Shown here: in pieces, positions 1 to 64,000 of the stretch | How the letters are laid out: every line of letters begins with the position of its first letter | How positions within the stretch are numbered: position 1 is the stretch's first letter | Assembly (NCBI GenBank): GCA_001825155.1 | Contig: MHVH01000005.1 | Span: 70,413 to 134,412 of the forward strand | Source of the DNA: Candidatus Zambryskibacteria bacterium RIFCSPHIGHO2_01_FULL_46_25 | Lineage (GTDB): Bacteria > Patescibacteriota > Minisyncoccia > Phycocordibacterales > Zambryskibacteraceae | Reading direction: 5' to 3' | Length of the DNA: 64,000 nt | Program-made: the position numbers and the translations under genes | Notes under the pieces: model-generated | Seen by the model: only the letters and a program-made list of their open reading frames with translations | What the model was told of the DNA's origin: nothing | Database searches by the model: none

Positions 1-225
1 CCCGTGATGGTCGGCATGAGAAAGATTTCCAAGCGAATAGCCGAGGGGCTCGATGCGTTCGGAGAGCTTGTGCGCGTCGGTTACGGCCGGGTCGAACTCG
101 ATCTTCGCCTTCTCGGTGCCGAAATTTACGGAGACGGCATTCACTCCGGCCGCTTTGCCGAGCTCCTTCTCAATGATTGTCGCGCACGAGGCACAGTGCA
201 TGCCCTTGATTCTGTAAATAGCCAT
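1..225 (-). CDS. copA: Copper-translocating P-type ATPase, N-terminal heavy-metal-associated (HMA) domain; the gene continues past the window start (partial)
   Basis: Minus-strand translation from an ATG at ~223-225 reads MAIYRIKGMHCASCATIIEKELGKAAGVNAVSVNFGTEKAKIEFDP..., carrying the GMxCxxC metal-binding motif. It is missing from the ORF track because there is no in-window stop. It sits 24 nt downstream of csoR on the same strand. Confidence 0.6.
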   Translation of the reverse strand, partial: MAIYRIKGMHCASCATIIEKELGKAAGVNAVSVNFGTEKAKIEFDPAVTDAHKLSERIEPLGYSLGNLSHADHHG

Positions 226-249
226 GTTATTTATAGTGAGCTTGTCGAA

Positions 250-510
250 CTATTTTCTCTTAAGTTTATAGACCTTCATCATCTCGCCGATTGCTTTCTT
301 TCTATCCCCTTTCTTTATCTGATTCACGACACAGTGGCTGAGGTGATGTTCAAGCAGAATATCTTCCACGTTCGAAAGAGCCTGCTTCACAGCCGAAGTC
401 TGGGTGATGACATCTATGCAGTATATGTCCTTCTCGATCATCTCTCTGAGTCCCCGTACCTGACCCTCGACGATCATGAGCCGTCTTGAAAGCGTTTTTT
501 TGTTGTCCAT
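250..510 (-). CDS. csoR: CsoR/RcnR-family metal-sensing transcriptional repressor (DUF156)
   Basis: An 86 aa all-helical protein, MDNKKTLSRRLMIVEGQVRGLREMIEKDIYCIDVITQTSAVKQALSNVEDILLEHHLSHCV..., with the Cys/His pattern typical of CsoR. It lies directly upstream of an HMA-domain ATPase gene. Confidence 0.7.
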   Translation of the reverse strand: MDNKKTLSRRLMIVEGQVRGLREMIEKDIYCIDVITQTSAVKQALSNVEDILLEHHLSHCVVNQIKKGDRKKAIGEMMKVYKLKRK

Positions 511-516
511 ATTACA

Positions 517-545
517 AGTATACCCCCCTGGGGGTATATGTCAAA
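517..545 (-). promoter_or_regulatory. csoR-copA promoter with a candidate CsoR operator in the spacer
   Basis: The minus strand reads TTGACA, 16 nt, TATACT, then ~5 nt to the csoR ATG. The spacer holds a GC-tract pseudo-palindrome, ATACCCCCC-TG-GGGGGTAT, of the TA-C-tract/G-tract-TA type bound by CsoR repressors. Confidence 0.45.
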
Positions 546-2298
546 TCGACGCTCGTCGTGGAGCAGTTACTCTATCCGGCGGGATGGCGTAATAATTTAT
601 GAGAAATTTTGTCGTGTTGAAGAAGGCGTCGGTCAGCGTTTCGGACGCATACTGCACTTCTTTCGGGTAGTAAGTAAAGAGAAATATCAGAAACTTCGGC
701 TCGTACGACGGGAAGTAACCGAAGAAGGAGTGGAGGAAACGGTCTTGATAGTATCCCCCGCCAGCGGGATTCGCAATTTGCGCCGTGCCGGTCTTCGCCG
801 CGATGCTGTAATTCGGCAAACTCATTTGTCCGTAGCGTAAGCTCGTATCCACCACCTCGGTAAGCATTCTTGAGAGCTCGGCGGAAGATTCTTTGCTTAT
901 CACCCTCTCTCCTTCCTCGGCGGTTGGATAGCCAATCGATTTACTGGGCCCAAGCTTATAGCGCACTTCTCTCGCCAGATGGGGCGTGATAAGTGTGCCG
1001 CCGTTTGCGAGCGCGGAGAAGGCTCTCACGGCCGTAATGGGGGTAAGGGCAATGCCTTGGCCGAATGATGCCTGCGCGGCCTCAAGGTCTCTATGAGTCT
1101 TCAAGTTCGAGACCAGAGACTTACCTTCGTTTGGCAGGTCTATGCCTGTAACACCCTCCAGTCCGAATCGGAGCATGTAGTCTTCGAATTTTCTCGTGCC
1201 CATTCTCGAAACAGCGAAGGCGACTCCGGTATTGAGCGACTGGTTGAGCACCTCCTGCATAGAAATGTTTGTGCCGTGCGATTTGCCGTCGTAATTGCAG
1301 AAGGTCTTGGTGTTCAAGGTCATGCAACCAGGGTCATTGTATGTGGTGCGGGCGGTCACGGCGCCGGCATCGAGGGCGGATGCCATAGTCATAGCTTTCA
1401 CTATCGAACCCATCTCATAACGATCCTCGACCAATTTGTTCCTGAACACGGCGGCGTTACTCTCGTTTTGCGGGAAGTTGGGGTCGAAGGCCGGCGTAAG
1501 AGCCATGGCCCGAATCTCTCCCGTCATGGGGTCTATGACAATACCTCCGGTGAAGTCGGAAGCGTATTGATTGTTTACCTTGGCAATTTCTCCTTCAAGG
1601 AAAGCTTGGACCGAGGGCTCTATGGTCGTCGCGATATCGCCATCAAGCGAAGCTTCGTCATCAACAACCTGTTTTATATTCGAGAATATCTCCGCGAAGA
1701 AATTGATGAAGACGTCATCACCTGCCCTGCTCAAAACTTTCTCATATTGCCTCTCAAGCCCGTAGCGGCCCGAGAGTTCGGCGCCTGTCGGCGCGAAGCC
1801 TACGAGGCCGACAGCGTGAGCGGCCATCTTCTCACCCGGATAAGTACGCCATCTTTCTCTCGTTACCCCCACACCGGGGATGTTGAGAATGCGTATCCTA
1901 TCCGCATTCTCTGCCGTAAGTCGCCGGGCAAGCTCTTCGTAAGGGTCGCTCGTTTTCGCCACCTTGGCGAGATAAATTTCCTTGTCTAGGGGAATGATTG
2001 CGTTCAACTTCTCATACGTTTCCTCAATCGCGTTGTATTCGATAATAATTCCCGGATTGATATAGAGAATGAAGCCGAGCTTGACCGTGGCGGCTGGCAC
2101 CAGGGCCCCATCTTTGGTGGTAAAGAATATTGAGCCCCGGTCAAAGTAGTTTACTCCGGCGACATACTGATGCTCCGCCTTAATCTTGAAATCTTCTCCG
2201 GAAATAATTTGTACCGCGTAGAGCTTGGCAATGAGAAAAAGCGCGAATAGGAGGATTAGTAGAGAAAGCAAACGCAGCCTGTTGGGAAAAGCTTTCAT
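541..2298 (-). CDS. ftsI: Class B penicillin-binding protein (PBP2/FtsI-type transpeptidase)
   Basis: 585 aa with an N-terminal membrane anchor. SXXK (GSIVKAM), SXN (SLNTG) and KTG (KTGTA) motifs are present. It sits in the dcw-cluster position after mraZ-rsmH-ftsL. Confidence 0.8.
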   Translation of the reverse strand: MKAFPNRLRLLSLLILLFALFLIAKLYAVQIISGEDFKIKAEHQYVAGVNYFDRGSIFFTTKDGALVPAATVKLGFILYINPGIIIEYNAIEETYEKLNAIIPLDKEIYLAKVAKTSDPYEELARRLTAENADRIRILNIPGVGVTRERWRTYPGEKMAAHAVGLVGFAPTGAELSGRYGLERQYEKVLSRAGDDVFINFFAEIFSNIKQVVDDEASLDGDIATTIEPSVQAFLEGEIAKVNNQYASDFTGGIVIDPMTGEIRAMALTPAFDPNFPQNESNAAVFRNKLVEDRYEMGSIVKAMTMASALDAGAVTARTTYNDPGCMTLNTKTFCNYDGKSHGTNISMQEVLNQSLNTGVAFAVSRMGTRKFEDYMLRFGLEGVTGIDLPNEGKSLVSNLKTHRDLEAAQASFGQGIALTPITAVRAFSALANGGTLITPHLAREVRYKLGPSKSIGYPTAEEGERVISKESSAELSRMLTEVVDTSLRYGQMSLPNYSIAAKTGTAQIANPAGGGYYQDRFLHSFFGYFPSYEPKFLIFLFTYYPKEVQYASETLTDAFFNTTKFLINYYAIPPDRVTAPRRASI

Positions 2299-2317
2299 GT
2301 CAACTCATTTTAACAGA

Positions 2318-2683
2318 CTAGCGGTTTAAAGTAAGTGAAGATGCCGGCGTACGGGTGACAAAGAGGGGTTCCTTGGCTTCTTTGAAACCTCGTTCGAGCG
2401 CTATTTCGGAAGTAACGGAATTCTTAAGCGAGATGTATGAAAATTCGAGCGAACCTATCTTCGAACCGGCATCGGCGAGATGAGCTTCGAGGTTGCCTCT
2501 AAGAGCGGTGTTTCTGGCAATGGCGTTTACGGCGTAGAAATATATGAAAAGGGATAGCACGGAAACGCTTGCCAAAAACCAGAAGGCCCGCTCCCGGGTA
2601 TCGTATGGCAAGGAGATGCTCCTCCTCCCTTCTCCGAACGGCAGGGCAAGTTGATTCTCGCTGAATTTTATTTTTCTAGTCAT
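2318..2683 (-). CDS. ftsL: FtsL-like small bitopic cell-division protein
   Basis: 121 aa with a single TM (FWFLASVSVLSLFIYFYAV). It occupies the ftsL slot between rsmH and ftsI. Confidence 0.5.
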   Translation of the reverse strand: MTRKIKFSENQLALPFGEGRRSISLPYDTRERAFWFLASVSVLSLFIYFYAVNAIARNTALRGNLEAHLADAGSKIGSLEFSYISLKNSVTSEIALERGFKEAKEPLFVTRTPASSLTLNR

Positions 2684-2684
2684 T

Positions 2685-3554
2685 TTATATTTTTTTGATA
2701 ATCCTTAGTTTCGCGCTTCTGGAACGAGGATTCTCTCTCGTTTCCTCTTCGCTTGGCGTTATTGGTTTTTTAGTAACAAGTTCGGCCTTCCCTTCCTTTC
2801 TATTATCGCGAAAAAAGTTTTTCACCATCCTGTCTTCAAGGCTGTGGAAGGAGATGACCGCGAATCTGCCTCCGGGCTTCAAGGCCTCGAAACCTTTCTC
2901 AAGTCCCTTCTCGAGCGCCGAGAGTTCTTCGTTGACCGCTATGCGCAAGGCTTGGAAGGTCTTTGTCGCTGGATGGATCTTGTCTCGGAAGGTTCTCGGA
3001 CGGACCGAGAGCACAGTGTCTGCGAGGTCGAAAGTCGTGGCGAAGGGTTGGATTTTTCTTCGTGACACAATCGCTCTTGCAATCTTTTTTGAGAATCGCT
3101 CTTCGCCGAATCCTCGCAGGATGAGCTCAATGGCATGCTCATCCCAGGAGTTGAGGATTTCGGCCGCTGTGGGGCCTGACTGTCCCATTCTCATATCGAG
3201 CGGTTCATCTTTCTGGAAACTAAATCCCCGCCCGGAAGTGTCCATCTGGTCGCTCGAGAACCCAAGGTCCAGGAGAATGGCGTCGGGCTTCGTTTCTCCG
3301 AGAAGCTTGTCGATGTCGCGGAAATTACCTGTGATATCCGCTCCAGTCGAGGGGTCTTGATCTATGGTGATAACTTTTACCTTATCGCCGTATCGCCTTA
3401 CTATCTCCCTTGTGTGTCCTCCTCCGCCGAATGTACCGTCGACGAGAGTTTCTCCGGGCTTGAGTGCGAGTCCGTCTACAACTTCTTGCAAAAGAACTGA
3501 CTTATGCGTACTCATTTTCAAGCTTCTTTCTGTAGGCGATCCAGCGCTTGTCAT
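2685..3554 (-). CDS. rsmH: 16S rRNA (cytosine1402-N4)-methyltransferase RsmH (MraW)
   Basis: 289 aa with a GTFGGGGHT SAM-binding motif. It sits in the conserved mraZ-rsmH arrangement. Confidence 0.9.
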   Translation of the reverse strand: MTSAGSPTERSLKMSTHKSVLLQEVVDGLALKPGETLVDGTFGGGGHTREIVRRYGDKVKVITIDQDPSTGADITGNFRDIDKLLGETKPDAILLDLGFSSDQMDTSGRGFSFQKDEPLDMRMGQSGPTAAEILNSWDEHAIELILRGFGEERFSKKIARAIVSRRKIQPFATTFDLADTVLSVRPRTFRDKIHPATKTFQALRIAVNEELSALEKGLEKGFEALKPGGRFAVISFHSLEDRMVKNFFRDNRKEGKAELVTKKPITPSEEETRENPRSRSAKLRIIKKI

Positions 3555-3897
3555 TCCATATCTCCACCCTGTCGTGCACGCCGGTGATGACGATAGAATT
3601 CTTCAACTCCGCGAATTCCCGCAAAAATTCGGGGACGAGAATCCTACCCAAGGAATCAATCTCAACTTCCGCCGCGCCGGCGAAGGTAAACCTGGCGAAG
3701 CGCGGGTCGGTCTCGACGTGTCCTAACTTCTTAACCTCTTGTGAGATTTGAAGCCAGGTCCCGCTGGGATAGAGAAAAAGGCAATGATCTTTGCCTCGAG
3801 TAACAACGACTTTCCTGCCGAGAGCTTTTCGGAATCTCGCTGGAAGAGAGAAACGATTCTTCTCGTCGATATTATGGGTGTATTCGCCAATAAACAT
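3502..3897 (-). CDS. mraZ: Transcriptional regulator MraZ
   Basis: 131 aa opening MFIGEYTHNIDEKNRFSLPARFR..., with the duplicated MraZ fold. It is the first gene of the dcw cluster. Confidence 0.85.
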   Translation of the reverse strand: MFIGEYTHNIDEKNRFSLPARFRKALGRKVVVTRGKDHCLFLYPSGTWLQISQEVKKLGHVETDPRFARFTFAGAAEVEIDSLGRILVPEFLREFAELKNSIVITGVHDRVEIWNDKRWIAYRKKLENEYA

Positions 3898-3904
3898 GTT
3901 TTTT

Positions 3905-4003
3905 TAATCATACCACTTTTTACCACCCCTTAACATTCTATCCCACCCCTCACCACAATACTAGACGGGAAACCCACCATTTCCTTGCAAAACTGTGGAT
4001 AAG
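3905..4003 (-). promoter_or_regulatory. mraZ promoter region with phased GTGG (MraZ-box-like) repeats and a DnaA-box
   Basis: The minus strand has TATGAT ~8 nt before the mraZ ATG. Four GTGG(G) direct repeats follow at 10/20/10 bp spacing. A perfect TTATCCACA DnaA-box consensus lies ~95 nt upstream. Confidence 0.4.
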
Positions 4004-4014
4004 TAAAAATAATG

Positions 4015-4046
4015 AAAAACGCCGGGCCCCGAATGGGTCCCGGCGT
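4015..4046 (-). terminator. Intrinsic terminator after the 4067..4597 gene
   Basis: A GC hairpin, GCCGGG(A)CCC-attc-GGG(G)CCCGGC, followed by TTTTT on the minus strand. Confidence 0.6.
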
Positions 4047-4066
4047 CATATCAGCATTCTCGGCGG

Positions 4067-4597
4067 CTAGGAAGCCTCTTCCTTTGGGAGCTGTGGCTCC
4101 CCGGCGTACACTTTCCAGTCTCTTTTCTTGAGGGTAAGGTGAAGCACATCCTTCACCTTGAGCGCCTCGTCGTAGAGAGAGTAGAAGTTTTCTTGGTATC
4201 CCTGGAAATTACGCCTCAACCTCTCGGAGGTTTCCTCGTACGTCTCATGACGACGGTAAACGTAATCAGAATGCCGTCGGTGGAATGCCTGATGTCCGAG
4301 CTGTTGAAGACTCATCTGCAGCTCCGCCGCGTCCCTTACCTCCCGGGCGTACTCATGGAGCTTCGTCTCGGCACCATCTCTCACGGGCGCGGTCAGATCT
4401 AGCTTGTACCGTACAAACTCAAGAGCTTGCCGGTACTTCCGGCTCAGAAGGTAGTACTTGGCAGCGACATCTCCGGTCGCCACGAAGAGCCCGAACAAGG
4501 TGGACACAATGACCAGCGCCGTAAGGGTGAACCAGGAGCTGAGAAAGTACATTGTTGCCAGAGTAACCAACACGAATTGCAGCAGAAAATTCCTCAT
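4067..4597 (-). CDS. Hypothetical membrane protein (2 N-terminal TM plus a charged cytoplasmic domain)
   Basis: ORF with a hydrophobic N-terminus, followed by a terminator. No family recognised. Confidence 0.45.
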   Translation of the reverse strand: MRNFLLQFVLVTLATMYFLSSWFTLTALVIVSTLFGLFVATGDVAAKYYLLSRKYRQALEFVRYKLDLTAPVRDGAETKLHEYAREVRDAAELQMSLQQLGHQAFHRRHSDYVYRRHETYEETSERLRRNFQGYQENFYSLYDEALKVKDVLHLTLKKRDWKVYAGEPQLPKEEAS

Positions 4598-4794
4598 AGT
4601 GCCGCTTCTCCCGACTCCTTATACAAAACCAGTTAGTCTGGAAATGTGGAAAACGTTAGGCGTTTTCCAAGGAGTTCTGCCGCCAACGATATATTGATTT
4701 TACCAGCTTGTCAATACAAAGCATTTAACATTAAATCTATTTACCAATTCGTGCGAATTTTAATTATTACTATTGTCATTCCGTCTATGTTATT

Positions 4795-4986
4795 ATGAGA
4801 AAGATGAAAAAAGATACTAATAAAGACGGCAGGTATAGAACCAAAAGGGAAGATGTCCTGGTTAGAACCATAGAGAAAAAGTATGGTGTTAATTTGAAAG
4901 TTCGTTCTGATGCCCAACTGCATACAGTACTAAAGAAGTACGGTGCAGCTTCCTTGTCCCAACTTTTAAGAAAGGTTCATGGCTAA
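4795..4986 (+). CDS. Small basic hypothetical protein (63 aa) in an AT-rich islet
   Basis: ORF in a ~35% GC segment. It overlaps the next ORF by 8 nt, which suggests translational coupling. Confidence 0.35.
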   Translation: MRKMKKDTNKDGRYRTKREDVLVRTIEKKYGVNLKVRSDAQLHTVLKKYGAASLSQLLRKVHG

Positions 4987-5512
4987 ACGAGTCTTACTAT
5001 CTAAACATCCGTTTTCAAAAATCAAGAATAAGAGGCTCAGAACTGATTTATATGATGCTTTGTATTTTATTGCTTATTTAATCGAAGGTATTGATAGGGC
5101 TAAGGAAAAAAGATACAAGGAAGAATTTTTAAGAGTAATTATTTTATATATAGCATCGGTTGTAGAAGCCTTATGTTTATTTTTGGTTGAGAGTAATAGT
5201 TTGATACTCAAAAAAGAAGAATGTAGTCATATACGCCAAATATCAATGCCTGGAGTTTCGGTTGAGACAGGGCAACTTGTTATAGCTATACAGAAAGATA
5301 AAGATATCAAAATAAGAGATCTTCCTTTTGCTGAAGCAATTAAGGTTTTATCCAAAAATAGGAAAATTAGTGATACTTTATACGAGAAATTAAACACATT
5401 GAGAACTACTAGAAATACCCAACATCTCTACAGTAGAAAAAATTCCTCAGTTTCTAATGACGACGTAAAGAATGCTTATTCTAGTCTCGATCTACTACTC
5501 AAGCAAATATAA
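4979..5512 (+). CDS. Hypothetical protein with a HEPN-like C-terminal R-x(3-6)-H motif (RTTRNTQHLY)
   Basis: 177 aa, predicted alpha-helical, AT-rich codon usage. It is paired with a small upstream ORF in toxin-antitoxin/Abi-like fashion. The motif call is inference only. Confidence 0.3.
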   Translation: MAKRVLLSKHPFSKIKNKRLRTDLYDALYFIAYLIEGIDRAKEKRYKEEFLRVIILYIASVVEALCLFLVESNSLILKKEECSHIRQISMPGVSVETGQLVIAIQKDKDIKIRDLPFAEAIKVLSKNRKISDTLYEKLNTLRTTRNTQHLYSRKNSSVSNDDVKNAYSSLDLLLKQI

Positions 5513-5537
5513 AACATATCACTGAATGTTAACGAAA

Positions 5538-5566
5538 AACCGCTCATTCCTCCGGATGAGCGGTTC
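5538..5566. terminator. Bidirectional intrinsic terminator between convergent genes
   Basis: A perfect 10-bp stem, AACCGCTCAT-N8-ATGAGCGGTT, between the stop of 4979..5512 (+) and the stop of 5596..6171 (-). Confidence 0.55.
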
Positions 5567-5595
5567 ATATGTTTGCCTCGCGGATTGCGAGGACT

Positions 5596-6171
5596 TTAGA
5601 AGTTGAACCTGGCTCCGATGACTCCCTTGTCGTCGCCGACGGCGTACGTTCCCCAGAACGAGACCTTGCCGAATTTCTTCTCGATATAGGGCCCTGTTCC
5701 GAGAAAACGCGTGCTGTTGACGCCGACGAAGAAGGTCTTCGTGACTTCGAAGGTAGCGAGATGGCGAAACCAGTATCCGCTTCCGCCGTGTTCGTGAATC
5801 GAGAGATAGGACCAGCGCCCTTTCCCGACCCAGAAACTCACCGATCCTCGGAGCGGGTTCTCGTCAGTCTCGATGCCGAGACTGCCCGACAACTCCATCC
5901 ACCCAGCTGGCGCGAACGTGAGTCCAGCATGTCCCTCGCTCCAGCCCTTCGAGCTCAGCGACCAGACCGTCCAGCCAAGCTTGCCCTTGATCGGACCCTT
6001 GGCGTAGATGTCGACCTGGGGAGTCGTGCTGTCGCTGATCGTGTTGTACGACTCGACGAAACCGGTCGTCTGCGCGCTCGCCGTACAGGCGAGCGCGAGG
6101 AGCGAAATGATCGCGGCGAGGACGATGAGGATTTTCACCTCGAGGACCCTGTCTCTGTTGATTTTCTGCAT
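5596..6171 (-). CDS. Secreted beta-barrel-like protein (OmpW/OmpA-like small OMP?) encoded by a high-GC3 foreign-looking gene
   Basis: The start is moved to MQKINRD, which has a GGAGG SD 4 nt upstream; the track's start at 6198 would sit inside the promoter. It has a signal peptide ending ASA-QT, alternating hydrophobic strands, and ends in aromatic ...GARFNF. GC3 is strongly biased, unlike neighbouring genes. Confidence 0.5.
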   Translation of the reverse strand: MQKINRDRVLEVKILIVLAAIISLLALACTASAQTTGFVESYNTISDSTTPQVDIYAKGPIKGKLGWTVWSLSSKGWSEGHAGLTFAPAGWMELSGSLGIETDENPLRGSVSFWVGKGRWSYLSIHEHGGSGYWFRHLATFEVTKTFFVGVNSTRFLGTGPYIEKKFGKVSFWGTYAVGDDKGVIGARFNF

Positions 6172-6207
6172 TGCTCCTCCTTGTGGAGCGAAAAACACTC
6201 TCTTCCT

Positions 6208-6236
6208 ATCTTAGCACAATATGAATATCTTGTCAA
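6208..6236 (-). promoter_or_regulatory. Extended -10 promoter, TTGACAAGAT-N13-TGCTAAGAT family copy 1
   Basis: On the minus strand: TTGACA, 17 bp spacer ending in TGC, then TAAGAT. 22 of 29 positions match the copies at ~18170-18198 and ~18581-18609. Confidence 0.5.
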
Positions 6237-6249
6237 TCCCTGCGGGATT

Positions 6250-6313
6250 GCTTCAGGTTCGCTCGGGCTCTGTGTAAGCAAGCTCCCACATTCCCTCGCT
6301 GCCTGAAGTCAAG
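6250..6313. repeat. 64-nt conserved intergenic element, copy A, immediately 3' of gyrB
   Basis: GCTTCAGGTTCGCTCGGGCTCTGTGTAAGCAAGCTCCCACATTCCCTCGCTGCCTGAAGTCAAG matches 29836..29899 at 61 of 64 positions. Its ends form a CTTCAGG/CCTGAAG inverted repeat. Confidence 0.6.
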
Positions 6314-6321
6314 CACAAGAA

Positions 6322-8289
6322 CTACACATCCAAAACGGCCTTCTTGGCATTTGATTGGATGAAAGATTTGCGGCTGGGCACGTCGGAGCCCATGAGGATG
6401 TCGAAGATGCGGTCCGCTTCGCGGGCGTCCTCCACCTTGACCTGCTTTAGAATCCTTTTTGCCGGGTCCATGGTCGTCTCCCAGAGTTCGTCCGAATTCA
6501 TTTCTCCCAAGCCTTTGTATCGCTGAATATCCCCTGCCTCTTCTTTCCCGACAATCTTTATTTTCTCCTCATCGGAGTAAGCGAAGTACGAATTCTTGCC
6601 CATCTTGATTTTATATAGCGGTGGCTGGGCGATGTAAACATGTCCGGCGTCAATAAGTGGACGGAAGAAGCGGTAAAGCAGGGTAAGAAGAAGGGTGCGG
6701 ATATGCGCGCCGTCAACATCGGCATCAGTGGCAATAATTATCTTGTGGTATCGGAGTTTCGAAATATCAAATGTGTCCCCTATCGCCGTGCCGAAAGCGA
6801 CGACCAGATTTTTGATTTGCTCGGAAGCGAGCATCTTGTCGAGGCGGGCGCGTTCTATATTTAAAATTTTCCCGCGCAAAGGAAGGATGGCTTGTATGCG
6901 ACGATCCCGACCCATCTTGGCCGTGCCACCGGCGGAATCTCCCTCGACAATAAATATTTCCGACTCCTCCGCCGAGCGGCTCTGGCAATCCGCAAGCTTG
7001 CCGGGGAGCGTCATGCCCTCGAGCGCGCCTTTGCGAAGCACGGAGTCCTTGGCGGCTTTGGCGGCCTTCCTCGCTTTCAAGGCTAGAACCACTTTGTTGA
7101 TGATAGATTTCGCGTCGTCCGGATTCTCCTCGAGGAACTGGCTAAAGGCTTCGCCGAAGACGGTCGTAACCATAGCCTGAGCCTCAACGGAACCAAGCTT
7201 CGCCTTGGTCTGACCTTCGAACTGGATTTCGCGCAGTTTGACCGAGAGCACGGCCGTGAGTCCTTCCAGCACGTCGTCGCCGGTGAAATTATCTTCCTTC
7301 TCGCCTACGAGATTATTCTTCCTCGCATAAGTATTAAGAGTGCGGGTAAGAGCCGTTTTGAAGCCGGTAACGTGCGTGCCACCTTCGGCGGTATAGATGT
7401 TATTGGCGAAGGGCAAGAGACGCGATGAGATATCCTCAACGTACTGCAAGGCGACCTCGACCACTTCGTAATCATTGCCGTTCGCCTTCTTTTCAACGTA
7501 GAAAATATTGCGATGCATCGGCTTCAAGTGCTCGTTCTCGAAGCGCACGAGCGAGACGAGCCCGCCCTCGAAATAGAATGAGGTTGAAGGAATGTCGAGA
7601 CCCAATTCTCTTATATAGAAAACATTTTCGTCATCCACTTTCGCTAGATTGCGGGCATCCAGCACCGAGATTCTCAAACCGCGCACGAGGTAGGCCTGCT
7701 GGCGCATGTGAGAGACAATAGTGTCGTAGTTGAAGTTGATGTCCGGGAAGATCTCTTTGTCCGGTTCGAAAGTGATGATGGTACCGGTCTTGTCCGACTT
7801 AGCAATTTTCTTCACAGCACTTTTCTTCTTGCCCTTGCTGTATTCCTGGATATATACGCCGCCATCACGATGCACAACAGCCTTGCAATAAACAGAAAGA
7901 GCGTTGACCACCGAGGCACCGACGCCGTGGAGTCCGCCGGAAATCTTGTAGCCATCGCCGCCGAATTTGCCCCCGGCGTGGAGCGTCGTCATGATAGTCT
8001 CAAGCGCGGAAACCTTCGTCTGTTTGTGAATGTCTACCGGAATGCCTCGACCGTTGTCTACCACACGAACTCTGTTGTTGGGAAGAAGAACGATTTCAAT
8101 GTCATTGGCGAAGCCGCCCATAGCCTCGTCGCGGGAGTTGTCGAAGATTTCCGTAACAAGGTGCTGGAGGCCGTCGGGACCGGTCGTGCCGATGTACATG
8201 CCGGGGCGCTTCCTGACTGGTTCCAAACCTTCTAGGACGGTAATAGATTCAGCGCTATAGCTGCTTGTTTTAGACTTCTTTTCTGCCAT
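6322..8289 (-). CDS. gyrB: DNA gyrase subunit B
   Basis: GHKL ATPase, Toprim and C-terminal domains are all recognisable (e.g. EGDSAGG, PLRGKILN). The start is trimmed to MAEKKSKTSSY...; the track ORF extends upstream to 8364 through a non-homologous leader. Confidence 0.9.
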   Translation of the reverse strand: MAEKKSKTSSYSAESITVLEGLEPVRKRPGMYIGTTGPDGLQHLVTEIFDNSRDEAMGGFANDIEIVLLPNNRVRVVDNGRGIPVDIHKQTKVSALETIMTTLHAGGKFGGDGYKISGGLHGVGASVVNALSVYCKAVVHRDGGVYIQEYSKGKKKSAVKKIAKSDKTGTIITFEPDKEIFPDINFNYDTIVSHMRQQAYLVRGLRISVLDARNLAKVDDENVFYIRELGLDIPSTSFYFEGGLVSLVRFENEHLKPMHRNIFYVEKKANGNDYEVVEVALQYVEDISSRLLPFANNIYTAEGGTHVTGFKTALTRTLNTYARKNNLVGEKEDNFTGDDVLEGLTAVLSVKLREIQFEGQTKAKLGSVEAQAMVTTVFGEAFSQFLEENPDDAKSIINKVVLALKARKAAKAAKDSVLRKGALEGMTLPGKLADCQSRSAEESEIFIVEGDSAGGTAKMGRDRRIQAILPLRGKILNIERARLDKMLASEQIKNLVVAFGTAIGDTFDISKLRYHKIIIATDADVDGAHIRTLLLTLLYRFFRPLIDAGHVYIAQPPLYKIKMGKNSYFAYSDEEKIKIVGKEEAGDIQRYKGLGEMNSDELWETTMDPAKRILKQVKVEDAREADRIFDILMGSDVPSRKSFIQSNAKKAVLDV

Positions 8290-8345
8290 AAATTTATACC
8301 CTATTTTATCATAAACGAGGCTAAAAACCAAGAGATTTGGGGATA

Positions 8346-8525
8346 TGAAAAAGCCCCGCGACAAGCAGCGAGGCCTTGTGATTTGGGGGTTGTTTCCGGA
8401 GAAGGTCCGGCCGAGTCTATGCCCTTTGTGTGGTTTGTCTTTACCGACAATCTTGTCGGCTAGTTTTCCTTGGGGGGCGGTGAGCTCAGCGTTCGTCTAA
8501 GTCCGGAAACAACCCGTTGCGGAAC
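8346..8525 (-). ncRNA. Candidate 6S-like (SsrS-like) small RNA of ~180 nt
   Basis: On the minus strand: TTGCGC, 17 bp spacer, TGC-TATTGT promoter at ~8532-8560. The 5' and 3' ends pair (GGGUUGUUUCCGGA / UCCGGAAACAACCC). There is an apical 7-bp hairpin, CCGACAA-GA-UUGUCGG, and an asymmetric internal region. An intrinsic terminator (GCCTCGC...GCGGGGC then TTTTT) sits ~60 nt before the gyrB start. Class assignment is inference. Confidence 0.3.
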
Positions 8526-8577
8526 CATTCAACAATAGCACCCGCTCAAAACAAGCGCAACTATTGAAAAGCCTTGT

Positions 8578-9759
8578 TTATACCCTTCTCACTTCCGCTT
8601 CGAATTCTTTCTCGGTGCTGGATTCGAGTTCCGCGTGGACTTTATTCACCTCGTCGTTCGTAAGCGTTTTTTCTAAGTGTCTGTAAGTGATGCGGAAGGT
8701 ATATGAAAGTTTATCCGCGCCGAATTTTTCCGCGTTCTCGTACTTATCCAGGAGTTCGACATTCTCGACCATGTCCTTACCCACTTCTCGTATGAGGTCG
8801 AAGTAGTCGTTGGGAACGAAATCTTTCGGCACGACGAAAGAAATGTCGCGCACCACCGGCGGGAATTTGGATACTTCTTTGTAAATTCGACCGAGTTTAA
8901 GTTGATTCTTAACTCGCGGGTCATCGGACCATAGTAAACGGATATCGGGCAGGTCCATAGAAATCATGGCGAAACGTTCTAACCCCGGACCGAAAGCCCA
9001 TCCGTTCCATTTTGACGAATCGACCCCGAGTTTCTCAAGAACGCTTCCTTTTACAACACCCGCGCCGCCAGTTTCAATCCACTGTCCATTTTTATCTGTT
9101 TCCATTTCGATCGATGGATCGGTGTACGGGAATTTATCCTCATTGAATCGCGTTTTTATATCCTTGCCGAAAACGGCCTTGCCGAAGCCAAGTAATGCAT
9201 TCTGGAGATCCTCCACCGTAAGCTTCTGCTTGTTTTTCGGCGCCAGGTACCAGCCGTCAATTTGATGGAAAACATTCATGTGATGCTTGTCGAGTTCATC
9301 CTTGCGATAAACTTTGCCGAATGAAAAGCAACCTACAGGCTCTCCCGCCGCCATTCGTCGTTTAATGTCTTCATTCTGGAGATAGTAGTACCACATTATC
9401 GTCGTGTGCGTACGCAGGATATGATTGTCATCAACGTAATATGTATCCGATTTCGATCTGACGGGGTGATCTGCCGGGAAGTCGAATAAATCGAATGTAA
9501 TCTCCGTAGAAACAATTTCGGGCACTTCGATTATGTCGAAACCTTTGAATTCCGTCGCGGCTAAAACTCTCTGAACTATTTCATGTATAGGGTTTCCGAC
9601 AGTCCGCGAGAGGTCTGGCATAGCCAAATAGCGCTTAATCCTCTCTGCTTCGGCGTCATGCCTCAGCTCAAGCTTCGTCTTAAGCTCCTTTTCTTCCGGT
9701 GATTCTATCTTGATATTCATAGCGGAATTATACGATAAAGCTTGAAAATGTCTAAACAT
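8578..9759 (-). CDS. Single-chain (mitochondrial-type, FARS2-like) phenylalanine--tRNA ligase: PheS catalytic core fused to a C-terminal FDX-ACB anticodon-binding domain
   Basis: Class II aaRS motifs are present (HPVRSKSDTYY, RTHTT, FGKVYRKDELDKHHMNVFHQIDG, GWAFGPGLERFAM). The C-terminus reads ...DISFVVPKDF...YFDLIREVGKDMVENVELLDKY...FRITYRHLEKTLTNDEVNKVHAEL, matching the FARS2 FDX-ACB domain almost motif for motif. An alternative start is MNIKIE at 9720. Confidence 0.8.
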   Translation of the reverse strand: MFRHFQALSYNSAMNIKIESPEEKELKTKLELRHDAEAERIKRYLAMPDLSRTVGNPIHEIVQRVLAATEFKGFDIIEVPEIVSTEITFDLFDFPADHPVRSKSDTYYVDDNHILRTHTTIMWYYYLQNEDIKRRMAAGEPVGCFSFGKVYRKDELDKHHMNVFHQIDGWYLAPKNKQKLTVEDLQNALLGFGKAVFGKDIKTRFNEDKFPYTDPSIEMETDKNGQWIETGGAGVVKGSVLEKLGVDSSKWNGWAFGPGLERFAMISMDLPDIRLLWSDDPRVKNQLKLGRIYKEVSKFPPVVRDISFVVPKDFVPNDYFDLIREVGKDMVENVELLDKYENAEKFGADKLSYTFRITYRHLEKTLTNDEVNKVHAELESSTEKEFEAEVRRV

Positions 9760-9785
9760 CCGTCTATACTGTGAAGAACTAAGCC

Positions 9786-11033
9786 ATGCCAGACATACAG
9801 GCTATTATTCTATATTGCTCACTCTTCGTATCCTTGTTTTTCGAAGTATTTCTTCTCATCACTTATATCGAAGTGAGGGGTGAGATTAAGGAGGAGGAGA
9901 AGCGGGACTTAAGGGGTATTACGGTATTTCCAAGCACTACTATCATAGTCCCTTGCTACAACGAGGAGAAGACGGTAGCGGCTACGGTCAAATCTATTTT
10001 GAACCTCGATTATCCCAAGGATAAGCTCTCCCTAATTCTTGTTGACGACGGCTCAAGGGACGGGACTCTGGCGGCTTTGCGGAAGTTCAAAAATCATCCA
10101 CAAGTAAAAATTCTTGCGAAAGAAAATGGCGGTAAGCACACAGCCGTAAACATGGCCTTGCAATCGGTTACGACTGACCTCGTCGGCTGCCTCGACGCGG
10201 ACTCCTTCGTAACTCCGGAGGCATTGAGGAAAATTATCCCCTACTTCGATGATCTTACTACTATGGCTGTCACTCCAGCCATCAAGATTCACGAACCATT
10301 GGGTGTGCTGCAACATATTCAAAATGTCGAATACAGCTGGTCGATTTTTCTGAGGAAAATGCTCTCAATGCTCGGCGCTCTCTACGTCACTCCGGGACCG
10401 TTCTCTATTTTCCGAACAAGAGTTTTCCGTGAGCTCGGCGATTACAAGAAGGCGCATATGACCGAGGATATGGAGATGGCTATGCGCATGCAGAAGCATC
10501 ATTACAAAATCGTCAATTCCCACGGCGCCCACGTTTATACCGTGGCACCAAGGACCCTCAAGGGACTCGTCAAACAGCGTACCCGCTGGTCGTACGGTTT
10601 CCTCAACAATGCCATCGACTACAAGGCACTCTTCTTCAACAGGAAATATGGGCACTTCGGCATGTTCATTATGCCAATTGCCACCCTCTCTCTCTTCACC
10701 TCCTTTGTCATGGTTGGGCGCATTGTGTCATCGGCGGGTTCGAGTCTGCTACACAGCTACACTCGTTTCCGTGCCATTGGCTTCGCCGGAGAATTCCACC
10801 TCCCTCCTCTCGACTGGTACTTCATCAACACAGGTGTGTTACCTATAGTGGTCATAACGGCCCTTAGCCTGACTTTCATTATCCTCTTCCTGTCTATCAG
10901 GCTTGCCGAAGGGCGCTTCAGATTCTCCAAAGGTCTTTTCTACTACCTTTTTCTCTACGCTTTCATGGCCCCCCTGTGGCTTACCCAAGCCATCTTTAAC
11001 ACGGTGTTTAAGCGTAAAGTATCTTGGCGCTAA
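9786..11033 (+). CDS. Processive family-2 glycosyltransferase (CesA/NodC/PgaC-like, membrane-embedded)
   Basis: 415 aa with a GT-A fold (VPCYNEE, DDGSRDGT, DADS). It carries a Q(Q/R)xRW motif (QRTRWSYG) and flanking TM helices. Confidence 0.8.
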   Translation: MPDIQAIILYCSLFVSLFFEVFLLITYIEVRGEIKEEEKRDLRGITVFPSTTIIVPCYNEEKTVAATVKSILNLDYPKDKLSLILVDDGSRDGTLAALRKFKNHPQVKILAKENGGKHTAVNMALQSVTTDLVGCLDADSFVTPEALRKIIPYFDDLTTMAVTPAIKIHEPLGVLQHIQNVEYSWSIFLRKMLSMLGALYVTPGPFSIFRTRVFRELGDYKKAHMTEDMEMAMRMQKHHYKIVNSHGAHVYTVAPRTLKGLVKQRTRWSYGFLNNAIDYKALFFNRKYGHFGMFIMPIATLSLFTSFVMVGRIVSSAGSSLLHSYTRFRAIGFAGEFHLPPLDWYFINTGVLPIVVITALSLTFIILFLSIRLAEGRFRFSKGLFYYLFLYAFMAPLWLTQAIFNTVFKRKVSWR

Positions 11034-11717
11034 ATGCTTGATTCCAGGAAATACCTTGTAGCTTTCCTCATAACTGCCGCTATCTTCGGCACGGCTGTTT
11101 TCGCAAGCAATAAACTCACGGGCAAGAAGCTTGAGGATGTCCGGGACATCGAGAGTCGAGTCGCCCTCGATATCCTCTCCTCGGAGACACAATTTGCCTT
11201 ACTTGCGGAGACGTCTTGTCGCGATATCGGACCCGGTTTTCTCTCCAAAGAACTTGGTCCTTTAGGTGAGCGCCTCTCCTATGCGGAGAATCAGACAGGC
11301 TTCGACGAGGCCGACATCGAGAGCCTCAAACGCTCTTATTTCCTCCTTGAGATTAAGGATTATCTTCTCATGAAGCGTCTTACGGAGAAGTGTAATATTA
11401 AGCCAACCTTCATTCTATACTTCTACTCTTCCGACAGAGACCGTTGCGAGGACTGCGAGAGAATGGGCTACGTGCTCACCGCCCTGCGCGACAAATACCC
11501 GGATCTCCGCGTATATTCCTTCGATTATCACAACGACCTTGGCGCCATCAAAACTCTTACTTCAATATACAAAGTTCGGGACGAACTCCCTGCTCTCATC
11601 ATCAACGGCACGCCTTATTATGGTTTCAAAACCGTTGAGGAGCTAGAGCAGAATGTTCCCGCCCTCAGGCTCCTCAAGAGCACCACAACAGCCGCAACCT
11701 CCACGCCAACAAGATAG
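11034..11717 (+). CDS. Membrane-anchored thioredoxin-fold protein with a CxxC motif (CEDC)
   Basis: Its start abuts the GT2 stop (TAA then ATG at 11034, no gap). It has an N-terminal TM, and the C-terminal region has thioredoxin-like spacing around CEDC. Inference. Confidence 0.4.
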   Translation: MLDSRKYLVAFLITAAIFGTAVFASNKLTGKKLEDVRDIESRVALDILSSETQFALLAETSCRDIGPGFLSKELGPLGERLSYAENQTGFDEADIESLKRSYFLLEIKDYLLMKRLTEKCNIKPTFILYFYSSDRDRCEDCERMGYVLTALRDKYPDLRVYSFDYHNDLGAIKTLTSIYKVRDELPALIINGTPYYGFKTVEELEQNVPALRLLKSTTTAATSTPTR

Positions 11718-11719
11718 AC

Positions 11720-12157
11720 TTACTTACCTATTATCGTTCGATTCTTGATGTATTTATCCATTCTCCATTTCCGGCCCTTTCCTCGGTTTAGATTTTTATA
11801 AAAAGGCGTGAGAGCGTGGCAATTCGGGCAGATTAATCTAAGATTCTCCTCTTTGTTGTTTTCAGAATTCCCATCCACATGATCAATCTCTAGCGGCACG
11901 ACTCCTGTGGTGGGGTGTTTCTCATTCCATCCACAAACACAGCATTTGTTGTTAAACTTTTTAACCAAGTAGATTTTTAAGTGTTTAGAAAAGTTTCTTG
12001 CGGTTATACCAATATTTCCATCTACCTCTCCTTTCTGCCAAGCACTTACCCATTTTAAATGCTGGTAATTCATTTGGCATTTAATGGAGCAAAATTTTAT
12101 GCGGTGGCGTTTTACAAGAAGAATGTTGCAACCCAAGCAAAATCTCTTTGCTTTCAT
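11720..12157 (-). CDS. HNH endonuclease with an N-terminal zinc ribbon
   Basis: 145 aa with a CxxC...CxxxC ribbon. It has an HNH core, EIDHVDGNSENNKEENLRLICPNCH. It is AT-rich (~35% GC) and sits directly downstream of tRNA-Thr. Confidence 0.75.
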   Translation of the reverse strand: MKAKRFCLGCNILLVKRHRIKFCSIKCQMNYQHLKWVSAWQKGEVDGNIGITARNFSKHLKIYLVKKFNNKCCVCGWNEKHPTTGVVPLEIDHVDGNSENNKEENLRLICPNCHALTPFYKNLNRGKGRKWRMDKYIKNRTIIGK

Positions 12158-12211
12158 AATAAAATTATATCACTATGTGGTGGTATATGGTGGTATACTT
12201 TCTGGTTATTG

Positions 12212-12284
12212 GGAATACGGGAGCCGAGGACAGGATTTGAACCTGCGACCGGCCGATTACAAATCGGCTGCTCTACCAACTGAG
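12212..12284 (-). tRNA. tRNA-Thr (anticodon TGT)
   Basis: Minus-strand sequence GCCGAGGTAGCTCAGTTGGTAGAGCAGCCGATTTGTAATCGGCCGGTCGCAGGTTCAAATCCTGTCCTCGGCT. The acceptor, D, anticodon (loop TTTGTAA) and T arms all fold. CCA is not encoded. Confidence 0.8.
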
Positions 12285-12314
12285 CTACCTCGGCAATGCT
12301 AATAGTTTACCTTT

Positions 12315-12800
12315 TTATTCTGTCTCTACAAATTGCTCCACTTTTAGTTTTTTCCCTACTGGTTTTCGCACCTGTTTCGGCTTCGGTACAATTGGTGGTT
12401 CCGCTTGTATATAAATATCTTCGTTAATCTCTCCATTACCCTTCTCCACTTCCGACATTGATTTGAAAAATTCCGATATCCCGTCCTGCTTTTTGAGCAA
12501 GTGCGAGTCGCGAAGGCGCTCAAGGTGTTTCTGCATGTTCTCTTCAAATCGCGCCAGCGTTTTATTGACAGAGCTTTTTGAATATCTCGGCAACTGCTTC
12601 ATGACGAAGAAGTGAGCTCTCTCTTTGCCGAGGGAGTAAAGTCGCACCGCTTCGTGATGGAGCTCGCGGCTTCGCTCTTCGCCCCTAGAAATCCATTTGA
12701 GAAGAAAAATGTTCGACTTCCTTCTCTCCTCCATGCGCTTAGTAAGCATAAGTATTACCAACACAAGACCTGAAATGAAGAAGATGTATGGAAGGACCAT
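12315..12800 (-). CDS. Hypothetical protein with an N-terminal TM and a charged C-terminal region
   Basis: ORF only. No family recognised. Confidence 0.4.
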   Translation of the reverse strand: MVLPYIFFISGLVLVILMLTKRMEERRKSNIFLLKWISRGEERSRELHHEAVRLYSLGKERAHFFVMKQLPRYSKSSVNKTLARFEENMQKHLERLRDSHLLKKQDGISEFFKSMSEVEKGNGEINEDIYIQAEPPIVPKPKQVRKPVGKKLKVEQFVETE

Positions 12801-12806
12801 AGTGAT

Positions 12807-13262
12807 CTATTTTACCGAATATCGAGCAAATCTGCCCAACTCCGTGCGTTCTCCGAACTTTTGTACCGTACCATTCACGAGGTCCGCGATAGTTCTTGAA
12901 GAGTCTTTGATAAAAGGCTGTAGGAGTAACTCCTCGCTCGTATCCGGATTCATGGCTGCTATGTGCATGGCAATATCCTTGGCTACCGCCTTGAATTCCG
13001 GATTCTTTGCCACAAAATCTGTTTCGCACATAAGCTCGAGAATGACGCCAACCGTGTCTCCGGCGTGAATATAGGCGGCGACGCAGCCTGCTCCGAGGTT
13101 CCTATCCCCTTTCTTCAAAGCGATACCGGAAGCATTCTTCTTTAAAATTTCAATGGCCTTAGTTTTATCACCATCGGCTTCTTCGAGCGCGAAGCGGCAC
13201 TGCGCTATGGAGAGTCCGGTCTCTTCTCTAAGCTGTTTGATTTGTTCCGTTGTTACTGTCAT
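12807..13262 (-). CDS. tsf: Elongation factor Ts (short form)
   Basis: An N-terminal UBA-like segment (TEQIKQLREETGLSIAQCRFALEEADGD) plus an EF-Ts core. It sits directly downstream of rpsB. Confidence 0.8.
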   Translation of the reverse strand: MTVTTEQIKQLREETGLSIAQCRFALEEADGDKTKAIEILKKNASGIALKKGDRNLGAGCVAAYIHAGDTVGVILELMCETDFVAKNPEFKAVAKDIAMHIAAMNPDTSEELLLQPFIKDSSRTIADLVNGTVQKFGERTELGRFARYSVK

Positions 13263-13983
13263 TTTGTTCTTTTTGTTCTTTGCCTTTATTGTAAGATTTT
13301 ACCATTTCATTCAATACGTACGCGATGCTCTGCCTCGATGCATCGTTGCCCGGTATGGCGTAGTCCAGTTCAAAGAGATTGGTATCGGAGCCGGCCAGAC
13401 CGACGACGGGCACGCGGATTTTCTTCGCTTCCGCCACGGCGATATTTTCTTTCTTCGGGTCTATGACAATAAGGAATTTCGGCAGTGATTTCAGGTTTGA
13501 AAGTCCGGCGAAGTAGAGTTCGAGCTTGGCGATTTCTCGGTCGATGAGCAGGCGCTCCTTCTTGGTATATTTGGAAAGTTCGCCCTTCTCTCTTTGCGAA
13601 GTTAATTCTTCGAGTCTAGCGATACGCTTCTTGATTTCCGGGAAGTTGGTAAGGGTACCGCCAATCCAGCGACCGGCTACATACGGCATTTCGAGTTCTC
13701 GGCCAGCCTTCTCTATGGCCTCGCGAGCCTCAGATTTGCCGCCCACAAAGAGGCCCATGGCGCCGAGCTTCCCCTGGCTTTCGACGAAAGAGAGTGCTTT
13801 CGCAAGTTCTTTAGAAGTCTTCTCAAGGTCGAAAATCTCTATATTACTCTTGGCGCCGAAGATGAAAGGTTTGGCCGAAGGGTGTCGGCGAGCCTTAACG
13901 AAGCCGAAGTGCGCTCCAACGGAAAAAAGAGCGTCCACAACGCTTTTTGTTCCCGTGTCTTTATCCGAATTTTTAACAATCAT
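13228..13983 (-). CDS. rpsB: 30S ribosomal protein S2
   Basis: 251 aa with conserved S2 blocks (FGAHFGF, GRWIGGTLTNF, VPVVGLAGSDTN). Confidence 0.9.
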   Translation of the reverse strand: MIVKNSDKDTGTKSVVDALFSVGAHFGFVKARRHPSAKPFIFGAKSNIEIFDLEKTSKELAKALSFVESQGKLGAMGLFVGGKSEAREAIEKAGRELEMPYVAGRWIGGTLTNFPEIKKRIARLEELTSQREKGELSKYTKKERLLIDREIAKLELYFAGLSNLKSLPKFLIVIDPKKENIAVAEAKKIRVPVVGLAGSDTNLFELDYAIPGNDASRQSIAYVLNEMVKSYNKGKEQKEQNDSNNGTNQTA

Positions 13984-14004
13984 CAGAGCGATACTTTAAC
14001 AAAT

Positions 14005-14877
14005 TTAGTCCACGGAGGCAAATTCCCGGAGTATGGGCTCCATTTCCCCCTTCATTATTTTCTCTATATTGTGCCAGCTTTTCTTGATGCGGTGGTCGGT
14101 GATGCGGTCTTGGAGAATGTTGTAGGTGCGGATTTTTTCCGAGCGGTCCGCGGTGCCTATCTGACTTTTCCTGTTCGCGGAGTACTTGGCCGCCTCCTCC
14201 TCTTCCTTGAGCCGTTCAAGTTTGGCGGTAAGGATGGTCATGGCTCTTTCCCTGTTCTTAAGCTGGCTTCTCTCCGCGGTAGAGCGCACGTCTATGCCCG
14301 TCGGTTTATGGATAATGCGCACGGCGGTTTCCACTTTGTTCACATTTTGCCCGCCGGCGCCGCCTGAGCGGGATGTTTCTATCTCGAGGTCTGTTGGTTT
14401 TATTTCAACAGTGGTTTTCTTCCTCACCGGCAAGATAGCAACGGAAGCGGTTGAAGTATGGACCCGGCCCATCTTCTCGGTATTCGGCACTCGCTGGACG
14501 CGATGCACGCCGGTCTCGAATCGGAGCTTCTTGTAAACATCCTTGCCGCGAATCTCAAACGCCGCTTCCTTGTAGCCACCCAAAGGGCTTTCGGATGTAT
14601 ACAGAGGCGACACGCCCCATTTTTGGAATCCGGCATACAAGGTATACATTTCGGCGAGTTCCTGAGCGAAGAGAGCCGCCTCTTCTCCTCCGGCGCCCGC
14701 CCGAACCTCGAGGATTACTTCGTTCGGAAACGTTTCGTCGGAGCTTTCCGGTACGGCAAGAAGAATCCTATCCATCTCGGAGAGAATGAGCTGTTTCGAT
14801 TCTTCGTCCTGCAATTCCAAATACGTCTTTGCCATGTAGGCTGTCTTTGGGTTACTTTTATATTTTTCGATATCCAT
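14005..14877 (-). CDS. prfA: Peptide chain release factor 1-like, N-terminally short, with a PNT tripeptide
   Basis: GGQ motif ([19 protein letters not shown]). An RF1-type C-terminus ([24 protein letters not shown]). The codon-recognition segment reads [17 protein letters not shown]. At 290 aa it lacks most of domain 1. Confidence 0.75.
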
Positions 14878-14959
14878 AGAGTTAAATCCTAAGAACCAAA
14901 TCCTAAATCCTAAAAATAGGATTTAGATATTAGGATTTGGAATTTGCAAAAAGCTGTAG

Positions 14960-15223
14960 TTACTTCTTGCTTTTTGCCTTTGCTTGTCTAAGCTTGAAGC
15001 GTTCTACGCGACCGGCGGTGTCGAGAACCTTGTCCTGTCCGGTGTAGAAAGGATGCGTGGCGGAAGAGATTTCCACGCGGAAGACCGGATACTCTTTCTT
15101 ATCCGCTTTGGACTTGCCCGTCTCGGTGGTCTTCACCGTCGAAGGAATGATAAATTCCGTCCCATCGGAGTTGTCTATGAAAAGCACGGGGCGATAATTG
15201 TCCGGGTGTATCTCCTTTTTCAT
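14960..15223 (-). CDS. rpmE: 50S ribosomal protein L31
   Basis: [17 protein letters not shown]...HPFYTG. Confidence 0.85.
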
Positions 15224-15234
15224 GATGCGAATTG

Positions 15235-15633
15235 TTACGAATTTGATCGAATGACGCGAATAGGTTTCAGGTATTTATTTCGAAAATTGGCGATAATGCC
15301 AAGTTTTAGTTTCCCGGCTACCAAGTACCTTTGAGTCTGGATATAATCCAACTTACTTATCAAAGGCTTTGCTTTCAGCTCGATCAACAACTGGTTATTT
15401 ATAACAAAATCCGCCTTATTTGTAAAGCGATTGTCGATATTCTCTAGTGGTAGCGGACTTTCACGCTTGTATGAAATATCTGACTCTATGAGTAATTGTT
15501 CCAGAGCTTCGGCATATTGTTTCTCTTTACAATAGCGTCCAAGAGAATTGTGAATCTCAAAAAGCAAGCCAGTTATTTTATACGAAAGCTCCGGATAAAT
15601 AACTTTCTCGGATACTTTTACATTAGATGCCAT
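15235..15633 (-). CDS. GxxExxY-family protein (PD-(D/E)xK nuclease fold)
   Basis: [13 protein letters not shown]...[19 protein letters not shown]...[15 protein letters not shown] matches the family's blocks (IIGxAIEVHKxLG / YEEAL / DLLVEDKVILELK). Confidence 0.65.
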
Positions 15634-15672
15634 TTCATTCGTATCATTCGATCATATTCGCCAATATTCGTG

Positions 15673-17076
15673 TTACAGATTCTGCAACGGGTCGATCTTG
15701 TCTCTTTGAATACTCTCGGCTATGGACATGACATTTACTCCATAACTTAAACCAGGACCGGCTTTGCCGTTGACATAGCAAGTTCGGCCAGAATTATATT
15801 TGCACGCGGCCGTGCGTTCATTGGTCCAATCTTGAGTGCCCGCCCCCAATTCGCTCAGATAAAGTGCCATGGCGGTAATCGCGTGCTCCGGGTTCCAAGG
15901 GTCCGGAGTTCGTATGTTCAGCGCGTTAGAAATTCTGGATTTAAACAATTCCCAAGTCGTTGGTATGAATTGCGCCGGACCCATAGCACCACCCCATCCG
16001 GCTACTTGAGGGCAAGAAAGAGGTACTCCTTCTGGGCTTGAATACCTGTCAATCTCACTTATGATTCTAACAAAGGCAGATTGGTCATCGCGATACGAGC
16101 ATGGACTATTCGGACCGTTACAAGTTTTACCGTTCTTAAGATAATTGCTGTAGTGAAGAGGTCCAGGCATGATATCTTGCCATTTTTTAACATCTTGCGG
16201 TCTATTACATCTCCCCACATTTGCGCCAAGTTTAGATTCATATTGTAGAATAGCCAGTATGAAAGCTGGTCTGACTCCTGTTTTTGCGCTGGCGATTTCG
16301 GCGTATTTGAGAGCATCACCGAATTCAATAGGCCTGATGTCGAGAAGTTGAAAGAGTTCCGCCCTGATCTTTGCGGCTTTGACTTGCCTATCGGTAACGA
16401 CCTGCTCGTAAGTTTTCTTGTTAGCATCATTGATAGCCAAAAGAGTTTTTTTCTCCGCATTGACTACCTCCACCTCCTTTTTGGCCGCCTCCATAGCGGC
16501 TTTGGCGGCCGCTTCCGCTTCGCGCTTCTTGGCTAAAGCGGCTTTCTCGGATTCGGTGAGCTTCTTTACCGTGCGGAGCTCGGCGAAGAGTTCCGAGAGA
16601 GCATCTTCGGTCGAAGCGTAAGTATCCATGTCAACGAAAAATTCCGAGAGATTTTTATCCGAAAGCACGGCTTCGACAAGCGAATAAGAATTGATGTCAT
16701 TGGTCTTTCTCAAAATATCGGCAATAGCGGCGCGGCCACGGCCGATGCGAGTGTCGAGCACGTTAATCTGGGACTGTTTGACAGCGATATCTTTTGTTAA
16801 AAGAGTAATTTGATTGTTCTTGCTTCTAATGTTGGCTTGTGCGGTATTAATTTTGGCTGTCAAAAATGCGATATCACTGGCAAAACCGGCTCCCAAACCC
16901 CTTAATCTATCCACCTCCTTCTGAGCCTCACTTGCTTCTTGTACTAATTTATCGAGTTCGGCGCACGCCACTGGCTCGCGTGCTCGCACATCGTTCGGAC
17001 AAGTTGCTGACTGCGCCGAGACAATGGTCGGCGACAACGATAAAACAAATATTAAATATGAGAGGAACTTGTGCAT
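15673..17076 (-). CDS. Secreted coiled-coil protein with a C-terminal lytic transglycosylase (SLT/GEWL-like) domain
   Basis: A signal peptide, then ~250 aa of coiled coil. An SLT signature follows (ILQYESKLG...GPAQFIPTTW). Confidence 0.65.
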   Translation of the reverse strand: MHKFLSYLIFVLSLSPTIVSAQSATCPNDVRAREPVACAELDKLVQEASEAQKEVDRLRGLGAGFASDIAFLTAKINTAQANIRSKNNQITLLTKDIAVKQSQINVLDTRIGRGRAAIADILRKTNDINSYSLVEAVLSDKNLSEFFVDMDTYASTEDALSELFAELRTVKKLTESEKAALAKKREAEAAAKAAMEAAKKEVEVVNAEKKTLLAINDANKKTYEQVVTDRQVKAAKIRAELFQLLDIRPIEFGDALKYAEIASAKTGVRPAFILAILQYESKLGANVGRCNRPQDVKKWQDIMPGPLHYSNYLKNGKTCNGPNSPCSYRDDQSAFVRIISEIDRYSSPEGVPLSCPQVAGWGGAMGPAQFIPTTWELFKSRISNALNIRTPDPWNPEHAITAMALYLSELGAGTQDWTNERTAACKYNSGRTCYVNGKAGPGLSYGVNVMSIAESIQRDKIDPLQNL

Positions 17077-17087
17077 GAGAGATAAAC

Positions 17088-17774
17088 TTATTCGGTTTTC
17101 TTCTCGTTCTTTTCTGCGGGAGTAGCTTCGACCTCTGGCGTTTCGCCTTCAGTTTCTTCCTTACCCTTCTTCTCCACCTCGATGCTTGAGAGATCAATAG
17201 GCGCGACTTCCTCCTCCTTCTCTTCTCTAGGAGCGGAGACCGTGATAATCACCTCTTCCGGATTAATTTTGAGCTCGACGCCGTTTGGCAGAGTAATATC
17301 TTTTGCCAGAATCTGGTCGCCGAAATTGGCGAGACCCGATACGTCAACGGTAATATTGTGAGGCAAGTTTTTGGGCATAGACTCGACCTCCAATTCGTGA
17401 AGAACCTGGACTAGGATGCCGCCCAAGTCCTTGACCGCTGGGCTTACACCCGTAAGTTCGATAGGTAGAGCAACCTCAACTTTGTGACCCTTCTCGAACA
17501 CGTAGAAGTCGGCGTGCCTGGGCGCGCCGCTTACGGGGTCAATGTCCACATCTTTAATTAAGCTTTCTTTATTTCCGTCGGGAGTGTCGAGCGTTACCAC
17601 GCTTGATTCGCCTGCCTCCTTCCAAACCTTGAGAAAGTCGATTTTCGGGATGGAAATGGAGGTGGATGCTTCCTTCTTGCCATAAAAGACTGCGGGAATT
17701 TGTCCCGCCTTTCTGATTTCCTCCGGTTTGGTATCGGTATTCCGTATATGTGCCTTCAAAGTAAGCATAAACAA
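17088..17774 (-). CDS. rplY: 50S ribosomal protein L25 (general stress protein Ctc form)
   Basis: An L25 N-domain (PAVFYGKKEASTSISIP) plus a Ctc-type extension and an acidic tail. Confidence 0.8.
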   Translation of the reverse strand: MFMLTLKAHIRNTDTKPEEIRKAGQIPAVFYGKKEASTSISIPKIDFLKVWKEAGESSVVTLDTPDGNKESLIKDVDIDPVSGAPRHADFYVFEKGHKVEVALPIELTGVSPAVKDLGGILVQVLHELEVESMPKNLPHNITVDVSGLANFGDQILAKDITLPNGVELKINPEEVIITVSAPREEKEEEVAPIDLSSIEVEKKGKEETEGETPEVEATPAEKNEKKTE

Positions 17775-17795
17775 GATTCTAGCAGATTTTAAGCA

Positions 17796-17827
17796 AAAGA
17801 AAAGGGCAGGCCGGTAGCGGTCTGCCC
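17796..17827 (-). terminator. Intrinsic terminator of the 17853..18131 gene
   Basis: GGGCAG-N12-CTGCCC followed by TTTTCTTTT on the minus strand. Confidence 0.55.
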
Positions 17828-17852
17828 TTTGGGGGTGGGTGATGAAGATGAC

Positions 17853-18131
17853 CTAGACGAGAACGTTCCTGCGGTGGAAGACAGGTCCGCGCTGGTGGCG
17901 ACGGATGGCGTAGCCATCCATGGAGACGGCGACCACCTTGGCCACGAGCTTGTGGCCAGACCTGGTGGTGAATCGCACCTTGTCGCCAATCCCCGCAACG
18001 GCGGGTGCCGGCGTCAGAGTGACGGTGGGTTCGCTCGCGTAGTTGGCCACCGTCCTGGTCGCGAAGTAGCTCATGGCGACGCTGCCGACGATGATCATCC
18101 CGATGACCACGACGAAAAACATGAACTCCAT
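17853..18131 (-). CDS. Small membrane-anchored protein (92 aa); high-GC3 foreign-looking gene with its own promoter, SD and terminator
   Basis: GGAGG SD 4 nt before the ATG. A 5'-UTR hairpin, AACAGC-agtc-GCTGTT. An N-terminal TM (FMFFVVVIGMIIVGSVAMSYFA). Codons nearly all end in G/C. Confidence 0.5.
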   Translation of the reverse strand: MEFMFFVVVIGMIIVGSVAMSYFATRTVANYASEPTVTLTPAPAVAGIGDKVRFTTRSGHKLVAKVVAVSMDGYAIRRHQRGPVFHRRNVLV

Positions 18132-18169
18132 AAATCCTCCTCGAACAGCGACTGCTGTTCTCTGTTTTT

Positions 18170-18198
18170 ATCCTAGCATACTATATATATCTTGTCAA
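18170..18198 (-). promoter_or_regulatory. Extended -10 promoter, family copy 2 (TTGACAAGAT...TGCTAGGAT)
   Basis: See the copy at 6208..6236. It lies directly downstream of the terminator of the next cassette. Confidence 0.5.
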
Positions 18199-18205
18199 GC
18201 ATATG

Positions 18206-18233
18206 AAAAGGGGCGAACCTTTCGGCCGCCCCT
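18206..18233 (-). terminator. Intrinsic terminator of the 18357..18560 gene
   Basis: GGGGCG-N11-CGCCCC followed by TTTT on the minus strand. Confidence 0.5.
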
Positions 18234-18356
18234 GTAGCGCACGTGTTGCCCCCTTTAGGGCATTAAGTCATATTCGCATAAATTCTCCGGTTGGCACCTC
18301 GGCATGTTGCCCTGCCTCAGCGGGTGCCCCGCTCAAAAAGTTGATGTGGCGGCGGG

Positions 18357-18560
18357 TCACCACTTATTGTGACCGCCGTCCTGCTGGTCGAGACTGGGGA
18401 GGCGCGGAACCTGTCCGCAACCGCCACGCCCGACCATCGCGTCGAAGAGCTCATCGAAGCTCCCCCGCACGCGACCCTCGTCCTGGGCTCGCGTGAGACG
18501 ACCGATGAACATGTCGTCTTCACTACCAAGAACACGTTTCCGAGAAACTGATCGTACCAT
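18357..18560 (-). CDS. Small soluble protein (67 aa from its ATG); high-GC3 foreign-looking gene
   Basis: The track ORF's TTG start at 18599 lies upstream of the -10. The first ATG (MVRSVSRK...) has a GAGGTG SD ~7 nt upstream. GC3 bias is strong. Confidence 0.4.
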   Translation of the reverse strand: MVRSVSRKRVLGSEDDMFIGRLTRAQDEGRVRGSFDELFDAMVGRGGCGQVPRLPSLDQQDGGHNKW

Positions 18561-18580
18561 GTGTGGCACCTCTACTAATA

Positions 18581-18609
18581 ATCTTAGCATAATATACAAA
18601 TCTTGTCAA
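18581..18609 (-). promoter_or_regulatory. Extended -10 promoter, family copy 3 (TTGACAAGAT...TGCTAAGAT)
   Basis: 22 of 29 positions match the other two copies. Confidence 0.5.
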
Positions 18610-18675
18610 GCACATTTATTAACTTATCCACACCTCACCAAGGCAACGCCTTGGTAAATGGCTTTGTTGAGCCGT

Positions 18676-20343
18676 TTATTCCAACGCAATATGGGATTCC
18701 AAATATTCGATAGTGCCGTTTACCTTCTTGCCTGGGTTAAAAATGTTTAAGGGATCGAAAATGTGCTTCACTTTCTTAAATAGTTCCAAAATTTCCGGCG
18801 AATACATTTTATTGAGATACGGCGTGCGCACGATGCCGTCGTTGTGTTCGCCAGTGATGGAGCCTTTGTACTCGCGAACGAGGTTATAAATCCTCTCCCC
18901 CGCTTCCTTGATGATGGCCACATTCATTTTGTTTTTCATATTCATAAGCGGAATGATGTGGAAGTTACCGTTGCCCGCGTGACCGGCAATAGTGTAATTG
19001 AGTTTATATTCGTCGAGAATTAACTTCATCTTTGGCAAGAATTCCGCCATGTCCTCCGGCCTCACTACTACATCGTCGACAAATGGTGCCGTGCGAGCTC
19101 CGTGAATGTGTTTCCTAAGCAGGTTGAAGCTCTCTCGCCGTACGGTCCAGTATTTCTCCGATTCTTCTTCCGACAAAGTTTTCCTCGATACGAGTTTAAA
19201 TGGATGAATAATTTCCTCAAGCTTCTCCATTTTGTTGTCTACCTCGGCTTTCGAGCTCCCGGAATATTCCACGAGGAGAATCAACTTCGGAATCCCACCT
19301 TTGAGTATCATGAAGGCTTCCGGCACGAAGGACCATATGAGGGAGAAGAAATGTTTCGGCTTCATACTCTTTAGCATTTCCGGGAAGAAGCGTACGGCAA
19401 GCTTCATGGTGGCATCGTCATAGGATTCTATCGAGTCCGGCTTCGTTGGGAGAATGGCGTTGATAAGCTTAGGCAAGTGAGTAAGGTCGTGGATGAAGAT
19501 AACAAAGAGCTCAGAAGCCTTCTCGACCGATACCAGTTGAACGGTTGCCTCGGTCATAATACCGAGAGTGCCTTGGGCGCCCGTCAGAAGTTTGTTGAGG
19601 TCAAACATTCCTTCCAACCCTTCGACAGGCTCAGGGTAAATATTCCAAAGGTAGTAACCGGCGGAGTTTTTGGAAACATTCGGCTTAGCTTGCCGTATCG
19701 CTTCTTTATTATTCTCCAATAATTCAAAGAGTTGTGTGTAGAGATTGCCTTCGAAATCCCCTTGAGCCATTTTTATCTCAAGTTCCGCCTTGGACAGAGG
19801 TTTAACCTCATATTCATGTCCATCGGAGAAAATGTATTTCGAAGAAACGACATAATCCTCCATTTTGCCATAGCGCAGAGTCTTCTCCCCCGCGCAATTG
19901 TTGGCTATCATGCCACCCAAGGCGCAAAGATTCTTTGACGCGGGATAGCAAGGCAGTATCAATTTCTTCTCCAGAGTTTTTTTCTCAAAATCTCTGTAAA
20001 AAGCTCCAGGCTCTGTGATACATAGGCCTTGCCTATGTATTTCACCGATTCTGTTCATATGCTTTGTGACATCGGCGACAATGGATTCTCCCAGCGGGCC
20101 GCCCGACATGTCTGAGCCGGCTGCCCGTATAGTAAGCGATACTTCTGGGCCAATAGATTTATGTTCGTGGACAAATTGGACCAGAGCGGCAAGGTCCGCG
20201 GCGTCTTTTGGATATACGACCAGCTTCGGTCTTACTTTAAAAAGGCTTGCGTCGCGGCTGTACGTTTCGAGCACCTCGTCATCATCTATCACTTCACCTT
20301 TGAACACATGCCTTAGTGCGTCAGCCAATATCATGCCTGTCAT
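18676..20343 (-). CDS. FAD-linked oxidase (GlcD/D-lactate dehydrogenase family)
   Basis: 555 aa with an N-terminal PCMH-type FAD-binding domain plus the C-terminal FAD-oxidase domain. Confidence 0.75.
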   Translation of the reverse strand: MTGMILADALRHVFKGEVIDDDEVLETYSRDASLFKVRPKLVVYPKDAADLAALVQFVHEHKSIGPEVSLTIRAAGSDMSGGPLGESIVADVTKHMNRIGEIHRQGLCITEPGAFYRDFEKKTLEKKLILPCYPASKNLCALGGMIANNCAGEKTLRYGKMEDYVVSSKYIFSDGHEYEVKPLSKAELEIKMAQGDFEGNLYTQLFELLENNKEAIRQAKPNVSKNSAGYYLWNIYPEPVEGLEGMFDLNKLLTGAQGTLGIMTEATVQLVSVEKASELFVIFIHDLTHLPKLINAILPTKPDSIESYDDATMKLAVRFFPEMLKSMKPKHFFSLIWSFVPEAFMILKGGIPKLILLVEYSGSSKAEVDNKMEKLEEIIHPFKLVSRKTLSEEESEKYWTVRRESFNLLRKHIHGARTAPFVDDVVVRPEDMAEFLPKMKLILDEYKLNYTIAGHAGNGNFHIIPLMNMKNKMNVAIIKEAGERIYNLVREYKGSITGEHNDGIVRTPYLNKMYSPEILELFKKVKHIFDPLNIFNPGKKVNGTIEYLESHIALE

Positions 20344-21194
20344 AGGTTGTTGAATAGTTTGAGTCGCTCGATAACCACCTCTTTCATGCTCTTCACCGCT
20401 TCCTGCATAAATTTATATGGGGCTATCTCGCCCGATTTTATACCTTCCTCAATACCCGCTTTATAAGCTAGGCGGAGTTCTGTATTGATATGAATAATTC
20501 TAATGCCGGCCGCAATCGCTAAGCGGAAGTCTTCGTCGCTTATGCCCGAGCCGCCATGAAGGACGAGAGGTACTTCAGAAATTTGCTCAAGCTTTTTGAT
20601 TAGCTCAATGTCGAGATCTGGTTCTCCGGCTTTGACTATCCCGTGAATATTTCCCACAGAGGGAGCAAAAAGGTCAATGCCAGTTTGTTTTACGAATTCT
20701 GCCGCCTCGTCTGGATTTGTCTTCGCCACTCCTGCCGGAATTTCCTCCAGAACTTTCGATGATGTGCCAATGAAGCCAAGCTCTCCTTCGACCAAGGCCG
20801 GGCCTTGAGAATTTGTATTTAAGGCCCGGCCTTCGGCATAATCCACAACCTTTTTTGTCATGGCAACATTTTCTTCAAATGATTTTGCGGCGCCATCTAT
20901 GATGACGCTATCTACCCCCGCGTCTATGGCGGCCTTCGCCCTCTCGACGGAGTAAGTGTGGTCGGCGTTTATGAAGACGGGCAGGCCGTTGCCGCGGGCA
21001 ACTTTTACCAGAGAGACTATTTCGGCAAGGCCGATAAACTCTCTCTCCCCTTCCGATACGCCGATAATCACCGGAACTCCAAGCTCTTTCGCAGCTTCTA
21101 CCACAGCCTTGAATCCTTCGGAATCTGAAATATTGAAATGGCCTATGGCAACACCCTTCTTCTTTGCGTCGGCAATACACTCGCTTAATGTCAT
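20340..21194 (-). CDS. fba: Class II fructose-bisphosphate aldolase
   Basis: HFNISD, FINADHTYS and LVLHGGSGISDE motifs. Confidence 0.85.
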   Translation of the reverse strand: MTLSECIADAKKKGVAIGHFNISDSEGFKAVVEAAKELGVPVIIGVSEGEREFIGLAEIVSLVKVARGNGLPVFINADHTYSVERAKAAIDAGVDSVIIDGAAKSFEENVAMTKKVVDYAEGRALNTNSQGPALVEGELGFIGTSSKVLEEIPAGVAKTNPDEAAEFVKQTGIDLFAPSVGNIHGIVKAGEPDLDIELIKKLEQISEVPLVLHGGSGISDEDFRLAIAAGIRIIHINTELRLAYKAGIEEGIKSGEIAPYKFMQEAVKSMKEVVIERLKLFNNL

Positions 21195-21210
21195 GCTATT
21201 ATTTTATCAA

Positions 21211-22197
21211 ATGCACGACTTTATAGCGATTGGCGATATCGTGACCGATGCCTTCATCAAACTTAAGGATGCGAGCGTCCACTGCGACATCAACAACGAG
21301 AAATGCGAGATATGCATGGCTTTCGCCGATAAGATTCCCTATGAATCGGTTGAGGAAGTAAGCGCCGTTGGTAATGCTTCGAATGCCTCAGTCGCCGCGG
21401 CGAAACTCGGGCTCAAAAGTGCTTTGGTCTCAAATCTGGGCGATGACAGCAACGGACACGAGTGTCTCGAGACGCTAAGGGTGGCTGGCGTCGATACGCA
21501 ATACGTAACTGTCCACGCGGGCAAGAAATCTAACTATCATTACGTGCTCTGGTACGAGAATGAGCGCACTATTCTCATAAAACATGAGACGTATGACAGG
21601 AAATTGCCTGATATAGACTCACCCAAGTGGCTTTACTTCTCCTCTCTCGGTCCAGATACGGAAGCCTATCACTCCAAAATAGCGGAGTATCTGAAGAGCC
21701 ACGCGGAAGTTTCTCTCGCCTTCCAGCCTGGAACATTCCAACTCAAGTTGGGAAGGGAAAAATTGATGGAAATTTATAAGCGGACCAAAATATTTTTCTG
21801 CAATATCGAGGAGGGAGAAAAGATTCTCGGCATTGATACTCTCGGCGTGCAAGAACTTTTGAAAAGATTGCGTGAGCTGGGTCCGGAAATCGTAGTAATT
21901 ACCGAGGGGCCCAAGGGCGCTTATGCGTATGATGGCTCAAAAATTTACCACCAGCTTCCCTACCCGGACCCGAGACCCGCTCTCGAGCGTACAGGCGCTG
22001 GAGACGCATTCTCTGCCACCATAGTTGCCGCACTCGCTCTCGGGAAGGATCTGCCGGAGTCTCTCCAGTGGGGCGCTATTAATGCTTCTTCTGTCGTGCA
22101 GTATGTCGGCGCGCAGAAAGGACTCCTCTCCCGCCCCCAAATCGAAGAATATCTAAAGACTGCTCCTCCGGAATTCGAAACAAAAGTTTTAAACTAA
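21211..22197 (+). CDS. PfkB-family carbohydrate kinase (ribokinase-like; possibly a PfkB-type phosphofructokinase given it sits beside fba)
   Basis: The start is trimmed to MHDFIAIGDIV.... A GG motif and a C-terminal TGAGDAF anion-hole motif are present. The track's N-terminal extension is antisense to fba. Confidence 0.75.
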   Translation: MHDFIAIGDIVTDAFIKLKDASVHCDINNEKCEICMAFADKIPYESVEEVSAVGNASNASVAAAKLGLKSALVSNLGDDSNGHECLETLRVAGVDTQYVTVHAGKKSNYHYVLWYENERTILIKHETYDRKLPDIDSPKWLYFSSLGPDTEAYHSKIAEYLKSHAEVSLAFQPGTFQLKLGREKLMEIYKRTKIFFCNIEEGEKILGIDTLGVQELLKRLRELGPEIVVITEGPKGAYAYDGSKIYHQLPYPDPRPALERTGAGDAFSATIVAALALGKDLPESLQWGAINASSVVQYVGAQKGLLSRPQIEEYLKTAPPEFETKVLN

Positions 22198-23199
22198 TTC
22201 CTTAACCGCTTTTATAATCGCGTCTTTGTCCATTCCATAGTGCTTGAGGAGTTCTTCCGGTTTGCCTGACTGGCCGAATTGGTCGTGGACGCCGACGAAT
22301 CGCATTGGCACAGGCTTGTGTTCCGCCAAACACTCCGCCACAGCACTGCCCATGCCACCGGCTACCTGATGCTCCTCGACCGTTACTATGGCCTTGGCCC
22401 TATTGGCGAGAGCGACTATGGCCTTTTTATCCAGCGGTTTGATGGTAGAGAGATTCATCACTTCCACTGCAATACCCTTCTCCTCAAGCTCCTTTGCCGC
22501 AAGTAGAGCTTGGTAGAGGAGCGCGCCGGTGGCAATAATGCCTACCCTTGGTTTGTTTCCTTGCCAGAAAATTTGTGCCTTGCCAATCTCAAACGGAGTT
22601 TCGTTTGTCGTCATGACAGGCGTCTTCTCGCGAGCGAGGCGAAGATATACAGGAGTGTTTGTAACCGCGCTAGCTTCGGTAGCCTTTCTAGCTTCAATTG
22701 CATCGCAAGGAGAAATGACGACCATGCGTGGCAGTACGCGAGCGATTGCCAAGTCCTCTAGAGCTTGGTGCGTGCCACCATCCGGACCAACGGAAACTCC
22801 GGCGTGCGAGCCGGCAATCTTAACCGGTCTATTGTTATAACAGATAGTAGTGCGAATCTGTTCCCAGTTTCTGCCGGGAGAAAACATGGCATAAGAGCTA
22901 ATGAAAGGAATTTTACCCATGGCGGCAAGGCCGGAAGCGACCGAGGCCATATTCTGCTCCGCCACGCCCATTTCGATAAACCTTTGCGGGAACTTCTCCG
23001 CGAAGAAGTGCATTTGGGTCGATTCCGTAAGATCGGCGCACAATCCTACTACGCGCTGATTTTGCTCTCCTGCGGAGAGCAATCCTTCGCCAAATCCTTT
23101 TCGTATCGGCACTTGCTCGACATCCTTGTCGAAAATTTTCTTATTGAGATGTAAGTCTGGGTTGAGCATATTACTCGTGTTCGGACTTAATCTTCCCAC
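22189..23199 (-). CDS. Transketolase, C-terminal (pyrimidine-binding) subunit of a split enzyme
   Basis: 336 aa homologous to the C-terminal half of Tkt. It overlaps the N-terminal subunit gene by 29 nt. Confidence 0.85.
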   Translation of the reverse strand: MGRLSPNTSNMLNPDLHLNKKIFDKDVEQVPIRKGFGEGLLSAGEQNQRVVGLCADLTESTQMHFFAEKFPQRFIEMGVAEQNMASVASGLAAMGKIPFISSYAMFSPGRNWEQIRTTICYNNRPVKIAGSHAGVSVGPDGGTHQALEDLAIARVLPRMVVISPCDAIEARKATEASAVTNTPVYLRLAREKTPVMTTNETPFEIGKAQIFWQGNKPRVGIIATGALLYQALLAAKELEEKGIAVEVMNLSTIKPLDKKAIVALANRAKAIVTVEEHQVAGGMGSAVAECLAEHKPVPMRFVGVHDQFGQSGKPEELLKHYGMDKDAIIKAVKELV

Positions 23200-24037
23200 C
23201 TAAGGTGCGCAGCTCTTTCAAAGCAAGAGCCCCCTCCTCTTTGCTCGGTGGTTTGCCATGCCAGCGATAGTCGCGCTCAAATTCCGGCACGCCCTTGCCG
23301 GCTATGGTGTGAGTGATGATTACCGTTGGCTTGCCGAAAATGCTTTTCGCCGCGGCGAAGGTGTCCGCAATCTCCTCGATATTGTGCCCGTCAATCTCTA
23401 TCACGTGCCAATTCCATGCTCGCCACTTGTCCGAAAGACTTTCGAGAGGCATCACTTCCTCCGTGTAGCCATCTATTTGGATATTATTCCTGTCGACGAC
23501 AGCAACCAAGTTGTGAAGCTTCTCCTTGCCGGCAAGCATAGCCGCTTCCCAAGTCTGCCCGCACTCCATTTCCCCATCAGAGAGCAGAGCGTAAATGCGT
23601 CTCTGCGAAGTAAGACCGTGGTCAATTTTGTCCGCGAGCGCCATACCCACCGCCTGCGAGAGACCGGAACCAAGTGGTCCGGAGCTGGTCTCAAGCATTG
23701 GCAAATAATCTCTGTGAGGATGACCTTGCAATCTGCTGCCGAACTTCCGCAAAGTCTTGAGTTCTTCTATCGAGAAATATCCCGCGTGAGCCATGGTCGA
23801 ATACAAAACAGGACAAATGTGCCCGTTTGAGAGCACGAGTCTATCCCGCTCCGGCCAGTCCGGCTTCTTGGGCTTATGCTTAAGTGTATGGAAGAAGAGG
23901 ACGGTGAAGATGTCAGCCATATCAAGAGGCCCCGCGGTGTGTCCCGAGCCGGCTTCTATCAAAGATTCGATGATAGAAACGCGAATCTTGTTCGCCTGCT
24001 CCTCAAGCTCTTTTATTCTTTCGTCAGTGAGTTCCAT
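23171..24037 (-). CDS. Transketolase, N-terminal (TPP-binding) subunit
   Basis: 288 aa with GSGHTAGPLDMADI and LSNGH motifs. Confidence 0.85.
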   Translation of the reverse strand: MELTDERIKELEEQANKIRVSIIESLIEAGSGHTAGPLDMADIFTVLFFHTLKHKPKKPDWPERDRLVLSNGHICPVLYSTMAHAGYFSIEELKTLRKFGSRLQGHPHRDYLPMLETSSGPLGSGLSQAVGMALADKIDHGLTSQRRIYALLSDGEMECGQTWEAAMLAGKEKLHNLVAVVDRNNIQIDGYTEEVMPLESLSDKWRAWNWHVIEIDGHNIEEIADTFAAAKSIFGKPTVIITHTIAGKGVPEFERDYRWHGKPPSKEEGALALKELRTLGGKIKSEHE

Positions 24038-24573
24038 ATTTCTTTGAAATGCGACCCTACTACAAGTCTGTCCGTTCCGGCATCGAGAAGCTTTTGGTAA
24101 TTATTAAGATTTACACCGCCGTCTACCGAAATGGGTTTGTCGGGAAACTTTTCCTGCAGGAGCTTAACCCTGCCAAATATTTTATCATCCAGCGGTTCGC
24201 CCTGCTTGCCGATATCATCTATCGACATGAGGTGGATAAAATCCACGAAATCGAAGAAGGGCATGAATTCTTCGAGCGGCCTGTCGATCTCCACGGCGTA
24301 GCCGATTTCCGCCCGGTCTCTGTACTGGACGAGCGCCGCCGAAGGTTTGTGGATACTCACGCGCTTGGCTCCTCTCTTGATCCACCTTTCGATTATGGAA
24401 TCCGGATCCTCGACCATAAGATGTACCTCGAAATCTCTCGTATTCTTGTCTGTCCATATATCTTCCTCCAAAACATCCATGTGGAAGAACGTGATTGAGC
24501 CCGGCAACTCCGCCAAACTCTTCTCAAGCTCCTCTACCGAATGCGGCAAAATTGCCGGAATGATTTCGTGCAT
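24013..24573 (-). CDS. rpe: Ribulose-phosphate 3-epimerase-like
   Basis: FFHMDV and EVHLMVEDP motifs plus a C-terminal SVDGGVN segment. Divergent. Confidence 0.6.
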   Translation of the reverse strand: MHEIIPAILPHSVEELEKSLAELPGSITFFHMDVLEEDIWTDKNTRDFEVHLMVEDPDSIIERWIKRGAKRVSIHKPSAALVQYRDRAEIGYAVEIDRPLEEFMPFFDFVDFIHLMSIDDIGKQGEPLDDKIFGRVKLLQEKFPDKPISVDGGVNLNNYQKLLDAGTDRLVVGSHFKEIWNSLTKE

Positions 24574-25016
24574 TATCTGTCGAGTTTAGTAATTCTTCTT
24601 ACGTGACGTTCGTCGCCGGAGAAGGGCGTTTCAAGCCAGAGCTTTACGGTTTCGAGAGCTTCATTGGCTTCGATAAATCGGGCGCCGAGGGAAAGAATAT
24701 TCGCGTCATTGTGTTCGCGAGAGAGCCGCACTATCTCTATTGAACCGCCGTAGTAAACCGCGGCCCGCACGTTTTTAAATCTGTTGGCGCACATAGCCTC
24801 GCCCTGGCCCGACATCCCTATGACTATTCCTCTTGACTCCAACTCGTTTGCGACGGCTTGCGCGACCGGCTTCATAAAATCCGGATAATCGTCGTTCGGG
24901 TTGAGAGAAAAGGCACCCTTGTCCTCGATTTCATGGCCAAGCACTTTTAGATACTCAATTAGTTTGGCTTTGAGTTCGAATCCCGCGTGATCTGATCCGA
25001 TGTAGATTTTGGTCAT
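24573..25016 (-). CDS. rpiB: Ribose-5-phosphate isomerase B
   Basis: MTKIYIGSDHAGFELK...GMSGQGEAMCANR. Confidence 0.85.
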   Translation of the reverse strand: MTKIYIGSDHAGFELKAKLIEYLKVLGHEIEDKGAFSLNPNDDYPDFMKPVAQAVANELESRGIVIGMSGQGEAMCANRFKNVRAAVYYGGSIEIVRLSREHNDANILSLGARFIEANEALETVKLWLETPFSGDERHVRRITKLDR

Positions 25017-26017
25017 TAGAAATTAGAAATTACTTGGCCGAGCTTCACCACATGTCGGACAAGTGTATTCGTATACCCCATTTCGTTGTCATACCACGAG
25101 TAAACGGCGCAAAGGTCGCCGCCGGTGACATGCGTAAGCGACAGGTCGGCAATAGCGGCGTGAGGATTGCCGATAATGTCGGTTGAAACGATTTGCTCGC
25201 GAGTGACGGCAAGGATGCCCTTCCATCTTTCTTCTTTCGCGGATTCTTCAAGCATCGAATTGATTTCCTCCGGAGTAGTCTCGCGCGAGGAGACGAAGCC
25301 GATTGCCGAAAGAGAGCCGGTAGACACCGGCACTCTCATGGCTACGCCGTCGAACTTCCCCAGAAGTTCGTGCACCGCGCGGCCGACGGCGATGGCGGCG
25401 CCGGTCGAGGACGGCACTATGTTAATGGCCGCCGCCCTGCCACGGCGGAAATCCCCGCCTTTCACCGGCGAATCGGTAAGTGTTTGGGTCGCGGTATAGC
25501 CGTGGATGGTATTGAGAAACGCCTTTTTGATACCAAGCTTCTCGGAGAGTATCTGCATGATGGGCGAGGCGGAGTTTGTAGTGCAGGAGCCGTTTGAAGT
25601 AATTTTACAAACCTTGAGGTCATCTTCGTTAACGCCCATGAGCACGGTTTTCGAGTCGGATGAGTCCTCATCCTTGGCCGGCGCGGTGATGACGACCCTC
25701 TTGGCGCCGGCGGCAAGATGCGCCCGCGCTTTCTCATAACTTTCGAATGCTCCAGAGGATTCGACGACGATATCGATATTCAAATCTTTCCAGGGAAGAT
25801 TGGCTGGCTCCTTCTCGGAAAGGAATTGCGCTTTGAAGCTCCCGTCCCACGAGCCGTAAACACTGTCGTGCTTCAAGAGATATTCAAGGTTGTCCTTGTC
25901 GCCCAGGTCATTGACCGCCACGACCTCAAGTTCGGGAATGCTCGATGCCAGTTTGTAAAAAGCTCTGCCGATCCGGCCGAAACCGTTGATTGCCACTCGT
26001 ATTTTTTTCGTTTCCAT
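25016..26017 (-). CDS. gap: Glyceraldehyde-3-phosphate dehydrogenase
   Basis: INGFGRIGR Rossmann motif and a catalytic SNGSCTTNSASP segment. Confidence 0.9.
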   Translation of the reverse strand: METKKIRVAINGFGRIGRAFYKLASSIPELEVVAVNDLGDKDNLEYLLKHDSVYGSWDGSFKAQFLSEKEPANLPWKDLNIDIVVESSGAFESYEKARAHLAAGAKRVVITAPAKDEDSSDSKTVLMGVNEDDLKVCKITSNGSCTTNSASPIMQILSEKLGIKKAFLNTIHGYTATQTLTDSPVKGGDFRRGRAAAINIVPSSTGAAIAVGRAVHELLGKFDGVAMRVPVSTGSLSAIGFVSSRETTPEEINSMLEESAKEERWKGILAVTREQIVSTDIIGNPHAAIADLSLTHVTGGDLCAVYSWYDNEMGYTNTLVRHVVKLGQVISNF

Positions 26018-26442
26018 TACTTAGATTCTAGCACATCGCTTTCTCCGGCGTTGAGCTCGAGGACGTATTTTACCGCCCGCGGTGGATAAAAGACTTGAGG
26101 ATAAGTATCGGGCGAGACGCTCTTCTCGACGCCTATTATGCCGAAGTTTTCGTCCAGCCAGACTATGTCTATTGGGAAATTCATGTCCTTCATCCAGAAA
26201 CCGTGAAGTCCCGATTTCTCGAAGATGAAGAGAAGCCCCGTCCTCGCCGCGAGCGCTTCTCTGCCCGAGAGACCGCGCATTCTCTCCAGGTCCGAATCGG
26301 CAATCTCGACTTGGATTTCCGTATTCGCAATTACTATAACCCCCTCTCGTATCTCCCCCTTAGCAGGGGGAGAAGTGAAAAACGCGTAAAATGACCAGGC
26401 GATAATCGCGACTCCCAGTATCAAAAAGAATTTATCCCGCAT
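26017..26442 (-). CDS. DUF192 (COG1430) family protein
   Basis: 141 aa with an N-terminal anchor and conserved DUF192 blocks (MRGLSGR, GFWMKDMNFPIDIVWLD). Confidence 0.65.
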   Translation of the reverse strand: MRDKFFLILGVAIIAWSFYAFFTSPPAKGEIREGVIVIANTEIQVEIADSDLERMRGLSGREALAARTGLLFIFEKSGLHGFWMKDMNFPIDIVWLDENFGIIGVEKSVSPDTYPQVFYPPRAVKYVLELNAGESDVLESK

Positions 26443-26443
26443 A

Positions 26444-26478
26444 ATCCAAGTATAGCAAAACCCCGCCGAAGCGGGGTT
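26444..26478 (-). terminator. Intrinsic terminator after the RRM-protein gene
   Basis: A perfect AAAACCCCGC-cgaa-GCGGGGTTTT hairpin. Confidence 0.65.
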
Positions 26479-26510
26479 TTGCTTGTGTAACTTCCGCCGA
26501 AGCGGATTGA

Positions 26511-26804
26511 TTACATCGGTCGGCGATTCATACCGCCGCCATTGCCATTGCGAGGCTCGAGCGGACGCGCGACATTGACGGTGAGTTTCCTGCCCTCGAA
26601 GTCCTGGCCATTGAACATGTCAATCGCCTTCTGAGCTTCCTCTTCGCTAGACATTTCTACGAAGCCGAAACCCTTGGACCTTCCGGTCATGCGGTCAATG
26701 ATAATTGCCGCGGAAACGACGTTTCCAGCCTTCGAGAAAGCTTCTGTCATAGTAGCTTCGGTCGAAGTGTAAGGAATACCGCCAACATATAACTTGGTTG
26801 TCAT
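26511..26804 (-). CDS. RRM-type RNA-binding protein (glycine-rich tail)
   Basis: RNP2 (LYVGGIPY) and RNP1 (KGFGFVEM) motifs. It is preceded by an extended -10 promoter (TGTGATATAAT) and a ~110-nt structured 5' UTR. Confidence 0.8.
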   Translation of the reverse strand: MTTKLYVGGIPYTSTEATMTEAFSKAGNVVSAAIIIDRMTGRSKGFGFVEMSSEEEAQKAIDMFNGQDFEGRKLTVNVARPLEPRNGNGGGMNRRPM

Positions 26805-26970
26805 TTACTTAACTGCCGGCATTATTCTAAAACCATGTAAGTGCCGGCTTTCTCATTTCGCGCTCTCTCGGATTTACCTCGAAGATCACCAGAACGAGAA
26901 CCTTACATGTTTGTATTATATCACACCCAATCATTAGACGCAACGCTGTGGATAAACTTACCCCCACATC

Positions 26971-27171
26971 TCAATCTTGCTTCAGATATGGCTTAATTTT
27001 ACTCCACAGTAGGTGCCTTATACCCAAGAGTTCCAAGCCGACAAGCAGTAGAAACCCAACCGGTGTAAACGGGGTGATGATGGATAGTCCCCCGATAATG
27101 ACCAGAACAATACCAACCACCCTCTTTCTCTTTGGGTTCAAATCCAGGTAATTTTTAATTTTTTCTTTCAC
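26971..27171 (-). CDS. Small hydrophobic membrane protein (66 aa)
   Basis: ORF with 2 predicted TM. Confidence 0.3.
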   Translation of the reverse strand: MKEKIKNYLDLNPKRKRVVGIVLVIIGGLSIITPFTPVGFLLLVGLELLGIRHLLWSKIKPYLKQD

Positions 27172-27174
27172 TTG

Positions 27175-27194
27175 GCGGAAGCGGAGAGATTCGA
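27175..27194. repeat. 20-nt exact duplicate of the tRNA-Ser 3' end (att-like scar)
   Basis: GCGGAAGCGGAGAGATTCGA recurs at ~27301..27320 inside the tRNA. The ~105 bp between the copies carries two perfect hairpins (GGAAGTCC...GGACTTCC and GACAAATTTT...AAAATTTGTC). Confidence 0.5.
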
Positions 27195-27301
27195 TTTTCT
27201 TATGGAAAATTACCAGGAAGTCCCCCGGACTTCCCTTCGAACCTCTCCTTGACTTAAGTATGACAAATTTTAATACAGAGACGTATCAAAATTTGTCATT
27301 G

Positions 27302-27386
27302 CGGAAGCGGAGAGATTCGAACTCTCGATACCTTGCGGCATGCCACGTTTCCAACGTGGTGCACTAGACCACTATGCGACGCTTCC
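27302..27386 (-). tRNA. tRNA-Ser (anticodon GGA), long variable arm
   Basis: Minus strand GGAAGCG-TC-GCA-TAGTGGTCTAG-TGC-A-CCACG-TTGGAAA-CGTGG-CATGCCGCAAGGTAT-CGAGAGTTCGAATCTCTC-CGCTTCC-G. It has a 3-bp D stem and an extra arm typical of tRNA-Ser. Confidence 0.8.
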
Positions 27387-27411
27387 TTTCGGCTTTATTT
27401 ATAGCACAGTT

Positions 27412-28047
27412 CTACGCCACCGCTTCTGGGACAGTGGCGAGAGCGGAATAAGAGACAACTTTGTTCCGACCTGTCTCCTTGGCTCTGTAGAGCGCTTCGT
27501 CGGCGTGTTTGACGAGCGCCTCTAGACCAACACCTTCTTGAGAAGATGCCACACCGGCGCTTATGGTAATTTTGAAACCGGGAATTTCTGTAAATTCCAA
27601 TTCTTCCACCTTCTGCCTAATCTCTTCCGCCTTGGCAGCGGCATCCTGTTCACTCGCGCCTAAGAGGTTCACGATTATCTCCTCCCCGCCCCATCTGGCC
27701 GCCGTGTCCCCTGTTCTTAAACTCACGCTTATAACACTAGCAATCTTCTTAAGTACCACGTCTCCCATGTCGTGCCCGTGCGTATCATTCACTTTTTTGA
27801 AATGGTCTATGTCGAAGAAAATTACCGAAAGATTCCTGAAACCGAAGTGCTGTTTGCGCTGTAGAAAGCCATTTGCCTGCAACTGAAGCTGTTGGCTGAT
27901 AATCTCCAGATAGACGCTTACTTCGTGGTCGAAGAAGGCTCTGGTCTTGAGTCCGGTCAGAGTGTCATGGATAAGATTGTCCTCGAGCTCATCAATCTGA
28001 TGCTCGAGTTCCTTTACCCGCTCTTCTAAAGTCTTATTTTCCATCAC
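27412..28047 (-). CDS. GGDEF-domain diguanylate cyclase with an N-terminal coiled coil
   Basis: The GG(D/E)EF site reads RWGGEEI. Confidence 0.75.
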   Translation of the reverse strand: MMENKTLEERVKELEHQIDELEDNLIHDTLTGLKTRAFFDHEVSVYLEIISQQLQLQANGFLQRKQHFGFRNLSVIFFDIDHFKKVNDTHGHDMGDVVLKKIASVISVSLRTGDTAARWGGEEIIVNLLGASEQDAAAKAEEIRQKVEELEFTEIPGFKITISAGVASSQEGVGLEALVKHADEALYRAKETGRNKVVSYSALATVPEAVA

Positions 28048-28055
28048 TTATTATT

Positions 28056-28769
28056 TTACCATCTTCCGGAGGCGCCACCGCCGCCGGACATACCGCCACC
28101 GAAGCCTCCAAACCTGCCACCACCCTTCCCTCCTCGTCCACCGCCGAAAAAAATAGGAAAGACGGTGCTCTTACCCTGCCTCTTCCTCCTGATATTAATG
28201 AAAATGACGATGAGAATGATGGCAAGATAAACGATGTCAACCCAAGGGAAAGGTTTCTTGGACCGAGGAGGCGGCTCCTCGGTTTCAATATCCGACACAA
28301 TTCTGCTTACAGCCGCCTGCACACCCTCGTCATATCGTTCCTCTTGGAAGGCCGGCGTCAAAACATCGCGGATAATGCCCGCGCTCTCGATATCGGTAAT
28401 AATCGGCTCAAGTCCGTAGCCAACCTCTATCCTCATTTCTCTATCATCTCTTGAGATGAGGAGGAGAAGACCATTATCCTCCTTTGCTTTGCCTATGCCC
28501 CATTTCTGGAAAAGTTCGACGGCGTAAGTCTCGATAGTCTGGTCTGCGCCAAGCGAGGTGATAGTCACCACGGCAATCTCATTGCCGGTCGTTTGTTCAA
28601 ATTGCACGAGTGTCTGCTCCAAGCTAGCCACCGTCTCTGGGCGGAGCATGTTTGCGGTATCGCTGATGTGTCCCGTCAGCGAGATGAGCGCGTAAAGTGG
28701 GATACCAATCAACGAATAGCATACGAATGAAACGAATAAGATTCGTATAATTCGTGGCATTATTCGCAT
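28056..28769 (-). CDS. TPM-domain (TLP18.3/YgcG-like) protein with a Gly-rich C-terminus
   Basis: Signal/TM, then a TPM fold, then a C-terminal GGGRGGKGGGRFGG tail. It is the conserved partner of LemA. Confidence 0.7.
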   Translation of the reverse strand: MRIMPRIIRILFVSFVCYSLIGIPLYALISLTGHISDTANMLRPETVASLEQTLVQFEQTTGNEIAVVTITSLGADQTIETYAVELFQKWGIGKAKEDNGLLLLISRDDREMRIEVGYGLEPIITDIESAGIIRDVLTPAFQEERYDEGVQAAVSRIVSDIETEEPPPRSKKPFPWVDIVYLAIILIVIFINIRRKRQGKSTVFPIFFGGGRGGKGGGRFGGFGGGMSGGGGASGRW

Positions 28770-28781
28770 ATTAGTATCGAG

Positions 28782-29336
28782 CTAGAAATTCACTTGAGGG
28801 GCGTTCTCGGCGCCATTGGCCGCTTCGAAGTAGGAGCGTTCGCCGAAGCCGAACAATCTGGCTAGCATATTCTTCGGAAATCTCTTGACAGTAGTGTTGT
28901 AGGCGCGAATCTCGTCATTGAAGCGAGTGCGCTCCACCGAGACACGGTTCTCGGTCCCTTCAAGCTGTGCCATCAGATCTCGGACATTGCTTGATGATTC
29001 AAGTTGAGGGTAATTCTCGACGATAACCAAGAGCCTGCCCAAAGCGCCTTCGACTTGGCTTGCGGCGGCAGCCTTCTCATCTGGAGTAGTGGCTCCGGCA
29101 TAACGAGTGCGAGCATCCGCGATATCGCCAAAAACAGTTTGCTCCTGAGTGAGAATTGCTTTTACCGAGTTGACGAGATTGGGAATCAGGTCAAATCGTC
29201 TCTGGTACTGCGTCTCCACCTTCGCCCATTGAGCGTCGGCGTTTTCGTTCAATGTAACCAAGCCGTTGTAGCCGGAGAATCCCCATATAGCTAGAATCGC
29301 CACAACCCCGATAAGCACAATAATACTTTTATTCAT
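28782..29336 (-). CDS. LemA-family protein
   Basis: An N-terminal TM and a LemA signature, RRFDLIPNLV...RVSVERTRFNDEIRAYN. Confidence 0.8.
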   Translation of the reverse strand: MNKSIIVLIGVVAILAIWGFSGYNGLVTLNENADAQWAKVETQYQRRFDLIPNLVNSVKAILTQEQTVFGDIADARTRYAGATTPDEKAAAASQVEGALGRLLVIVENYPQLESSSNVRDLMAQLEGTENRVSVERTRFNDEIRAYNTTVKRFPKNMLARLFGFGERSYFEAANGAENAPQVNF

Positions 29337-29389
29337 ATGATTTATTTAATTATTAAAATCATTTTAACACATCTAAAAAGATAGAAAAG

Positions 29390-29788
29390 AAAAAGGGTGG
29401 AGGCTTCAATTGCTAGCCTCCACCCTTACGAACACGGGCTCTGCGTACCCTTTGTCGGGGAATCTCTAGCGGAGCAGTTGCCACGGGCCTTGCTTAGGCG
29501 TTCGGATGCCATGCCTCGCGCTCAAGGCGGGAGGTGCTTACTGGAACATCACTGTTGCCAATCGGCGCTGGGCTGGCCGGTCTACACCGGCCTTTTTCAA
29601 ACACCTCGATTTTGGTCGCGGCGGCGCATCACGAGGATGCGTCGCAGCCACCACCGCTCGAGGTCAGCGGTTTAACGAACGACGAGCACGGAACGTCTCG
29701 GAATCTTCTTTGCTGGGTTCTCGAAAGGAACCCCGCTTAGGTAAATCCCGATGAGAACGACCTCAATCCGGACCCCCTTTCTTTAGCC
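29390..29788 (-). ncRNA. GC-rich structured non-coding RNA (~400 nt) of unknown class
   Basis: On the minus strand: TTGACA, 17 bp spacer, TATGAT promoter at ~29796-29824. An intrinsic terminator, GGGTGGAGGC-N9-GCCTCCACCC then TTTTT, sits at ~29395-29426. There is no ORF of 60 aa or more on the transcribed strand, and no GC3 bias. Several internal hairpins are visible. Confidence 0.35.
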
Positions 29789-29835
29789 TGTATTTATCAT
29801 ACACCCAAACCTGTTTTTTGTCAATGCTTCGCATC

Positions 29836-29899
29836 GCTTCAGGTTCGTTCGGGTTCTGTGTGAGCAAGCTCCCACATTCCCTCGCTGCCTGAAGTCAAG
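29836..29899. repeat. 64-nt conserved intergenic element, copy B, immediately 3' of groEL
   Basis: 61 of 64 positions match copy A at 6250..6313. As with copy A, a short palindrome and then a -35 TTGACA follow it. Confidence 0.6.
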
Positions 29900-29904
29900 T
29901 TCTA

Positions 29905-31572
29905 TTAATAATCCATTCCCCCGTGGGAGTGCGGTAAATCTGGAAAAGGCTTCGCCTTTTCTGGCTCATCCGCTATGGCGACCTCTGTAGTGAGAAGGAT
30001 GGCGACGGCTGAGGCGGCATTCTCAAGCGCCACTCTCGCGACTTTTACCGGGTCGATAATCCCCTCTTCGAACATGTCGGTTACAAACATATCCGTAAGC
30101 GCGTTGTAGCCGGAGTTGGCTTGTCCCTTCATCACTTCATTCAAAACTACTCCATCTTCCTTGCCGGCATTCCTCGCGATTTGGCGCAGAGGTTCCTTGA
30201 GCGCCTCCACCACGGCCATGTAGCCCGCGGCAAACTCTGCCGCCTCCGCGTTCTCGGGAGCGAGTTTGGATTCCTTGGACTCCTTATACTTCGCCTCAAT
30301 TTTCTTTGAAACTTTGGCATAAGCACTGCCGCCACCAGCGACAACTCCCTCGGCAATGGCGGCCTTGGTGGCATTGACGGCATCCTCAATCTTCAATTTC
30401 AAATACTTCATCTCCGTTTCTGTCGCGGCGCCGACCTTGATGACAGCCACACCGCCGGTGAGCTTGCCAATGCGCTCCTTAAGTTTCTCAATATCGAACT
30501 TGGAAACTGAGTTTCCAAGTTGGGCGCGGAGGCTCTCGACTCTCGCAACAATCTCGGCCTTCTTGCCTTTGCCACCTACTATAATCGTAGAGTCCTTCGT
30601 GGAAACCACTCTCGACGCGCGACCGAGCATATTGAATTCCGCCTTTTCGAAAGTGAGACCGACATCTTCCGAAACAACTTTGGCACCAACGGTAGCCGCA
30701 ATGTCCGCCAGCAATTCCTTCTTCTTGTCGCCGTAGCCGGGAGCCTTAATCGCAAGCACATTGAAAGAGCCTCGCAACTTGTTTAAAACAAATGTGGTCA
30801 ACGCTTCCCCATCAACATCTTCGGCGATTATTACAAGGTCTTTCTTATCGCTCGCGGCAAGCTTCTCGAGCAAGGGTAAAATATCCTTGATGACCGAAAT
30901 TTTCCTGTCAGTAATAAGAATGGCCGGGTCCCGATACTCGGCTTCCATCCTCTCGGCATTGGTAATCATATAAGCTGAGATATAGCCCTTGTCGAACTCG
31001 AGCCCTTCGACAATTTCCGAATCAATGCCCATAGACTGGGACTCCTCGACCGTAACCACGCCGTCCTTGCCAATCTTCTTTATGGTATTAGCGATGATTG
31101 TGCCTATCTCTTCCGACTCGGCGGAGATTGTCGCCACTTGCCTCACTTCCGCATCGGCTTTGATGGGCTTCGCCATCTTCTTCAAAGCGTCTATGGCATC
31201 GGCAGCCGCGGCCTCGATACCTCTCCTTATGCCCATGGAATTTGTCCCCGAGGAAGACTTCTTGAATCCCGCTTCGACGAGCGCCTGGGTCAATACAACC
31301 GATGTGGTCGTACCGTCACCGGCGGCGTCATTGGTCTTCGTCGCCACCTCCTTCACAATCTCGGCGCCCATGTTCTCGAACTTGTCGGCAAGCGTTATTT
31401 CCTTGGCAATGGTTACACCATCATTGGTAATAGTCGGCGCGCCATAGCCCTTGTCGAGAACGACGTTTCTGCCTCTCGGACCAATGGTAATCCTCACCGC
31501 GTCAGCAACCGCATCCACTCCGCGCTTAAGCGCCTCCCTGGCATCCTGATTAAAAAGTATTTTCTTTGCCAT
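29905..31572 (-). CDS. groL: Chaperonin GroEL (divergent C-terminus)
   Basis: 555 aa with AAGDGTTT and other GroEL blocks. Confidence 0.9.
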   Translation of the reverse strand: MAKKILFNQDAREALKRGVDAVADAVRITIGPRGRNVVLDKGYGAPTITNDGVTIAKEITLADKFENMGAEIVKEVATKTNDAAGDGTTTSVVLTQALVEAGFKKSSSGTNSMGIRRGIEAAAADAIDALKKMAKPIKADAEVRQVATISAESEEIGTIIANTIKKIGKDGVVTVEESQSMGIDSEIVEGLEFDKGYISAYMITNAERMEAEYRDPAILITDRKISVIKDILPLLEKLAASDKKDLVIIAEDVDGEALTTFVLNKLRGSFNVLAIKAPGYGDKKKELLADIAATVGAKVVSEDVGLTFEKAEFNMLGRASRVVSTKDSTIIVGGKGKKAEIVARVESLRAQLGNSVSKFDIEKLKERIGKLTGGVAVIKVGAATETEMKYLKLKIEDAVNATKAAIAEGVVAGGGSAYAKVSKKIEAKYKESKESKLAPENAEAAEFAAGYMAVVEALKEPLRQIARNAGKEDGVVLNEVMKGQANSGYNALTDMFVTDMFEEGIIDPVKVARVALENAASAVAILLTTEVAIADEPEKAKPFPDLPHSHGGMDY

Positions 31573-31590
31573 ACTATTTACTATCTACTG

Positions 31591-31887
31591 TTACTTAATA
31601 ACTGCCAATACATTCTCTTCTTTAATAAGATAGAATTCCTCGCCATCCAGCTCAATCTCGTCGTAAGAATATTTGGAGAAAAAGACGACATCGCCCGCCT
31701 TCACCTTCTTGCCCTCGCCCACGGCAACCACTTTTCCATGGGCGGATTTCTCATTGACGACAGCGTCGGGGAGAATAATTCCGTAGGAAGGCTTCTTACC
31801 CTTGAGCTCCTCGGCGGTAAACGGCTTGACCAACACCCTGTCTCCTATAGGAATAATTTTGCCTTTTTTTACTGGTTTTTTCTGCAT
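31591..31887 (-). CDS. groS: Co-chaperonin GroES
   Basis: 98 aa including PIGDRVLVK and a mobile loop. Confidence 0.9.
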   Translation of the reverse strand: MQKKPVKKGKIIPIGDRVLVKPFTAEELKGKKPSYGIILPDAVVNEKSAHGKVVAVGEGKKVKAGDVVFFSKYSYDEIELDGEEFYLIKEENVLAVIK

Positions 31888-31993
31888 ATTTTTGGATTCG
31901 ATTCCTTAATCGGCTCAAATTGTATTCTTTAAAAGCGTGAAGTCAAATTGCCAACTTAATAAATCGGAGTATAATAGCGTGGTACAGGTAATG

Positions 31994-32218
31994 GCCCAGA
32001 TTCTTCCCTACATACAAATTGTTTTGAGCGTTCTGCTCATCGCTCTCATCCTGCTTCAACGCTCCGAGGCTAGTCTTGGCGCCGCGTTCGGCGGGGATTC
32101 TTCGACGGGAAATCGCTTCACCAGGAGAGGCTTCGAGAAAACGCTTTTCAAAGGCACGATTCTGGTCGCCGCCCTTTTCGCGTTATCCGCTTTCGCTTCC
32201 CTACTTCTCGGTCGATAA
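31994..32218 (+). CDS. secG: Preprotein translocase subunit SecG
   Basis: The start is trimmed to MAQILPYIQIVLSV.... Two TM with an intervening GAAFGG loop. Confidence 0.65.
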   Translation, partial: AQILPYIQIVLSVLLIALILLQRSEASLGAAFGGDSSTGNRFTRRGFEKTLFKGTILVAALFALSAFASLLLGR

Positions 32219-32298
32219 CTTAAATGCGTTACAAAGAAATACGGGCGCTTCTTCTGAAGCGCTTCCACATACCGAAGGCTCGAGCCATTTCAAGAACT

Positions 32299-33981
32299 AT
32301 GCGGTCTTTCACCATGGCGGAGAAAGCAGTTTTCTATTTCTTCGCAAGTGTTTTCATCCTTTCTGGCTTCATCATGGCATGGCAGGTGAGCGAAGCCTTT
32401 CTCGTCGAGGTGCCTATCCGGGGTGGAACGCTCGCGGAGGGTGTGGTGGGTAATCCTCGTTTTATCAATCCGGTGCTCGCCCTATCGGAAGCGGACAAGA
32501 ACCTGACAGCCGTCGTCTACTCTGGTCTCGTAAGGCTCACGCCAGAAGGCTTGATTACGAACGATCTTGCCAGTCAAGTCCAGATTTCTAAAGATGAGCG
32601 CGTTTATACCGTAACCATTAGCAAAGACGCCCGCTTCCACGACGACGCGCCGGTAACGGCTGACGACATAATTTTCACCATCAGTAAGATTGCCGACCCT
32701 GTCATCAAGAGTCCGCGCCGAGGCAATTGGGACGGTGTCGCGGTGGAAAAGGTCGATGAACGCACGGTAACCTTCACACTGAAGAAGGCTTATACTCCAT
32801 TTATTTACAACCTGACGACCGGCATTCTTCCCAAGCATATTTGGAATAATGTCTCAAACGACGAGTTTTCCTTCAGTCAATTCAACACCTTGCCGGTTGG
32901 CTCCGGACCGTTTGAGGTCGTGAGAGTAGACAGAAACAAGGGAGGTATTCCGGACTATTACATGCTTAAACCCAACAGCCACACGTCGGGGCGCGAGCCT
33001 TATATTGAGAACCTGGTTTTCCATTTCTATCCATCGGAGACGGCGCTCATAGACGCCTACAACAACGGCACGGTCGACTCGGTAAGCGGCATTTCTCCGG
33101 AAAATGTTGCCAAGGTAAATTCGCACGGATCGCAAGTTATCCACTCACCTCTTCCCAGGATATTTGCCGTCTTTTTCAACCAGACGAAGTCTAAGGCGCT
33201 CGCGAACCTGGGGGTAAGACGGGCGCTTGATCTCGCCGCTCCGAAAGAGAGAATAGTCGAAGATATTCTTGGCGGCTATGCTACGCCTATCGATGGCCCC
33301 ATCCCTGCTGGTATTTACGACTGGAGTATTGGTGGAACGAATATGAAATCTCCCGAAGAGAGATTGGAACTTGCTCGACAAATGCTTTCGAAAGATGGCT
33401 GGGTACTCAATTTAGAGAACGGGGTGTTGGAAAAGAAGAGCGGATCTGCTATCATTACTTTGTCGTTTTCCATCTCTACTGGCGATGTGCCCGAATTGAG
33501 GCAAGTGGCGGAAGAACTTAAGGGCGCGTGGGAAAAGCTGGGTGCCAAGGTCGATATTCTGGTGTACGAAACCGGCGACCTGAATCAAAACGTCATCCGC
33601 CCGAGGCAGTTTGAAAGTCTCCTCTTCGGAGAAGTGGTGGGCAGAGATGCGGACGTTTATCCCTTCTGGCATTCCTCGCAGAGAAACGACCCGGGATTGA
33701 ACATCGCTCTCTATGCAAATACAAAAGCGGACAAATTGCTCGAGAACGCCCGTTCAACAAGCGACAAGAAATCGGCCGAGAAAAATTACAAAGCCTTTTA
33801 TGAAGAGATTAGAAATGATTCGCCGGCCGTATTTCTTTACACGCCGAGTTTCCTTTACATAGTTCCGGAGAATCTCAAGGCGGTTAATCCTGGCCCATTG
33901 GCGATCACACAGGACAGATTCCTCGGTATAAGAGATTGGTATATTGAAACCGACAAAGTTTGGAAAATATTCCTTAATTGA
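32299..33981 (+). CDS. ABC-transporter substrate-binding protein, family 5 (Opp/Dpp-like), membrane-anchored; orphan with no adjacent permease
   Basis: An N-terminal TM, then the SBP_bac_5 architecture. The start is chosen at MRSFTMAEK.... Confidence 0.75.
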   Translation: MRSFTMAEKAVFYFFASVFILSGFIMAWQVSEAFLVEVPIRGGTLAEGVVGNPRFINPVLALSEADKNLTAVVYSGLVRLTPEGLITNDLASQVQISKDERVYTVTISKDARFHDDAPVTADDIIFTISKIADPVIKSPRRGNWDGVAVEKVDERTVTFTLKKAYTPFIYNLTTGILPKHIWNNVSNDEFSFSQFNTLPVGSGPFEVVRVDRNKGGIPDYYMLKPNSHTSGREPYIENLVFHFYPSETALIDAYNNGTVDSVSGISPENVAKVNSHGSQVIHSPLPRIFAVFFNQTKSKALANLGVRRALDLAAPKERIVEDILGGYATPIDGPIPAGIYDWSIGGTNMKSPEERLELARQMLSKDGWVLNLENGVLEKKSGSAIITLSFSISTGDVPELRQVAEELKGAWEKLGAKVDILVYETGDLNQNVIRPRQFESLLFGEVVGRDADVYPFWHSSQRNDPGLNIALYANTKADKLLENARSTSDKKSAEKNYKAFYEEIRNDSPAVFLYTPSFLYIVPENLKAVNPGPLAITQDRFLGIRDWYIETDKVWKIFLN

Positions 33982-33998
33982 AAATTCTAAATTAAAAA

Positions 33999-35783
33999 TT
34001 GAAAATTATGAACCCTACTACCTTCACCCATAGTCTCCGGCAAAAAAGCATGAGAAGGCATTCGAATAACCCTATTCCGCAGAAGAAGCCCCACGATGTC
34101 ATTCCACCCATTAATGACGCTTTGCGCATCATTCCTCTCGGCGGTGTCGAAGAAATTGGCAAGAATATGACCGTCATCGAATACGGAAACGACATTATTA
34201 TCGTCGATGCCGGCATTCAGTTTTCCGACCCGGAAACTCCCGGTGTCGACTATATCCTCCCCAACATCAAATACCTGGAAGACAGGAAGGACCACATCCG
34301 AGCTCTCATCATCACCCACGGCCACCTGGACCACATTGGTGGCATTCCCTATCTCATAACCCGCCTTGGCAACCCCCCTATCTATACGCGCGAATTCGGC
34401 TCTCTCCTTATAAGAAAACGTCAAGAAGAATTCCCCCAGCTCGCTCCTCTTGATATCCGCATCGTCGAGGCAAGCGACAAATCTATTCCGATTACGCCCA
34501 ATTTCAAAGTGCGCTTCTTCGGTCTGACCCACTCTATCCCAGACTCGACTGGTGTCATCATCGAGACGCCATTCGGTGACATCGTCAATACCGGCGACGT
34601 CCGCGTGGAAAATGAAGCCGGTGTGCCTGTGGAAAAAGAGATAGAACAATACAAAATTTTCAAAGATCGGAATGTCCTCCTCTTTACCATGGATTCGACC
34701 GGCATCGACAAGCCAGGCTTCTCACCCTCCGAGGCCTCAATTCTCAAAAATATCGACGGCATAGTGGCCCAGGCTCCCGGTCGCGTCATCATTGCCACCT
34801 TCGCCTCGCAGGTCGAGCGCATTATCGAGTTTCTAAACAGCGCCAGGCGCTACGGCAAAAAAGTGGTCATAGAAGGCCGCAGTATGAAAACAAACATCGA
34901 CATCATCAAGCACTTAAATCTGGTTAACATCGACCACATAGTCCCAATCGAAGATATAGAGAAGTATCCGCCCAATAAAATCATGATGATTGCCACAGGC
35001 GCTCAGGGCGAGGAATTCGCCGCGCTCATGAGAATGTCGAACAAAACTCACAAGTTTATCCGCCTTCAGCGCTCGGACACCATCATCCTCTCTTCGTCCG
35101 TTATCCCCGGCAACGACCGCGCCGTAGAGAAACTTAAAGACAATCTCTTCAGGCATGACGCGAGAATCATTACTTATCTCGATTCAGACGTGCACACATC
35201 GGGACACGGCAAGCGCGGCGAACTAGAGTGGGTCCACAAGCAGGTTCCTTACAAATTCTTTATGCCCGTCCACGGTAGCCATTTCCGCCTCAAGATGCAC
35301 GCGGAACTCGCCGCCAATCTTGGCTGTCCGCGAGAAAATATCATAGTTCCAGACAACGGCTCAATAATCGAACTTAGAAATGGTGGTACCGAGTTCGTGA
35401 AGCTTCCTGAGAAAGCACCATCGGATGATATGGTGGTGGAGGGACTCAATATCGGCGATATTTCCGAGGTGGTTATTCGCGACAGGAAGATGCTCTCCGG
35501 CGACGGTATCTTCGTTGTCATCGCTCTCGTCAACTCCAGAAGCGGACGACTCAAGAAGTCCCCCGACATTATCGCCAGAGGCTTCGTTTACTTGCGTGAA
35601 TCGCAAGAGCTTCTAAGCGAAGCAAGGAGCATCATCAAGCGCTCTATCGAATCGATAACCGTCGGCGCCCAGCCCATCAACTTCGACATGGCGAAAAACG
35701 CGGTGAGCGAAGACATCTCCCGCTTTCTCTTTCAGAAAACCGCCAAAAAGCCGATTGTGATACCAGTGATACTAGGCGTTTAG
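33999..35783 (+). CDS. rnj: Ribonuclease J (metallo-beta-lactamase/beta-CASP)
   Basis: HGHLDHIG motif, a beta-CASP domain and a C-terminal domain. The true start may be a downstream Met. Confidence 0.85.
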   Translation: MKIMNPTTFTHSLRQKSMRRHSNNPIPQKKPHDVIPPINDALRIIPLGGVEEIGKNMTVIEYGNDIIIVDAGIQFSDPETPGVDYILPNIKYLEDRKDHIRALIITHGHLDHIGGIPYLITRLGNPPIYTREFGSLLIRKRQEEFPQLAPLDIRIVEASDKSIPITPNFKVRFFGLTHSIPDSTGVIIETPFGDIVNTGDVRVENEAGVPVEKEIEQYKIFKDRNVLLFTMDSTGIDKPGFSPSEASILKNIDGIVAQAPGRVIIATFASQVERIIEFLNSARRYGKKVVIEGRSMKTNIDIIKHLNLVNIDHIVPIEDIEKYPPNKIMMIATGAQGEEFAALMRMSNKTHKFIRLQRSDTIILSSSVIPGNDRAVEKLKDNLFRHDARIITYLDSDVHTSGHGKRGELEWVHKQVPYKFFMPVHGSHFRLKMHAELAANLGCPRENIIVPDNGSIIELRNGGTEFVKLPEKAPSDDMVVEGLNIGDISEVVIRDRKMLSGDGIFVVIALVNSRSGRLKKSPDIIARGFVYLRESQELLSEARSIIKRSIESITVGAQPINFDMAKNAVSEDISRFLFQKTAKKPIVIPVILGV

Positions 35784-35900
35784 CAATCCACAACATATCC
35801 ACAGTTTTGATTTGACGGAAATTTTACTTAGTGCACAATTATACGTGCAAAGCGCTCTCCGCAAGGCGAGCGCTTTGCATTTGTACTGTATAATTATTTC

Positions 35901-37043
35901 ATGCTTCGGCTCATTCCGGTTTTTATATCAAGCATATTCCTTTCTCTAAATTTCGGGCTTCTCTTGTACGTCAATTCCACTTTCCTCGCGAGCTTCCTTA
36001 CGCCCGGAGGCGTAAGCTCGGTGTTTCTGGCAGCTTCGCTTGTAAATGCCGTCATTTTCTTTTTCGCGACAAGACTGCTCAATTTCTTCGGCAAGGAGAA
36101 GGTTTTGCTTTTCTTTATGCTCTCTGCGTCTCTTGGCGCGGTCGGACTCGCTTTCTCAGCAAACGCAGTAACGGCCGTAGTTTCCTTCATTGTTTACGAG
36201 AGCTTCCTCTTCATGGTCTATTATTGTCTTGATATATTTGTTGAGGAAAAGACGCCAGACAAGCACGCAGGTGAGGTTAGAGGCGTTTATTACATGCTCA
36301 TAAACGGAGGCGTAGCGGCGGGACCTCTGCTTCTCTCGTTTCTCGTCGTAGATGACAACCTGCGAGTATCTTATCTTGCCGCCGTAGCACTTCTTGCAGT
36401 ACCTCTTGTCATATCCTTCGTCTTCTTGTTCGGCGCCAAAAAAACATTGCACCGTTGGGGACACGCGGGCTTGCCCATAAAAGCATGGTGGAAGAAAAGG
36501 AATATAAGAGCCGTAAGTCTCGCCAAGCTTGCCCTCGAGACCTTCTACGGCGTTATGGTAATCTACACGCCGATATATCTTCATGGCACGTTGGGCTTCG
36601 AATGGTCCGAGCTTGGCATCATATTCACGATTATGTTACTACCATTCGTGGTGCTCGAATGGCCGGCTGGAGAGCTTGCGGACCGCTTCTGGGGCGAGAA
36701 GGAGATGATGAGTGTTGGCTTCTTCCTCATGGGCATAGCGCTACTTACAATGCCGTTTATTCCAAAAGCTTTTGTAATCTGGATGCTTATACTTCTCCTC
36801 TCCCGCATAGGCGCTTCGCTCGTCGAGATTACAACAGAGAGTTATTTTTTCAAAAAAATTGACGCAAAGGACACCGGCATACTTGCCATCTTCCGGCTCT
36901 TGCGCCCGGTTGGCATCATCTTCGGCGCTGGCATCGGTGCGGCAAGCCTCCAGTTCTTTACTCTCGAGAAAATCTTCTTCATCCTTGCTGTCGTGGTCTT
37001 CTTCGGCATGCGTGAGGCTTTGTACCTTAGAGATACACTCTAA
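35901..37043 (+). CDS. MFS-type transporter (~12 TM)
   Basis: Hydrophobicity pattern and MFS-like loops. Confidence 0.6.
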   Translation: MLRLIPVFISSIFLSLNFGLLLYVNSTFLASFLTPGGVSSVFLAASLVNAVIFFFATRLLNFFGKEKVLLFFMLSASLGAVGLAFSANAVTAVVSFIVYESFLFMVYYCLDIFVEEKTPDKHAGEVRGVYYMLINGGVAAGPLLLSFLVVDDNLRVSYLAAVALLAVPLVISFVFLFGAKKTLHRWGHAGLPIKAWWKKRNIRAVSLAKLALETFYGVMVIYTPIYLHGTLGFEWSELGIIFTIMLLPFVVLEWPAGELADRFWGEKEMMSVGFFLMGIALLTMPFIPKAFVIWMLILLLSRIGASLVEITTESYFFKKIDAKDTGILAIFRLLRPVGIIFGAGIGAASLQFFTLEKIFFILAVVVFFGMREALYLRDTL

Positions 37044-37044
37044 A

Positions 37045-37683
37045 CTATTTCCGCTTCCACTCGGTTAGATTGGAGGCTTTAATTTCAATCCCTTCTGCCT
37101 TGCGCAGGTTTCTAACTTGTTTGAGTGTCAGAATTTTGAAGTGCTTTGAGATATCTAGCTCATGAGCCAGCGTTGCCAAATTTTCTTCTGTTGTAATCCA
37201 CCCTGTGCCAAGTTTAGATAGGTCAAATGGTTTGGAGTATTGTCTCAAAGTCTTTTTGCCGCTGTTGAGGAAATATTCATGGAAATAAGACATGGCCAGT
37301 TCGCGGATAGATTTGTAAACAGGGTCGCGGTAACGCAACACAGGATGGTTTGTTTTAGAAATAGCTCCCCAACATCCCCTCTCATTGAAAAGGGCCACTA
37401 CGTGGTCGAAGTCGGGGCGAACTGTCTTGAGGTCGAGAAGTAGCGGCAGCCGCCCCTGTATCCAGAGGGCGGCCGCCGCCAAAAGTGCCCCCTCGAAGCA
37501 ATGCGCCCGTTTGTTTTGTAATGTAAGCTTGGGTGAAGAGTGCGTCTGTCCCCCCTCCTCGAAGTTGAATGGCGTCGCATTCAAGAAATCCTGAATCTTC
37601 GCCGGAGTGGAAAGTTTCTTGAGTTTGGACCACTCACCTTGTTTCAATCCGGAAGCATGGAAATTAAGCTTCGAGACTTTCAT
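37045..37683 (-). CDS. Hypothetical protein with a conserved Cys (KRAHCFEGALLAAAAL); possibly a papain-like/NlpC-LRAT-type fold
   Basis: ORF only. The fold assignment is speculative. Confidence 0.35.
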   Translation of the reverse strand: MKVSKLNFHASGLKQGEWSKLKKLSTPAKIQDFLNATPFNFEEGGQTHSSPKLTLQNKRAHCFEGALLAAAALWIQGRLPLLLDLKTVRPDFDHVVALFNERGCWGAISKTNHPVLRYRDPVYKSIRELAMSYFHEYFLNSGKKTLRQYSKPFDLSKLGTGWITTEENLATLAHELDISKHFKILTLKQVRNLRKAEGIEIKASNLTEWKRK

Positions 37684-39338
37684 TTACGCTTGGTAAATTT
37701 GAGCGCCGCGACAACAAAAGCGGTAAAGAGCGGATGTGGATTCAAGGGACGAGCCTTGAATTCCGGATGGAACTGACTAGCTATGAAAAATGGGTGGGTC
37801 GAAACGGGCAATTCGGCAACTTCGCACAATCGACCATCTGGGGAGACGCCCGAGAACACCATGCCAGCCTTGGTAAGATTATCGACGTATTCAGGATTAA
37901 CCTCGTATCGATGCCTGTGCCTCTCAGAGATTTTTTTCTCACCATACGCTTTGGCTGCCAGACTTCCAGCTCTTAACACGGCAGGCCATTCACCCAGTCG
38001 CATACTGCCTCCGTAATTTGCCTGGGCAAGCTTATCCTTCTGCTCACTCATGATACCTATAACGGGATGCTTAGTGTCAGGGTCAACCTCTGTTGTATGA
38101 GCACCTTTGAGTCCAGCTTTATTCCTAGCGAACTCTATGACAGCGAGTTGCATACCGTAGCAAAGTCCAAGGTACGGAATTTTGTTTTCCCTAACATATT
38201 TGATAGCGCCTATAATCCCCTCAACTCCGGTAGAGCCGAAACCGCCCGGCACCACCACTCCCGCGTAATTTTTCAACTCAGAATATTTCCTCTTGCCAGT
38301 CTCATACTCCTTGGCGTTAATCCATTCGAGCTTTGGCTTCGCTCCACGCCAATAAGAAGAAAACTTAATAGCTTCGATTACTGAAACATAGGCATCCGCC
38401 AATACGAAATCACCGGTATCGAAGTATTTTCCGATTACCGCTATTTTAAGAATCTTTTTCGCTGACTTGGCTTTCGATACGAACTTTCTCCAGTTTTTCA
38501 AATCCTTTTGTCTAGGCTTTAAACCAAAGTGGGCAAGAATACGCTCACTTAACCCGTCGTTTTCGAAATTTACTGGCACATCATATATGCTCTCGATGTC
38601 CGGAGCGGCGATAATATCCTCTTCGGCAATACCTGTGGTCATGGAAATCTTTTCCTTCCTTTTCTTATCTATCGAGAGCTCGCTTCTCGCGATAATCATG
38701 TCGGTATTGATTCCGTATGAGGAAAGCTGTCTCACCGCGTTCTGCGTCAGTTTCGTCTTCATCTCGCCAATCTTGCCCGGTACGGGAAGATAGGAAACCA
38801 TGATGAACATTACGTCTCCAGGGTGGCGCATTTTGAGAAGTCTGGCCGCTTCGAGAAAAATGGCGTTTTGGTATTCTCCGATAGTGCCTCCTATTTCAAA
38901 CACGGTTATCTCAGCACCCGACTTCTTAACCGAAGCGTGAATGCGTTTGATAATCTCCTCGGTTACGTGGTAGACGGGCTCAACGCACTTGCCCTGGTAA
39001 CCTAGCGCTCGTTCGCGGTCTATGACACACTTGAGCACCATTCCATTGGTTAGATAATTTTCCTTGGGCATGTCTTTATTGAGGAAGCGTTCGTAGTTGC
39101 CCATGTCCTGGTCGGTCTCGAGACCGGAATCGAGTACGAAAACTTCTCCATGTTCAACTGGATTCATGGTCCCGGCATCCACGTTTAAATAAGGATCAGC
39201 CTTCATCAGGCTGACATTGAAACCCTTTGACTGGAGTATTGTGCCGATTGACGATGTGGTAACTCCCTTACCTACTCCGCTCATTACGCCTCCGACGACA
39301 AAAATATATTTTGGCCGGATTTCTTTCTTTCGCTTCAT
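37680..39338 (-). CDS. pyrG: CTP synthase
   Basis: GGVMSGVGKG P-loop plus a C-terminal glutamine amidotransferase domain (GLCYGMQ). Confidence 0.9.
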   Translation of the reverse strand: MKRKKEIRPKYIFVVGGVMSGVGKGVTTSSIGTILQSKGFNVSLMKADPYLNVDAGTMNPVEHGEVFVLDSGLETDQDMGNYERFLNKDMPKENYLTNGMVLKCVIDRERALGYQGKCVEPVYHVTEEIIKRIHASVKKSGAEITVFEIGGTIGEYQNAIFLEAARLLKMRHPGDVMFIMVSYLPVPGKIGEMKTKLTQNAVRQLSSYGINTDMIIARSELSIDKKRKEKISMTTGIAEEDIIAAPDIESIYDVPVNFENDGLSERILAHFGLKPRQKDLKNWRKFVSKAKSAKKILKIAVIGKYFDTGDFVLADAYVSVIEAIKFSSYWRGAKPKLEWINAKEYETGKRKYSELKNYAGVVVPGGFGSTGVEGIIGAIKYVRENKIPYLGLCYGMQLAVIEFARNKAGLKGAHTTEVDPDTKHPVIGIMSEQKDKLAQANYGGSMRLGEWPAVLRAGSLAAKAYGEKKISERHRHRYEVNPEYVDNLTKAGMVFSGVSPDGRLCEVAELPVSTHPFFIASQFHPEFKARPLNPHPLFTAFVVAALKFTKRK

Positions 39339-40237
39339 TCCGCTGATTTTAGCACACGAAGCCCGATAATTTCCATGAATATCTCTGGGTCTATAGATAT
39401 TCCGCCAATTCTAATCGAGAGGTGCAAGTGGGGCCCTAGAACATACCCCGTATCTCCCGTCTTGCCTATCTCCTCACCCTTATCCACATCCGCGCCCAGT
39501 GGGACGCCAATTTCGGAGAGATGCATATAAATAGTATGGAGACCCAAACCGTGGTCGATGATGATGGTATTGCCGTAATTTCTTAAAAACCGATTGAAAA
39601 CTATCTTGCCGAAATTCATCGCATACACCGGCGTGCCGACAGCGGCGCGAAAGTCGGTGCCCTTATGGCTAATACTCGAGGCGCCGGTAAGCCTCGAGTA
39701 ACCGTACGTGTCGGTAATGGTTATAGGCTCGTCTATCGGTAACCTGAATTCGCCTTCCCAGAGTTTCTCATCCTCCGTCGGCACAGCGCTTATAAGCTTG
39801 CCTTCTTCGACAAGAGTATTTATAAGCTCACGCTCCGCTTCAGGCGTGTCGCCACCGAGTTTTTCCGGAATGCCAAGAGGTGCTTTGGCTATGTAGCGCT
39901 CACCCACCGCGAGGCGGCTTGTGATGATTCTACCGTCGTTAAGGGTCAATACCATGGGCAATGAGCCAGACTTGCTTCGCAAGTCAAGACCTACGAGAGC
40001 CGAGAGTTTGCCGTCGTGGATGAAGGTTTTGAGCTCCTTATCATTCACTTTCAGAGACTTCGCGGTCGTAGTGCCGTGAATCTGTATAAGCACCGGGTCG
40101 CCTTGCTCGATTTTATCCGGCAGTATCGATATAGAAATTTCTTCCGCTATAGGTTGCTTGTCTTCACTTGGCGGTTTCACCGCCAAGTAGCCACCAATAC
40201 CCAAAATAATTATTACCAATATCAAAAGCAATCTCAT
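39335..40237 (-). CDS. M23-family (LytM-domain) peptidase
   Basis: HKGTDF...GNTIIIDHG...GPHLHLS zinc-site motifs. It has an N-terminal anchor. Confidence 0.8.
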   Translation of the reverse strand: MRLLLILVIIILGIGGYLAVKPPSEDKQPIAEEISISILPDKIEQGDPVLIQIHGTTTAKSLKVNDKELKTFIHDGKLSALVGLDLRSKSGSLPMVLTLNDGRIITSRLAVGERYIAKAPLGIPEKLGGDTPEAERELINTLVEEGKLISAVPTEDEKLWEGEFRLPIDEPITITDTYGYSRLTGASSISHKGTDFRAAVGTPVYAMNFGKIVFNRFLRNYGNTIIIDHGLGLHTIYMHLSEIGVPLGADVDKGEEIGKTGDTGYVLGPHLHLSIRIGGISIDPEIFMEIIGLRVLKSAE

Positions 40238-40287
40238 ATTTATAGTATAACGTTTCTATTTCAGATTTGACATAATTATAGTAAATA

Positions 40288-40791
40288 TTGCATACTGCAA
40301 ACGCGGGTAAATCCGCAGAAAGGCAGCTCTTTATGAGACTCAAGATTTCGCTTGTTGTGGAAGAGGAAGTGATGATTCCGCAGAATGAGAGCCCGGTTCT
40401 GCAGAATCCTGGGCTCTTCGGGAACAAGAGCGAGGTAGTCGCCAAAACGGTGAATTTCTTACGATGCGGTTGTCCGAGCGTCCAACTGATCTCAGGTAAC
40501 CCCTACAGCGAACAGTTAGCGAAGGATATGCTCGATAAATTTCAAGGCATGTTCTCGAGTCTCCAGAAGCCCGGTGAGCAGTTCGAAATCCAGGCACCGA
40601 GTGGCCGCTGGAGCCAGGAATCCATCATCACCATCACCCGCATCGTCGCGTCGGACAGAACCATTCCGCCACATCCGAACCTCATCGAAATCGAGCAAGC
40701 TGCCATCAAGCAGACTCTCGAAAGAGGACCCTGGACCCAGGAAGAAGCTGCGAGGGTTTTGAAAGACTTCCGAATGAAGATCAAGTGGTAA
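40288..40791 (+). CDS. Hypothetical protein
   Basis: ORF followed by a GC hairpin and T-run terminator at ~40805-40845. A likely internal start is MRLKISL at 40333. Confidence 0.4.
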   Translation: MHTANAGKSAERQLFMRLKISLVVEEEVMIPQNESPVLQNPGLFGNKSEVVAKTVNFLRCGCPSVQLISGNPYSEQLAKDMLDKFQGMFSSLQKPGEQFEIQAPSGRWSQESIITITRIVASDRTIPPHPNLIEIEQAAIKQTLERGPWTQEEAARVLKDFRMKIKW

Positions 40792-40883
40792 CTCGACCTG
40801 ATTCAACTGAAGGGCGGCGCGAGGAGATACTCCTCCGCCGCCTTTTCTCATTCCCTTTTATTTTCTACGCAAAAACCAACATA

Positions 40884-40920
40884 CATAATAAAAACGCTAT
40901 AGCGGAATTATTATGTATAT
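40884..40920. repeat. Palindromic 37-bp element flanking PaaX-like gene 1 (3' side)
   Basis: CATAATAAAAACGCTATAGCGGAATTATTATGTATAT. 34 of 37 positions match the copy at 41519..41555. Confidence 0.55.
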
Positions 40921-40928
40921 GAGGAAAG

Positions 40929-41498
40929 TTAATTTATCAAATCGAATTCCATGCGCAGATATTTATCATTCTCAATCTGGTCGGCGATTATGTAGAGCAA
41001 GTCGCGACCGATTCCGTAATCAGTTTTCAGCAAACCGATGACATCTTCGCAGTCATAAGGATAAACCCAGACACTATCTTGCAAGTGGTAAAATCCGGCT
41101 TGCTTGAATATTTCCCTCACCTCATCCCTAATCGCCTTCTTTCTTTCCGGAATATCGAAAATTATTACCCGCCACTTTTTATCCCACTTCTTCGGCTTTT
41201 TCAATTTAAAATCTTCTCTTCTCCAGCGTTCCAAGATTTCCTTACCATCTTTAGCCAACTCATAGTGTCCGTGCTCGAATTTAATTAACCCCTTGCTTCT
41301 CAGACGGCTTGCCGTTGATCTTATTACTTCGTTTTTCCGCGGAGAAGAAGGTAGGTCAAGATCAAGCAGAATATTCAAAACTCTAGGTACGAGAAGCGAA
41401 GCGCCCAGCCGGCCACCCGAAGCGACAGTGAGAAGTATTGCTTCTTGTATTTCCGTTCGCCTGATAATTTTCTTATTTTCTTCTTCCAGTTTCCCCAT
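40929..41498 (-). CDS. PaaX-like regulator (winged-helix N-terminus plus a PaaX_C/Cas2-fold C-terminal domain), paralog 1
   Basis: WDKKWRVIIFDIPERKKAIRDEVREIFKQAGFYHLQDSVWVYPYD matches the PaaX C-terminal signature. It is ~55% identical to 53323..53889. Confidence 0.55.
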   Translation of the reverse strand: MGKLEEENKKIIRRTEIQEAILLTVASGGRLGASLLVPRVLNILLDLDLPSSPRKNEVIRSTASRLRSKGLIKFEHGHYELAKDGKEILERWRREDFKLKKPKKWDKKWRVIIFDIPERKKAIRDEVREIFKQAGFYHLQDSVWVYPYDCEDVIGLLKTDYGIGRDLLYIIADQIENDKYLRMEFDLIN

Positions 41499-41518
41499 AC
41501 TTACATTATAATCAACTA

Positions 41519-41555
41519 CATAATAAAAACGCTATAGCGTTTTTATTATGTATAT
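41519..41555. repeat. Palindromic 37-bp element flanking PaaX-like gene 1 (5' side); candidate operator
   Basis: CATAATAAAAACGC-TATA-GCGTTTTTATTATG is an almost perfect palindrome. It lies ~20 bp upstream of the ATG. Confidence 0.55.
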
Positions 41556-41653
41556 ATGATTTGTGTCTCTTTTGCGAGATTTTGACATTGGTCAGACAAA
41601 ACGAAAAGCCGCCTCTAGACAGAGCGGCTTTTCTTGTGGTTTGCAGAGTTATG

Positions 41654-42589
41654 TTATCTAAGTTGGAGTCGGAGTGTCGAGGTGGAGTTGCGCTTGCCTT
41701 GGTTGTCATTGTCGCGGTCATCATCATTTTTATCGTTGTCATCGTCTTTATTGTCATCATTCTCAATTTCAATTTCGGTTTCTGATTTCAGCTTCGTTTC
41801 GCCGTCATCCTTGATTTCGATCTTGAATTTGCCGTCTTCCTCCTTTACCTCTATGCGACCCTTGTTACCGGAAGTGTTTATTTTTATCTTGCCGGCTGAG
41901 GGTGATGTCGAAGCAGTCGAGGTGGCAGTTGAGCCCTTAATCTTCAGCATGAAGTCGCCATTTTTCTTGAGTTCGACCTTCACATCTTCGGCATTGACCA
42001 TGGTCTCAAGCCTCTCGATTACAGATTCGACCGCTGCCAGAGCTTGAGTATTGCCCTTGGCTTCGAGATCAGCGGCGACATCACTAAGGTAGGAGATAGC
42101 CACGTTTACTCCTACGGCCACTCTGCCGTCGGTATTCTTGGGAGTAGAGGTGGCGTTGGTCGAAGTAGCGGCTTGCGGTGAGTTTGTCGAACCCGTAGTC
42201 GTTGCCGATGCGGACAAACGCGCTCTAGAAATAAGTTTCTCAACCTCCTCAAGACGCTCTTCGGAGAATTTCACCTTGAGTTCGGCTTTGCCCTTACCGG
42301 AGAAAACCAAACGGACATTCTCGACGGCACGGTCCACCGGGAAGAGTATGTCGCCCGGGACGGCGCTGTTGGCTGCGACAGCCGTGCCACCGCTTATAAA
42401 CACCAGCATACCGATAAGTAATGGGATCATGTTTTTGTGGTTAGTTTGTAATGCGAATATTTGGAAGACCGAGCGCGACTCCATGCGCGAAGAAATTTCC
42501 GCCCACGTAGCATTGCTCTCGGATAACGAAAGGTTCCTGAATTTCAAGCTCTTCAAGATTTTTTCCGGGTTGTCAGTTTTCTTTTTCAT
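41654..42589 (-). CDS. DUF5667-type membrane protein (anti-sigma-factor-like) with an acidic low-complexity C-terminus
   Basis: It overlaps the upstream ECF sigma gene by 17 nt. A cytoplasmic N-terminus, a TM, an extracytoplasmic DRAVEN... domain, and a D/N/K-rich tail. Confidence 0.5.
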   Translation of the reverse strand: MKKKTDNPEKILKSLKFRNLSLSESNATWAEISSRMESRSVFQIFALQTNHKNMIPLLIGMLVFISGGTAVAANSAVPGDILFPVDRAVENVRLVFSGKGKAELKVKFSEERLEEVEKLISRARLSASATTTGSTNSPQAATSTNATSTPKNTDGRVAVGVNVAISYLSDVAADLEAKGNTQALAAVESVIERLETMVNAEDVKVELKKNGDFMLKIKGSTATSTASTSPSAGKIKINTSGNKGRIEVKEEDGKFKIEIKDDGETKLKSETEIEIENDDNKDDDNDKNDDDRDNDNQGKRNSTSTLRLQLR

Positions 42590-43106
42590 ACTTTAGCAAT
42601 TCTCTTAACTTCGTTAACGCGCGATGGTGTCTGATCTTAATCGCGCCTTCCTTTTGTTCCAGAAAGCGGGCAATGATCTTGAACTCGAGACCCTCGAAAT
42701 ACCGAAGCCGAATCACTTCCCTGTCGATAGCGTTGAGCTTTTCAACCATATCAAGGACGAAGGCTATTTCGCCCGGATCTCTTGAGTCGGAATCGGGAAC
42801 AACGTCGGAGAGGTCTTCGAGAGATACGACGGGTTTAAAGAATCGATACAGCCGGGCGACTCTCCTCCTCGCTATGATGCAGAGGAAAGAGAAGAATTCG
42901 CCGTCGGAGGAGTACGAGAACTTGCCGCCGGAGAGAGCCTTCCAAAGGTCAATGTAGGTTTCCTGGAGAATATCGAGCGCTTCTTCACGGTTCCGCACTC
43001 TGGCTCTGATGAGCCGGAAGATGCCATCTTTGGTCTCTTCATAGAGCAGGCGGAAACACTCTTTGTCTCCGTCAACACATCCGTCTATCAGCCTTTGGAA
43101 TGTCAT
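42573..43106 (-). CDS. ECF-family RNA polymerase sigma factor
   Basis: Region 2 (LYEETKDGIFRLIRARV...ETYIDLW) and region 4 (REVIRLRYFEGLEFKIIARFLE...IKIRHHRALTKLR). The start is trimmed to MTFQRLIDG. Confidence 0.75.
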   Translation of the reverse strand: MTFQRLIDGCVDGDKECFRLLYEETKDGIFRLIRARVRNREEALDILQETYIDLWKALSGGKFSYSSDGEFFSFLCIIARRRVARLYRFFKPVVSLEDLSDVVPDSDSRDPGEIAFVLDMVEKLNAIDREVIRLRYFEGLEFKIIARFLEQKEGAIKIRHHRALTKLRELLKYEKEN

Positions 43107-43427
43107 TGTGCCTTCTACCTTACTAATGTCCGGGGGTTTTGAAAAGGTTACATTGACAAAACCTAGAAAATATTCTGCGGTAACCAGTCGAAGAGGCGCT
43201 TCCGATGCTGGTCGAGAGTCCACGCGCTCTTGCCTTTGAAAAGGGAGAGATGGGCTTCCTTGAACTTCTCAAGAAGCGTCAAGGTCGCGCGAGGATAGCC
43301 CTCGGGCATATTTTTGTTATAACTTTCTAGAAACTCCGTTTCTGTAAGCGGGATATCGTTCGGCACTATTCGTGAGGAGGTTTTCTTCATCTACACATCA
43401 TACCATAAATGGATAGAAAATTCAACG

Positions 43428-44018
43428 CTACTTAAGAAGTTTCTCGAGTATCGGCTTAATTCTCTCGGCCATAAGCTTGTACCCCTCGTCATTCGGATGG
43501 AGGCTGTCGGACATAAGTTTCGAGTTTTCAAAAATATTTTCCAAAATATCCGGAACATAGGCGGCCTTTTTATTTACAGCTAAATTCTCGAATTCTTTGT
43601 CGAAATTGCTCCCGATGCCAACCAGAATCACAGCCGAGCCCCGGGCCTGTATCGCATCAACTATTTTACTTAAATTTCGGAATGTCTCTTCCGGTGGCAC
43701 ACTGGCAAGATAATCGTTGCCGCCAAGAAGCACAATAACTACTTTCGGCTCGTATTTGTCGAGCTCACTTATTCTCACTAGCGCGCCCAGAGTAGTGTCC
43801 CCGCTTACGCCCAGATTCACGATAGGTACATCGAGCTCTTCCGAGAGCATTGACACGAATCCGCCTGTCTTTGATGACCCGACACCCACCACGAGACTAT
43901 CGCCGAAAGCTACTACATCTGTGCCAGAAGAAGGATAGTTCCTAATGCCCGGCGCTCGATAATAAAAGAGTCCGGCAATCGCCACGGCGGCAAAGATTAT
44001 GAAAAATATCTTTTTCAT
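43428..44018 (-). CDS. SGNH/GDSL-family hydrolase (secreted)
   Basis: GDSL block (VVAFGDSLVVG) plus a C-terminal DxxH. Confidence 0.75.
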   Translation of the reverse strand: MKKIFFIIFAAVAIAGLFYYRAPGIRNYPSSGTDVVAFGDSLVVGVGSSKTGGFVSMLSEELDVPIVNLGVSGDTTLGALVRISELDKYEPKVVIVLLGGNDYLASVPPEETFRNLSKIVDAIQARGSAVILVGIGSNFDKEFENLAVNKKAAYVPDILENIFENSKLMSDSLHPNDEGYKLMAERIKPILEKLLK

Positions 44019-45032
44019 TTATTTCACAAATACTTTAAGCGCGTTTATAAGGCTCGCGGATTTGAATACTTTCGGCAGTTCGCTCTGCCAGCCCACTTTC
44101 GAAGTATCTACGTCCGGCACAACGCCGTTGCCCTCGATTGGCTCGTTATCAGCACGTACGGTGAGATTGTTTACCAGAAGCAGAAGATACTTGGTCTCCG
44201 GGTCTATCTCGGTCGCCAAGGGATAAGTGTTCTCTATCGTGCCCCAACCCTTCGTGGTTACGCCGACACTCTTGGCCAGGCGATATTTCTTGAAGGCGTC
44301 TATGGTAAGTTCCGCCGTTGATTGGGTTGCGTTGTCGGAGAAGAAAGCGATTTCCTTGTACCGCTCGAAGTCCGGATATTTAGGCATAGTCGTTCTAATT
44401 ACTTTTTTCTCGCCATGAGAAAAGAGGTCGAAAGCATATTGGTCAGGTCCGATGAAGAGACCTAGGAACGCGGGCAGGAAGTCGAGCGAGCCGCCGATAT
44501 TGCCACGGAAATCGAATATTATCGAGTCCATGCCGGGCGTGGTCGAAGCTTTTGTAAGCGCGTTGCCGATTTCTTGTAACGTTGTCGGCGCGATTTGCTT
44601 CACGCCAAGATAAAGTGTTTTTCCCGCGATACGTGACTCGACCGTCGGTTCGACTTCTCCCGTTTCCGGATTCTTGTTGTTTACGACGTCTCGGAATTCT
44701 TTCTCCTGCTTGTCCGACAAGAGGCCATTCCTGCCCTTCGGCTCGAGATTGCTGAGAGTGGCTATGACAATGTTTAATGCCGTTTCTTTCTTGGTCGCGG
44801 TTGAGGTGGCGCGGCCGAGCTCCTCCTTGACTTGAGCAAGCGTATTGATTCTCTCGGTTGATGAGGCGACATTGCCCGCCCAGTAGTTCTCCTGGATTTT
44901 GTCGTATGCTTCCATGACGAAACTCGCGTAAACATCCTCGCCGGAAGCCCGCTCGACATAAATCTTGTAAGAATAGAATCCCGCTCCAGCAAGCGCCGCC
45001 GCCACAAGTAAGATGACTAGAAGTTTCTTCAT
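44019..45032 (-). CDS. S41-family (tail-specific protease-like) peptidase
   Basis: FDFRGNIGGS motif, a catalytic Ser region and an N-terminal anchor. Confidence 0.65.
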   Translation of the reverse strand: MKKLLVILLVAAALAGAGFYSYKIYVERASGEDVYASFVMEAYDKIQENYWAGNVASSTERINTLAQVKEELGRATSTATKKETALNIVIATLSNLEPKGRNGLLSDKQEKEFRDVVNNKNPETGEVEPTVESRIAGKTLYLGVKQIAPTTLQEIGNALTKASTTPGMDSIIFDFRGNIGGSLDFLPAFLGLFIGPDQYAFDLFSHGEKKVIRTTMPKYPDFERYKEIAFFSDNATQSTAELTIDAFKKYRLAKSVGVTTKGWGTIENTYPLATEIDPETKYLLLLVNNLTVRADNEPIEGNGVVPDVDTSKVGWQSELPKVFKSASLINALKVFVK

Positions 45033-45409
45033 TCAACTATGAGTGCCCCCTTCATCCCCATGGCACGATGGTTGCCGACCGAGCAGTAGAATTCAAAGCT
45101 GCCTTTCTTGGTCGCGCGGAAGTCTATGGTCTCGCTCTGATTGGCTTGAAGCACTTGCGTTCTGGCGTCGAATTCGTCTATAACCCAATCATGCGTGCCC
45201 TGCTCGTTCTGGAACACGATTCTTACCGTATCCCCTTCCTTCACCCTAATCTCAGAAGGCGTGAAGGAGAACGGCTTGCCAACCACGACAAAGGTTTTCA
45301 CCTCTGAATCCATTAACACCAGTTCGGCGTCCTTGTTCATAATCTTGTAACCTCCCCAGAACACTAGCGCTAAGGCTATGATTATCAATATATATTTCAT
45401 ATAATTCAT
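45029..45409 (-). CDS. Cupredoxin (plastocyanin/azurin-like blue copper protein), membrane-anchored
   Basis: Type-1 Cu ligands: H (GTHDW), then C-x2-G-N-H-x4-M (YCSVGNHRAMGM). The start is chosen at MNYMKYILIII. It is the first gene of an operon with the S41 peptidase and the GDSL hydrolase. Confidence 0.65.
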   Translation of the reverse strand: MNYMKYILIIIALALVFWGGYKIMNKDAELVLMDSEVKTFVVVGKPFSFTPSEIRVKEGDTVRIVFQNEQGTHDWVIDEFDARTQVLQANQSETIDFRATKKGSFEFYCSVGNHRAMGMKGALIVE

Positions 45410-45427
45410 TATATCTAACTCTAAATT

Positions 45428-45940
45428 ATGATTGCAACAATTTTTCCACTTCTTGGCATCATGGCATTCCTTCTCCTTTGGATCCACTCGATGATGGGGG
45501 TCTTCGAGCCATGGCTAAGACCTCGGATGCCTTTCGACGCCTTCGTCCACTACACGGCGCTCATCATCCTCTTTTGCATTGTCCTCCATCCCCTTCTGCT
45601 CCTCATACTCATCGAGTTCAATTTCGCACTACTCTTCTCCGGCAATCCACTGGCAATATCTCTGGGTGTTGCCGGCTTCCTCCTCCTCATCACATACGAC
45701 ATTGGCAAGGCGCTCAAACGTAGGGAATTCTTCACCCGACACTGGAACACCATATTGCTCATAAGCACAATCGGATTTATCCTTACTTTCTTTCACTCCC
45801 TCATGCTCGGGAGCCACTTGCAGTCCGGCCCCTTGCGCGCGCTCTGGATTTTTTTCGGCACGACCGCCATCCTCGCCACCATTTATACGTATGGGGTGAA
45901 GAGGTTAAGATATAATCAAAACAATGAAAAAAGATTTTGA
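45428..45940 (+). CDS. Hypothetical polytopic membrane protein
   Basis: ORF with ~5 TM. Confidence 0.4.
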   Translation: MIATIFPLLGIMAFLLLWIHSMMGVFEPWLRPRMPFDAFVHYTALIILFCIVLHPLLLLILIEFNFALLFSGNPLAISLGVAGFLLLITYDIGKALKRREFFTRHWNTILLISTIGFILTFFHSLMLGSHLQSGPLRALWIFFGTTAILATIYTYGVKRLRYNQNNEKRF

Positions 45941-46337
45941 TAATTGGAATAGGCGGAAGAAGCAGCTCCACAATAGCGAAGTGATAATCGATGCTCATCC
46001 TCGTGAAGTTTGGTGGTGCTCATTCGGTGTAAACATCGGAGCTGAGACTGATGGCGGAGACAAAAATTTTGAAAGGCCTTGTTTGATTCTAAAAGTTTAT
46101 AACCGAGAAACCATGTTGGCCCTGCCTATTACTGGCAAAGCTAAGCCAGATGATTTTCATTACAAAATTATAGTTACTAGGAAAAAGCCTAACTCTGAAG
46201 AACTAGAGAAAAGAGATGCCTGGGTAAAGCTTACTCAGTCACGAGTGATCAGTAATAAAAGATTGCTTCGTAAAGTAGATATGATTCCTGAAGCGGAGTT
46301 TATTGAAATTAGAAACAGATTTCAAAAGTTCGTGTAA
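45924..46337 (+). CDS. MazF/PemK-like toxin-fold protein (orphan; no antitoxin recognised)
   Basis: REVWWCSFGVNIGAETDGG...RPCLIL resembles the PemK/MazF N-terminal strands. AT-rich. Confidence 0.4.
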   Translation: MKKDFDNWNRRKKQLHNSEVIIDAHPREVWWCSFGVNIGAETDGGDKNFERPCLILKVYNRETMLALPITGKAKPDDFHYKIIVTRKKPNSEELEKRDAWVKLTQSRVISNKRLLRKVDMIPEAEFIEIRNRFQKFV

Positions 46338-46682
46338 AAACATCGGACCCCGCCATTGCTGGCGGGGTCCTCGGAGGCCGAAGCCCTAATGTAATTAGTA
46401 TAGACGTATCGGTTTAAAAGTCAATACGGGTGTGTATAAGCCAAAGGGACCCATTGCTGGGGCCCTAAAGCTAATGAAAGCCGCCGCACCGCAATTTAAG
46501 GAAAAGCAATTATGTACAGTATATCAGTATATTGTGCATTTGCGTTATAAGTTCCCGACCGTGAGGAGTTAACGTATGACAAATTTTCAAGACTTTTCAA
46601 CGGCTCACTCACTTGAGCCGTTCACACAATAAGCCTACGACCGTTTTCTTATTATGTGAAAAGCGAGGAAAGTCTTTGCTAA

Positions 46683-47252
46683 TTATTTTTTGACGGCTTC
46701 GGTAAATGTCAGCTTCGAATAGTCCTTATCGTTTATTCCTTCGAGCGCATAAATTTGCGTCGTGGAAAACTTCTTCATATTCGCCTTGTCCAGACCAAGC
46801 CATTCGATTGCCTTGTCTATTTCCTCCCAGCTATCCGCCTCGATTTCCAGATACGGGTCGAGAAGCGGCCACTCGTCGATATCGAACTCGATGCCGTCTT
46901 TTTCGTAACGAGTGCGCTTATTCTCAAAATAGAATTTATTTGCCAACCCAAGTTCATAGAGAAAAGCCGCCGTCTCACCAAAATCGCTTACTGCAAATTC
47001 GATCTCCTTCATTCCCGCATCATTGCCTGAATTTCCTCGTCTTCCCAAGCGCTGTTTGAAAGAAAGCATGATTTTATCACTCTCATCACGCAGGCGAATC
47101 CAGGCACCCTTTTTATCAAGGCTTAGGTCCGGGTAATCGAAAACCTGTCGTTTGTAGAAATATTCCCCTACTTTTTTAGCTCCAAGTTCAACAAGTTTTT
47201 TCTCCAAAGCCTCCTTATCGACTTTTAGAAATTTAACTTCTATTTCTTCCAT
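46683..47252 (-). CDS. CYTH-domain protein (class IV adenylyl cyclase/triphosphate tunnel metalloenzyme family)
   Basis: An EIEVKF start, and an IRLRDE...LSFKQ segment consistent with the CYTH tunnel fold. Confidence 0.65.
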   Translation of the reverse strand: MEEIEVKFLKVDKEALEKKLVELGAKKVGEYFYKRQVFDYPDLSLDKKGAWIRLRDESDKIMLSFKQRLGRRGNSGNDAGMKEIEFAVSDFGETAAFLYELGLANKFYFENKRTRYEKDGIEFDIDEWPLLDPYLEIEADSWEEIDKAIEWLGLDKANMKKFSTTQIYALEGINDKDYSKLTFTEAVKK

Positions 47253-47338
47253 GTGGTCTAGGATAACACAACTGGACGAGTGGATGGAATTTTCAATAAT
47301 TAGGTTATAATTGAATTATAAAAATAATTTAAATTTTA

Positions 47339-47401
47339 TGGCAAAAGGAAACAACCGCCAGCAGAAGAAAGTAAAGAAGCCAAAGAAGAGCAAGAAGTAG
47401 C
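47339..47401 (+). CDS. Candidate 20-aa lysine-rich micro-protein (MAKGNNRQQKKVKKPKKSKK)
   Basis: A tiny ORF preceded by two TATAAT-like boxes. There is no SD, so coding status is uncertain. Confidence 0.2.
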
Positions 47402-47407
47402 TTTAAG

Positions 47408-47620
47408 CTAAGCGTGATCGGCTGTCGTGGGCTTCTTCGGGATGATGAGGATGGCGAAGATGTATGCCACTACACCCGGCACGAAGCCGGTGAAGACGAC
47501 TATAAGGAGCCACAGGAGGCGCAGAAGCACGGAGTCAATGTCGAAGTATTCCCCCAATCCTCCGCAAATCCCCGCGAACACCTTGTCGGTATTGCTCCTA
47601 TAAAGCTTTTTGTGTGCCAT
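47408..47620 (-). CDS. PspC-domain membrane protein
   Basis: VFAGICGGLGEYFDID plus a TM. Confidence 0.7.
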   Translation of the reverse strand: MAHKKLYRSNTDKVFAGICGGLGEYFDIDSVLLRLLWLLIVVFTGFVPGVVAYIFAILIIPKKPTTADHA

Positions 47621-47654
47621 GGGGATATTATAGCAAATTTTAATTCTGAAACTT

Positions 47655-47740
47655 GGCTACATTATACGACCAAGTTAGAACCTGTTTCTAGCAGAACAAT
47701 TGATCGCGCGCCCTGCGGGCGTGCTCGCCTCGGGCTGTTA
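47655..47740. repeat. Left arm of a ~85-bp inverted repeat pair (partner at ~50430..50517)
   Basis: The core GGCTACATTATACGACCAAGTTAGAACCT is near-identical in reverse orientation at ~50488..50516. An imperfect extension includes a GCGCGCC...GGCGCGC hairpin. The arm carries an outward-facing TATAAT. Confidence 0.55.
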
Positions 47741-48027
47741 CCGTTAGGGCTATGAGCGCCTAAACGCCTAGGTTCAGGCATTTCTAGCGAACGGCTCAAA
47801 ATTACCATTATTGACCAGAACGGCACTTTCGGCCTCGGTAGGGATTTCTGGGGCCACAGGTGGCACAGCGATAGGTTCAGAAGTGCTTGATGGAAGTGAT
47901 GCATCAAGGGTAGGCTCTTGGTGGCTTGGTGGAGTAGATATTTCTTCGGGAATGGGGTTTTGAGGTTCGTCAGGCATAAAAAATATTTTAACAGACTTTA
48001 ATTATCCCCAAGTTTATCGTTTAATCA

Positions 48028-48056
48028 TTGACTTTTCATTGATTCACCGCTATGAT
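48028..48056 (+). promoter_or_regulatory. Sigma70-type promoter (TTGACT, 17 bp spacer, TATGAT)
   Basis: A consensus-like promoter with no downstream plus-strand CDS. Confidence 0.45.
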
Positions 48057-48062
48057 GGCTAT

Positions 48063-48152
48063 GGTGCTTGTGAGGGCTTCGGCTCTCCCGCGGTTAAGTA
48101 TAAACTGCAGCCAAGTACCATCAAAGCACATCGCGCAAGCGGTGTTTTTTGA
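48063..48152 (+). ncRNA. Candidate ~90-nt small RNA
   Basis: It starts after the promoter above. It contains a GGGC-UUCG-GCUC tetraloop hairpin. Its 5' and 3' segments pair (GGUGCUUG / CAAAGCAC, CCAUCAAA / UUUGAUGG). It ends in a T6 run. Confidence 0.3.
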
Positions 48153-48175
48153 TGGTAAATTTATTTGATAATAAC

Positions 48176-48664
48176 TCAGTCATTTTCAGGGTTTCCGCTA
48201 TACATAACTCTCTCATTGGTGTTCTTATTAGTTCCCCAGAATGGTATTAGACTCCAAAAGAATTTCTCACCTCCCTCCACCTCTTTGACTATAACTTTCA
48301 GTCTAATTTTTGAACCGCGCGATTCCATGACGGCGATAAATTCATAGTAAGTGGTAACTTTCATCACTTTTTCCCAACGACTATTTATCTTAACTCTTTC
48401 AATCTTTTTCGTAGTCCATATTCCTTGTAGAGTTTTAGATTGACTTATAATTTCTGGAGCTAGTTTTATATGTCTAAATCTTGCAAACTGATCGTTTGAA
48501 ACACGAGTGTTATTCCAACTTTTAAATACTAGGTGGTCCCATCCTTTTACATTAAAATGTACGTCACCTGCAAAATAAGGACAACGAACTTTACCAATTT
48601 TCTTATAAAAATCTTCAGCCAGATTTTTTACCTCATTAAATTTCTCAACTGTAAATTCCATCAT
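48176..48664 (-). CDS. Hypothetical protein (162 aa), AT-rich
   Basis: ORF only. Confidence 0.4.
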   Translation of the reverse strand: MMEFTVEKFNEVKNLAEDFYKKIGKVRCPYFAGDVHFNVKGWDHLVFKSWNNTRVSNDQFARFRHIKLAPEIISQSKTLQGIWTTKKIERVKINSRWEKVMKVTTYYEFIAVMESRGSKIRLKVIVKEVEGGEKFFWSLIPFWGTNKNTNERVMYSGNPEND

Positions 48665-48733
48665 ACATCATAAATTATATTACTTTGTTAGTTTCTTTCA
48701 TAATCCTGTCAGTTTCAACAAGAGCGACAATAA

Positions 48734-50017
48734 TTATAAACTACAACTCTTCGTCGAAGTTCCACCCTTCTCATTACGGAAGATACAAAGAAATTGATTA
48801 ACATGAGCATTATAAGAACTCATGAAATCTATTTGGTCAGGAGATAAACCGCGATTCTCTTCCATAATTTTTACTACCTCCTTTAACTGAAAGAGTATTG
48901 AATCTAAAACCATTAAGGATTTAGAGAAATTTGGATTAGTGGCTACAAGTGAAATGTGTTCGGTATAAATATCCTCCATCTCTTTCAATGCTTCTTGCCA
49001 TGATGTCAGTACTTCCGACTTATATTTCGGTAGCTTATCCTTATATGCTTGAACTTTCTCATCATAATCATCCATAAATTGCCTCTCTTCAATAGAAAGG
49101 TCGTTGTTTTTCTCCATTGCCACAAGTATGGATTTTAATTGAAAGTGTATGGAATCTAAGGCTGAAATTGATTCGGTAAAATCAGTCCCTCTAACTTTAA
49201 GTGATGCTTGCGATGTCTCCACATCTTTTAGTGCGACTTGCCACGAGGCCAATACCTCAGGCGTATATTTTGGTAATTTCTCATTTAAATAAACACCGAC
49301 AGAAATGAATAATATTACTATTAATACGAAAACACTCATTTCTTTTTTAGGTGTTTTTGTATCTTTCTTGAAAACAATGTAAATCAAAACTAATGCCAGA
49401 ACCCACGTAATAGAAAAACTAAAAATAGTTCCCCAATCATCCCAATGTATTACTGATAGGTTGAAAATAGCATGAAAAACAATTGCCAAAGTAAGTGCAA
49501 GAGTTGTAATAACGACACGCTTTCTTACAGATTTGTAAAATGAGAATGCTAAGGCGACTCCGATAATGCTACTTGCAACTACGTGTAAGAGACTTGCCCC
49601 AATAAAGCGTAAATTACCAGTGATAACGCTTCGAGTGGTATCTTCTCCAATAAGCGGTCCGACGACATAGAGAACATTTTCTAAAGCGGCAAAACCAAGT
49701 GCCGCTACTATCATATAAATTAGTGTCTTTGCCCTATCAATTTTAAGGAACTTAATAGCACATAAGACTACAGACAACTTAATAACTTCCTCCACAGTAG
49801 CCCATAAGAAAAGGACGATTGGTGGTGAGCCTGGGATAAATATGCTAAATGCTTTCTGAAATGGGAGAGCGAATAATACTGCAATAGCTCCACCCACAAA
49901 GACAAATATTGCGGACTTATTATCAAGACTCTGTTTTCTCGTCCAAAACCATACCCATATCAGTATGGAAATTGAACTTGCTACGACTGCGATGGAAATT
50001 GGATAAGCTAACTGCAT
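48734..50017 (-). CDS. PrsW-family intramembrane protease-like protein with two ~75-aa tandem extracytoplasmic repeats
   Basis: EExxK (VEEVIKL), FAALEN and HVVxS/HAIFN motifs sit in TM helices. The C-terminus has duplicated LPKYxxEVLxSWQxALK...LDSIxFQLK units. Confidence 0.5.
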   Translation of the reverse strand: MQLAYPISIAVVASSISILIWVWFWTRKQSLDNKSAIFVFVGGAIAVLFALPFQKAFSIFIPGSPPIVLFLWATVEEVIKLSVVLCAIKFLKIDRAKTLIYMIVAALGFAALENVLYVVGPLIGEDTTRSVITGNLRFIGASLLHVVASSIIGVALAFSFYKSVRKRVVITTLALTLAIVFHAIFNLSVIHWDDWGTIFSFSITWVLALVLIYIVFKKDTKTPKKEMSVFVLIVILFISVGVYLNEKLPKYTPEVLASWQVALKDVETSQASLKVRGTDFTESISALDSIHFQLKSILVAMEKNNDLSIEERQFMDDYDEKVQAYKDKLPKYKSEVLTSWQEALKEMEDIYTEHISLVATNPNFSKSLMVLDSILFQLKEVVKIMEENRGLSPDQIDFMSSYNAHVNQFLCIFRNEKGGTSTKSCSL

Positions 50018-50086
50018 TTTGTATTATTTAAAAACCAAAGTATCTTTTTATAAAATAATATTTAAATCAGTTACTCACTTTTCTTT

Positions 50087-50338
50087 TTACCAACCAAGCT
50101 TATTTTTTAGGCAATCAATACAATTTATATTTTCTTTAACCACTGATTTGATATTATTCTCATCGAGCATTATTCCACAGAGAGCCACACCACTCTTTTG
50201 AGGCACGTTTTGATTGTTAAGTGGTCCCCCTTTATGTTTAATGCGTTCCCAATGGGTTATTTTTTTCATTTTATTGGACTGGTATTTATTAAAATTATTA
50301 TCACAATTGTTCACCCTATTATACAATGAATTTTTCAC
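50087..50338 (-). CDS. Hypothetical small protein (83 aa), AT-rich
   Basis: ORF only. Confidence 0.3.
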   Translation of the reverse strand: MKNSLYNRVNNCDNNFNKYQSNKMKKITHWERIKHKGGPLNNQNVPQKSGVALCGIMLDENNIKSVVKENINCIDCLKNKLGW

Positions 50339-50429
50339 CTTCGCCCCTTTCCGCTCATACCACTCAAAAAAGTCTTATCACCGCGAAAATTAAAATAGTA
50401 TGATAAGCGGAAAGGGGCGAGGGTTCGCC

Positions 50430-50517
50430 GAGCGAAGCGAGGCGTTAGCGCGCCGAAGGCGCGCGGTTAATGGTTCTGCTGGAAATAGGTTCTAACTTGG
50501 TCGTATAATGTAGCCCG
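50430..50517. repeat. Right arm of the inverted repeat pair
   Basis: See 47655..47740. It lies ~95 bp from the 3' end of tRNA-Gln. Confidence 0.55.
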
Positions 50518-50611
50518 AATAAAACTCACATCATTTTCAGAGAATTTTTCTCGCGCGGCGCGGAGCGCCGCGCGCCAGAATTTTAGTCCTGACGAAGTAA
50601 GTCACATTCGG

Positions 50612-50682
50612 GCTGCCGGACTTGGACTCGAACCAAGATACTCGCCTCCAGAGGGCGATGTCCTACCATTAGACGATCCGGC
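50612..50682 (-). tRNA. tRNA-Gln (anticodon CTG)
   Basis: Minus strand TGCCGGA-TC-GTCT-AATGGTA-GGAC-A-TCGCC-CTCTGGA-GGCGA-GTAT-CTTGG-TTCGAGT-CCAAG-TCCGGCA-G, with a U1-A72 pair as in bacterial tRNA-Gln. Confidence 0.8.
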
Positions 50683-50777
50683 AATACGGGCTCAGATTAC
50701 ATTAAAAATCGGTTGTTTTCAATACATAGATTAAGAAAAGGGCCGTCGCTACGGCCCCTTTCGGGAATTCTTTTGAT

Positions 50778-50969
50778 TTATTTCGTCGGTTTGACGCCTT
50801 CCGCCTGTTTCGGCTTCAGACGCCAGAGCTTCTCGAGCATATCGCCCTCTTCCCCGCACCCCTTGCAGACGTCGATGTGATAGCCCCCCTCGCATGCATT
50901 CGAACAGTCGTGTCCAGGCTTGCCCCACGGCACTTCGCACATCAAACAAATACACCAAGTTACCTTCAT
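50778..50969 (-). CDS. Small Cys-rich protein (63 aa, 7 Cys; putative metal-binding/zinc-ribbon)
   Basis: MKVTWCICLMCEVPWGKPGHDCSNACEGGYHIDVCKGCG.... A perfect GGAGGTG SD lies 4 nt before this ATG; the track ORF starts 10 codons earlier. It sits directly downstream of ftsX. Confidence 0.45.
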   Translation of the reverse strand: MKVTWCICLMCEVPWGKPGHDCSNACEGGYHIDVCKGCGEEGDMLEKLWRLKPKQAEGVKPTK

Positions 50970-51046
50970 AATCACCTCCGACGAGTCTTTCTCTACCATA
51001 CCACAGCCGCGTTTGGGTGTAATTATAGTCTGTGCACAACGCCGAT

Positions 51047-51988
51047 TTAGACTTTCAAGTATTTCCTTATTGCCAGAATACTCGACAACGCTCCGATAAT
51101 TATACCAGCGGACATGATGATAAGAGCAATCTCGGCAAAGCTCGCCAGATAGTAAGAGAAAATATTGAATCCGGTAAAGAAGCTCTCCGTTGCTCCCCCA
51201 AGCCAGTATGTAATGGGGAAAAAGAGTATGAGCGCCAAGAGTCCCGCCACCACTCCGTAGATAATTCCAACCATAACGAACGGTCCTTGGATATAGGCTG
51301 TGGAGGCGCCCACAAGCCTCATAACACTTATCTCATCCTTGGCTATGTAGATAGTCAAGCGAATAGTGTTGAAAGCGATAAGCATGGATATGACCGCGAG
51401 AATGATAGTGAGAGCGAAGCCAAGCCTGTCCGCAGAATCTATAATCTTGGCGAGTTTGTCTATGGCTGTTTTGTTCTGGAAATAATTTACCCTGTCGATG
51501 ATGCTGATACCTTTCTCCGAGAGGGCGCTGCCGCTTTCAAGGAATTCCGCCACCGAGGCGTATTGGGAAGGATTGCGAGCCTTGATATTGAGGACTGCTC
51601 CCAAGGGGTTCTCCCCCAGCTCATCAAGAGCCGCGAGTATCGCCTGGTCGTTTGCATGCCTATTTTTGAACGCCGTCAGAGCCTCTTCGCGGGAAATGTA
51701 TGTTACGAGAAGCACTTCCTGCAGGGACTCGAGCGAATGCTTGATCTCGAGAACGTTCTCTTCCGATGCCGTGGGGACGAAGGTAACATTGATATCAATC
51801 TTGTCGCGTAATTCCGCAAGAGACGTCTCAAGTATCGCGCCAGAGAAGAAAATAAGACCGATAGTCATAAGCGTTACCATCATGACGAGGACGGAAGCAA
51901 GTGATACAGTGCCATTCCTCCAGAAATTGAAGAAGCCCGTGCGCATGACCCTCTTCAAATTCGTCCAGTACATTTCTTTGCCTGACAT
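51047..51988 (-). CDS. ftsX: Cell-division ABC transporter permease FtsX
   Basis: Four TM with a large periplasmic loop. It follows ftsE. Confidence 0.8.
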   Translation of the reverse strand: MSGKEMYWTNLKRVMRTGFFNFWRNGTVSLASVLVMMVTLMTIGLIFFSGAILETSLAELRDKIDINVTFVPTASEENVLEIKHSLESLQEVLLVTYISREEALTAFKNRHANDQAILAALDELGENPLGAVLNIKARNPSQYASVAEFLESGSALSEKGISIIDRVNYFQNKTAIDKLAKIIDSADRLGFALTIILAVISMLIAFNTIRLTIYIAKDEISVMRLVGASTAYIQGPFVMVGIIYGVVAGLLALILFFPITYWLGGATESFFTGFNIFSYYLASFAEIALIIMSAGIIIGALSSILAIRKYLKV

Positions 51989-52012
51989 GTTACTTGTAGT
52001 GAGTTTATCGAA

Positions 52013-52714
52013 CTATTTAATGAAATATTTGCCGCTCTTGTCGTCGCGGACAATCCTGCCCTTGTCCATGGCGATGACGCGCTTGCCGAGTGAATCTATT
52101 ATACCCTTGTTGTGCGTGGTAAGAATGACGATGGTGCCAAGGTCATTAATCTTCTTTAATATCTGGACAACGTCGTAGGTATTAACAGGGTCAAGATTCC
52201 CCGTGGGCTCATCCGCGATAATAACATCCGGCTCGTTGACGAGTGCCCGCGCGATGGCCACTCTCTGCTTCTCTCCGCCGGAGAGCTCTCGGGGGAAATT
52301 CCAAATTTTATTTGACAGGTCAACCAAGTTAAGCACGTGTGGCACGTCCTGCTCGATTTCCTCGTCGCTTCTGCCGGCCGCCTCCATGGTGAAGGCGATA
52401 TTCTCATAGACGGTCTTGTTCGGCAGGAGACGGAAATCTTGGAAAACCATACCAATCTTCCTGCGGAAATTATTGATAGCTTTCTTGTCTAGGGTGTGGA
52501 CATTCGTTTCGTCAAAAAAAATGGCCCCCTCAGTAGGCTTCTCCTCGGCCAGGAAGAGTTTGAGCAAAGTCGTCTTGCCGGCGCCCGATGGGCCGACTAT
52601 CGAGACGAATTCCCGCGGCTCTATGGAGAAGCTCACATTATCCAGAGCGACCGATTCATCGGGATAAACTTTTGATACGCGTTCAAAAGAGATCATTAAC
52701 AAACATTTTATCAC
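52013..52714 (-). CDS. ftsE: Cell-division ABC transporter ATPase FtsE
   Basis: Walker A (GPSGAGKTT), LSGGEKQR and Walker B motifs. The likely start is [11 protein letters not shown] at 52696. Confidence 0.85.
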
Positions 52715-52788
52715 GCACGTACGGTTGTAACAATAGAAAAAGGGCGGACCGCGTGGTCCGCCCCTTCACGGTTGCGCTACTGGCAATG

Positions 52789-53160
52789 TCAGCGGTCAAG
52801 ATCGAGAACGACCTTGATGGGAATACCGCGGCTGCCATATGGGCTCGTGTTGGCTATCACGTTATGACAGTCATCGGTATCAACATACAGACCCTCTGGC
52901 ATAGTCACGCATGGGTTGAGTGTAGCCCTGAGAAGATCGGGCTTGAATGCCGCAGTATCCATGGGCAGTGGACTCCTCATGGCCTCTGGATACCGTGCAT
53001 AGTATGCCGGCAACATTGCCTTCTGCCACTCGGCAATCTCGACCTTGAGCGCGGCGTTCTCTCGACGGGCCTTTTCCAGGTCCCAAGCCGCCACAGTATA
53101 GAGAAGCGTTAGAGCTGCGAGCATGAAAAGCGCCACGACGACTCCATTCCTTGGTGACAT
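52789..53160 (-). CDS. Membrane-anchored coiled-coil protein (FtsB/DivIC-like?) encoded by a high-GC3 gene
   Basis: Start at MSPRNG with a GGAGG SD 5 nt upstream. The promoter TTGACA, 17 bp spacer, TATAGT sits at ~53203-53231. TM, then a coiled coil (ARRENAALKVEIAEWQ). Confidence 0.4.
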   Translation of the reverse strand: MSPRNGVVVALFMLAALTLLYTVAAWDLEKARRENAALKVEIAEWQKAMLPAYYARYPEAMRSPLPMDTAAFKPDLLRATLNPCVTMPEGLYVDTDDCHNVIANTSPYGSRGIPIKVVLDLDR

Positions 53161-53288
53161 CTTGACCTCCAACGGCAAAGCCGCAATTTGCGTTCTTTTT
53201 TTACTATACACTTGATTATTTCTTCTGTCAAATCACACTATTAAACCAGGTGAAAACCTTCTTTTATTATTTTCAAATACTCCCCATT

Positions 53289-53324
53289 ACGTTATAATAT
53301 TACGAATGTAAGAAAGTAACGTAT
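53289..53324. repeat. Palindromic 36-bp element upstream of PaaX-like gene 2 (contains TATAAT and abuts the ATG)
   Basis: ACGTTATAATATTACGAATGTAAGAAAGTAACGTAT. A similar copy lies at ~53929..53964 (ACGTTATTTTCTTACGAATGTAGGATAATAACGTAT). Confidence 0.5.
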
Positions 53325-53889
53325 GGGTAACCTAGAGAATAGAATCAAGAAAAAACGCAGGAAAGAGAATTTGCAGAAAATAATTCTCGCCTCTGTCGCG
53401 GCCGCAGGCGTATTGAGTATTGGGCTTCTTGCCCCAAACGTTCTCAAGGCGATGGATAAATTAGGTATATTACCCAACCCGCGCCGGAGAGAATACATTT
53501 CTTCCTCTGGTTCCAAATTGGTAAAAAGAGGGTTGCTAAAATTCGAGGATGGGCATTATCAGCTGACAAGTCAAGGCGAGAAACTTCTGAGACGTTGGGA
53601 GTTGGCTGATTTTAAGTTAAAGAGGCCTAAGAGATGGGACAAGAAATGGAGGCTGATCGTATACGATATTGCCGAGAGAGGAAAAGGTAAAATACGAAGG
53701 CAAATATTTGAGTTGTTTAAGATCGCCGGTTTTTACAGATTGCAAAATAGCATCTGGGTTTACCCTTATGATTGTGAGGATATAATCGGATTGCTTAAGA
53801 CTGACTTTGGCGTAGGGAGAGAAATTTTATACATAATCGCCGACGAGATAGAGAATGATAAATATCTCCGTGATTATTTTGAAATTTAG
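53323..53889 (+). CDS. PaaX-like regulator, paralog 2
   Basis: WDKKWRLIVYDIAERGKGKIRRQIFELFKIAGFYRLQNSIWVYPYD. Confidence 0.55.
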   Translation: MGNLENRIKKKRRKENLQKIILASVAAAGVLSIGLLAPNVLKAMDKLGILPNPRRREYISSSGSKLVKRGLLKFEDGHYQLTSQGEKLLRRWELADFKLKRPKRWDKKWRLIVYDIAERGKGKIRRQIFELFKIAGFYRLQNSIWVYPYDCEDIIGLLKTDFGVGREILYIIADEIENDKYLRDYFEI

Positions 53890-53928
53890 ATTAAACTTTA
53901 GACAGGGCGTGGGCACATTACATGCCAT

Positions 53929-53964
53929 ACGTTATTTTCTTACGAATGTAGGATAATAACGTAT
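53929..53964. repeat. Second copy of the paralog-2 palindromic element, in the promoter region of the 54004 gene
   Basis: It lies ~40 nt upstream of the ATG at 54004. Confidence 0.5.
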
Positions 53965-54003
53965 TAAGCAACCTGCCAAAATTATTTATGGTATTATTTT
54001 GAT

Positions 54004-54627
54004 ATGAGCAAATATATAGCCATAGTTATCGCGCTTGTTGTGGTGGGGAGCGCCTTTTTTATCAACATTTCCGCTCCGAAGCCGGACGGAAACGTGGGTG
54101 GAATGGGATTAATGCTCCCTTCTTTGTCCTTTTCTCTCTCCAATATTCGCATGCCGAGCCTTGTGGCGAAGCCCTTGCCGCCTGAGGGAGTTCAAGCATG
54201 GAAGACATTCGAGCAGTACAGAACTTTCGCCCAAGAAGGCAATCTCGATGGCGTAAAAAGCCTTTCTCATCAAGTATCAGAAACTTGCGCCAATCCGGCC
54301 ACGTTCGCGGAGTGCCAAGTGTTGATGAATAACGTAGTGGTCTTCACCGAAAATTTCCGCGAAGAAGATTTCAAGAACGTATTCTTTGACGAGCGGCAGA
54401 TTGTCATGTTTACCGACCCTACCGAAACCGCGGAAGGTGATTCTCTAGCGCAAGTGATACTCTTCTTCACGCGAAGAGAATCCGGCGAGCCGAAGGTGCT
54501 CGGCATGCGATTCTGCTTCAAAATGAAATCGGATGAAGAAAAAAACTGCTTCAGCGGCGACCCCGCGACCCGAGATCTGGACGGCAACGGCTGGTGGGAT
54601 TCCGTCGAATCGCTATTCTACAAATAG
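54004..54627 (+). CDS. Secreted/anchored hypothetical protein
   Basis: An N-terminal hydrophobic segment. No family recognised. Confidence 0.4.
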   Translation: MSKYIAIVIALVVVGSAFFINISAPKPDGNVGGMGLMLPSLSFSLSNIRMPSLVAKPLPPEGVQAWKTFEQYRTFAQEGNLDGVKSLSHQVSETCANPATFAECQVLMNNVVVFTENFREEDFKNVFFDERQIVMFTDPTETAEGDSLAQVILFFTRRESGEPKVLGMRFCFKMKSDEEKNCFSGDPATRDLDGNGWWDSVESLFYK

Positions 54628-54639
54628 ACACAATGTCGC

Positions 54640-54855
54640 TTACTTAAGGCAAGGAGCAAACTGACAATAAGGAGGAGTTCTATAAACTTCCGAACCATCT
54701 GGACATATGGCATAATCCGCGGAGCATGCCCAGCTGCCGTCTATAACGGTTTCTTTCGGCTCCGCGATGTTTTTGCTAAATATCGAATAGGAAAACAAAC
54801 CGAATAGAAGAATGAAAATAGTTCCCCAGATAATCGTGCGTACATCAAGCGTCAT
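54640..54855 (-). CDS. Small membrane protein with a Cys-rich extracytoplasmic tail
   Basis: ORF only. Confidence 0.3.
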   Translation of the reverse strand: MTLDVRTIIWGTIFILLFGLFSYSIFSKNIAEPKETVIDGSWACSADYAICPDGSEVYRTPPYCQFAPCLK

Positions 54856-55442
54856 AATCTAAAATTTAACAAGGCATCGAATGCTTCCGGAAGACTCGTG
54901 ATGCCAGCCCTTGCGTCAAAATGACCCTTCCCATGACATTCGAGAACTTTGGCGCCGGCTTTCTTAATCCAGGCTTCTTTGTTTTCCGGAGCGACAAACG
55001 GATCATCGTCGGAGAGAAGTACCGTAGCCTTGCCGGCAAGAATCTTCTTGATTCTTTCATCATTTCGCGGAGTGTTGACCCATGGCGCCACTATTTTTCT
55101 ATCTTCTTCCGTATCAATGTTTCGAACGTCATACCAGCCGGCGATGAAAACTGCTCCGCCGATTTTAGTTTCTTCCGGCAAGGTTTCAAGAAACCGCAAA
55201 ATCGCCTGGCAACCGATGCTATGACCGACAAAAAAAGTATTTTCGTTTGGAATGCCGACTAAGTTTTGCAGAAATGGAACCCAAGTTCCAATCTTTGGTT
55301 CGTCCGTATCCGGCATGGCGGGTGCCATGACCTCAAATCCGTTTTTCTTCAATTCATCCGCGAGCCACTTGAGCATCGGTTCCTCGGGCGACCCACTCCA
55401 CCCATGAATTATGTAAACCTTAAATTTTGGTTTTATATCCAT
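54852..55442 (-). CDS. Alpha/beta serine hydrolase (RBBP9/YdeN-like)
   Basis: GHSIG nucleophile elbow in a ~190 aa alpha/beta fold. Confidence 0.65.
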   Translation of the reverse strand: MDIKPKFKVYIIHGWSGSPEEPMLKWLADELKKNGFEVMAPAMPDTDEPKIGTWVPFLQNLVGIPNENTFFVGHSIGCQAILRFLETLPEETKIGGAVFIAGWYDVRNIDTEEDRKIVAPWVNTPRNDERIKKILAGKATVLLSDDDPFVAPENKEAWIKKAGAKVLECHGKGHFDARAGITSLPEAFDALLNFRL

Positions 55443-55454
55443 AAACTCAATATA

Positions 55455-56057
55455 TCAGGATTCCAGATTTTTTATATCTTCCAGAAGCTCAGGGAATTCG
55501 GGCATATTCAGATGCCCGCGGTCTTCAAAAATCCTGATTTTCGCATTCGGCAGAGCCTGTTGGAATTTCCCCAGCGATGAAAACGGCACAACCGGGTCAT
55601 CTTTACTATGATATATCATAGTATTCTCTGTTTGGAGATCGAGCTTCTCCGGCAGAGCGAAGCTTAAGAGAGAATAGCCTTCGCTATCTTTTTCATAAAC
55701 TCCGGCGACGAGCATTATGGCCCCGATTTTCTTCGGGAATTTGTTTTCGGAAAGATATTTTGCGAGAAACGAACTACCGAGAGAGTGTCCAATAAGGATA
55801 ACACCATCATTGAGAAACGGGATAAATTTCTCAAACCAAAGTTTCCATTCTTCAAACCTAGCATTGGTCCTGTTGGGCATCATGGGAATAATGACATCGT
55901 ATTTTCCAGCCAGCTTTTCTCTTAGCCACGGCTTCCAGTCGTCTGTGCTACTCTTCCACCTATCGATGTCAATTTCATAATTTCGCAGAAAATTCAGATA
56001 CTCTTCGTATGTCGCGAATGTGTCTCCCCCACCAATGATGAGTACCTGCTTTTTCAT
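55455..56057 (-). CDS. Alpha/beta serine hydrolase (RBBP9/YdeN-like), tandem paralog
   Basis: GHSLG nucleophile elbow. Confidence 0.65.
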   Translation of the reverse strand: MKKQVLIIGGGDTFATYEEYLNFLRNYEIDIDRWKSSTDDWKPWLREKLAGKYDVIIPMMPNRTNARFEEWKLWFEKFIPFLNDGVILIGHSLGSSFLAKYLSENKFPKKIGAIMLVAGVYEKDSEGYSLLSFALPEKLDLQTENTMIYHSKDDPVVPFSSLGKFQQALPNAKIRIFEDRGHLNMPEFPELLEDIKNLES

Positions 56058-56145
56058 AAAGATATTCTACCAATTTAAGTGAATTGACACTCTTTGACAA
56101 GAGAGTAAACTAGTGTCAGAACTGAAACAAACAAGGAGAATTACC

Positions 56146-57174
56146 GTGAACATTCACTATGTCTGGGGGAAGGCCGATTCTTTGCGAGGAGGCCTTTATC
56201 ATCTTCGCACCAAGGATGGCCGGAGGCGCCGGCCGGAGTATGTGACTGAATTCGGAGTGGAGTCGTTTGTCGACGATGAGTGCGCCATCCTCGAGAGCAA
56301 GGCGTTCCGAAACATGGCGCGCAAGACACAGGTCGTGACGATTCCGCAAAGCGCCATGATCAGGAATCGGCTCTCTCACGTAATGGAGGTTGTGGGCCAG
56401 GCGACTCGGCTTTCCGAGGCGCTTGGACTCAACACCAATCTGGTGAGAGCCGCCTCGCTTGGGCATGACATGGGACATGTCCCGTTTGGACATCCCGGCG
56501 AAGCCTGGATGCAGGGAGCTATGAAGCGCCACGACTTCTGCCACGAAGTGATGGGTGTCGTCATCGCCCAACATATCGAGCGACGCGGGCGAGGACTCGA
56601 CCTCTGTCACGAAACGCTCGAGGCCATGATGCGCCACAGCGGCAACCTGGCGAAGGAAGGCATGACCCAGGAAGCCTGGCTCTTGAGGTACGCCGACAAA
56701 ATTGCGTACCTCTTCCACGACGTGAACGACATCTTGGACCGTCTCGGATATCCCGCGAAGCCGGAGCTCCTTCAACTCATCGACGAGTTCGGCGACAACC
56801 AGAGGAGGCGAACCAGGACCGCGAGGTCCGGTCTCATCATCGAATCTGTCGAACTCGGGCGAGTGAGCTTCGAGGAATTGGAGCTTGGCATCAAGTTCCA
56901 GAAACTTCGGGATCTCATGTACGAGATTTACCCGAAGGTCATCGACCAGAACGTGGGAGCCACTATGGAGAAACTCCTCCGCGCTCTGGAAACGTTCGAC
57001 CTCGCCGACCCCTTTATGCTCCTCGCCTTGATGAACGATACTGACGCCATCTACCTTTCGTCGGTGGCATCGCCGAGCATGGAGGCATTCAAGAGAACGG
57101 ACCTGTGGGAAATCCGCCCGTATCTCGCCGAGATCGGCAAGGTGGACCTCTGCGACCCAGACCTTAATTGGTAA
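56146..57174 (+). CDS. dGTPase-like HD-domain triphosphohydrolase; high-GC3 gene
   Basis: HD motif (RLSHVMEV...GHDMGHVPFGH). The start is set at the GTG after an AGGAGA SD; the track's start at 56113 overlaps the -10. The promoter TTGACA, 16 bp spacer, TAAACT sits at ~56080-56110. Confidence 0.65.
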   Translation: MNIHYVWGKADSLRGGLYHLRTKDGRRRRPEYVTEFGVESFVDDECAILESKAFRNMARKTQVVTIPQSAMIRNRLSHVMEVVGQATRLSEALGLNTNLVRAASLGHDMGHVPFGHPGEAWMQGAMKRHDFCHEVMGVVIAQHIERRGRGLDLCHETLEAMMRHSGNLAKEGMTQEAWLLRYADKIAYLFHDVNDILDRLGYPAKPELLQLIDEFGDNQRRRTRTARSGLIIESVELGRVSFEELELGIKFQKLRDLMYEIYPKVIDQNVGATMEKLLRALETFDLADPFMLLALMNDTDAIYLSSVASPSMEAFKRTDLWEIRPYLAEIGKVDLCDPDLNW

Positions 57175-57232
57175 ATTAAGGTCAAATTGGTAGTTCGCGT
57201 TCGAAGGGCCGCCACAGCGTGGCGGCCCTTTT

Positions 57233-58435
57233 CTATTGCAATAAATTCTCTATCTCCACCAGTCGTTCGTATTTGCGGGCTTTTTCTTTCTGCCTCAGCG
57301 AGCCGGCTTTGATGAAGTCACACTCGAGTCCAACGGCCAAGTCGGAGATGAAGGTATCAAACGTCTCCCCCGCTCTATGCGAGACAAACGGCGTCATGCT
57401 GGCCTTCTTTGCCGCGTTTACCGCGCCTATGGTCTCGCTCAAGGTACCAATCTGATTCGGCTTGATGAGAACTGAGTTCACCGCTCTTGTTTGCGCCGCC
57501 TTATCAATCCTTTTTATATTGGTGCAAAGCAGGTCATCTCCGATAATAAGCATTTTCTCTCCAAGCGATTTCATCATGGCGGTAAATCCATCCCAGTCGT
57601 CTTGAGCAAAGCCATCTTCTATATAAGCTAGAGGGTGTTTTGTCGCCAATTCTTCATACCATTTCAAGAGTTCATCCCGATTAAATTTATTTTTTCCAAT
57701 CTCGTATAAACCGTTTTTATAGAAGCTGGACGCTGCCGCGTCTATACCGATTTTAATTTGTTCGAGAGAATAGCCGGCATTCTTTATCGCCTCTTCTATC
57801 ATCACGACCGCTTCCTCATTCGAGCCAAGCTTCGGAGCGAAGCCGCCTTCCGCTCCATAAGAAATGCTAAAACCTTTTATTAAAATCAGCTCCCGCAGAG
57901 CGGCAATCACCTTCCCCGCCGAAGACACCTTCGCGCGGAAACCGGAAATGCCCACGGGCACCATCCAGAATTCCTGGAGCTCAAGGCCGCTATCAGAATG
58001 CATACCGCCCTCTATGATATTGAGTGCCGGCACCGGAGGAACAAAGTGCTCGTTCCCGGCAATTTTGCCTATATATTCGAAGAGCTCCAAACTAAGCTCC
58101 TTGGCACAAGCGCGAGCGAAGGCATAAGAGACGGCGAGCGCGGCATTGGCTCCCAGCCGCGATTTGCTAGCCGTGCCATCGAGATTTATGAGCGCTTCAT
58201 CGAGGCTCTTCTGGTCGAATTCCCGCCCCGCTAGACTCGCCGCAATCTCACCATCTACATTTGCCACAGCCTGCGACGCTCCAAGCTCTACCGCTTCGTG
58301 GATACCCACGCTTGTGCCGGATGGCACGGAAGCCACTCCCTCCGCTCCGCTCTCGAGCTCGCACAAGACTTCGACAGTCAACTTGCCTTTAGAGTCTGGA
58401 ATCTCTTTCGCTTTAAGTAATTTTATCTTCGCCAT
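57233..58435 (-). CDS. eno: Enolase
   Basis: SHRAGETFDTFISDLAV and other enolase blocks. Confidence 0.9.
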   Translation of the reverse strand: MAKIKLLKAKEIPDSKGKLTVEVLCELESGAEGVASVPSGTSVGIHEAVELGASQAVANVDGEIAASLAGREFDQKSLDEALINLDGTASKSRLGANAALAVSYAFARACAKELSLELFEYIGKIAGNEHFVPPVPALNIIEGGMHSDSGLELQEFWMVPVGISGFRAKVSSAGKVIAALRELILIKGFSISYGAEGGFAPKLGSNEEAVVMIEEAIKNAGYSLEQIKIGIDAAASSFYKNGLYEIGKNKFNRDELLKWYEELATKHPLAYIEDGFAQDDWDGFTAMMKSLGEKMLIIGDDLLCTNIKRIDKAAQTRAVNSVLIKPNQIGTLSETIGAVNAAKKASMTPFVSHRAGETFDTFISDLAVGLECDFIKAGSLRQKEKARKYERLVEIENLLQ

Positions 58436-58444
58436 ATCAAAATA

Positions 58445-59242
58445 TTAGAGGGGTCTGAATGCCAGTTTGCCGGCCAAATGCCTTTCGGCTTCCAATATTA
58501 CTTTTTCCATGGCGGTTACGGCCTCGACTGGATGCTCGCCCACGGAAGTTTCTTCGGAGAGCATTACGGCATCAGAGCCTTGGAGAATGGCATTCGCCAC
58601 ATCCGTTACTTCCGCTCGGCTGGGTCTGTCGTTGCGAACCATGGAGAGAAACATTTCTGTCGCGGTTATAACCGGCTTCCCGGCCGCCTTGCACTTGGAA
58701 ATTATGTCAGCTTGGATAAAAGGGATTTTCTCAAGCGACACCTCATGTCCTAGGTCTCCGCGCGCAATCATAATAGCGTCCGATGAATTTATAATGCCAT
58801 AAAGATTTTCGAGAGCCTCTTTCCTCTCAATCTTGGCAATAATCTTTTGCTTGCCGCGGCAATTACTTATTTCCCTCCTGTATGCCTCCACATCTTCCGC
58901 CGAAGCGACAAATGAGAGCGCTACCCAATCAATATCCTTCTCTGCTCCGAACACAAGAGACTTCCTGTCCTGCTCCGTCACGCCGGACCGGCCGGGCTCG
59001 TAGCTATGCCCCCCTCCGGCAGCCTTCCTCGATCCGGGCAAATCTTGGATGATAGGAATCTTTTTGCCGTGCTTGCGCTCAAGCCTGCGAATCGTTTCCA
59101 GCTGACTCTCTCGTCTGCCGAAGTCCGACCAAGCGAAGTTGAATCTCACTACGTCCATTCCGTGCTCAAGCATGGCTTCGAGAACATACTCCTTCTCCGA
59201 TGCCGGACCTATGGTTACGATAATTTGCGCTTTCGATATCAT
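58445..59242 (-). CDS. Pyruvate kinase-like protein: A-domain barrel only (no B lid domain, no C-terminal domain)
   Basis: TIGP, NFAWSD, MIARGDLG, ITATEM and the QGSDAVMLSEETSVG segment align to the PK barrel. The ~100-aa B domain is replaced by ~15 residues, and the protein ends after the barrel. Confidence 0.7.
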   Translation of the reverse strand: MISKAQIIVTIGPASEKEYVLEAMLEHGMDVVRFNFAWSDFGRRESQLETIRRLERKHGKKIPIIQDLPGSRKAAGGGHSYEPGRSGVTEQDRKSLVFGAEKDIDWVALSFVASAEDVEAYRREISNCRGKQKIIAKIERKEALENLYGIINSSDAIMIARGDLGHEVSLEKIPFIQADIISKCKAAGKPVITATEMFLSMVRNDRPSRAEVTDVANAILQGSDAVMLSEETSVGEHPVEAVTAMEKVILEAERHLAGKLAFRPL

Positions 59243-59243
59243 A

Positions 59244-59876
59244 TTATGCCGGTACTTCTGATTCTGTTTGCCTCACTTCCTTCTTAACCGTGCGCCCTTC
59301 GCCGTCAACCTCGTATATAAAAATTGCGCCGAATGGCATCTCGATATCTGCAATACCATCGTCGGAAATATTTTCAATATATTTTATCAGCGCCCGGACA
59401 GAATTTCCGTGCGCCACCACTAATACATTTTTCCCCTCCTTAACCTTAGGCAAAATATTTTGCATGAAATAAGGCAGGACGCGCCCATAAACCATTTTCA
59501 AAGTCTCGCCATTCGGTATGGGATAATCCCAACCGCGGCGGAGCTTCTTATATTCCTCCCCTCCCAGAAGTTTCTCCATATCCCACTTGTTCTTGCCAGT
59601 ATAATCCCCATAATCGCGCTCATTCAGTGCTGCGGAATGCTCGGTCGGTATTTCATAGCGCTTGCAAACATTGAGCATGCAAGAAAGAGTTTCTATGCTC
59701 CGCACCAACATCGATGCGAAAGCCTGATCAACCTTAATATCTTGTATGAGAAGTCCCATATCCTCAGACTTTTTGAAACCATACGGGTCAAGATGCCGAT
59801 CGCGAAGACCCGTCCATTTTCCTTCCTTGTTCCACTCCGATTCGTGATGCCGGGCGAGAATGAGCTTACCGGTCAT
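59244..59876 (-). CDS. gpmA: 2,3-bisphosphoglycerate-dependent phosphoglycerate mutase
   Basis: LARHHESEWN histidine-phosphatase motif and VVAHGNSVRAL. Confidence 0.8.
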   Translation of the reverse strand: MTGKLILARHHESEWNKEGKWTGLRDRHLDPYGFKKSEDMGLLIQDIKVDQAFASMLVRSIETLSCMLNVCKRYEIPTEHSAALNERDYGDYTGKNKWDMEKLLGGEEYKKLRRGWDYPIPNGETLKMVYGRVLPYFMQNILPKVKEGKNVLVVAHGNSVRALIKYIENISDDGIADIEMPFGAIFIYEVDGEGRTVKKEVRQTESEVPA

Positions 59877-60853
59877 GGCATTGGGTTTACTAAGTTTCTG
59901 GGCGTAGCACCTTCGAGAAAATCGATGACGTTGTCTGCCGCGAGTTCAGCCATCTGGTTTCTCGCCTCAATACTCGCGGAGGCGATGTGTGGCGTAAGAA
60001 TTATGTTCTGGAGCTTGATGAGCCCGTCTGATATCTTCGGCTCGAATTCGAAGACGTCGAGAGCGGCGCCGGCGATAACACCTGTCTTTAAAGCTTCTTC
60101 AAGTGCCGATTCCTCGACCACCGGTCCGCGGGAGGTGTTAATGAGAAAACTGGTGGGCTTCATCTTACTGAAACTCTCTTTGTTCATGAGATGCCTTGTG
60201 GACTCAAAAAGCGGTACGTGGAGTGATACGATATCCGCTTCGCTCAAAACTTCTTCAAGCGAACTCTTGTATACTGCTCCGCATTCCGCTTCGAATTTTT
60301 CATTCCTTGCCACATCGGTATAAACAATCTTCATGCCAAGACCCCGAGCGTATTTGCCTACTCTGCCGCCAATCCTGCCGGCGCCGACTATGCCAAGCGT
60401 TTTCCCCAGTACATCGGTACCGATGAAGTTCATGGGCGACCAGCCTTGGTAAAGACCCTTTCGCACGTATTCGTCCGACTCGACAATGCGCGCCGCCAGA
60501 GCAAGCATCAGGGCGATGGTGTGCTCCGCCACCGCTTCCGATGTGAGCTCCGCCGGAGCATTCGCCACCATAATGCCGCGTCGACCGGCTTCGGCAACAT
60601 CTATGTTGTCGAAGCCGGTCGCATAATTCGCGTAGAGCTTTACCGAAGGAGTTGCGTCAAAGATTTTCGAATCGATTTTATCCGTAAGCAGCGTTATCAC
60701 CGCGTCATAGGGTTTCGTTTTAAGAAACCCTAAAAGTTGATCCTGTGTCGGAATGGATTCGCTCTCGTTTACATCCACTTCATATCCCTTATCTCGAAGT
60801 TTTTGAATTCCTATTTCCGGAATTTTCCGCGTCACAAAAATAACCTTTGTCAT
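59873..60853 (-). CDS. D-isomer-specific 2-hydroxyacid dehydrogenase (glycerate/phosphoglycerate dehydrogenase-like)
   Basis: NAD fold (GIVGAGRIGGRVG) and a catalytic His/Glu/Arg region. Confidence 0.75.
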   Translation of the reverse strand: MTKVIFVTRKIPEIGIQKLRDKGYEVDVNESESIPTQDQLLGFLKTKPYDAVITLLTDKIDSKIFDATPSVKLYANYATGFDNIDVAEAGRRGIMVANAPAELTSEAVAEHTIALMLALAARIVESDEYVRKGLYQGWSPMNFIGTDVLGKTLGIVGAGRIGGRVGKYARGLGMKIVYTDVARNEKFEAECGAVYKSSLEEVLSEADIVSLHVPLFESTRHLMNKESFSKMKPTSFLINTSRGPVVEESALEEALKTGVIAGAALDVFEFEPKISDGLIKLQNIILTPHIASASIEARNQMAELAADNVIDFLEGATPRNLVNPMP

Positions 60854-60882
60854 GGCTAGATTATAACACCAATCGGCGGGTA

Positions 60883-62100
<1,218 letters not shown>

Positions 62101-62147
62101 AGCCTTGCGCGAAGAAGGGAAACCCTTGAGTACTTAATACTCCCCAA

Positions 62148-62175
62148 GTATATACTATCTAAAATTAGTTGTCAA
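62148..62175 (-). promoter_or_regulatory. Proximal promoter of the helicase gene (TTGACA, 16 bp spacer, TATACT)
   Basis: On the minus strand, ~40 nt upstream of the ATG. Confidence 0.45.
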
Positions 62176-62244
62176 TATCCCACCCTCACTCCCTCCCCGA
62201 CATACTATGTCGAGGAAGAGTTATTGGGTTATAAATCAAAAATC

Positions 62245-62630
62245 CGAGCATGAAGCTCGGACTACTCAAAAGATCGCGTGTTCTTGAAATACGGTCTGGA
62301 AGTTGCAGACTCTGCACCGGACCTATGCAGTCTTACCTTGTCTGCAACTTCCCTACCAGGAGGGAGCCTTCTCCTCTCCCATCAGAGAGACTTTCGAGAC
62401 TCGAGCGGCCAGAGCCGCCTCTAGTAACTGTCTTCCTCCAGTTGGCCGGGTGGCTTCGTGGCAACGGCGACCTAGGATGACCGTTGATGCGACTCCTTCT
62501 CCCGCTGGAAGCTGAGGTCGTCGGCCTGCATCGCCGATCCTCGCGGAGTTACGTACTTGGTACCACCGGGACATTCCCGCATCTCTCCTGATCTGGGTAG
62601 AGATATTACTCAAATTAAAATGCGTGTCAA
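62245..62630 (-). promoter_or_regulatory. Distal promoter (TTGACA, 16 bp spacer, TAATAT at ~62603-62630) plus a ~350-nt GC-rich structured leader/ncRNA upstream of the helicase gene
   Basis: The promoter starts right after the VanX-like stop. The transcribed region contains a 13-bp perfect stem, GGAAGTTGCAGAC...GTCTGCAACTTCC (~62298-62352), and other hairpins. The only ORFs are short, overlapping and without GC3 bias. Confidence 0.35.
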
Positions 62631-62640
62631 ATATCAGTAT

Positions 62641-63282
62641 TTAAATATGTACTACTGGACCATAAAAGCATTCTTCTTTTCCGGAATACGCGGCCCACAT
62701 TCTGTCGCCGTATGAGTAGTGCCACCATTCGAGCGGATAATTCGCGAAACCAGCTTTTGTCATCGCGTCATATAAAACCTTCCTGTTTCTCCTCTGCTCG
62801 TCTGTTATCAAGTTATTTTCGGTATGCACCTTTACTCCGAAGTCAGTCAGCGCTGTTCCCATATCCAGCCTATTCCCCCGCTCATCGAGCACAGTAACAT
62901 CCACAGCGCCTCCATACTGGTGAGAAGAACCTCCTGGGGGTGAAGTGTATCTGTTTACCAGCCTTCTCCATTTCGGGTATTGGAAAATCATTAGAAAGAA
63001 GTGCTTCCTGGCTAGTTGCTTCTGCCTCCGTGCGTATAGTTCTTTCTGCATCCAGATTGGCCTGTAAGCGGTTACGATGAGCAATTTGTAGCCGGGAGGC
63101 AAGTTGTCGGCTACGGCATAAAGTAATTCTTGAGCCGATTTTCTCAAGCGGGCATCCAGATACCTATGTTCCTTCAGAAGCGATATGCGCTCTGTTTCTC
63201 GAATTTCCACCAGAGGTTCCCCATTCTCAACAATCTTTACTTTCTGTATCTCCTCAAGCGGCAGTCCTTTCGTAATTTGCAT
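62641..63282 (-). CDS. D-Ala-D-Ala dipeptidase-like M15 peptidase (VanX/DdpX family)
   Basis: SSHQYGGAVDVT (SxHxxGxAxD) and EWWHY motifs. Confidence 0.75.
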   Translation of the reverse strand: MQITKGLPLEEIQKVKIVENGEPLVEIRETERISLLKEHRYLDARLRKSAQELLYAVADNLPPGYKLLIVTAYRPIWMQKELYARRQKQLARKHFFLMIFQYPKWRRLVNRYTSPPGGSSHQYGGAVDVTVLDERGNRLDMGTALTDFGVKVHTENNLITDEQRRNRKVLYDAMTKAGFANYPLEWWHYSYGDRMWAAYSGKEECFYGPVVHI

Positions 63283-63402
63283 GGTTTAAAGAATATCACG
63301 TGCTGGTTGGATACTTGCCATACCAAAGCTTGGTGCGAAGGATGGGAATGAGATTGGAACCATTCTAACCCAACATCTTTAAGGTTGAAGCTAGTTTGAC
63401 TA

Positions 63403-64000
63403 CTACATGAGAAAGATTAGAGCTAAACCACTAATAACAATTGACCATAGACGTTTGTCTTTCAAAAAATCCAGCCTCCCAACATATCTTCTTTTTGAGG
63501 AAAACAGCATAGATACTATTATCATAAAGATAATCAAAATCAGCGCCATTCCCAACATAAGATTTAATGTGTCCCGAGCGGTCAAATTAGCAGTGGCGAT
63601 GGTTATATTGGTTAATATAAAAGCGATAATGGCTGAAAATATACCTAAAATTTCGATTAGTCTTTTTTGTTCTCCTCGTATTTTTTGCTCTATACTATCC
63701 TCAAAAAAATCTACTCTTTCCATCATCATCTGAAAGTCATTCAATCTATCACTCAAACTATTCAGTCGAGTTTCAATATCCCACTTACCAAGACCGACTA
63801 TTTTTACCTTACTAAGAAACTCTCTTTCGTTCTTAATTAAAACCTCAGCTTCAGTAATTTTTTTCTTTTTAAGAAGTTGTTCAAAATATTGTTTAACTGC
63901 AAGAAAATAATTATATACGAAAATGGCGTTATCTTCGTCTAATTTAATGGCTGTTCTATGTTCATCTAAAGCATTCTCAAAAGTAAAATTTGATGCTAAA
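63403..64000 (-). CDS. Hypothetical protein with a C-terminal 2-3 TM region; the N-terminus lies beyond the window end (partial)
   Basis: The reading frame is open from 64000 down to the stop at 63403. The track reports only the part from an internal TTG. AT-rich. Confidence 0.4.
   Translation of the reverse strand, partial: LASNFTFENALDEHRTAIKLDEDNAIFVYNYFLAVKQYFEQLLKKKKITEAEVLIKNEREFLSKVKIVGLGKWDIETRLNSLSDRLNDFQMMMERVDFFEDSIEQKIRGEQKRLIEILGIFSAIIAFILTNITIATANLTARDTLNLMLGMALILIIFMIIVSMLFSSKRRYVGRLDFLKDKRLWSIVISGLALIFLM

Follow-up and report, generated by a model that had tools for sequence, protein, structure and literature searches.

Organisation of the locus

The window, that is, the whole stretch of 64 kb (64,000 nucleotides) that was analysed, comes from the metagenome-assembled genome (MAG) of Candidatus Zambryskibacteria bacterium RIFCSPHIGHO2_01_FULL_46_25, a member of the Parcubacteria and hence of the ultra-small bacteria of the Candidate Phyla Radiation (CPR), and carries on its minus strand a gene for a single-chain phenylalanyl-tRNA synthetase (PheRS), with gyrB located downstream and a divergently oriented gene coding for a GT2 glycosyltransferase located upstream (Table 1). 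The other genes of the window, such as those coding for a PBP transpeptidase, GroEL, RNase J and CTP synthase, are bacterial, and the G + C content at the PheRS gene is in line with that of the window. In the spacer between the PheRS gene and gyrB, an Rfam scan gave no credible match.

With respect to the start of the gene, the two closest relatives lack the first ATG of the longest open reading frame (ORF) but have the second one, the public gene call comprises 380 aa, and homologues align from Met14. Therefore, the gene almost certainly starts at the second ATG, at position 9720, which yields a protein of 380 aa. In Parcubacteria group bacterium GW2011_GWB1_49_7, the same protein (P0001, 100% identity) is annotated as 'hypothetical protein UY47_C0005G0033'. 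As judged from the sequence, the TATAAT box in front of the gene, which is kept in one close relative (L002) and deleted in another (L001), may be the -10 element of a leaderless or near-leaderless mRNA.

Table 1. Features of the PheRS locus, in positions of the window; residues are those of the 380-aa protein
Feature	Position	Strand	Extent	Basis
Longest ORF	8578..9759	minus	393 aa counted from first ATG	
Single-chain PheRS gene	8578..9720	minus	380 aa plus stop	Start from comparison with L001 and L002
N-terminal helical region, short	9595..9720	minus	Residues 1-42	Model and alignment with E. coli PheS
Class IIc catalytic core	8902..9594	minus	Residues 43-273	Pfam PF01409, E = 4e-56
Linker (fusion junction)	8872..8901	minus	Residues 274-283	P0001 aligned with human FARS2 and with PheS and PheT B8 of E. 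coli
FDX-ACB (PheT B8-like) anticodon-binding domain	8587..8871	minus	Residues 284-378	Pfam PF03147, E = 6e-24
TATAAT box	9727..9732	minus	6 nt upstream of start codon	Sequence
gyrB	6322..8364	minus		Downstream of PheRS gene
GT2 glycosyltransferase gene	9786..11033	divergent		Upstream of PheRS gene

Domain architecture and family assignment

One-chain PheRS has until now been known from mitochondria and plastids. The earlier note had read the gene as coding for such a single chain, with a PheS-type core followed by a PheT-like FDX-ACB domain, and this reading is borne out by Pfam, by matches to solved structures, by the predicted structure and by the bacterial context of the gene. Both Pfam domains that the note had expected were found: numbered on the 393-aa ORF, tRNA-synt_2d (PF01409) covers residues 56-286 (E = 4e-56) and FDX-ACB (PF03147) residues 297-391 (E = 6e-24). 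The C-terminal domain corresponds to positions 692-798 of the pheT_bact model, and a PheT HMM built from five sequences aligns with the protein at HMM positions 696-794 only. The beta-subunit domains B1 to B7, including the B3/B4 editing domain, are missing from the 380-aa protein. The same PheT HMM matches nothing else in the window, in which the neighbours are gyrB and the GT2 glycosyltransferase gene, so that the absence of an adjacent pheT, likewise noted earlier, holds.

In a phmmer search of the solved structures in PDB, the protein matched human mitochondrial PheRS best (3cmq, 8p8x and further entries; E about 4e-58), and the three C-terminal sequence blocks that had been quoted as matching human FARS2 do so in these alignments (8p8x/3cmq, E = 4e-58). 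For bacterial PheS alpha chains the alignment is limited to the first ~285 residues (E = 1e-40 to 1e-23), for PheT beta chains to the last ~100. When set against the canonical (alpha-beta)2 enzymes of, e.g., E. coli and Thermus thermophilus (1pys), PheS is homologous to the core (E = 1e-23 to 1e-40) and domain B8 of PheT to the C-terminal domain. In contrast to canonical bacterial PheRS, which consists of PheS (TIGR00468) and PheT (TIGR00472), the latter normally encoded directly downstream, the CPR protein is the product of one gene; a short helical region stands where canonical PheS has its N-terminal coiled coil (~85-100 aa), and domains B1 to B7 of PheT, including the B3/B4 editing domain and the B2 OB-fold, are missing. 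The fusion junction follows a stretch that aligns with the C-terminal tail of canonical PheS.

The comparison with mitochondrial PheRS (human FARS2, yeast MSF1, TIGR00469) shows the same PheS-type core joined to FDX-ACB at the same junction, the same lack of B1 to B7 and of the editing domain, and retention of the class II motifs and of the Phe-pocket Ala. However, the CPR protein is encoded by a bacterial gene and has no targeting peptide or presequence; it lacks the insertion of ~25 residues that the eukaryotic mitochondrial enzymes have between motifs 2 and 3, has an insertion of its own of ~8 residues before motif 2, carries FPY and FHQxD in place of FPF and FHQxE, and belongs to a separate clade, with ~36% identity to the eukaryotic members. 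The protein scores 244.7 with the pheS_mito model TIGR00469, which was built from eukaryotic sequences, i.e., just under the curated cutoff of 258.35; with the bacterial pheS model TIGR00468 it reaches 159.4, well under the cutoff of 237.45. Taken together, the gene is confirmed as a bacterial member of the known one-chain, mitochondrial-type kind of PheRS.

Textbooks and current reviews distinguish three forms of PheRS, a bacterial alpha2-beta2 form, an archaeal/eukaryotic alpha2-beta2 form, and a monomer confined to organelles (PMC7373986, PMC9976931, PMC3275996). In the full-text literature, subscription-only papers aside, no description of a single-chain PheRS from bacteria in general or from CPR bacteria in particular was found.

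Active site and predicted structure

The class II motifs 1 to 3 and the Phe-pocket residues of canonical PheS are present in the protein. The conserved elements of the catalytic core comprise HPxR, LRTHTT, motif 2 (GKVYR...FHQID), the Phe pocket FPYTDPS, and motif 3 (GWAFGPGLER), and in alignments of 114 and 56 family members the corresponding patterns HPxR, LRTHTT, GKVYR...FHQ-D, FP(F/Y)T-PS and GWAFG-G-ER are invariant or nearly so, including the Arg of motif 2 and the His of HPxR, which are kept across the family. The Ala of motif 3 determines the specificity for Phe versus Tyr in E. coli PheRS, and it is part of the conserved motif 3 here. With respect to both the E. coli and the human enzyme, the pocket differs at two positions, each of them a conservative change (FPF to FPY, and FHQxE to FHQxD).

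An AlphaFold2 model built on the family alignment (pLDDT 93, pTM 0.89) places helices at residues 8-19 and 23-33 of the N-terminus. In Foldseek comparisons, this predicted structure matches the apo, closed form of human mitochondrial PheRS (3cmq, 5mgh) over the whole chain with TM scores of 0.77-0.78 and an rmsd of ~3 Å over ~391 columns. The fit to 3tup, in which the human enzyme is open and bound to tRNA, is much poorer (TM 0.59), and matches to bacterial PheS are limited to the catalytic half of the model.

Distribution among CPR bacteria and linkage to gyrB

A scan of GTDB with one genome per species revealed relatives of the gene in the genomes of at least 160 species, all of them Patescibacteria; the 80 loci kept from these for comparison all come from Patescibacteria of the Parcubacteria type. 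The best 120 database matches show the same two domains throughout and are 66-83% identical, the named ones among them coming from Zambryski-, Yanofsky- and Liptonbacteria, Paceibacterota and Minisyncoccia. In public annotations, the relatives go by 'hypothetical protein' or 'phenylalanyl-tRNA synthetase alpha chain'.

The PheRS gene has gyrB in its vicinity at 52 of the 80 loci, mostly directly downstream as in the window, and for the same pairs of genomes the mean identity of the PheRS (64.6%) resembles that of GyrB (67.8%). Synteny with gyrB together with conservation at the level of GyrB points to a vertically inherited core gene, and hence to a trait that is lineage-wide in the Parcubacteria. 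These observations also bear on the suspicion that the gene might be an artefact, i.e., the result of eukaryotic contamination, of a chimeric assembly or of mis-binning, which is an obvious concern since the window derives from a MAG and a mitochondrial-type gene in a bacterium is a typical product of contamination. The gene is, however, found beside gyrB in 52 independently assembled Parcubacteria contigs, its relatives reside on contigs of up to 464 kb, its G + C content is like that of the window, its neighbours are bacterial, and in the phylogenetic tree (see below) the CPR enzymes are separated from those of eukaryotes. Contamination or a chimera was therefore rejected, and an artefact of any of these kinds is extremely improbable. 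Of the two findings by which the earlier note would have abandoned its reading, neither was made, as the FDX-ACB match is strong and the synteny in 52 assemblies rules out a contaminant or a chimera.

The nearest outgroup of the Parcubacteria sequences (P0127) is encoded among bacterial genes, next to an F-type ATP synthase operon, and its relatives, which all have the same two-domain architecture, are labelled Candidatus Gracilibacteria or 'uncultured bacterium (gcode 4)'; the Gracilibacteria use genetic code 4/25, and their homologues carry both domains. With homologues in Parcubacteria and Gracilibacteria, at least two major CPR lineages have the single-chain type, which is a lineage-wide trait of both groups and not a peculiarity of one genome. 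On the other hand, PheRS beta subunits are found in some CPR lineages (Mukai et al., PMC5370408), and the single-chain trait is thus not universal in the CPR.

Search for a second PheRS

As the single-chain gene might be accompanied by an ordinary pheS-pheT pair, the 64-kb window and the 80 loci (~16 kb per related genome), 1.25 Mb in total, were searched by tblastn with E. coli PheS and PheT (from L081), and all their six-frame ORFs with HMMs for which five canonical pheS-pheT pairs served as the source (E. coli, Acinetobacter, Staphylococcus, a record labelled Pseudomonas, and a Ruminococcus phage). Each locus, as well as the window, contained exactly one PheS-like gene, namely the single-chain gene, and matches to PheT were confined to the FDX-ACB end of this gene and to a small separate gene of the B2 type in 12 loci. 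Some relatives also have a YtpR-like gene upstream, the product of which is a candidate trans-acting factor for the synthetase. Domains B1, B3/B4 (editing) and B5 were found nowhere in the 1.25 Mb, a sample in which a randomly placed pheT would by our estimate be expected only ~1.6 times, and neither was a canonical pheS or pheT, which for a sample of the window and 80 loci is weak evidence of loss. The sample is consistent with the single-chain gene being the only PheRS of the genome, as we infer it to be. Amongst the 117 tRNA genes that ARAGORN predicted in the window and the 80 loci there was none for tRNA-Phe.

Relation to SrmL and to virus-encoded enzymes

The only curated prokaryotic family that was found to have the same two-domain architecture is SrmL (NF051887, 'PheS-related mystery ligase'), likewise a single chain and a neighbouring branch in the tree. 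The existence of this model indicates that its curators had noticed a related prokaryotic family, to which they assigned no function, and in the full-text literature, subscription-only papers aside, no mention of 'SrmL' was found. The CPR protein scores 237.4 bits with the SrmL model, under the cutoff of 300, in comparison to 402 and 376 bits for the true members P0192 and P0222. In true SrmL proteins the His of HPxR is lost, FPF is changed to HPY or HYY, and AFG to ALG or AMG, whereas the CPR protein keeps DHPVR, FPYTDPS and GWAFG. Because the Phe/ATP pocket is altered in SrmL and the PheRS residues are retained in the CPR protein, the latter is a neighbour and not a member of SrmL. The gene for P0192 has a reverse transcriptase gene and a PLD-like gene as neighbours, and in the tree the true SrmL proteins are grouped with one from the uncultured phage LR745206 (635 kb); SrmL thus looks like a re-purposed offshoot, and its features suggest a different, non-housekeeping role.

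By analogy with SrmL, the CPR gene might itself be an accessory paralogue, i.e., a ligase that descends from PheS but has a different substrate or role, while an ordinary pheS-pheT pair resides elsewhere in the genome. This is suggested by the score with the SrmL model (237 bits), which nearly equals that with pheS_mito, by the position of the true SrmL proteins on the neighbouring branch, and by the extent of the search for canonical pheST, as the 1.25 Mb covered include 64 kb of the host genome. In turn, the SrmL score is below the cutoff of 300, the residues typical of PheRS that true SrmL proteins have changed are kept in the CPR proteins, the gene is syntenic with gyrB and as conserved as GyrB in contrast to an SrmL gene that has a reverse transcriptase gene and a PLD-like gene next to it, and the 1.25 Mb searched yielded no canonical pheS or pheT. 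On balance, such an accessory role appears quite improbable, and a housekeeping PheRS is the preferred reading of the gene.

In addition, single-chain PheRS of 337-367 aa, also consisting of the two domains without a targeting peptide, are encoded on contigs of huge phages and giant viruses. These viral-type contigs of 160-635 kb carry genes for terminase, ClpP and T4 RNA ligase, or NCLDV-like genes. Unlike the CPR protein, several of these enzymes pass the pheS_mito cutoff, and most of them group with the clade containing the eukaryotes and not with the CPR. For the short forms (337-367 aa) that pass the cutoff, the context was of viral type in all four cases examined: two contigs of 494 kb and 160 kb with terminase, ClpP, T4 RNA ligase and another aminoacyl-tRNA synthetase, one giant-virus-like gene set, and one phage-like contig.

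Phylogeny and origin of the single-chain enzyme

An exhaustive HMMER search among 1.84 billion representatives yielded only 234 clusters at E <= 1e-30, and the single-chain family is thus compact. Its phylogeny was reconstructed by neighbour joining from 227 columns of the catalytic core with Scoredist distances, five canonical PheS sequences as outgroups and 100 bootstraps. A first tree with one outgroup and Kimura distances had an unresolved backbone and was replaced by the five-outgroup tree; 'catalytic-only' representatives, taken as candidates for canonical PheS, fell inside the single-chain cluster and are probably truncated gene models.

In the rooted tree, all single-chain enzymes are monophyletic (100% bootstrap support), so that mitochondrial PheRS and the CPR enzymes are joined with respect to canonical PheS. 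Parcubacteria and Gracilibacteria each form a clade (100% in both cases) and together with Oligoflexia-like sequences (P0123), which reside in an ordinary bacterial genomic context, are united with 91% support. The grouping of this CPR/Oligoflexia-like clade with the trio of SrmL and huge-phage sequences received 40%, in keeping with the weakness of deep nodes in what is a distance-based tree of the catalytic core, and that of human FARS2 with Vitrella, a chytrid and the short viral forms 75%. A tree based on the FDX-ACB domain only, compared with PheT B8 over 96 columns, separated the single-chain enzymes from B8 with just 51%. The CPR clade (91%) and the clade with the eukaryotes (75%) are separate, neither being nested in the other, which fits the kinship with the organellar lineage that the earlier note had envisaged, the CPR being sister to the eukaryote-containing clade. 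As the CPR enzymes are not nested among the eukaryotic ones, a recent transfer from a eukaryote to a bacterium is unlikely; as the eukaryotes are not nested in the CPR either, the tree is compatible with an ancient transfer in either direction.

One way in which such an ancient event might have proceeded is a horizontal acquisition from eukaryotes, in which an early ancestor of the CPR received the nuclear gene for mitochondrial PheRS, perhaps with a giant virus or huge phage as the carrier, and this gene took the place of pheST. The bacterial enzymes would then be descendants of the organellar one. Eukaryotes universally have the single-chain type, related genes on contigs of huge phages and giant viruses offer possible vectors, and the deep branches that bear on the question are weak (40% for the CPR with the SrmL/phage trio), as is the FDX-ACB tree, which is unresolved. 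Nevertheless, with five PheS outgroups the CPR/Oligoflexia-like clade (91%) falls outside the eukaryote-containing clade (75%), the insertion of the eukaryotic enzymes between motifs 2 and 3 is missing from the CPR proteins, and Parcubacteria and Gracilibacteria (45% identity) have diverged from each other almost as far as the CPR from the eukaryotes (36% identity), so that an acquisition from eukaryotes seems unlikely. It would in any case change only the history of the enzyme and not its function.

With respect to the fusion itself, the CPR and the organellar enzymes have the fusion point in common, i.e., the PheS core with its C-terminal tail, a short linker, and B8. This common junction and the 100% support for monophyly both speak for a fusion that occurred once. 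It might have arisen in an ancestral pheS-pheT operon by a deletion reaching from the stop codon of pheS to the start of B8. An extended scenario, which we put forward tentatively and regard as rather doubtful, assumes that the one-chain PheRS arose once in bacteria from pheS and the last domain of pheT, that it is the standard form in large parts of the CPR, and that all mitochondrial PheRS descends from this non-alphaproteobacterial line, possibly by way of a large phage. A mitochondrial PheRS delivered by a phage would have a parallel in the mitochondrial RNA polymerase, DNA polymerase gamma and Twinkle, which are phage-derived.

Proposed function and implications

Based on the conserved active site, the domain architecture and the vertical inheritance, the gene probably codes for the housekeeping phenylalanyl-tRNA synthetase of its Parcubacteria host, in a one-chain form. 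The class IIc core would activate Phe with ATP and transfer it to tRNA-Phe, the GAA anticodon of which would be read by the ferredoxin-fold domain homologous to B8 of the beta subunit; chemistry and tRNA are presumably the same as for canonical bacterial PheRS. By analogy with human mitochondrial PheRS, in which the anticodon-binding domain rests on the core in the closed state and swings out in the open state to accommodate the tRNA, the enzyme should work as a monomer. Since there is no B3/B4 editing domain, the discrimination against Tyr would have to rest on the active site. The monomeric state, the domain swing, the specificity for Phe and the lack of editing in the cell are thus expectations drawn from sequence and related enzymes. 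Most likely, the one-chain enzyme replaced an ancestral alpha2-beta2 PheRS. In diatom plastids, the monomer type has repeatedly replaced the alpha-beta PheRS after loss of syfB (PMC4494062, PMC3971590).

If Parcubacteria and Gracilibacteria have no PheRS other than the single-chain enzyme, a considerable share of bacterial diversity would read its Phe codons with a minimal, editing-free synthetase, which would fit the reductive biology of the CPR and raises the question of mischarging with Tyr or m-Tyr. In practical terms, marker sets that expect pheS and pheT would then miss the gene, as it scores under the pheS cutoff, and the completeness of genomes from these lineages would be understated; both TIGR00468 and TIGR00472 belong to the bac120 marker set of GTDB. 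Under the same premise, a bacterial monomer of ~380 aa would offer a compact, soluble model of FARS2, which is a human disease gene, and a candidate scaffold for an orthogonal PheRS.

In turn, the single-chain enzymes of the CPR provide bacterial relatives with which mitochondrial PheRS can be compared, and, again if they are the sole PheRS of their hosts, bacterial as well as phage relatives become available for the chimeric mitochondrial enzyme, the origin of which has long been unexplained and could then be tested phylogenetically. Should mitochondrial PheRS indeed descend from the bacterial line, present-day CPR bacteria would still carry a core enzyme of mitochondrial translation in its ancestral form.

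Gene neighbourhood of the single-chain PheRS

The single-chain PheRS gene and gyrB are neighbours in the window (6322-9720) and in 52 of the 80 Parcubacteria loci encoding this form of the enzyme, across many lineages of the group. The two genes usually share the same orientation, with gyrB lying immediately 3' of the PheRS gene, while in some Nomurabacteria-type loci gyrB is found upstream and on the opposite strand.

The PheRS gene has a TATAAT box 6 nt 5' of its true ATG (window 9721-9740, minus strand), and the interval separating the two contains no evident Shine-Dalgarno motif, which suggests that the mRNA is leaderless or near-leaderless. The box is kept in one of the compared loci (L002) and deleted in another (L001).

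The spacer separating the PheRS stop codon from gyrB is predicted to fold into an unusually stable structure (-75.4 kcal/mol, z = -3.9), comprising a hairpin that directly follows the PheRS stop codon, together with a multibranch fold whose closing stem measures 14 bp (GGUUGUUUCCGGA / UCCGGAAACAACC). Since a search of Rfam with window positions 8365-8577 gave no match, and since the spacer of close relatives measures only about 60-150 nt as compared to 213 nt here, it may constitute a strain-specific leader or terminator element of gyrB.

Elsewhere in the window, the G + C content drops to 0.36 between positions 48001 and 50000, as opposed to about 0.45-0.52 in the remainder. This segment, which carries a PrsW-family protease gene and a short ORF and adjoins a tRNA-Gln gene, may have been acquired horizontally.

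Features of the window and of loci carrying PheRS-related genes
Feature	Sequence	Position	Strand	Remark
TATAAT box	window	within 9721-9740	minus	
PheRS stop codon-to-gyrB spacer	window	8365-8577	minus	213 nt
PrsW-family protease gene	window	48734..50017		low-GC segment
ORF, 162 aa	window	within 48001-50000		low-GC segment
tRNA-Gln	window	50610..50684		adjoins low-GC segment
Short single-chain PheRS, P0177	L084			494-kb contig
Short single-chain PheRS, P0173	L085			160 kb contig
Short single-chain PheRS, P0159	L093			
Short single-chain PheRS, P0203	L094			
Adjacent pheS-pheT	L090	3180-6613		phage NatCom_28775, PV036440.1
SrmL locus, P0192	L092	605-9741		
SrmL homologue	L091	5983-7068		uncultured 635-kb phage LR745206.1
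B2-like gene (example)	L039	9556-9969		

Homologues in viruses and other bacteria

Short single-chain PheRS genes scoring above the cutoff of the mitochondrial model are located on huge-phage or giant-virus-like contigs, where their neighbours include genes for terminase, ClpP, T4 RNA ligase and PNKP, as well as another aaRS, PTH2, an NAD-dependent DNA ligase, Kelch repeats and RRF (L084, L085, L093 and L094). Contigs of such gene content indicate that the single-chain form is encoded by large viruses. The canonical pheS and pheT genes, in turn, are adjacent in the 79.5-kb genome of Ruminococcus phage NatCom_28775, deposited as complete, in which their products of 350 and 788 aa, respectively, are annotated merely as hypothetical proteins; the pair looks like a full phage-encoded alpha-beta PheRS.

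In true members of the NCBIfam family SrmL, the "PheS-related mystery ligase" (P0192, P0222), residues of the Phe/ATP pocket are altered, and a homologue is encoded by the 635-kb phage listed in the table. Next after the P0192 gene come genes for two unknown proteins of about 740 aa, one for a reverse transcriptase (RVT_1) and one for a PLD-like protein; these surroundings resemble those of a defence system or a retroelement.

In the alignment, database translations of P0127, P0303 and other Gracilibacteria homologues display Trp at otherwise invariant Gly positions (WKVYR for GKVYR and GFWIER for GxGxER). This pattern is the signature left when gene callers translate UGA as Trp although the lineage uses genetic code 25, in which this codon specifies Gly.

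A separate B2-like gene

Absent from the window but present in 12 of the 80 Parcubacteria loci (L019, L036, L039, L044, L047, L051, L054, L056, L064, L073, L075 and L078) is a separate gene of 130-148 aa, located immediately 5' of the PheRS gene on the same strand. It codes for a PheT-B2-like tRNA-binding OB-fold (PF01588, E 6e-17) that aligns to positions 35-152 of the canonical beta-subunit model pheT_bact and reaches 91 bits against the YtpR model (cutoff 100). The protein could be either a trans-acting tRNA-binding partner or a remnant of the lost beta subunit.

Follow-up and report, generated by a model that had tools for sequence, protein, structure and literature searches.

Three small genes on the minus strand of the 64-kb stretch of DNA analysed here (the window) stand behind nearly identical promoters. 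Two of them, g67 and g92, occupy the junction between the genes for an FAD oxidase (FADox) and L25, and the third, g191, is flanked by gyrB and the mraZ cluster, so that housekeeping genes border both sites. The features are listed in the direction of transcription, first for the tandem pair and the adjoining L25 promoter and then for g191.

18581..18609, minus strand: promoter P3 (g67); TTGACA, 17-nt spacer, TGC-TAAGAT
18567..18572, minus strand: Shine-Dalgarno (SD) sequence of g67, GAGGTG, spaced 6 nt from the ATG; the leader is predicted at about 14 nt
18357..18560, minus strand: g67 ORF, 67 aa; no predicted transmembrane (TM) segment; orphan
18233..18356, minus strand: 3' non-coding stretch of the g67 transcript, partly conserved downstream of the unrelated ORF of the relative L084
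18206..18232, minus strand: terminator of the g67 unit, GGGGCGGCC-GAAA-GGTTCGCCCC followed by TTTT; z = -2.75
18170..18198, minus strand: promoter P2 (g92); TTGACA, 17-nt spacer, TGC-TAGGAT
18132..18163, minus strand: g92 leader, about 32 nt; 5' hairpin, then SD GAGGAGGA (18135-18142)
17853..18131, minus strand: g92 ORF, 92 aa; predicted single-pass membrane protein, its TM helix N-terminal and a small four-strand beta domain C-terminal
17794..17830, minus strand: terminator of the g92 unit, AAAGGGCAGACCG-CTAC-CGGCCTGCCCTTT followed by a T-run; z = -4.6; inverted repeat I2
17776..17784, minus strand: native-type L25 promoter without a -35 box; its extended -10, TGCTAGAAT, ends 7 nt upstream of the start ATG (17768)
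6208..6236, minus strand: promoter P1 (g191); TTGACA, 17-nt spacer, TGC-TAAGAT
6172..6201, minus strand: g191 leader, about 30 nt; SD AAGGAGGAG (6174-6182)
5596..6171, minus strand: g191 ORF, 191 aa; predicted signal peptide followed by a mature part of about 160 aa, all beta
5531..5565, minus strand: terminator of the g191 unit, 12-bp stem AACCGCTCATCC-GGAG-GAATGAGCGGTT followed by TTTTT; z = -5.0

A motif scan of the window with TTGACAAGAT-N10-TGCTARGAT returned three minus-strand sites without mismatch (6236-6208, 18198-18170 and 18609-18581) and no fourth site with up to three mismatches, for which the chance expectation was 0.02. The relaxed form TTGACA-N14-TGnTAnnAT, with at most one mismatch allowed, found the same three sites and no others. 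A preliminary description of this DNA had located all three sites, but wrote the motif with an N13 spacer, a form that matches nowhere; it was also right that the copies are nearly identical, but 23 rather than 22 of the 29 positions are shared by all three. In P1, P2 and P3 alike, the -35 box agrees with consensus at 6/6 positions and is followed by a 17-nt AT-rich spacer, a TGC extension and a -10 element (TAAGAT or TAGGAT) that agrees at 4/6. Promoters of the sigma70-type -35/extended -10 (TGn) class include those with the TRTG "-16 region" of Gram-positive bacteria, and the three sites resemble this class in their TTGACA, spacer length, T-A/G-TG-C and TAnnAT, a textbook strong promoter by sequence. 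We therefore predict that they are near-consensus primary-sigma promoters, with start sites and strength likewise predicted. Unlike generic sigma70 promoters, the three copies also agree at 12 of the 18 positions that such a promoter can dispense with, compared with 1.15 expected (p = 6e-11), which bears out the earlier remark that the module is conserved beyond what sigma70 requires. The -35 box is itself rare in this lineage: 511 kb of related DNA held 12 full -35 plus extended -10 promoters, 8 of which precede ORFs with a third-position GC content (GC3) of 0.63-0.86.

Each promoter heads a monocistronic unit: a leader of 14-32 nt with a strong SD precedes a small ORF (191, 92 or 67 aa), and an intrinsic terminator closes the unit, an organization that had been correctly described for all three. 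The terminators are hairpins followed by T-runs, with fold z-scores of -2.8 to -5.0. The g92 leader contains a 7-bp hairpin (GAACAGC-AGTC-GCTGTTC, 18143-18160; dG -10.4 kcal/mol, z = -2.8), and a second hairpin, CCTCGC-AATCC-GCGAGG, lies immediately upstream of the g191 terminator. The g67 and g92 units are indeed head to tail with terminator abutting promoter, since the g67 T-run stops 7 nt short of the -35 box of g92 and the terminator tail CCCTTTTCATATGCTT continues into that box. P2 and P3 form a 35-nt direct repeat of 86% identity, and the terminator-tail junction is also repeated (repeat D6); thus the repeat extends past the promoter. The units had been proposed to be mobile or duplicated, and duplication holds for this regulatory shell but not for the cassette bodies, among which no relationship was found. 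This rules out that entire cassettes were duplicated in tandem (g67 against ORF88 of the relative L084 also gives E = 17). The known RNA families in the window are three tRNAs only, and permissive RNA-family scans of both gaps produced terminator-like noise only.

The units differ from the expression norm of their host. Leaderless-mRNA genomes are found among Actinobacteria, Deinococcus-Thermus and archaea, and correspond to the "group C" bacteria of GeneMarkS-2. Genes of the window resemble that pattern: 20 of 72 carry an extended -10 without a -35 box that ends 6-9 nt before the start codon, compared with 0.33 expected (p ~1e-28), and lack an SD. Such spacing indicates leaderless mRNAs, which we predict for these genes and take as the norm for most genes of the window. 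The cassettes are the exception, with 21-39 nt between the end of the -10 and the start codon and strong SDs, and do not classify as leaderless. Exactly 4 of the 72 genes have an SD core of 5 nt or more, namely g67, g92, g191 and a gene for an HD-domain protein that the preliminary description did not include:

56084..57234, plus strand: fourth SD unit, HD-domain protein; TTGACA 56084-56089, 16-nt spacer, TAAACT 56106-56111, leader, SD AAGGAG 56133-56138, GTG start at 56146, ORF to 57174, terminator 57203-57234

The promoter of the HD unit is not the 29-nt module. None of the loci retrieved contains the 3' end of a 16S gene, the site of an anti-SD. TARGAT serves as the -10 in all five cassette promoters from the window and relatives, and is absent from the roughly 20 native extended -10 elements. 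Because native genes use leaderless-type elements without a -35 box, the cassettes are, as judged from their signals, a separate expression class defined by -35 box, leader and SD. The module had been taken for a native promoter, but it is not typical of the native elements. In the window, the chaperonin, L25, S2 and EF-Ts genes have neither the module promoter nor an SD. The literature searched gave nothing specific on leaderless expression in CPR bacteria, and no account that ties a leadered, SD-bearing minority in these organisms to accessory genes rich in GC.

The FADox-L25 junction varies among relatives. The order aldolase-FADox-L25-SLT holds in about 25 of them, and this genome carries the g67-g92 pair between the middle two genes. 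In five relatives (L085, L089, L091, L096 and L098) the gap measures 12 nt; in others (L084, L090, L092, L129, L094, L099 and L093) it spans 300-800 nt and is occupied by unrelated genes. In L084, the nearest relative, an orthologous promoter occupies the P3 site and the right boundary is kept, the ORF is unrelated to g67, and GC-rich sequence without coding function makes up about 300 nt of the gap. The -10 and start region of P2, TATGCTAGGATAAAAACAGA, matches L084 at 23 of 25 positions, and both L084 and L090 conserve the right boundary, CTTTTCTTTTGCTTAAAA. That boundary is marked by the promoter of L25, itself predicted to be leaderless. The shell, duplicated in this genome, thus recurs in relatives before unrelated ORFs. 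From these alignments, it is a lineage-specific module comprising the promoter, the first transcribed bases and the terminator-tail junction. The suggestion of a mobile array was half right, in that the junction is empty or filled by other genes in relatives, but mobility machinery was not seen beside the cassettes. No recombinase was found among the called genes within ~6 kb of either cassette site, no phage genes or other mobility footprint adjoin the cassettes, and no target-site duplications surround the g67-g92 insert. Phage origin was rejected after tblastn against 50,697 phage records gave no matches, and no viral-contig relative of g92 was found. The cassettes are fixed in the species, with the same arrangement and the same flanking genes on at least 20 independent contigs per gene (NCBI, ENA, JGI and Logan assemblies), and for that reason the arrangement is not an assembly artefact.

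The cargo is atypical in composition, g92 and g191 most strongly. The 72 genes of the window have a median GC3 of 0.56, so that the neighbours are not AT3-rich as had been stated, and the window has a GC content of ~0.49. The preliminary description also reported extreme GC3 in all three genes, which is true of g92 (GC1/2/3 = 0.58/0.45/0.86, the highest GC3 in the window) and g191 (0.80) but not of g67 (GC1/2/3 = 0.73/0.46/0.64; overall GC 0.61). The four genes of the SD/leadered class include the top three GC3 values, 0.86, 0.80 and 0.74, the last from the HD-domain gene (Mann-Whitney p = 5e-5). Translational codon selection was rejected as the cause of high GC3: C-ending and G-ending codons are both favored, and the r-protein and chaperonin genes are unshifted, as seen for chaperonin, L25, S2 and EF-Ts. 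A foreign, high-GC origin had been proposed for all three genes. It fits g92 and g67, orphans whose products are rich in Arg and in Gly, Ala, Arg and Pro together (GARP; R/(R+K) of g67, 0.82), and both were probably acquired recently from a GC-rich source. It does not fit g191, for which related CPR-type contigs yielded 16 divergent homologues, and which combines native-like amino-acid usage with a lasting high GC3. The gene is syntenic in L017, where the division genes are 65-80% identical, and is therefore not a recent addition. We infer that the g191 family is old and vertically inherited, its high GC3 being upheld by some gene-specific force.

Searches of Pfam, NCBIfam and PHROGs with g67, g92 and g191 gave no credible match. 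The g92 product would be a membrane-anchored small beta-barrel domain; its AF2 model has a pLDDT of 63, Foldseek returned Tudor/SH3-like matches of which none was significant, and the sole distant homologue, P0022, is 33% identical with a similar length and layout. The g67 product is expected to be soluble, and g67 is probably protein-coding. The g191 product is probably a secreted, all-beta, barrel-like envelope protein, with signal-peptide cleavage predicted around ASA/QT and a C-terminus ending in VIGARFNF. By inspection, the N-terminus in the family is hydrophobic and bears a site of the A-x-A type, and the members end in R-F-[NS]-F in 13 of 17 and in x-F in 15 of 17. The same unit design is present in 5 of 5 family contexts, and the high GC3 persists across hosts of 38-52% GC. 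A 40%-identical relative lies on an IMG/VR contig whose viral nature is not clear, and that gene is neither GC-rich nor cassette-like. A sequence-profile search of the PDB with g191 found nothing. Outer-membrane barrels of the OmpX/OmpW/KdgM/NanC size class show no sequence-family match to g191, whose structure model is of low confidence (pLDDT 45). In the prevailing view, Patescibacteria have no outer membrane.

Together, these results lead us to consider it reasonably probable that the three sites head autonomous, monocistronic, moron-like accessory cassettes, held in a shared shell on the chromosome of Rifle groundwater Patescibacteria (CPR). RNA polymerase would bind the -35 and extended -10 boxes and transcribe the unit strongly, and translation would start by the classical 30S/SD route. 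The terminator would block read-through into the neighboring housekeeping gene, so that a unit could sit between essential genes without disturbing them. The cargo differs, and at the FADox-L25 junction relatives carry no insert or another small gene.

Convergence could produce some of the same picture. The genes may be long-standing residents expressed at very high levels, with the motif representing the optimal sigma promoter of the lineage under convergent selection, GC3 raised by selection on the mRNA (for example for stability) and no mobility at all. We scanned 185,579 species-representative genomes, among which the source genome is not included, and the exact motif, near-perfect sigma70 extended -10 consensus, was present in 61 other genomes with at most two copies in any one (count from the match list); some of the Bacillota matches precede sequence that may represent rRNA or tRNA leaders. 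The relaxed motif is a generic strong-promoter form that occurs in other phyla and is common in viral contigs, and thus part of the promoter similarity could be convergent. Similar promoters before unrelated genes in relatives, the fixation of the cassettes in the species and the synteny of g191 in L017 are also as expected of residents, and the high GC3 that g191 has kept through ~44% protein divergence argues for selection and against a foreign relic. Against this, 12 of 18 positions without function in a generic promoter are invariant and the repeat reaches into the terminator-tail junction. Moreover, the chaperonin, L25, S2 and EF-Ts genes, for which high expression is expected, show no such promoter, SD or GC3 shift, the FADox-L25 junction is empty in five relatives and filled with unrelated genes in others, and the orphans g92 and g67 have an amino-acid usage driven by GC. 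We regard residency as unlikely, though it has more in its favor than the alternatives below.

The tandem units, and g67 especially, might not encode proteins but be transcribed GC-rich inserts, either decaying foreign DNA or non-coding RNA, in which ORFs arise from a scarcity of stop codons. Antisense ORFs of 115 and 97 aa span the same DNA, and g67 may not encode a protein, given its weak codon-position signal (GC1 exceeds GC3) and lack of a homologue. The DNA 3' of g67 is conserved in L084 where the ORFs are unrelated, and the L084 gap contains the GC-rich non-coding sequence noted above. The shared 3' element aligns over a GCGGG-nnn-CCCGC hairpin and an SD with the mini-ORF ATG-CGA-ATA-TGA; a structured RNA was rejected here, with fold z-scores of -0.4 in the window and -1.5 in L084 and no Rfam family. 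Folding is no better than that of shuffled sequence. Both ORFs begin with a well-spaced strong SD and an ATG directly after the promoter, g92 has a high-GC coding pattern, a TM helix with a foldable domain and a distant homologue, and g191 is clearly a conserved protein. Non-coding inserts are accordingly a distinctly improbable account of the pair. Finally, the sharp local shifts in composition might come from assembly chimeras or from high-GC contamination binned into a CPR genome, which we discount almost completely because the identical arrangement recurs in different samples, assemblers and archives, and the junctions hold lineage-typical promoter and terminator sequence conserved in relatives.

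The accessory cassettes that we favor are best compared with phage morons, which are added, independently transcribed units of phage genomes (Cumby, Davidson & Maxwell 2012, PMC3594210). Like morons, each cassette comprises one small gene between a promoter and a terminator of its own (by sequence and folding), and a composition that departs from its neighbors (GC3 of 0.86 and 0.80 versus the median of 0.56, with g67 at 0.64). The g67-g92 pair is also visibly an addition, separating genes that lie side by side in syntenic relatives, whereas g191 is not. Moron products are often small membrane proteins, such as HK97 gp15 of the inner membrane, which g92 parallels. Unlike morons, the cassettes lie between chromosomal housekeeping genes rather than in phage or prophage, have no phage genes nearby and no PHROG or phage-database matches, and share one promoter module. 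Integron cassettes offer a second likeness, as small units of one gene each that stand head to tail, with cargo that is unrelated within a site and varies between relatives. Those cassettes are usually promoterless, attC-ended and IntI-dependent, whereas here each unit has its own promoter and terminator. The three units share no attC-like element, the sole hairpins 3' of the ORFs being terminators, and no integrase was found among the called genes of the flanks examined (~6 kb).

A bolder reading joins these observations. Leaderless CPR genomes would keep a second, classical channel of -35 box, leader and SD, and the shell would be a reusable landing pad that persists at fixed housekeeping junctions while the cargo ORF is exchanged or newly born from GC-rich DNA, an integron-like turnover without an integrase. 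In that scheme g191 would be an outer-membrane-type beta-barrel and a long-lived cargo, possibly acting at the surface of a host cell. We offer this larger scheme as speculation and consider it improbable.

Two puzzles attach to g191, namely the high GC3 of its family in hosts of 38-52% GC and the presence of a barrel-like protein in a supposedly single-membrane lineage. To our knowledge, the gene-expression signals of CPR bacteria are largely unstudied by experiment, because few of these organisms have been cultured. The window suggests that one tiny genome may use two expression grammars: core genes would follow a leaderless default, and a classical grammar of promoter, leader and SD would be reserved for a few GC-rich accessory genes, most of them envelope-directed. 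If true genome-wide, this would supply a simple sequence rule for picking accessory and host-interaction genes in CPR genomes, and a ready set of strong promoter, SD and terminator for CPR genetics. It would also be a natural case of new small genes being plugged into streamlined genomes while their essential neighbors are left undisturbed.

Exact matches to TTGACAAGAT-N10-TGCTARGAT occurred at three places in the window, each the promoter of one of the small cassette genes, g191, g92 and g67, named for their lengths in amino acids:

6236-6208, minus strand, P1, promoter of g191
18198-18170, minus strand, P2, promoter of g92
18609-18581, minus strand, P3, promoter of g67

No fourth site was found in the window at up to three mismatches (0.02 expected by chance), and the N13 spacer given in the preliminary description was a miscount, with no matches to that pattern. 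Searches for TTGACA-N14-TGnTAnnAT with one mismatch allowed, and a separate scan for -35 plus extended -10 promoters, returned only the same three real sites in 64 kb. P1-P3 are identical at 23 of 29 positions. Twelve of the 18 positions that a generic sigma70 extended -10 promoter does not require are invariant (1.15 expected; p = 6e-11), bearing out the proposal that conservation exceeds sigma70 needs. P2 and P3 belong to a 35-nt direct repeat (86% identity) that extends upstream of the -35 box, and the terminator-tail junction CCCTTTTC-nnnn-TGCTT is likewise repeated. As previously described, each unit has its own strong SD (AAGGAGGAG, GAGGAGGA or GAGGTG), following a predicted leader of 14-32 nt, then an ATG ORF of 191, 92 or 67 aa and a terminator. 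The terminators are GC-rich hairpins with a T-run, much more stable in folding than shuffled controls (z = -2.8 to -5.0). A stable 7-bp hairpin opens the g92 leader. Seven nucleotides separate the end of the g67 T-run from the -35 box of g92, and these two units are therefore head-to-tail, as had been noted. Long antisense ORFs (115, 97 and 245 aa) lie over the GC-rich cassettes:

17829-18176, plus strand, antisense ORF
18203-18496, plus strand, antisense ORF
5569-6306, plus strand, antisense ORF

With their wrong codon-position pattern, they are by-products of GC-richness that could mislead gene callers.

Expression signals elsewhere in the window follow a different design. Twenty of 72 genes carry TGnTAnnnT 6-9 nt before the start codon, without a -35 box or SD (0.33 genes expected by chance; p about 1e-28), and some 15 more have a plain -10 at the same place. 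In leaderless genomes, a -10 element this close to the start codon marks a leaderless transcript, and we read its placement here as the sequence signature of widespread leaderless mRNAs in a CPR genome. Examples of the extended -10 class are:

2307, 3907, 12164, 13993, 17776, 21201, 26025, 26449, 28053, 39346, 43397, 47260, 53997, 54863, 55449, 56064, 60860, 63290, extended -10 elements

The cassette promoters had been taken for a native type, which does not hold, as native genes use the -35-less extended -10 and no SD. An SD core of 5 nt or more was found in exactly four of the 72 genes, namely g191, g92, g67 and an HD-domain gene, whose promoter is not the shared 29-nt module:

56146-57174, plus strand, HD-domain gene with a -35 box, leader and its own terminator
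56084-57234, plus strand, whole HD unit with TTGACA-16-TAAACT, a ~35-nt leader, AAGGAG, a GTG start and a strong terminator; GC3 0.74

The three top GC3 values of the window all fall in this leadered class (Mann-Whitney p = 5e-5). The extreme GC3 claimed for all three cassette genes stands for g92 (0.86) and g191 (0.80) but not for g67 (only 0.64), and the surroundings are not AT3-rich, having a median GC3 of 0.56 over 72 genes at a window GC of ~0.49.

The main rival explanation, which we consider unlikely, is that these are resident genes expressed more strongly than any others, from a promoter made optimal by convergence. Codons ending in C and in G are both enriched in the leadered class, and the chaperonin, L25, S2 and EF-Ts genes are unshifted in GC3, which argues against ordinary translational codon selection. 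The exact form of the motif is present in 61 of 185,579 species genomes, with no more than two copies per genome in the match list; matches are frequent in Patescibacteria, Bacillota and Chloroflexota, some of those in Bacillota preceding what by eye resembles rRNA or tRNA leader sequence. With the exact motif reaching Bacillota and Chloroflexota, and relaxed versions turning up often in viral contigs, it is a generic strong-promoter form. Still, in the 64-kb window it heads only the three cassettes, and three copies with 12 extra invariant positions are more than convergence easily accounts for. In 511 kb of related Patescibacteria DNA, promoters with both a full -35 box and an extended -10 numbered only 12, and eight of these lie ahead of ORFs whose GC3 is 0.63-0.86, the majority with an SD. 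Locally GC-rich DNA also follows the exact motif in Kerfeldbacteria (L029, with a 103-aa ORF of GC3 0.83 at a locus GC of 0.44) and in Saccharibacteria (L026 and L080); no Rfam RNA was found downstream of the motif in these loci. The cassette design may be widespread in CPR.

We then compared the g67-g92 site, between the FAD oxidase (FADox) and L25 genes, across 54 related loci fetched with FADox as query. The order aldolase-FADox-L25-SLT is kept in ~25 of these. In five relatives the FADox-to-L25 gap is 12 nt, and the L25 -10 (TAGAAT) overlaps the FADox stop, reading GAG TAG AAT ... ATG (L085 5402-5415 and L098 3632-3645; also L089, L091 and L096). The insertion point is thus a 12-nt gap already holding a leaderless promoter. 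About ten more distant relatives (L101, L102, L104 and L109 among them) have a gap of 60-95 nt, and in seven others it is 300-800 nt, each of which holds a different gene (TM proteins, SET-domain-like, AdoMet-decarboxylase-like and others); none of these genes is related to g67 or g92. The site is a hot spot. The closest relative, L084 (75% FADox identity), has a near-identical promoter at the matching position, GTGCTTGACAAATATTCTATATTATGCTAGGATAAACACAGA, followed by a strong SD, an 88-aa GC-rich ORF (ORF88) unrelated to g67 (E = 17) and ~300 nt of GC-rich non-coding DNA. It shares with the window the right boundary, CTTTTCTTTTGCTTAAAA plus the L25 -10. In addition, ~120 nt 3' of g67 (18233-18356, minus strand) aligns with L084 at about 7025-7160, including a GCGGG-nnn-CCCGC hairpin and an SD with the mini-ORF ATG-CGA-ATA-TGA. 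It matches no Rfam family and its folding is not unusual, and we therefore read this stretch as residual shared ancestry. At this junction, then, the shell of promoter, leader and terminator is conserved and the cargo ORF variable.

The g191 cargo has a longer history. We found 16 divergent homologues at 53-66% identity, one labelled Candidatus Paceibacterota, and one cluster at 99%. Together with gene content, that label assigns the organism to the Patescibacteria (CPR). In L017, where MraZ, PBP and RsmH are 80%, 69% and 65% identical to those of the window, the homologue lies at the equivalent position upstream of the mraZ cluster behind the promoter TTGACAAATAGATAATATTATGCTAGGAT, and has a GC3 of 0.76 versus 0.44-0.64 in four aligned division genes. 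Some unrelated genes nearby, X207 (207 aa), a 177-aa gene and Band_7, also reach 0.72-0.76. L017 3286-5291 holds at least two head-to-tail cassettes upstream of mraZ, with the junction terminator-TTTTCTTAT[A/T]CTTGACA. The family member exceeds its host locus in GC in each of the five contexts with DNA (gene GC3 0.63-0.81, locus GC 0.38-0.52), and in each it has a -35 box, extended -10, leader and SD. At ~44% protein divergence synonymous turnover is expected, and the high GC3 of g191 must therefore be kept up by a force other than recent foreign origin. Beside g191, on the opposite strand, lies a low-GC pair of 63- and 177-aa ORFs (4795-5512, plus strand; GC 0.33-0.35) with no Pfam match and a weak match to PHROG_35412. 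Different small genes follow the same pair in the JGI contig L009, so this flank is variable too. In L021 (1-4759) one g191 homologue directly adjoins an island that encodes a serine recombinase, RhuM, HTH regulators and an M78 peptidase; no other context seen points to a mobile-element link. Elsewhere in the window, three genes (LPD3-like, 162 aa; PrsW-protease-like, 427 aa; an 83-aa ORF) form a low-GC block at 48176-50338 (minus strand; GC 0.31-0.39, GC3 about 0.3) adjoining tRNA-Gln (50610-50684); this block may be a genomic island with the opposite bias in composition.

The g92 and g67 proteins are orphans, with no homologues in a search of 5.8 billion proteins. Exhaustive phmmer recovered a single protein of 89 aa, encoded next to parB on a short contig; it is 33% identical to g92, shares its TM-plus-domain layout and has the motif GYA-x-RR...GPVF conserved. 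The R/(R+K) ratio is 0.69-0.82 in g92, g67, this homologue, ORF88 of L084 and ORF100 of L090 (native median 0.40, 95th percentile 0.64), and most of them are high in Gly, Ala, Arg and Pro. GC pressure thus extends to their non-synonymous sites, which suggests a GC-rich source. Foreign high-GC origin, as first proposed, therefore suits g92 and g67 but not g191, which is syntenic and native-like in amino-acid usage (R/(R+K) 0.37). In the g92 model a linker joins a TM helix (residues 2-32) to a small beta-barrel of four strands (domain pLDDT about 70-77); only Tudor/SH3-like folds matched, non-significantly. No informative features were found in g67. It is probably coding; that it is non-coding seems quite improbable, and for g92 still less likely.

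Each of the exact proteins is found on 20 or more contigs in NCBI (GCA_001824055.1, contig MHWI01000004.1), ENA, JGI and Logan groundwater assemblies, always with the same neighbours. This excludes a chimera or other assembly artefact and means that this population is fixed for the cassettes.

Integron cassettes can be rejected, because each unit carries its own promoter and there is neither an attC-like element nor an integrase close by. The units resemble phage morons, defined as single genes with their own promoter and terminator and atypical GC that are additions relative to syntenic relatives (PMC3594210), but they do not lie in a phage genome. Of the idea of duplicated or mobile units, the cassettes and their shared module are real, but the bodies show no relationship to each other, and a search around them found neither mobility genes nor insertion footprints. 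The original observation was thus essentially right and its interpretation half right. The most economical account is that a lineage-specific strong promoter/leader/terminator shell was duplicated, and that it would insulate small accessory genes and drive their expression where junctions between essential genes are permissive. Leaderless expression would be the default of this genome, and the cargo would be a mix of recent, GC-rich genes (g92, g67) and an old one (g191). What is new here is the contrast between two expression grammars in one genome, and the differing behaviour of shell and cargo at a conserved junction.

Follow-up and report, generated by a model that had tools for sequence, protein, structure and literature searches.

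RNase P RNA is the ribozyme that trims tRNA precursors. Universal ribozymes are few, and in this one the conserved regions CR-I to CR-V are regarded as invariant. The class A form is represented by the Rfam family RF00010 and by Escherichia coli M1 RNA. With regard to CPR genomes, it was reported that RNase P RNAs were undetected at default Rfam thresholds in 10 of 35 complete genomes, and that P12, P13, P14, P15 or P18 is missing in some of these RNAs and the CCA-binding motif is absent in two thirds of them (Lui et al. 2021, PMC8172020). Here, an RNA located between groEL and lemA is described, which on balance is probably the organism's RNase P RNA (rnpB), a strongly diverged Parcubacterial form of class A that lies past the reach of RF00010.

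The window (the whole 64-kb stretch of DNA that was analysed) carries groES (31591-31887), groEL (29905-31572) and lemA (28782-29336) on its minus strand, the last being followed by a TPM-domain gene, a GGDEF gene and tRNA-Ser. GroEL and LemA assign the window to the Parcubacteria/Paceibacteria, near Zambryskibacteria. The gap between groEL and lemA is 568 bp long and non-coding, and contains an 85-nt repeat element, a promoter and an RNA gene of ~400 nt. This gene (29385-29791, minus strand) forms a separate transcription unit, and positions in the RNA are numbered as 29796 minus the window coordinate. The near-consensus minus-strand promoter of the original prediction is a sigma-70-type site (TTGACA-17-TATGAT, 29824..29796, minus strand) matching 11 of 12 consensus positions, from which the transcript probably starts near 29789-29791. 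The gene ends in an intrinsic terminator (29385..29427, minus strand), comprised of a hairpin at 29393-29427 (RNA positions 369-403, pair probability 0.97) and a U tract. Its stem, AAGGGUGGAGGCU / AGCCUCCACCCUU, is 100% complementary, encloses a 9-nt loop and is followed by UUUUUCUUUU; it measures 13 bp rather than the 10 bp originally given, and was overlooked by a simple terminator scan because of the loop size.

The ~85-nt repeat element lies between the groEL stop codon and the promoter (29818..29899, minus strand), outside the RNA; it has TTGAC at its flanks, and a second copy with 88% identity occurs at 6230-6313. The element is not present in the relative L086, in which the promoter is uninterrupted. 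In L086, the homologous promoter downstream of groEL (CTTGACA..TTTGGGTGTATGATATAAACAG) drives protein genes, and promoter and transcript start together are clearly homologous to those of the window (CTTGACA..TTTGGGTGTATGATATAAACAGTAGGC). The groEL-downstream promoter is therefore old and real, and its cargo depends on the species.

As an alternative, the RNA might be a long 5′ leader or attenuator, by which the lemA-TPM-GGDEF operon would be regulated via the terminator. The end of the terminator is only 50 nt from lemA, alternative pairings (CGUUCG with UGAGCG or CGAACG) and several GGAGG/CCUCC segments are present, and a 9-codon ORF with a Shine-Dalgarno-like run is found at the 5′ end of the RNA. 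However, a separate promoter-like site is located between the terminator and lemA, 400 nt far exceeds the length of known leaders, riboswitch families are unmatched, and in the relatives L001 and L089 the groEL-lemA interval is 37-56 nt, so that lemA is leaderless there. A leader function is very improbable.

The GC content of the RNA body is 58%, compared with 48% for the window, in agreement with the GC richness noted earlier. On the transcribed strand, the longest ORF has 38 aa (the absence of any ORF of at least 60 aa had been noted), and codon analysis likewise finds no GC3 bias in the region. A protein-coding gene or a frameshifted pseudogene would have to draw on the plus strand, where three overlapping ORFs of 68-92 aa occur, but a Pfam search with these ORFs gave no match, and the 92-aa ORF has zero homologs among 1.84 billion representative proteins. 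Moreover, every one of the six frames has a negative coding score when judged by the codon usage of the genome itself (-0.33 to -0.53 bits/codon, vs. +0.26 +/- 0.14 for real genes), and tblastx/tblastn revealed no relation between the region and the genes or small ORFs that fill the groEL-lemA slot in relatives. That the region encodes a protein is extremely unlikely, and the promoter, the terminator, the GC contrast and zero coding signal in any frame all uphold the promoter-to-terminator non-coding RNA gene that had been proposed.

The RNA folds with an MFE of -168.4 kcal/mol (z = -4.17 vs. shuffles). The reverse strand folds equally well (z = -4.40), and because both strands fold stably, the strand assignment rests on the promoter and the terminator. 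Two hairpins quoted in the original prediction were located at RNA positions 155-171 and 204-221.

Standard family searches provide no identity for this RNA. With Rfam 15, only three tRNAs were detected in the 64-kb window, and no second RNase P, tmRNA or SRP candidate was found there at E<=0.1. RF00010 gave nothing for the RNA at its gathering score, at E<=0.1 in the whole window, or at E<=10 in stretches of 701 nt and 371 nt; the score of the RNA under this model is estimated to be below ~6 bits, compared with 318.6 bits for E. coli and 85.8 and 74.5 bits for RNase P RNAs of the relatives L017 and L073. The transcribed strand of the RNA body was also unmatched at E<=10 by the other Rfam 15 families, including SRP, 6S, OLE, ROOL, GOLLD, raiA, HEARO and riboswitches, and the cmscan-type check named in the original prediction thus yields no family at this threshold. 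A 13-bit match to a trypanosome snoRNA was dismissed as chance.

The RNA was likewise not matched by nhmmer profiles built from RNase P RNAs. In pairwise alignments with nine RNase P RNAs, it reached z values of -1.3 to 2.4, which an unrelated control RNA equalled, whereas true pairs have values of 2-28. A covariance model of the specificity domain gave 7.3 bits (E 0.09) with an alignment unlike the manual threading described below, and this model cannot discriminate because the genuine L073 and L017 domains score only 7.5 and 5.4 bits. A second covariance model was degenerate, with 7 pairs kept and its best match inside a helicase-like ORF, and was discarded, as was a candidate CR-I/CR-V pair at 20483-20747 inside a 284-aa ORF.

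Two of the negative statements made earlier hold: SRP RNA is not matched in Rfam covariance searches, and tmRNA is found neither by ARAGORN nor by Rfam. The RNA resembles tmRNA (ssrA) in its similar length and in its pairing ends, the 5′ GGGGG being able to pair with ..GCCUCCACC close to the 3′ end, including a G-U third pair. Unlike tmRNA, it lacks both a T arm and a tag frame with a hydrophobic tail at its end. A tmRNA built on the 5′ GGGGG and the 3′ CCUCCACC was rejected on these negative searches and the lacking T arm; in addition, the terminator hairpin uses CCUCCACC as its 3′ arm.

The third such statement, that the RNA could not be matched convincingly to RNase P, is revised here. The earlier check failed because its two motifs, GGAAAGUCCGG and ACAGARCCCGGCUUA, are not conserved in the RNA, and tests based on helices and junctions fit class A architecture far better than chance. 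A colinear local alignment of RNA positions 161-357 with positions 146-356 of E. coli M1 RNA (~200 nt) suggested a threading, and explicit descriptors were therefore built. The specificity descriptor was drawn from E. coli M1 RNA, the L162 RNase P RNA and the Rfam consensus. Briefly, its base is P10 (2 bp), 3 nt and GUGC, with G[CU]AA[AG]C and the P10 3′ strand further downstream; the extras are ACCGC (the start of P12) 8-22 nt past GUGC, UGAAA(R)GG followed immediately by a hairpin (P13), and, not more than 45 nt from the P11 3′ strand, a hairpin (P14) with a GNRA cap.

A search of both strands of 4.56 Mb of real sequence gave 435 matches to the base pattern, and the full descriptor with 4/4 extras was confined to E. 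coli rnpB, the RNase P RNA of L162, and the RNA described here with its identical copies. The other base matches have 0/4 extras in 400 cases, 1/4 in 27 and 2/4 in one. When the RNA was shuffled 150,000 times with its dinucleotides preserved, the best shuffle had 2/4 extras and none three or more, compared with 4/4 in the RNA itself.

By descriptor and colinear alignment to M1 RNA, the specificity domain occupies 29534..29694 on the minus strand. P10 is formed by G102 U103 and A261 C262 (GU/AC), and P11 by G107-U111 with A254 G255 U256 and G259 C260, between which A257 A258 (29538-29539) are bulged; P11 is GUGCA / GGU-AA-AC in E. coli and GUGCU / AGU-AA-GC in the RNA, with the AA bulge in the same geometry. 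P12 (125-143; 29653-29671) begins with ACCGCU and is followed by an extra hairpin (144-182; 29614-29652), by J12/13 UUUGAAAAAGG (29591-29601) with UGAAA-GG, by P13 (204-221; 29575-29592), and by P14 (236-253; 29543-29560), which has a GUGA loop as in L162. Relative to E. coli, helices show compensatory changes, namely GA/UC to GU/AC in P10 and GGUGCG/CGCACC to GGCCGG/CCGGCC in P13, and also in P14. The segment 3′ of GUGCU reads CGUCGUUCGUUAA, and the CR-II (J11/12) string ACAGARA is not found there. Assigning CR-II to CAACAGUGA was abandoned, as this sequence belongs to the P14 hairpin, of which ACAGUGA at 241-247 is also part.

The catalytic domain was assessed with a second descriptor, which is independent of the specificity test because it was run on segments outside that domain. 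It comprises a P7 helix adjoining the 3′ strand of P10; a P4 of 6 bp containing a bulged U, in which CAGA[AG] directly precedes the 3′ strand and 35-70 nt separate the 5′ strand from P10 further downstream; [CU][AU]AGA and, no more than 7 nt downstream of it, the 3′ strand of a P2 helix whose partner is upstream of P4; and GCAAG downstream of P7. All four features are present in E. coli, in the RNA and in 1 of 20,000 shuffles (0.005%). Of the parts of the descriptor, P4 at canonical spacing is found in 0.8% of the shuffles, P4 with P2 in 0.05%, and P7 alone in 68%, so that the P7 test is not discriminating. An un-anchored version of the descriptor was unspecific (240 matches in 4.56 Mb), and only the anchored one was counted. 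The two descriptors thus describe separate parts of the molecule, with 0/150,000 and 1/20,000 shuffles, respectively; the p-values are optimistic because the descriptors were written after the alignment had been seen, and are still small after a hundred-fold correction. RNase P-like helices and junctions therefore occur in the right order beyond chance.

The ends of the RNA pair as P1 (12-18 / 404-410), in which AAAGAAA (29778..29784) faces UUUCUUU (29386-29392); this helix is part of the MFE fold with a pair probability of 0.88, and its 3′ strand is also the U tract of the terminator. P2 (19-23 / 335-339) joins GGGGG (29773..29777) to UCCCC (29457-29461) upstream of P4, as in the descriptor, and is covered in the MFE fold by a helix at 19-25/332-338 (p 0.75). 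Differences between strains are confined to the P3 region, a short variable hairpin within 24-43 (29753..29772). P4 is comprised of C43 A44 (U45 bulged) C46 G47 G48 G49 and C358-G363 (29747..29753 with CCCGUG at 29433-29438), that is, six Watson-Crick pairs and a bulged U, with the 3′ strand right after CAGAG. It is non-canonical in being 6 bp long and in flanking the bulge with C-G and A-U, where A-U and G-C are universal. AAGCGGG was abandoned as the P4 5′ strand, being in conflict with P7 and with the spacing.

P5 and P7 are fused in the manual threading (58-65 / 264-272), where AAGCGGGG (29731..29738) pairs with UCCCGC(C)UU (29524-29532). P8 is vestigial (66-78), and P9 has no convincing counterpart in the RNA. 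The J5/15-like GCAAGG is located at 303-308 (29488..29493), and the 9-mer AGCAAGGCC at this site is identical to that of E. coli. The P15-P18 segment has only ~16 nt, from GCAAGGCC to CUAGA, and the J18/2-like CUAGAGAUU (327-335; 29461..29469) runs into the P2 3′ strand, so that J5/15 GCAAG, J18/2 YWAGA and P2 close the catalytic domain. The J2/4-like GCAGAG (352-357; 29433..29444 including the P4 3′ strand CCCGUG) is the equivalent of CR-V. P15 with the L15 GGU, which in the canonical RNA pairs with the 3′-CCA of tRNA, is not found, and the three tRNA genes in the window, none of which encodes CCA, fit this loss. CR-I, searched as GAGGAAAGUCCGG (J3/4 and the P4 5′ strand) with up to two mismatches, is present in E. 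coli, L017 and L073 and absent from the RNA, where its only remnant is GAGG ... AUCGGG. The MFE fold favours local helices at 45-53/90-98 and 105-120/272-287 with high pair probability, and these are incompatible with P4 and P10/P11.

It is possible, though less likely than the class A assignment itself, that the universal core (J3/4, the P4 bulge pairs and J11/12) has been replaced in this RNase P RNA, which would either still work with a rewired active site or be the first bacterial paralog to have been repurposed. A working RNA of this type would imply a rewired active site and different substrate recognition; with a repurposed paralog, a second enzyme (RNA or the HARP protein) would process tRNAs.

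As an alternative to the main assignment, the RNA could derive from rnpB and retain much of its fold as a paralog or relic that no longer processes the tRNAs of the cell. The true enzyme, a canonical RNA or the protein-only HARP, would then be encoded elsewhere, the copy in the window decaying or having another role. Conservation is lost at the very nucleotides that are key to catalysis and T-loop recognition (J3/4, the P4 bulge pairs and J11/12), strain-level variation is confined to the P3/J3/4 region, the content of the groEL-lemA slot is different in every close relative, and the relatives L017 and L073 retain near-canonical cores. On the other hand, the compensatory changes preserve helices relative to E. 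coli; decay is opposed by the strong promoter and terminator, the GC enrichment and the strongly negative folding z; and no second RNase P RNA is seen within the 64-kb window. No RNase P RNA paralog is known from bacteria. This explanation is rather unlikely.

The same RNA sequence was found in independent assemblies from JGI (L081), NCBI (L082, GCA_001824055.1) and ENA (L083 and L093), and is therefore not an assembly artefact. The copies are otherwise unchanged, L083 differing at 29754-29791 only, by six substitutions in the 5′ hairpin that leave the hairpin in place. A diverged homolog was not found, the copies in other samples being identical except in P3. In particular, nhmmer over 80 groEL loci of relatives gave 0 matches, the RNA is confined to the window's own species among the 90 related loci searched, and it is absent from LemA relatives at 81-86% identity (L084-L091). 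The helices proposed here are accordingly predicted from the sequence of one species. Blastn searches of phage and plasmid collections were empty, and a metagenome scan for the pattern CTAGA-N(12-40)-GCAGAGCCCGTGTT gave 15 chance matches in a collection that apparently does not include the source species. Scans of IMG/VR for motifs of the RNA gave only noise; 80 matches to AAGCAAGGCCCGTGGC in this collection were rejected as homologs, being codons of a phage RecT-like gene.

The gene order SBP5 / groES-groEL-lemA-TPM is widely conserved among relatives, and the groEL-lemA interval is variable. Besides the short intervals mentioned above, it holds ORFs of 184 aa and 95 aa in L086, of 92 aa in L090 and of 101 aa in L084, and a 637-aa gene on the opposite strand in L088. 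Another structured RNA, for which Rfam gives no family, lies downstream of groEL in L060; it was considered as a relative and found unconvincing, since the shared 12-mer ACCGCUGACCUC is in a different structural context. In L073, an RNase P RNA with its own promoter and terminator is located directly downstream of groEL (L073:3284-3682), the same place as in the window, and in L017 an RNase P RNA is found in the same groEL neighbourhood (L017:8137-8499). Both score under the RF00010 gathering score of 100 bits.

The variable slot raises the alternative of an unrelated, lineage-specific structured ncRNA that is carried there as cargo, its resemblance to RNase P RNA being a coincidence of GC-rich hairpins. 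Rfam, nhmmer and pairwise statistics are all without a match, homologs are absent from the related loci and from the phage, plasmid, IMG/VR and metagenome searches, close relatives carry other cargo or nothing in the slot, and the L060 RNA is likewise of no Rfam family. In addition, an internal 15-nt repeat, UAMGCARRGCCCGUG, spans two of the RNase P-like motifs. Such a coincidence is difficult to reconcile, however, with the two independent descriptor tests (0/150,000 and 1/20,000 shuffles) and with a specificity descriptor that has no false positive in 4.56 Mb; furthermore, RNase P is needed by every bacterium, and size, layout and genomic position are as expected for its RNA. We consider this alternative distinctly unlikely. 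Of the two identities offered in the original prediction, the divergent housekeeping RNA is thus favoured by a class A architecture beyond chance, and the novel structured RNA persists as a minority reading.

The RNase P RNA assignment is also consistent with the gene-like features of the locus, i.e., ~400 nt, paired ends, GC enrichment and z = -4.2. From this architecture, we infer an RNase P fold, processing and catalytic activity. An rnpB-like RNA would be transcribed from its own promoter and ended by the intrinsic terminator, and its 5′ and 3′ ends would pair as P1/P2. The specificity domain (P10-P14) may bind the T-arm side of the tRNA precursor, and the catalytic core around the P4 pseudoknot, with the small RnpA protein as its partner, would remove the 5′ leader.

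If the RNA is active, both the catalytic core and T-loop recognition would be compatible with a wider range of sequences than known so far; if it is inactive, it would be the first retained RNase P-derived RNA in a bacterium. Completeness checks of CPR genomes make use of calls of a missing RNase P RNA, and such a call may be a false negative even where the Infernal threshold is set very low. In practical terms, an RNase P model specific to CPR could be seeded with this sequence and its hypothetical structure.

Compared with class A RNase P RNA (RF00010; E. coli M1), the RNA has the same element order, P1-P2-P3-P4(5′)-P7-P10-P11-P12-P13-P14-P11/P10/P7(3′), and shares the 3′ order of J5/15 GCAAGG, J18/2 CUAGA, P2(3′), J2/4 CAGAG, P4(3′) and P1(3′). 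The ACCGC start of P12, UGAAA-GG in J12/13, a GNRA-looped P14 and the bulged U in P4 are common to both, as are the size of ~400 nt and the possession of a promoter and terminator of its own. It differs in lacking an RF00010 match, in the replacement of the universally conserved J3/4 GAGGAAAG and J11/12 ACAGARA, and in the absence of the strings GAGGAAAGUCC (CR-I) and ACAGARA (CR-II). P5 and P7 are fused, P8/P9 are reduced, and P15-P17 and the L15 GGU are absent, whereas an extra hairpin past P12 and a 12-nt J13/14 have been added, and the terminator hairpin stands between the 3′ strands of P4 and P1.

The diverged CPR RNase P RNAs (L073, L017 and L145) come from the same radiation, fall below the default Rfam cut-off and have lost helices, as has the RNA; what they have lost is P15 with the UGG motif, to which P12-P14 or P18 are added in some cases. 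In contrast to the RNA, in which these strings are all missing and for which no score is obtained, they keep GAGGAAAGUCCGAAC, ACAGAGA and ACAGAAUUCGGCUUA, score 75-86 bits and reach mutual z values of up to 28. The kind of divergence is thus one anticipated by the diverged CPR RNase P RNAs (PMC8172020), and its degree is further, the conserved core strings being gone. L145, a minimal RNase P RNA on an IMG/VR contig, has a comparably short segment from J5/15 to J18/2 (P15-P18), and whereas L145 is without P13 and P14, the RNA described here keeps both in an E. coli-like form.

The stretch between groEL and lemA that holds the RNA gene is a variable slot, as seen when window positions 29337-29904 are compared with the corresponding regions of six relatives (L001:5657-5693, L089:3945-4000, L086:2986-4000, L090:3560-4000, L084:3493-4000, and L088:1924-4000). 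The slot may be empty or may contain short ORFs without annotation (92-101 aa, and one of 184 aa), an opposite-strand gene of 637 aa, or the RNA. Despite these differing contents, the promoter downstream of groEL is conserved in at least one of the relatives, L086.

In the window, an element of ~85 nt lies beside this promoter; it is present in two copies on the minus strand (29818-29899 and 6230-6313), with 88% identity between them, and a third copy turned up neither in the window nor in the fetched loci. Each copy starts directly after a stop codon (that of groEL and that of a 680-aa ORF at 6322-8364, respectively) and ends within the -35 box of a promoter, and the element is bordered by TTGAC direct repeats. 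Its outer stem is comprised of 7 bp (CUUCAGG/CCUGAAG), while the second hairpin shows compensatory differences between the copies (GAUGC-GAA-GCAUU versus AAUCCC-GCA-GGGAUU). In L086 the same promoter is uninterrupted by the element, which therefore appears to be a small insertion within the -35 box.

Several features were noted within the RNA and on its opposite strand. A 9-codon reading frame on the minus strand (UUG AGG UCG UUC UCA UCG GGA UUU ACC UAA; 29737-29766, RNA positions 30-59) begins 6 nt 3′ of the purine run AAAGGGGG and is retained in L083, a near-identical copy of the RNA; it is probably due to chance. The RNA also contains an internal 15-nt repeat, UAMGCARRGCCCGUG, at 29433-29447 and 29482-29496 (RNA positions 350-364 and 301-315), whose copies are 80% identical and 49 nt apart, and which spans the J5/15-like and J2/4-P4-like segments. 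Weak promoter-like sites are also seen on the plus strand, at 29297-29359, and a terminator-like site at 29575-29597 on that strand consists of the P13 hairpin's complement and the TTTTT that comes after it. An antisense transcript of ~230 nt may exist.

With regard to tRNA 3′ ends, none of the three tRNA genes of the window, all on the minus strand (12222-12294, 27302-27386, and 50613-50683), encodes the 3′-CCA; the next bases are CCC, CAA, and CCC, respectively.

Two false positives were met during the scans. The first, a match of 18.8 bits at 61602-61695 on the plus strand, came from a weak covariance model for the specificity domain of RNase P and lies inside a 405-aa helicase-like ORF (60883-62100). 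In addition, the 16-mer AAGCAAGGCCCGTGGC of the RNA matches at least 80 viral contigs in IMG/VR (L185, L189, and about 50 other loci listed), since this sequence encodes the peptide GKQGPW within a conserved RecT-like gene of phages; these contigs were rejected as homologs.

A different Patescibacterium (L060:1672-1985, plus strand) has another GC-rich, strongly structured RNA immediately after groEL; this RNA is ~310 nt long (z = -6.9) and has a promoter and a terminator of its own. It had no Rfam match at E ≤ 10 and no relative among any fetched loci, and did not satisfy the RNase P descriptors.

Recognisable parcubacterial RNase P RNAs were detected at L073:3284-3682 (plus strand) and L017:8137-8499 (minus strand). 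They score 74.5 and 85.8 bits, respectively, with the class-A model RF00010, below its gathering score of 100, and are therefore invisible to default Rfam annotation. A minimal RNase P RNA is carried at about 468-760 (minus strand) of L145 (IMG/VR contig 3300034378_000133, filed as viral). Its P15-P18 region is very short, and its P11/J11/12 runs directly into GUGAAACGGCUAAAUCC, so that P12-P14 are absent.
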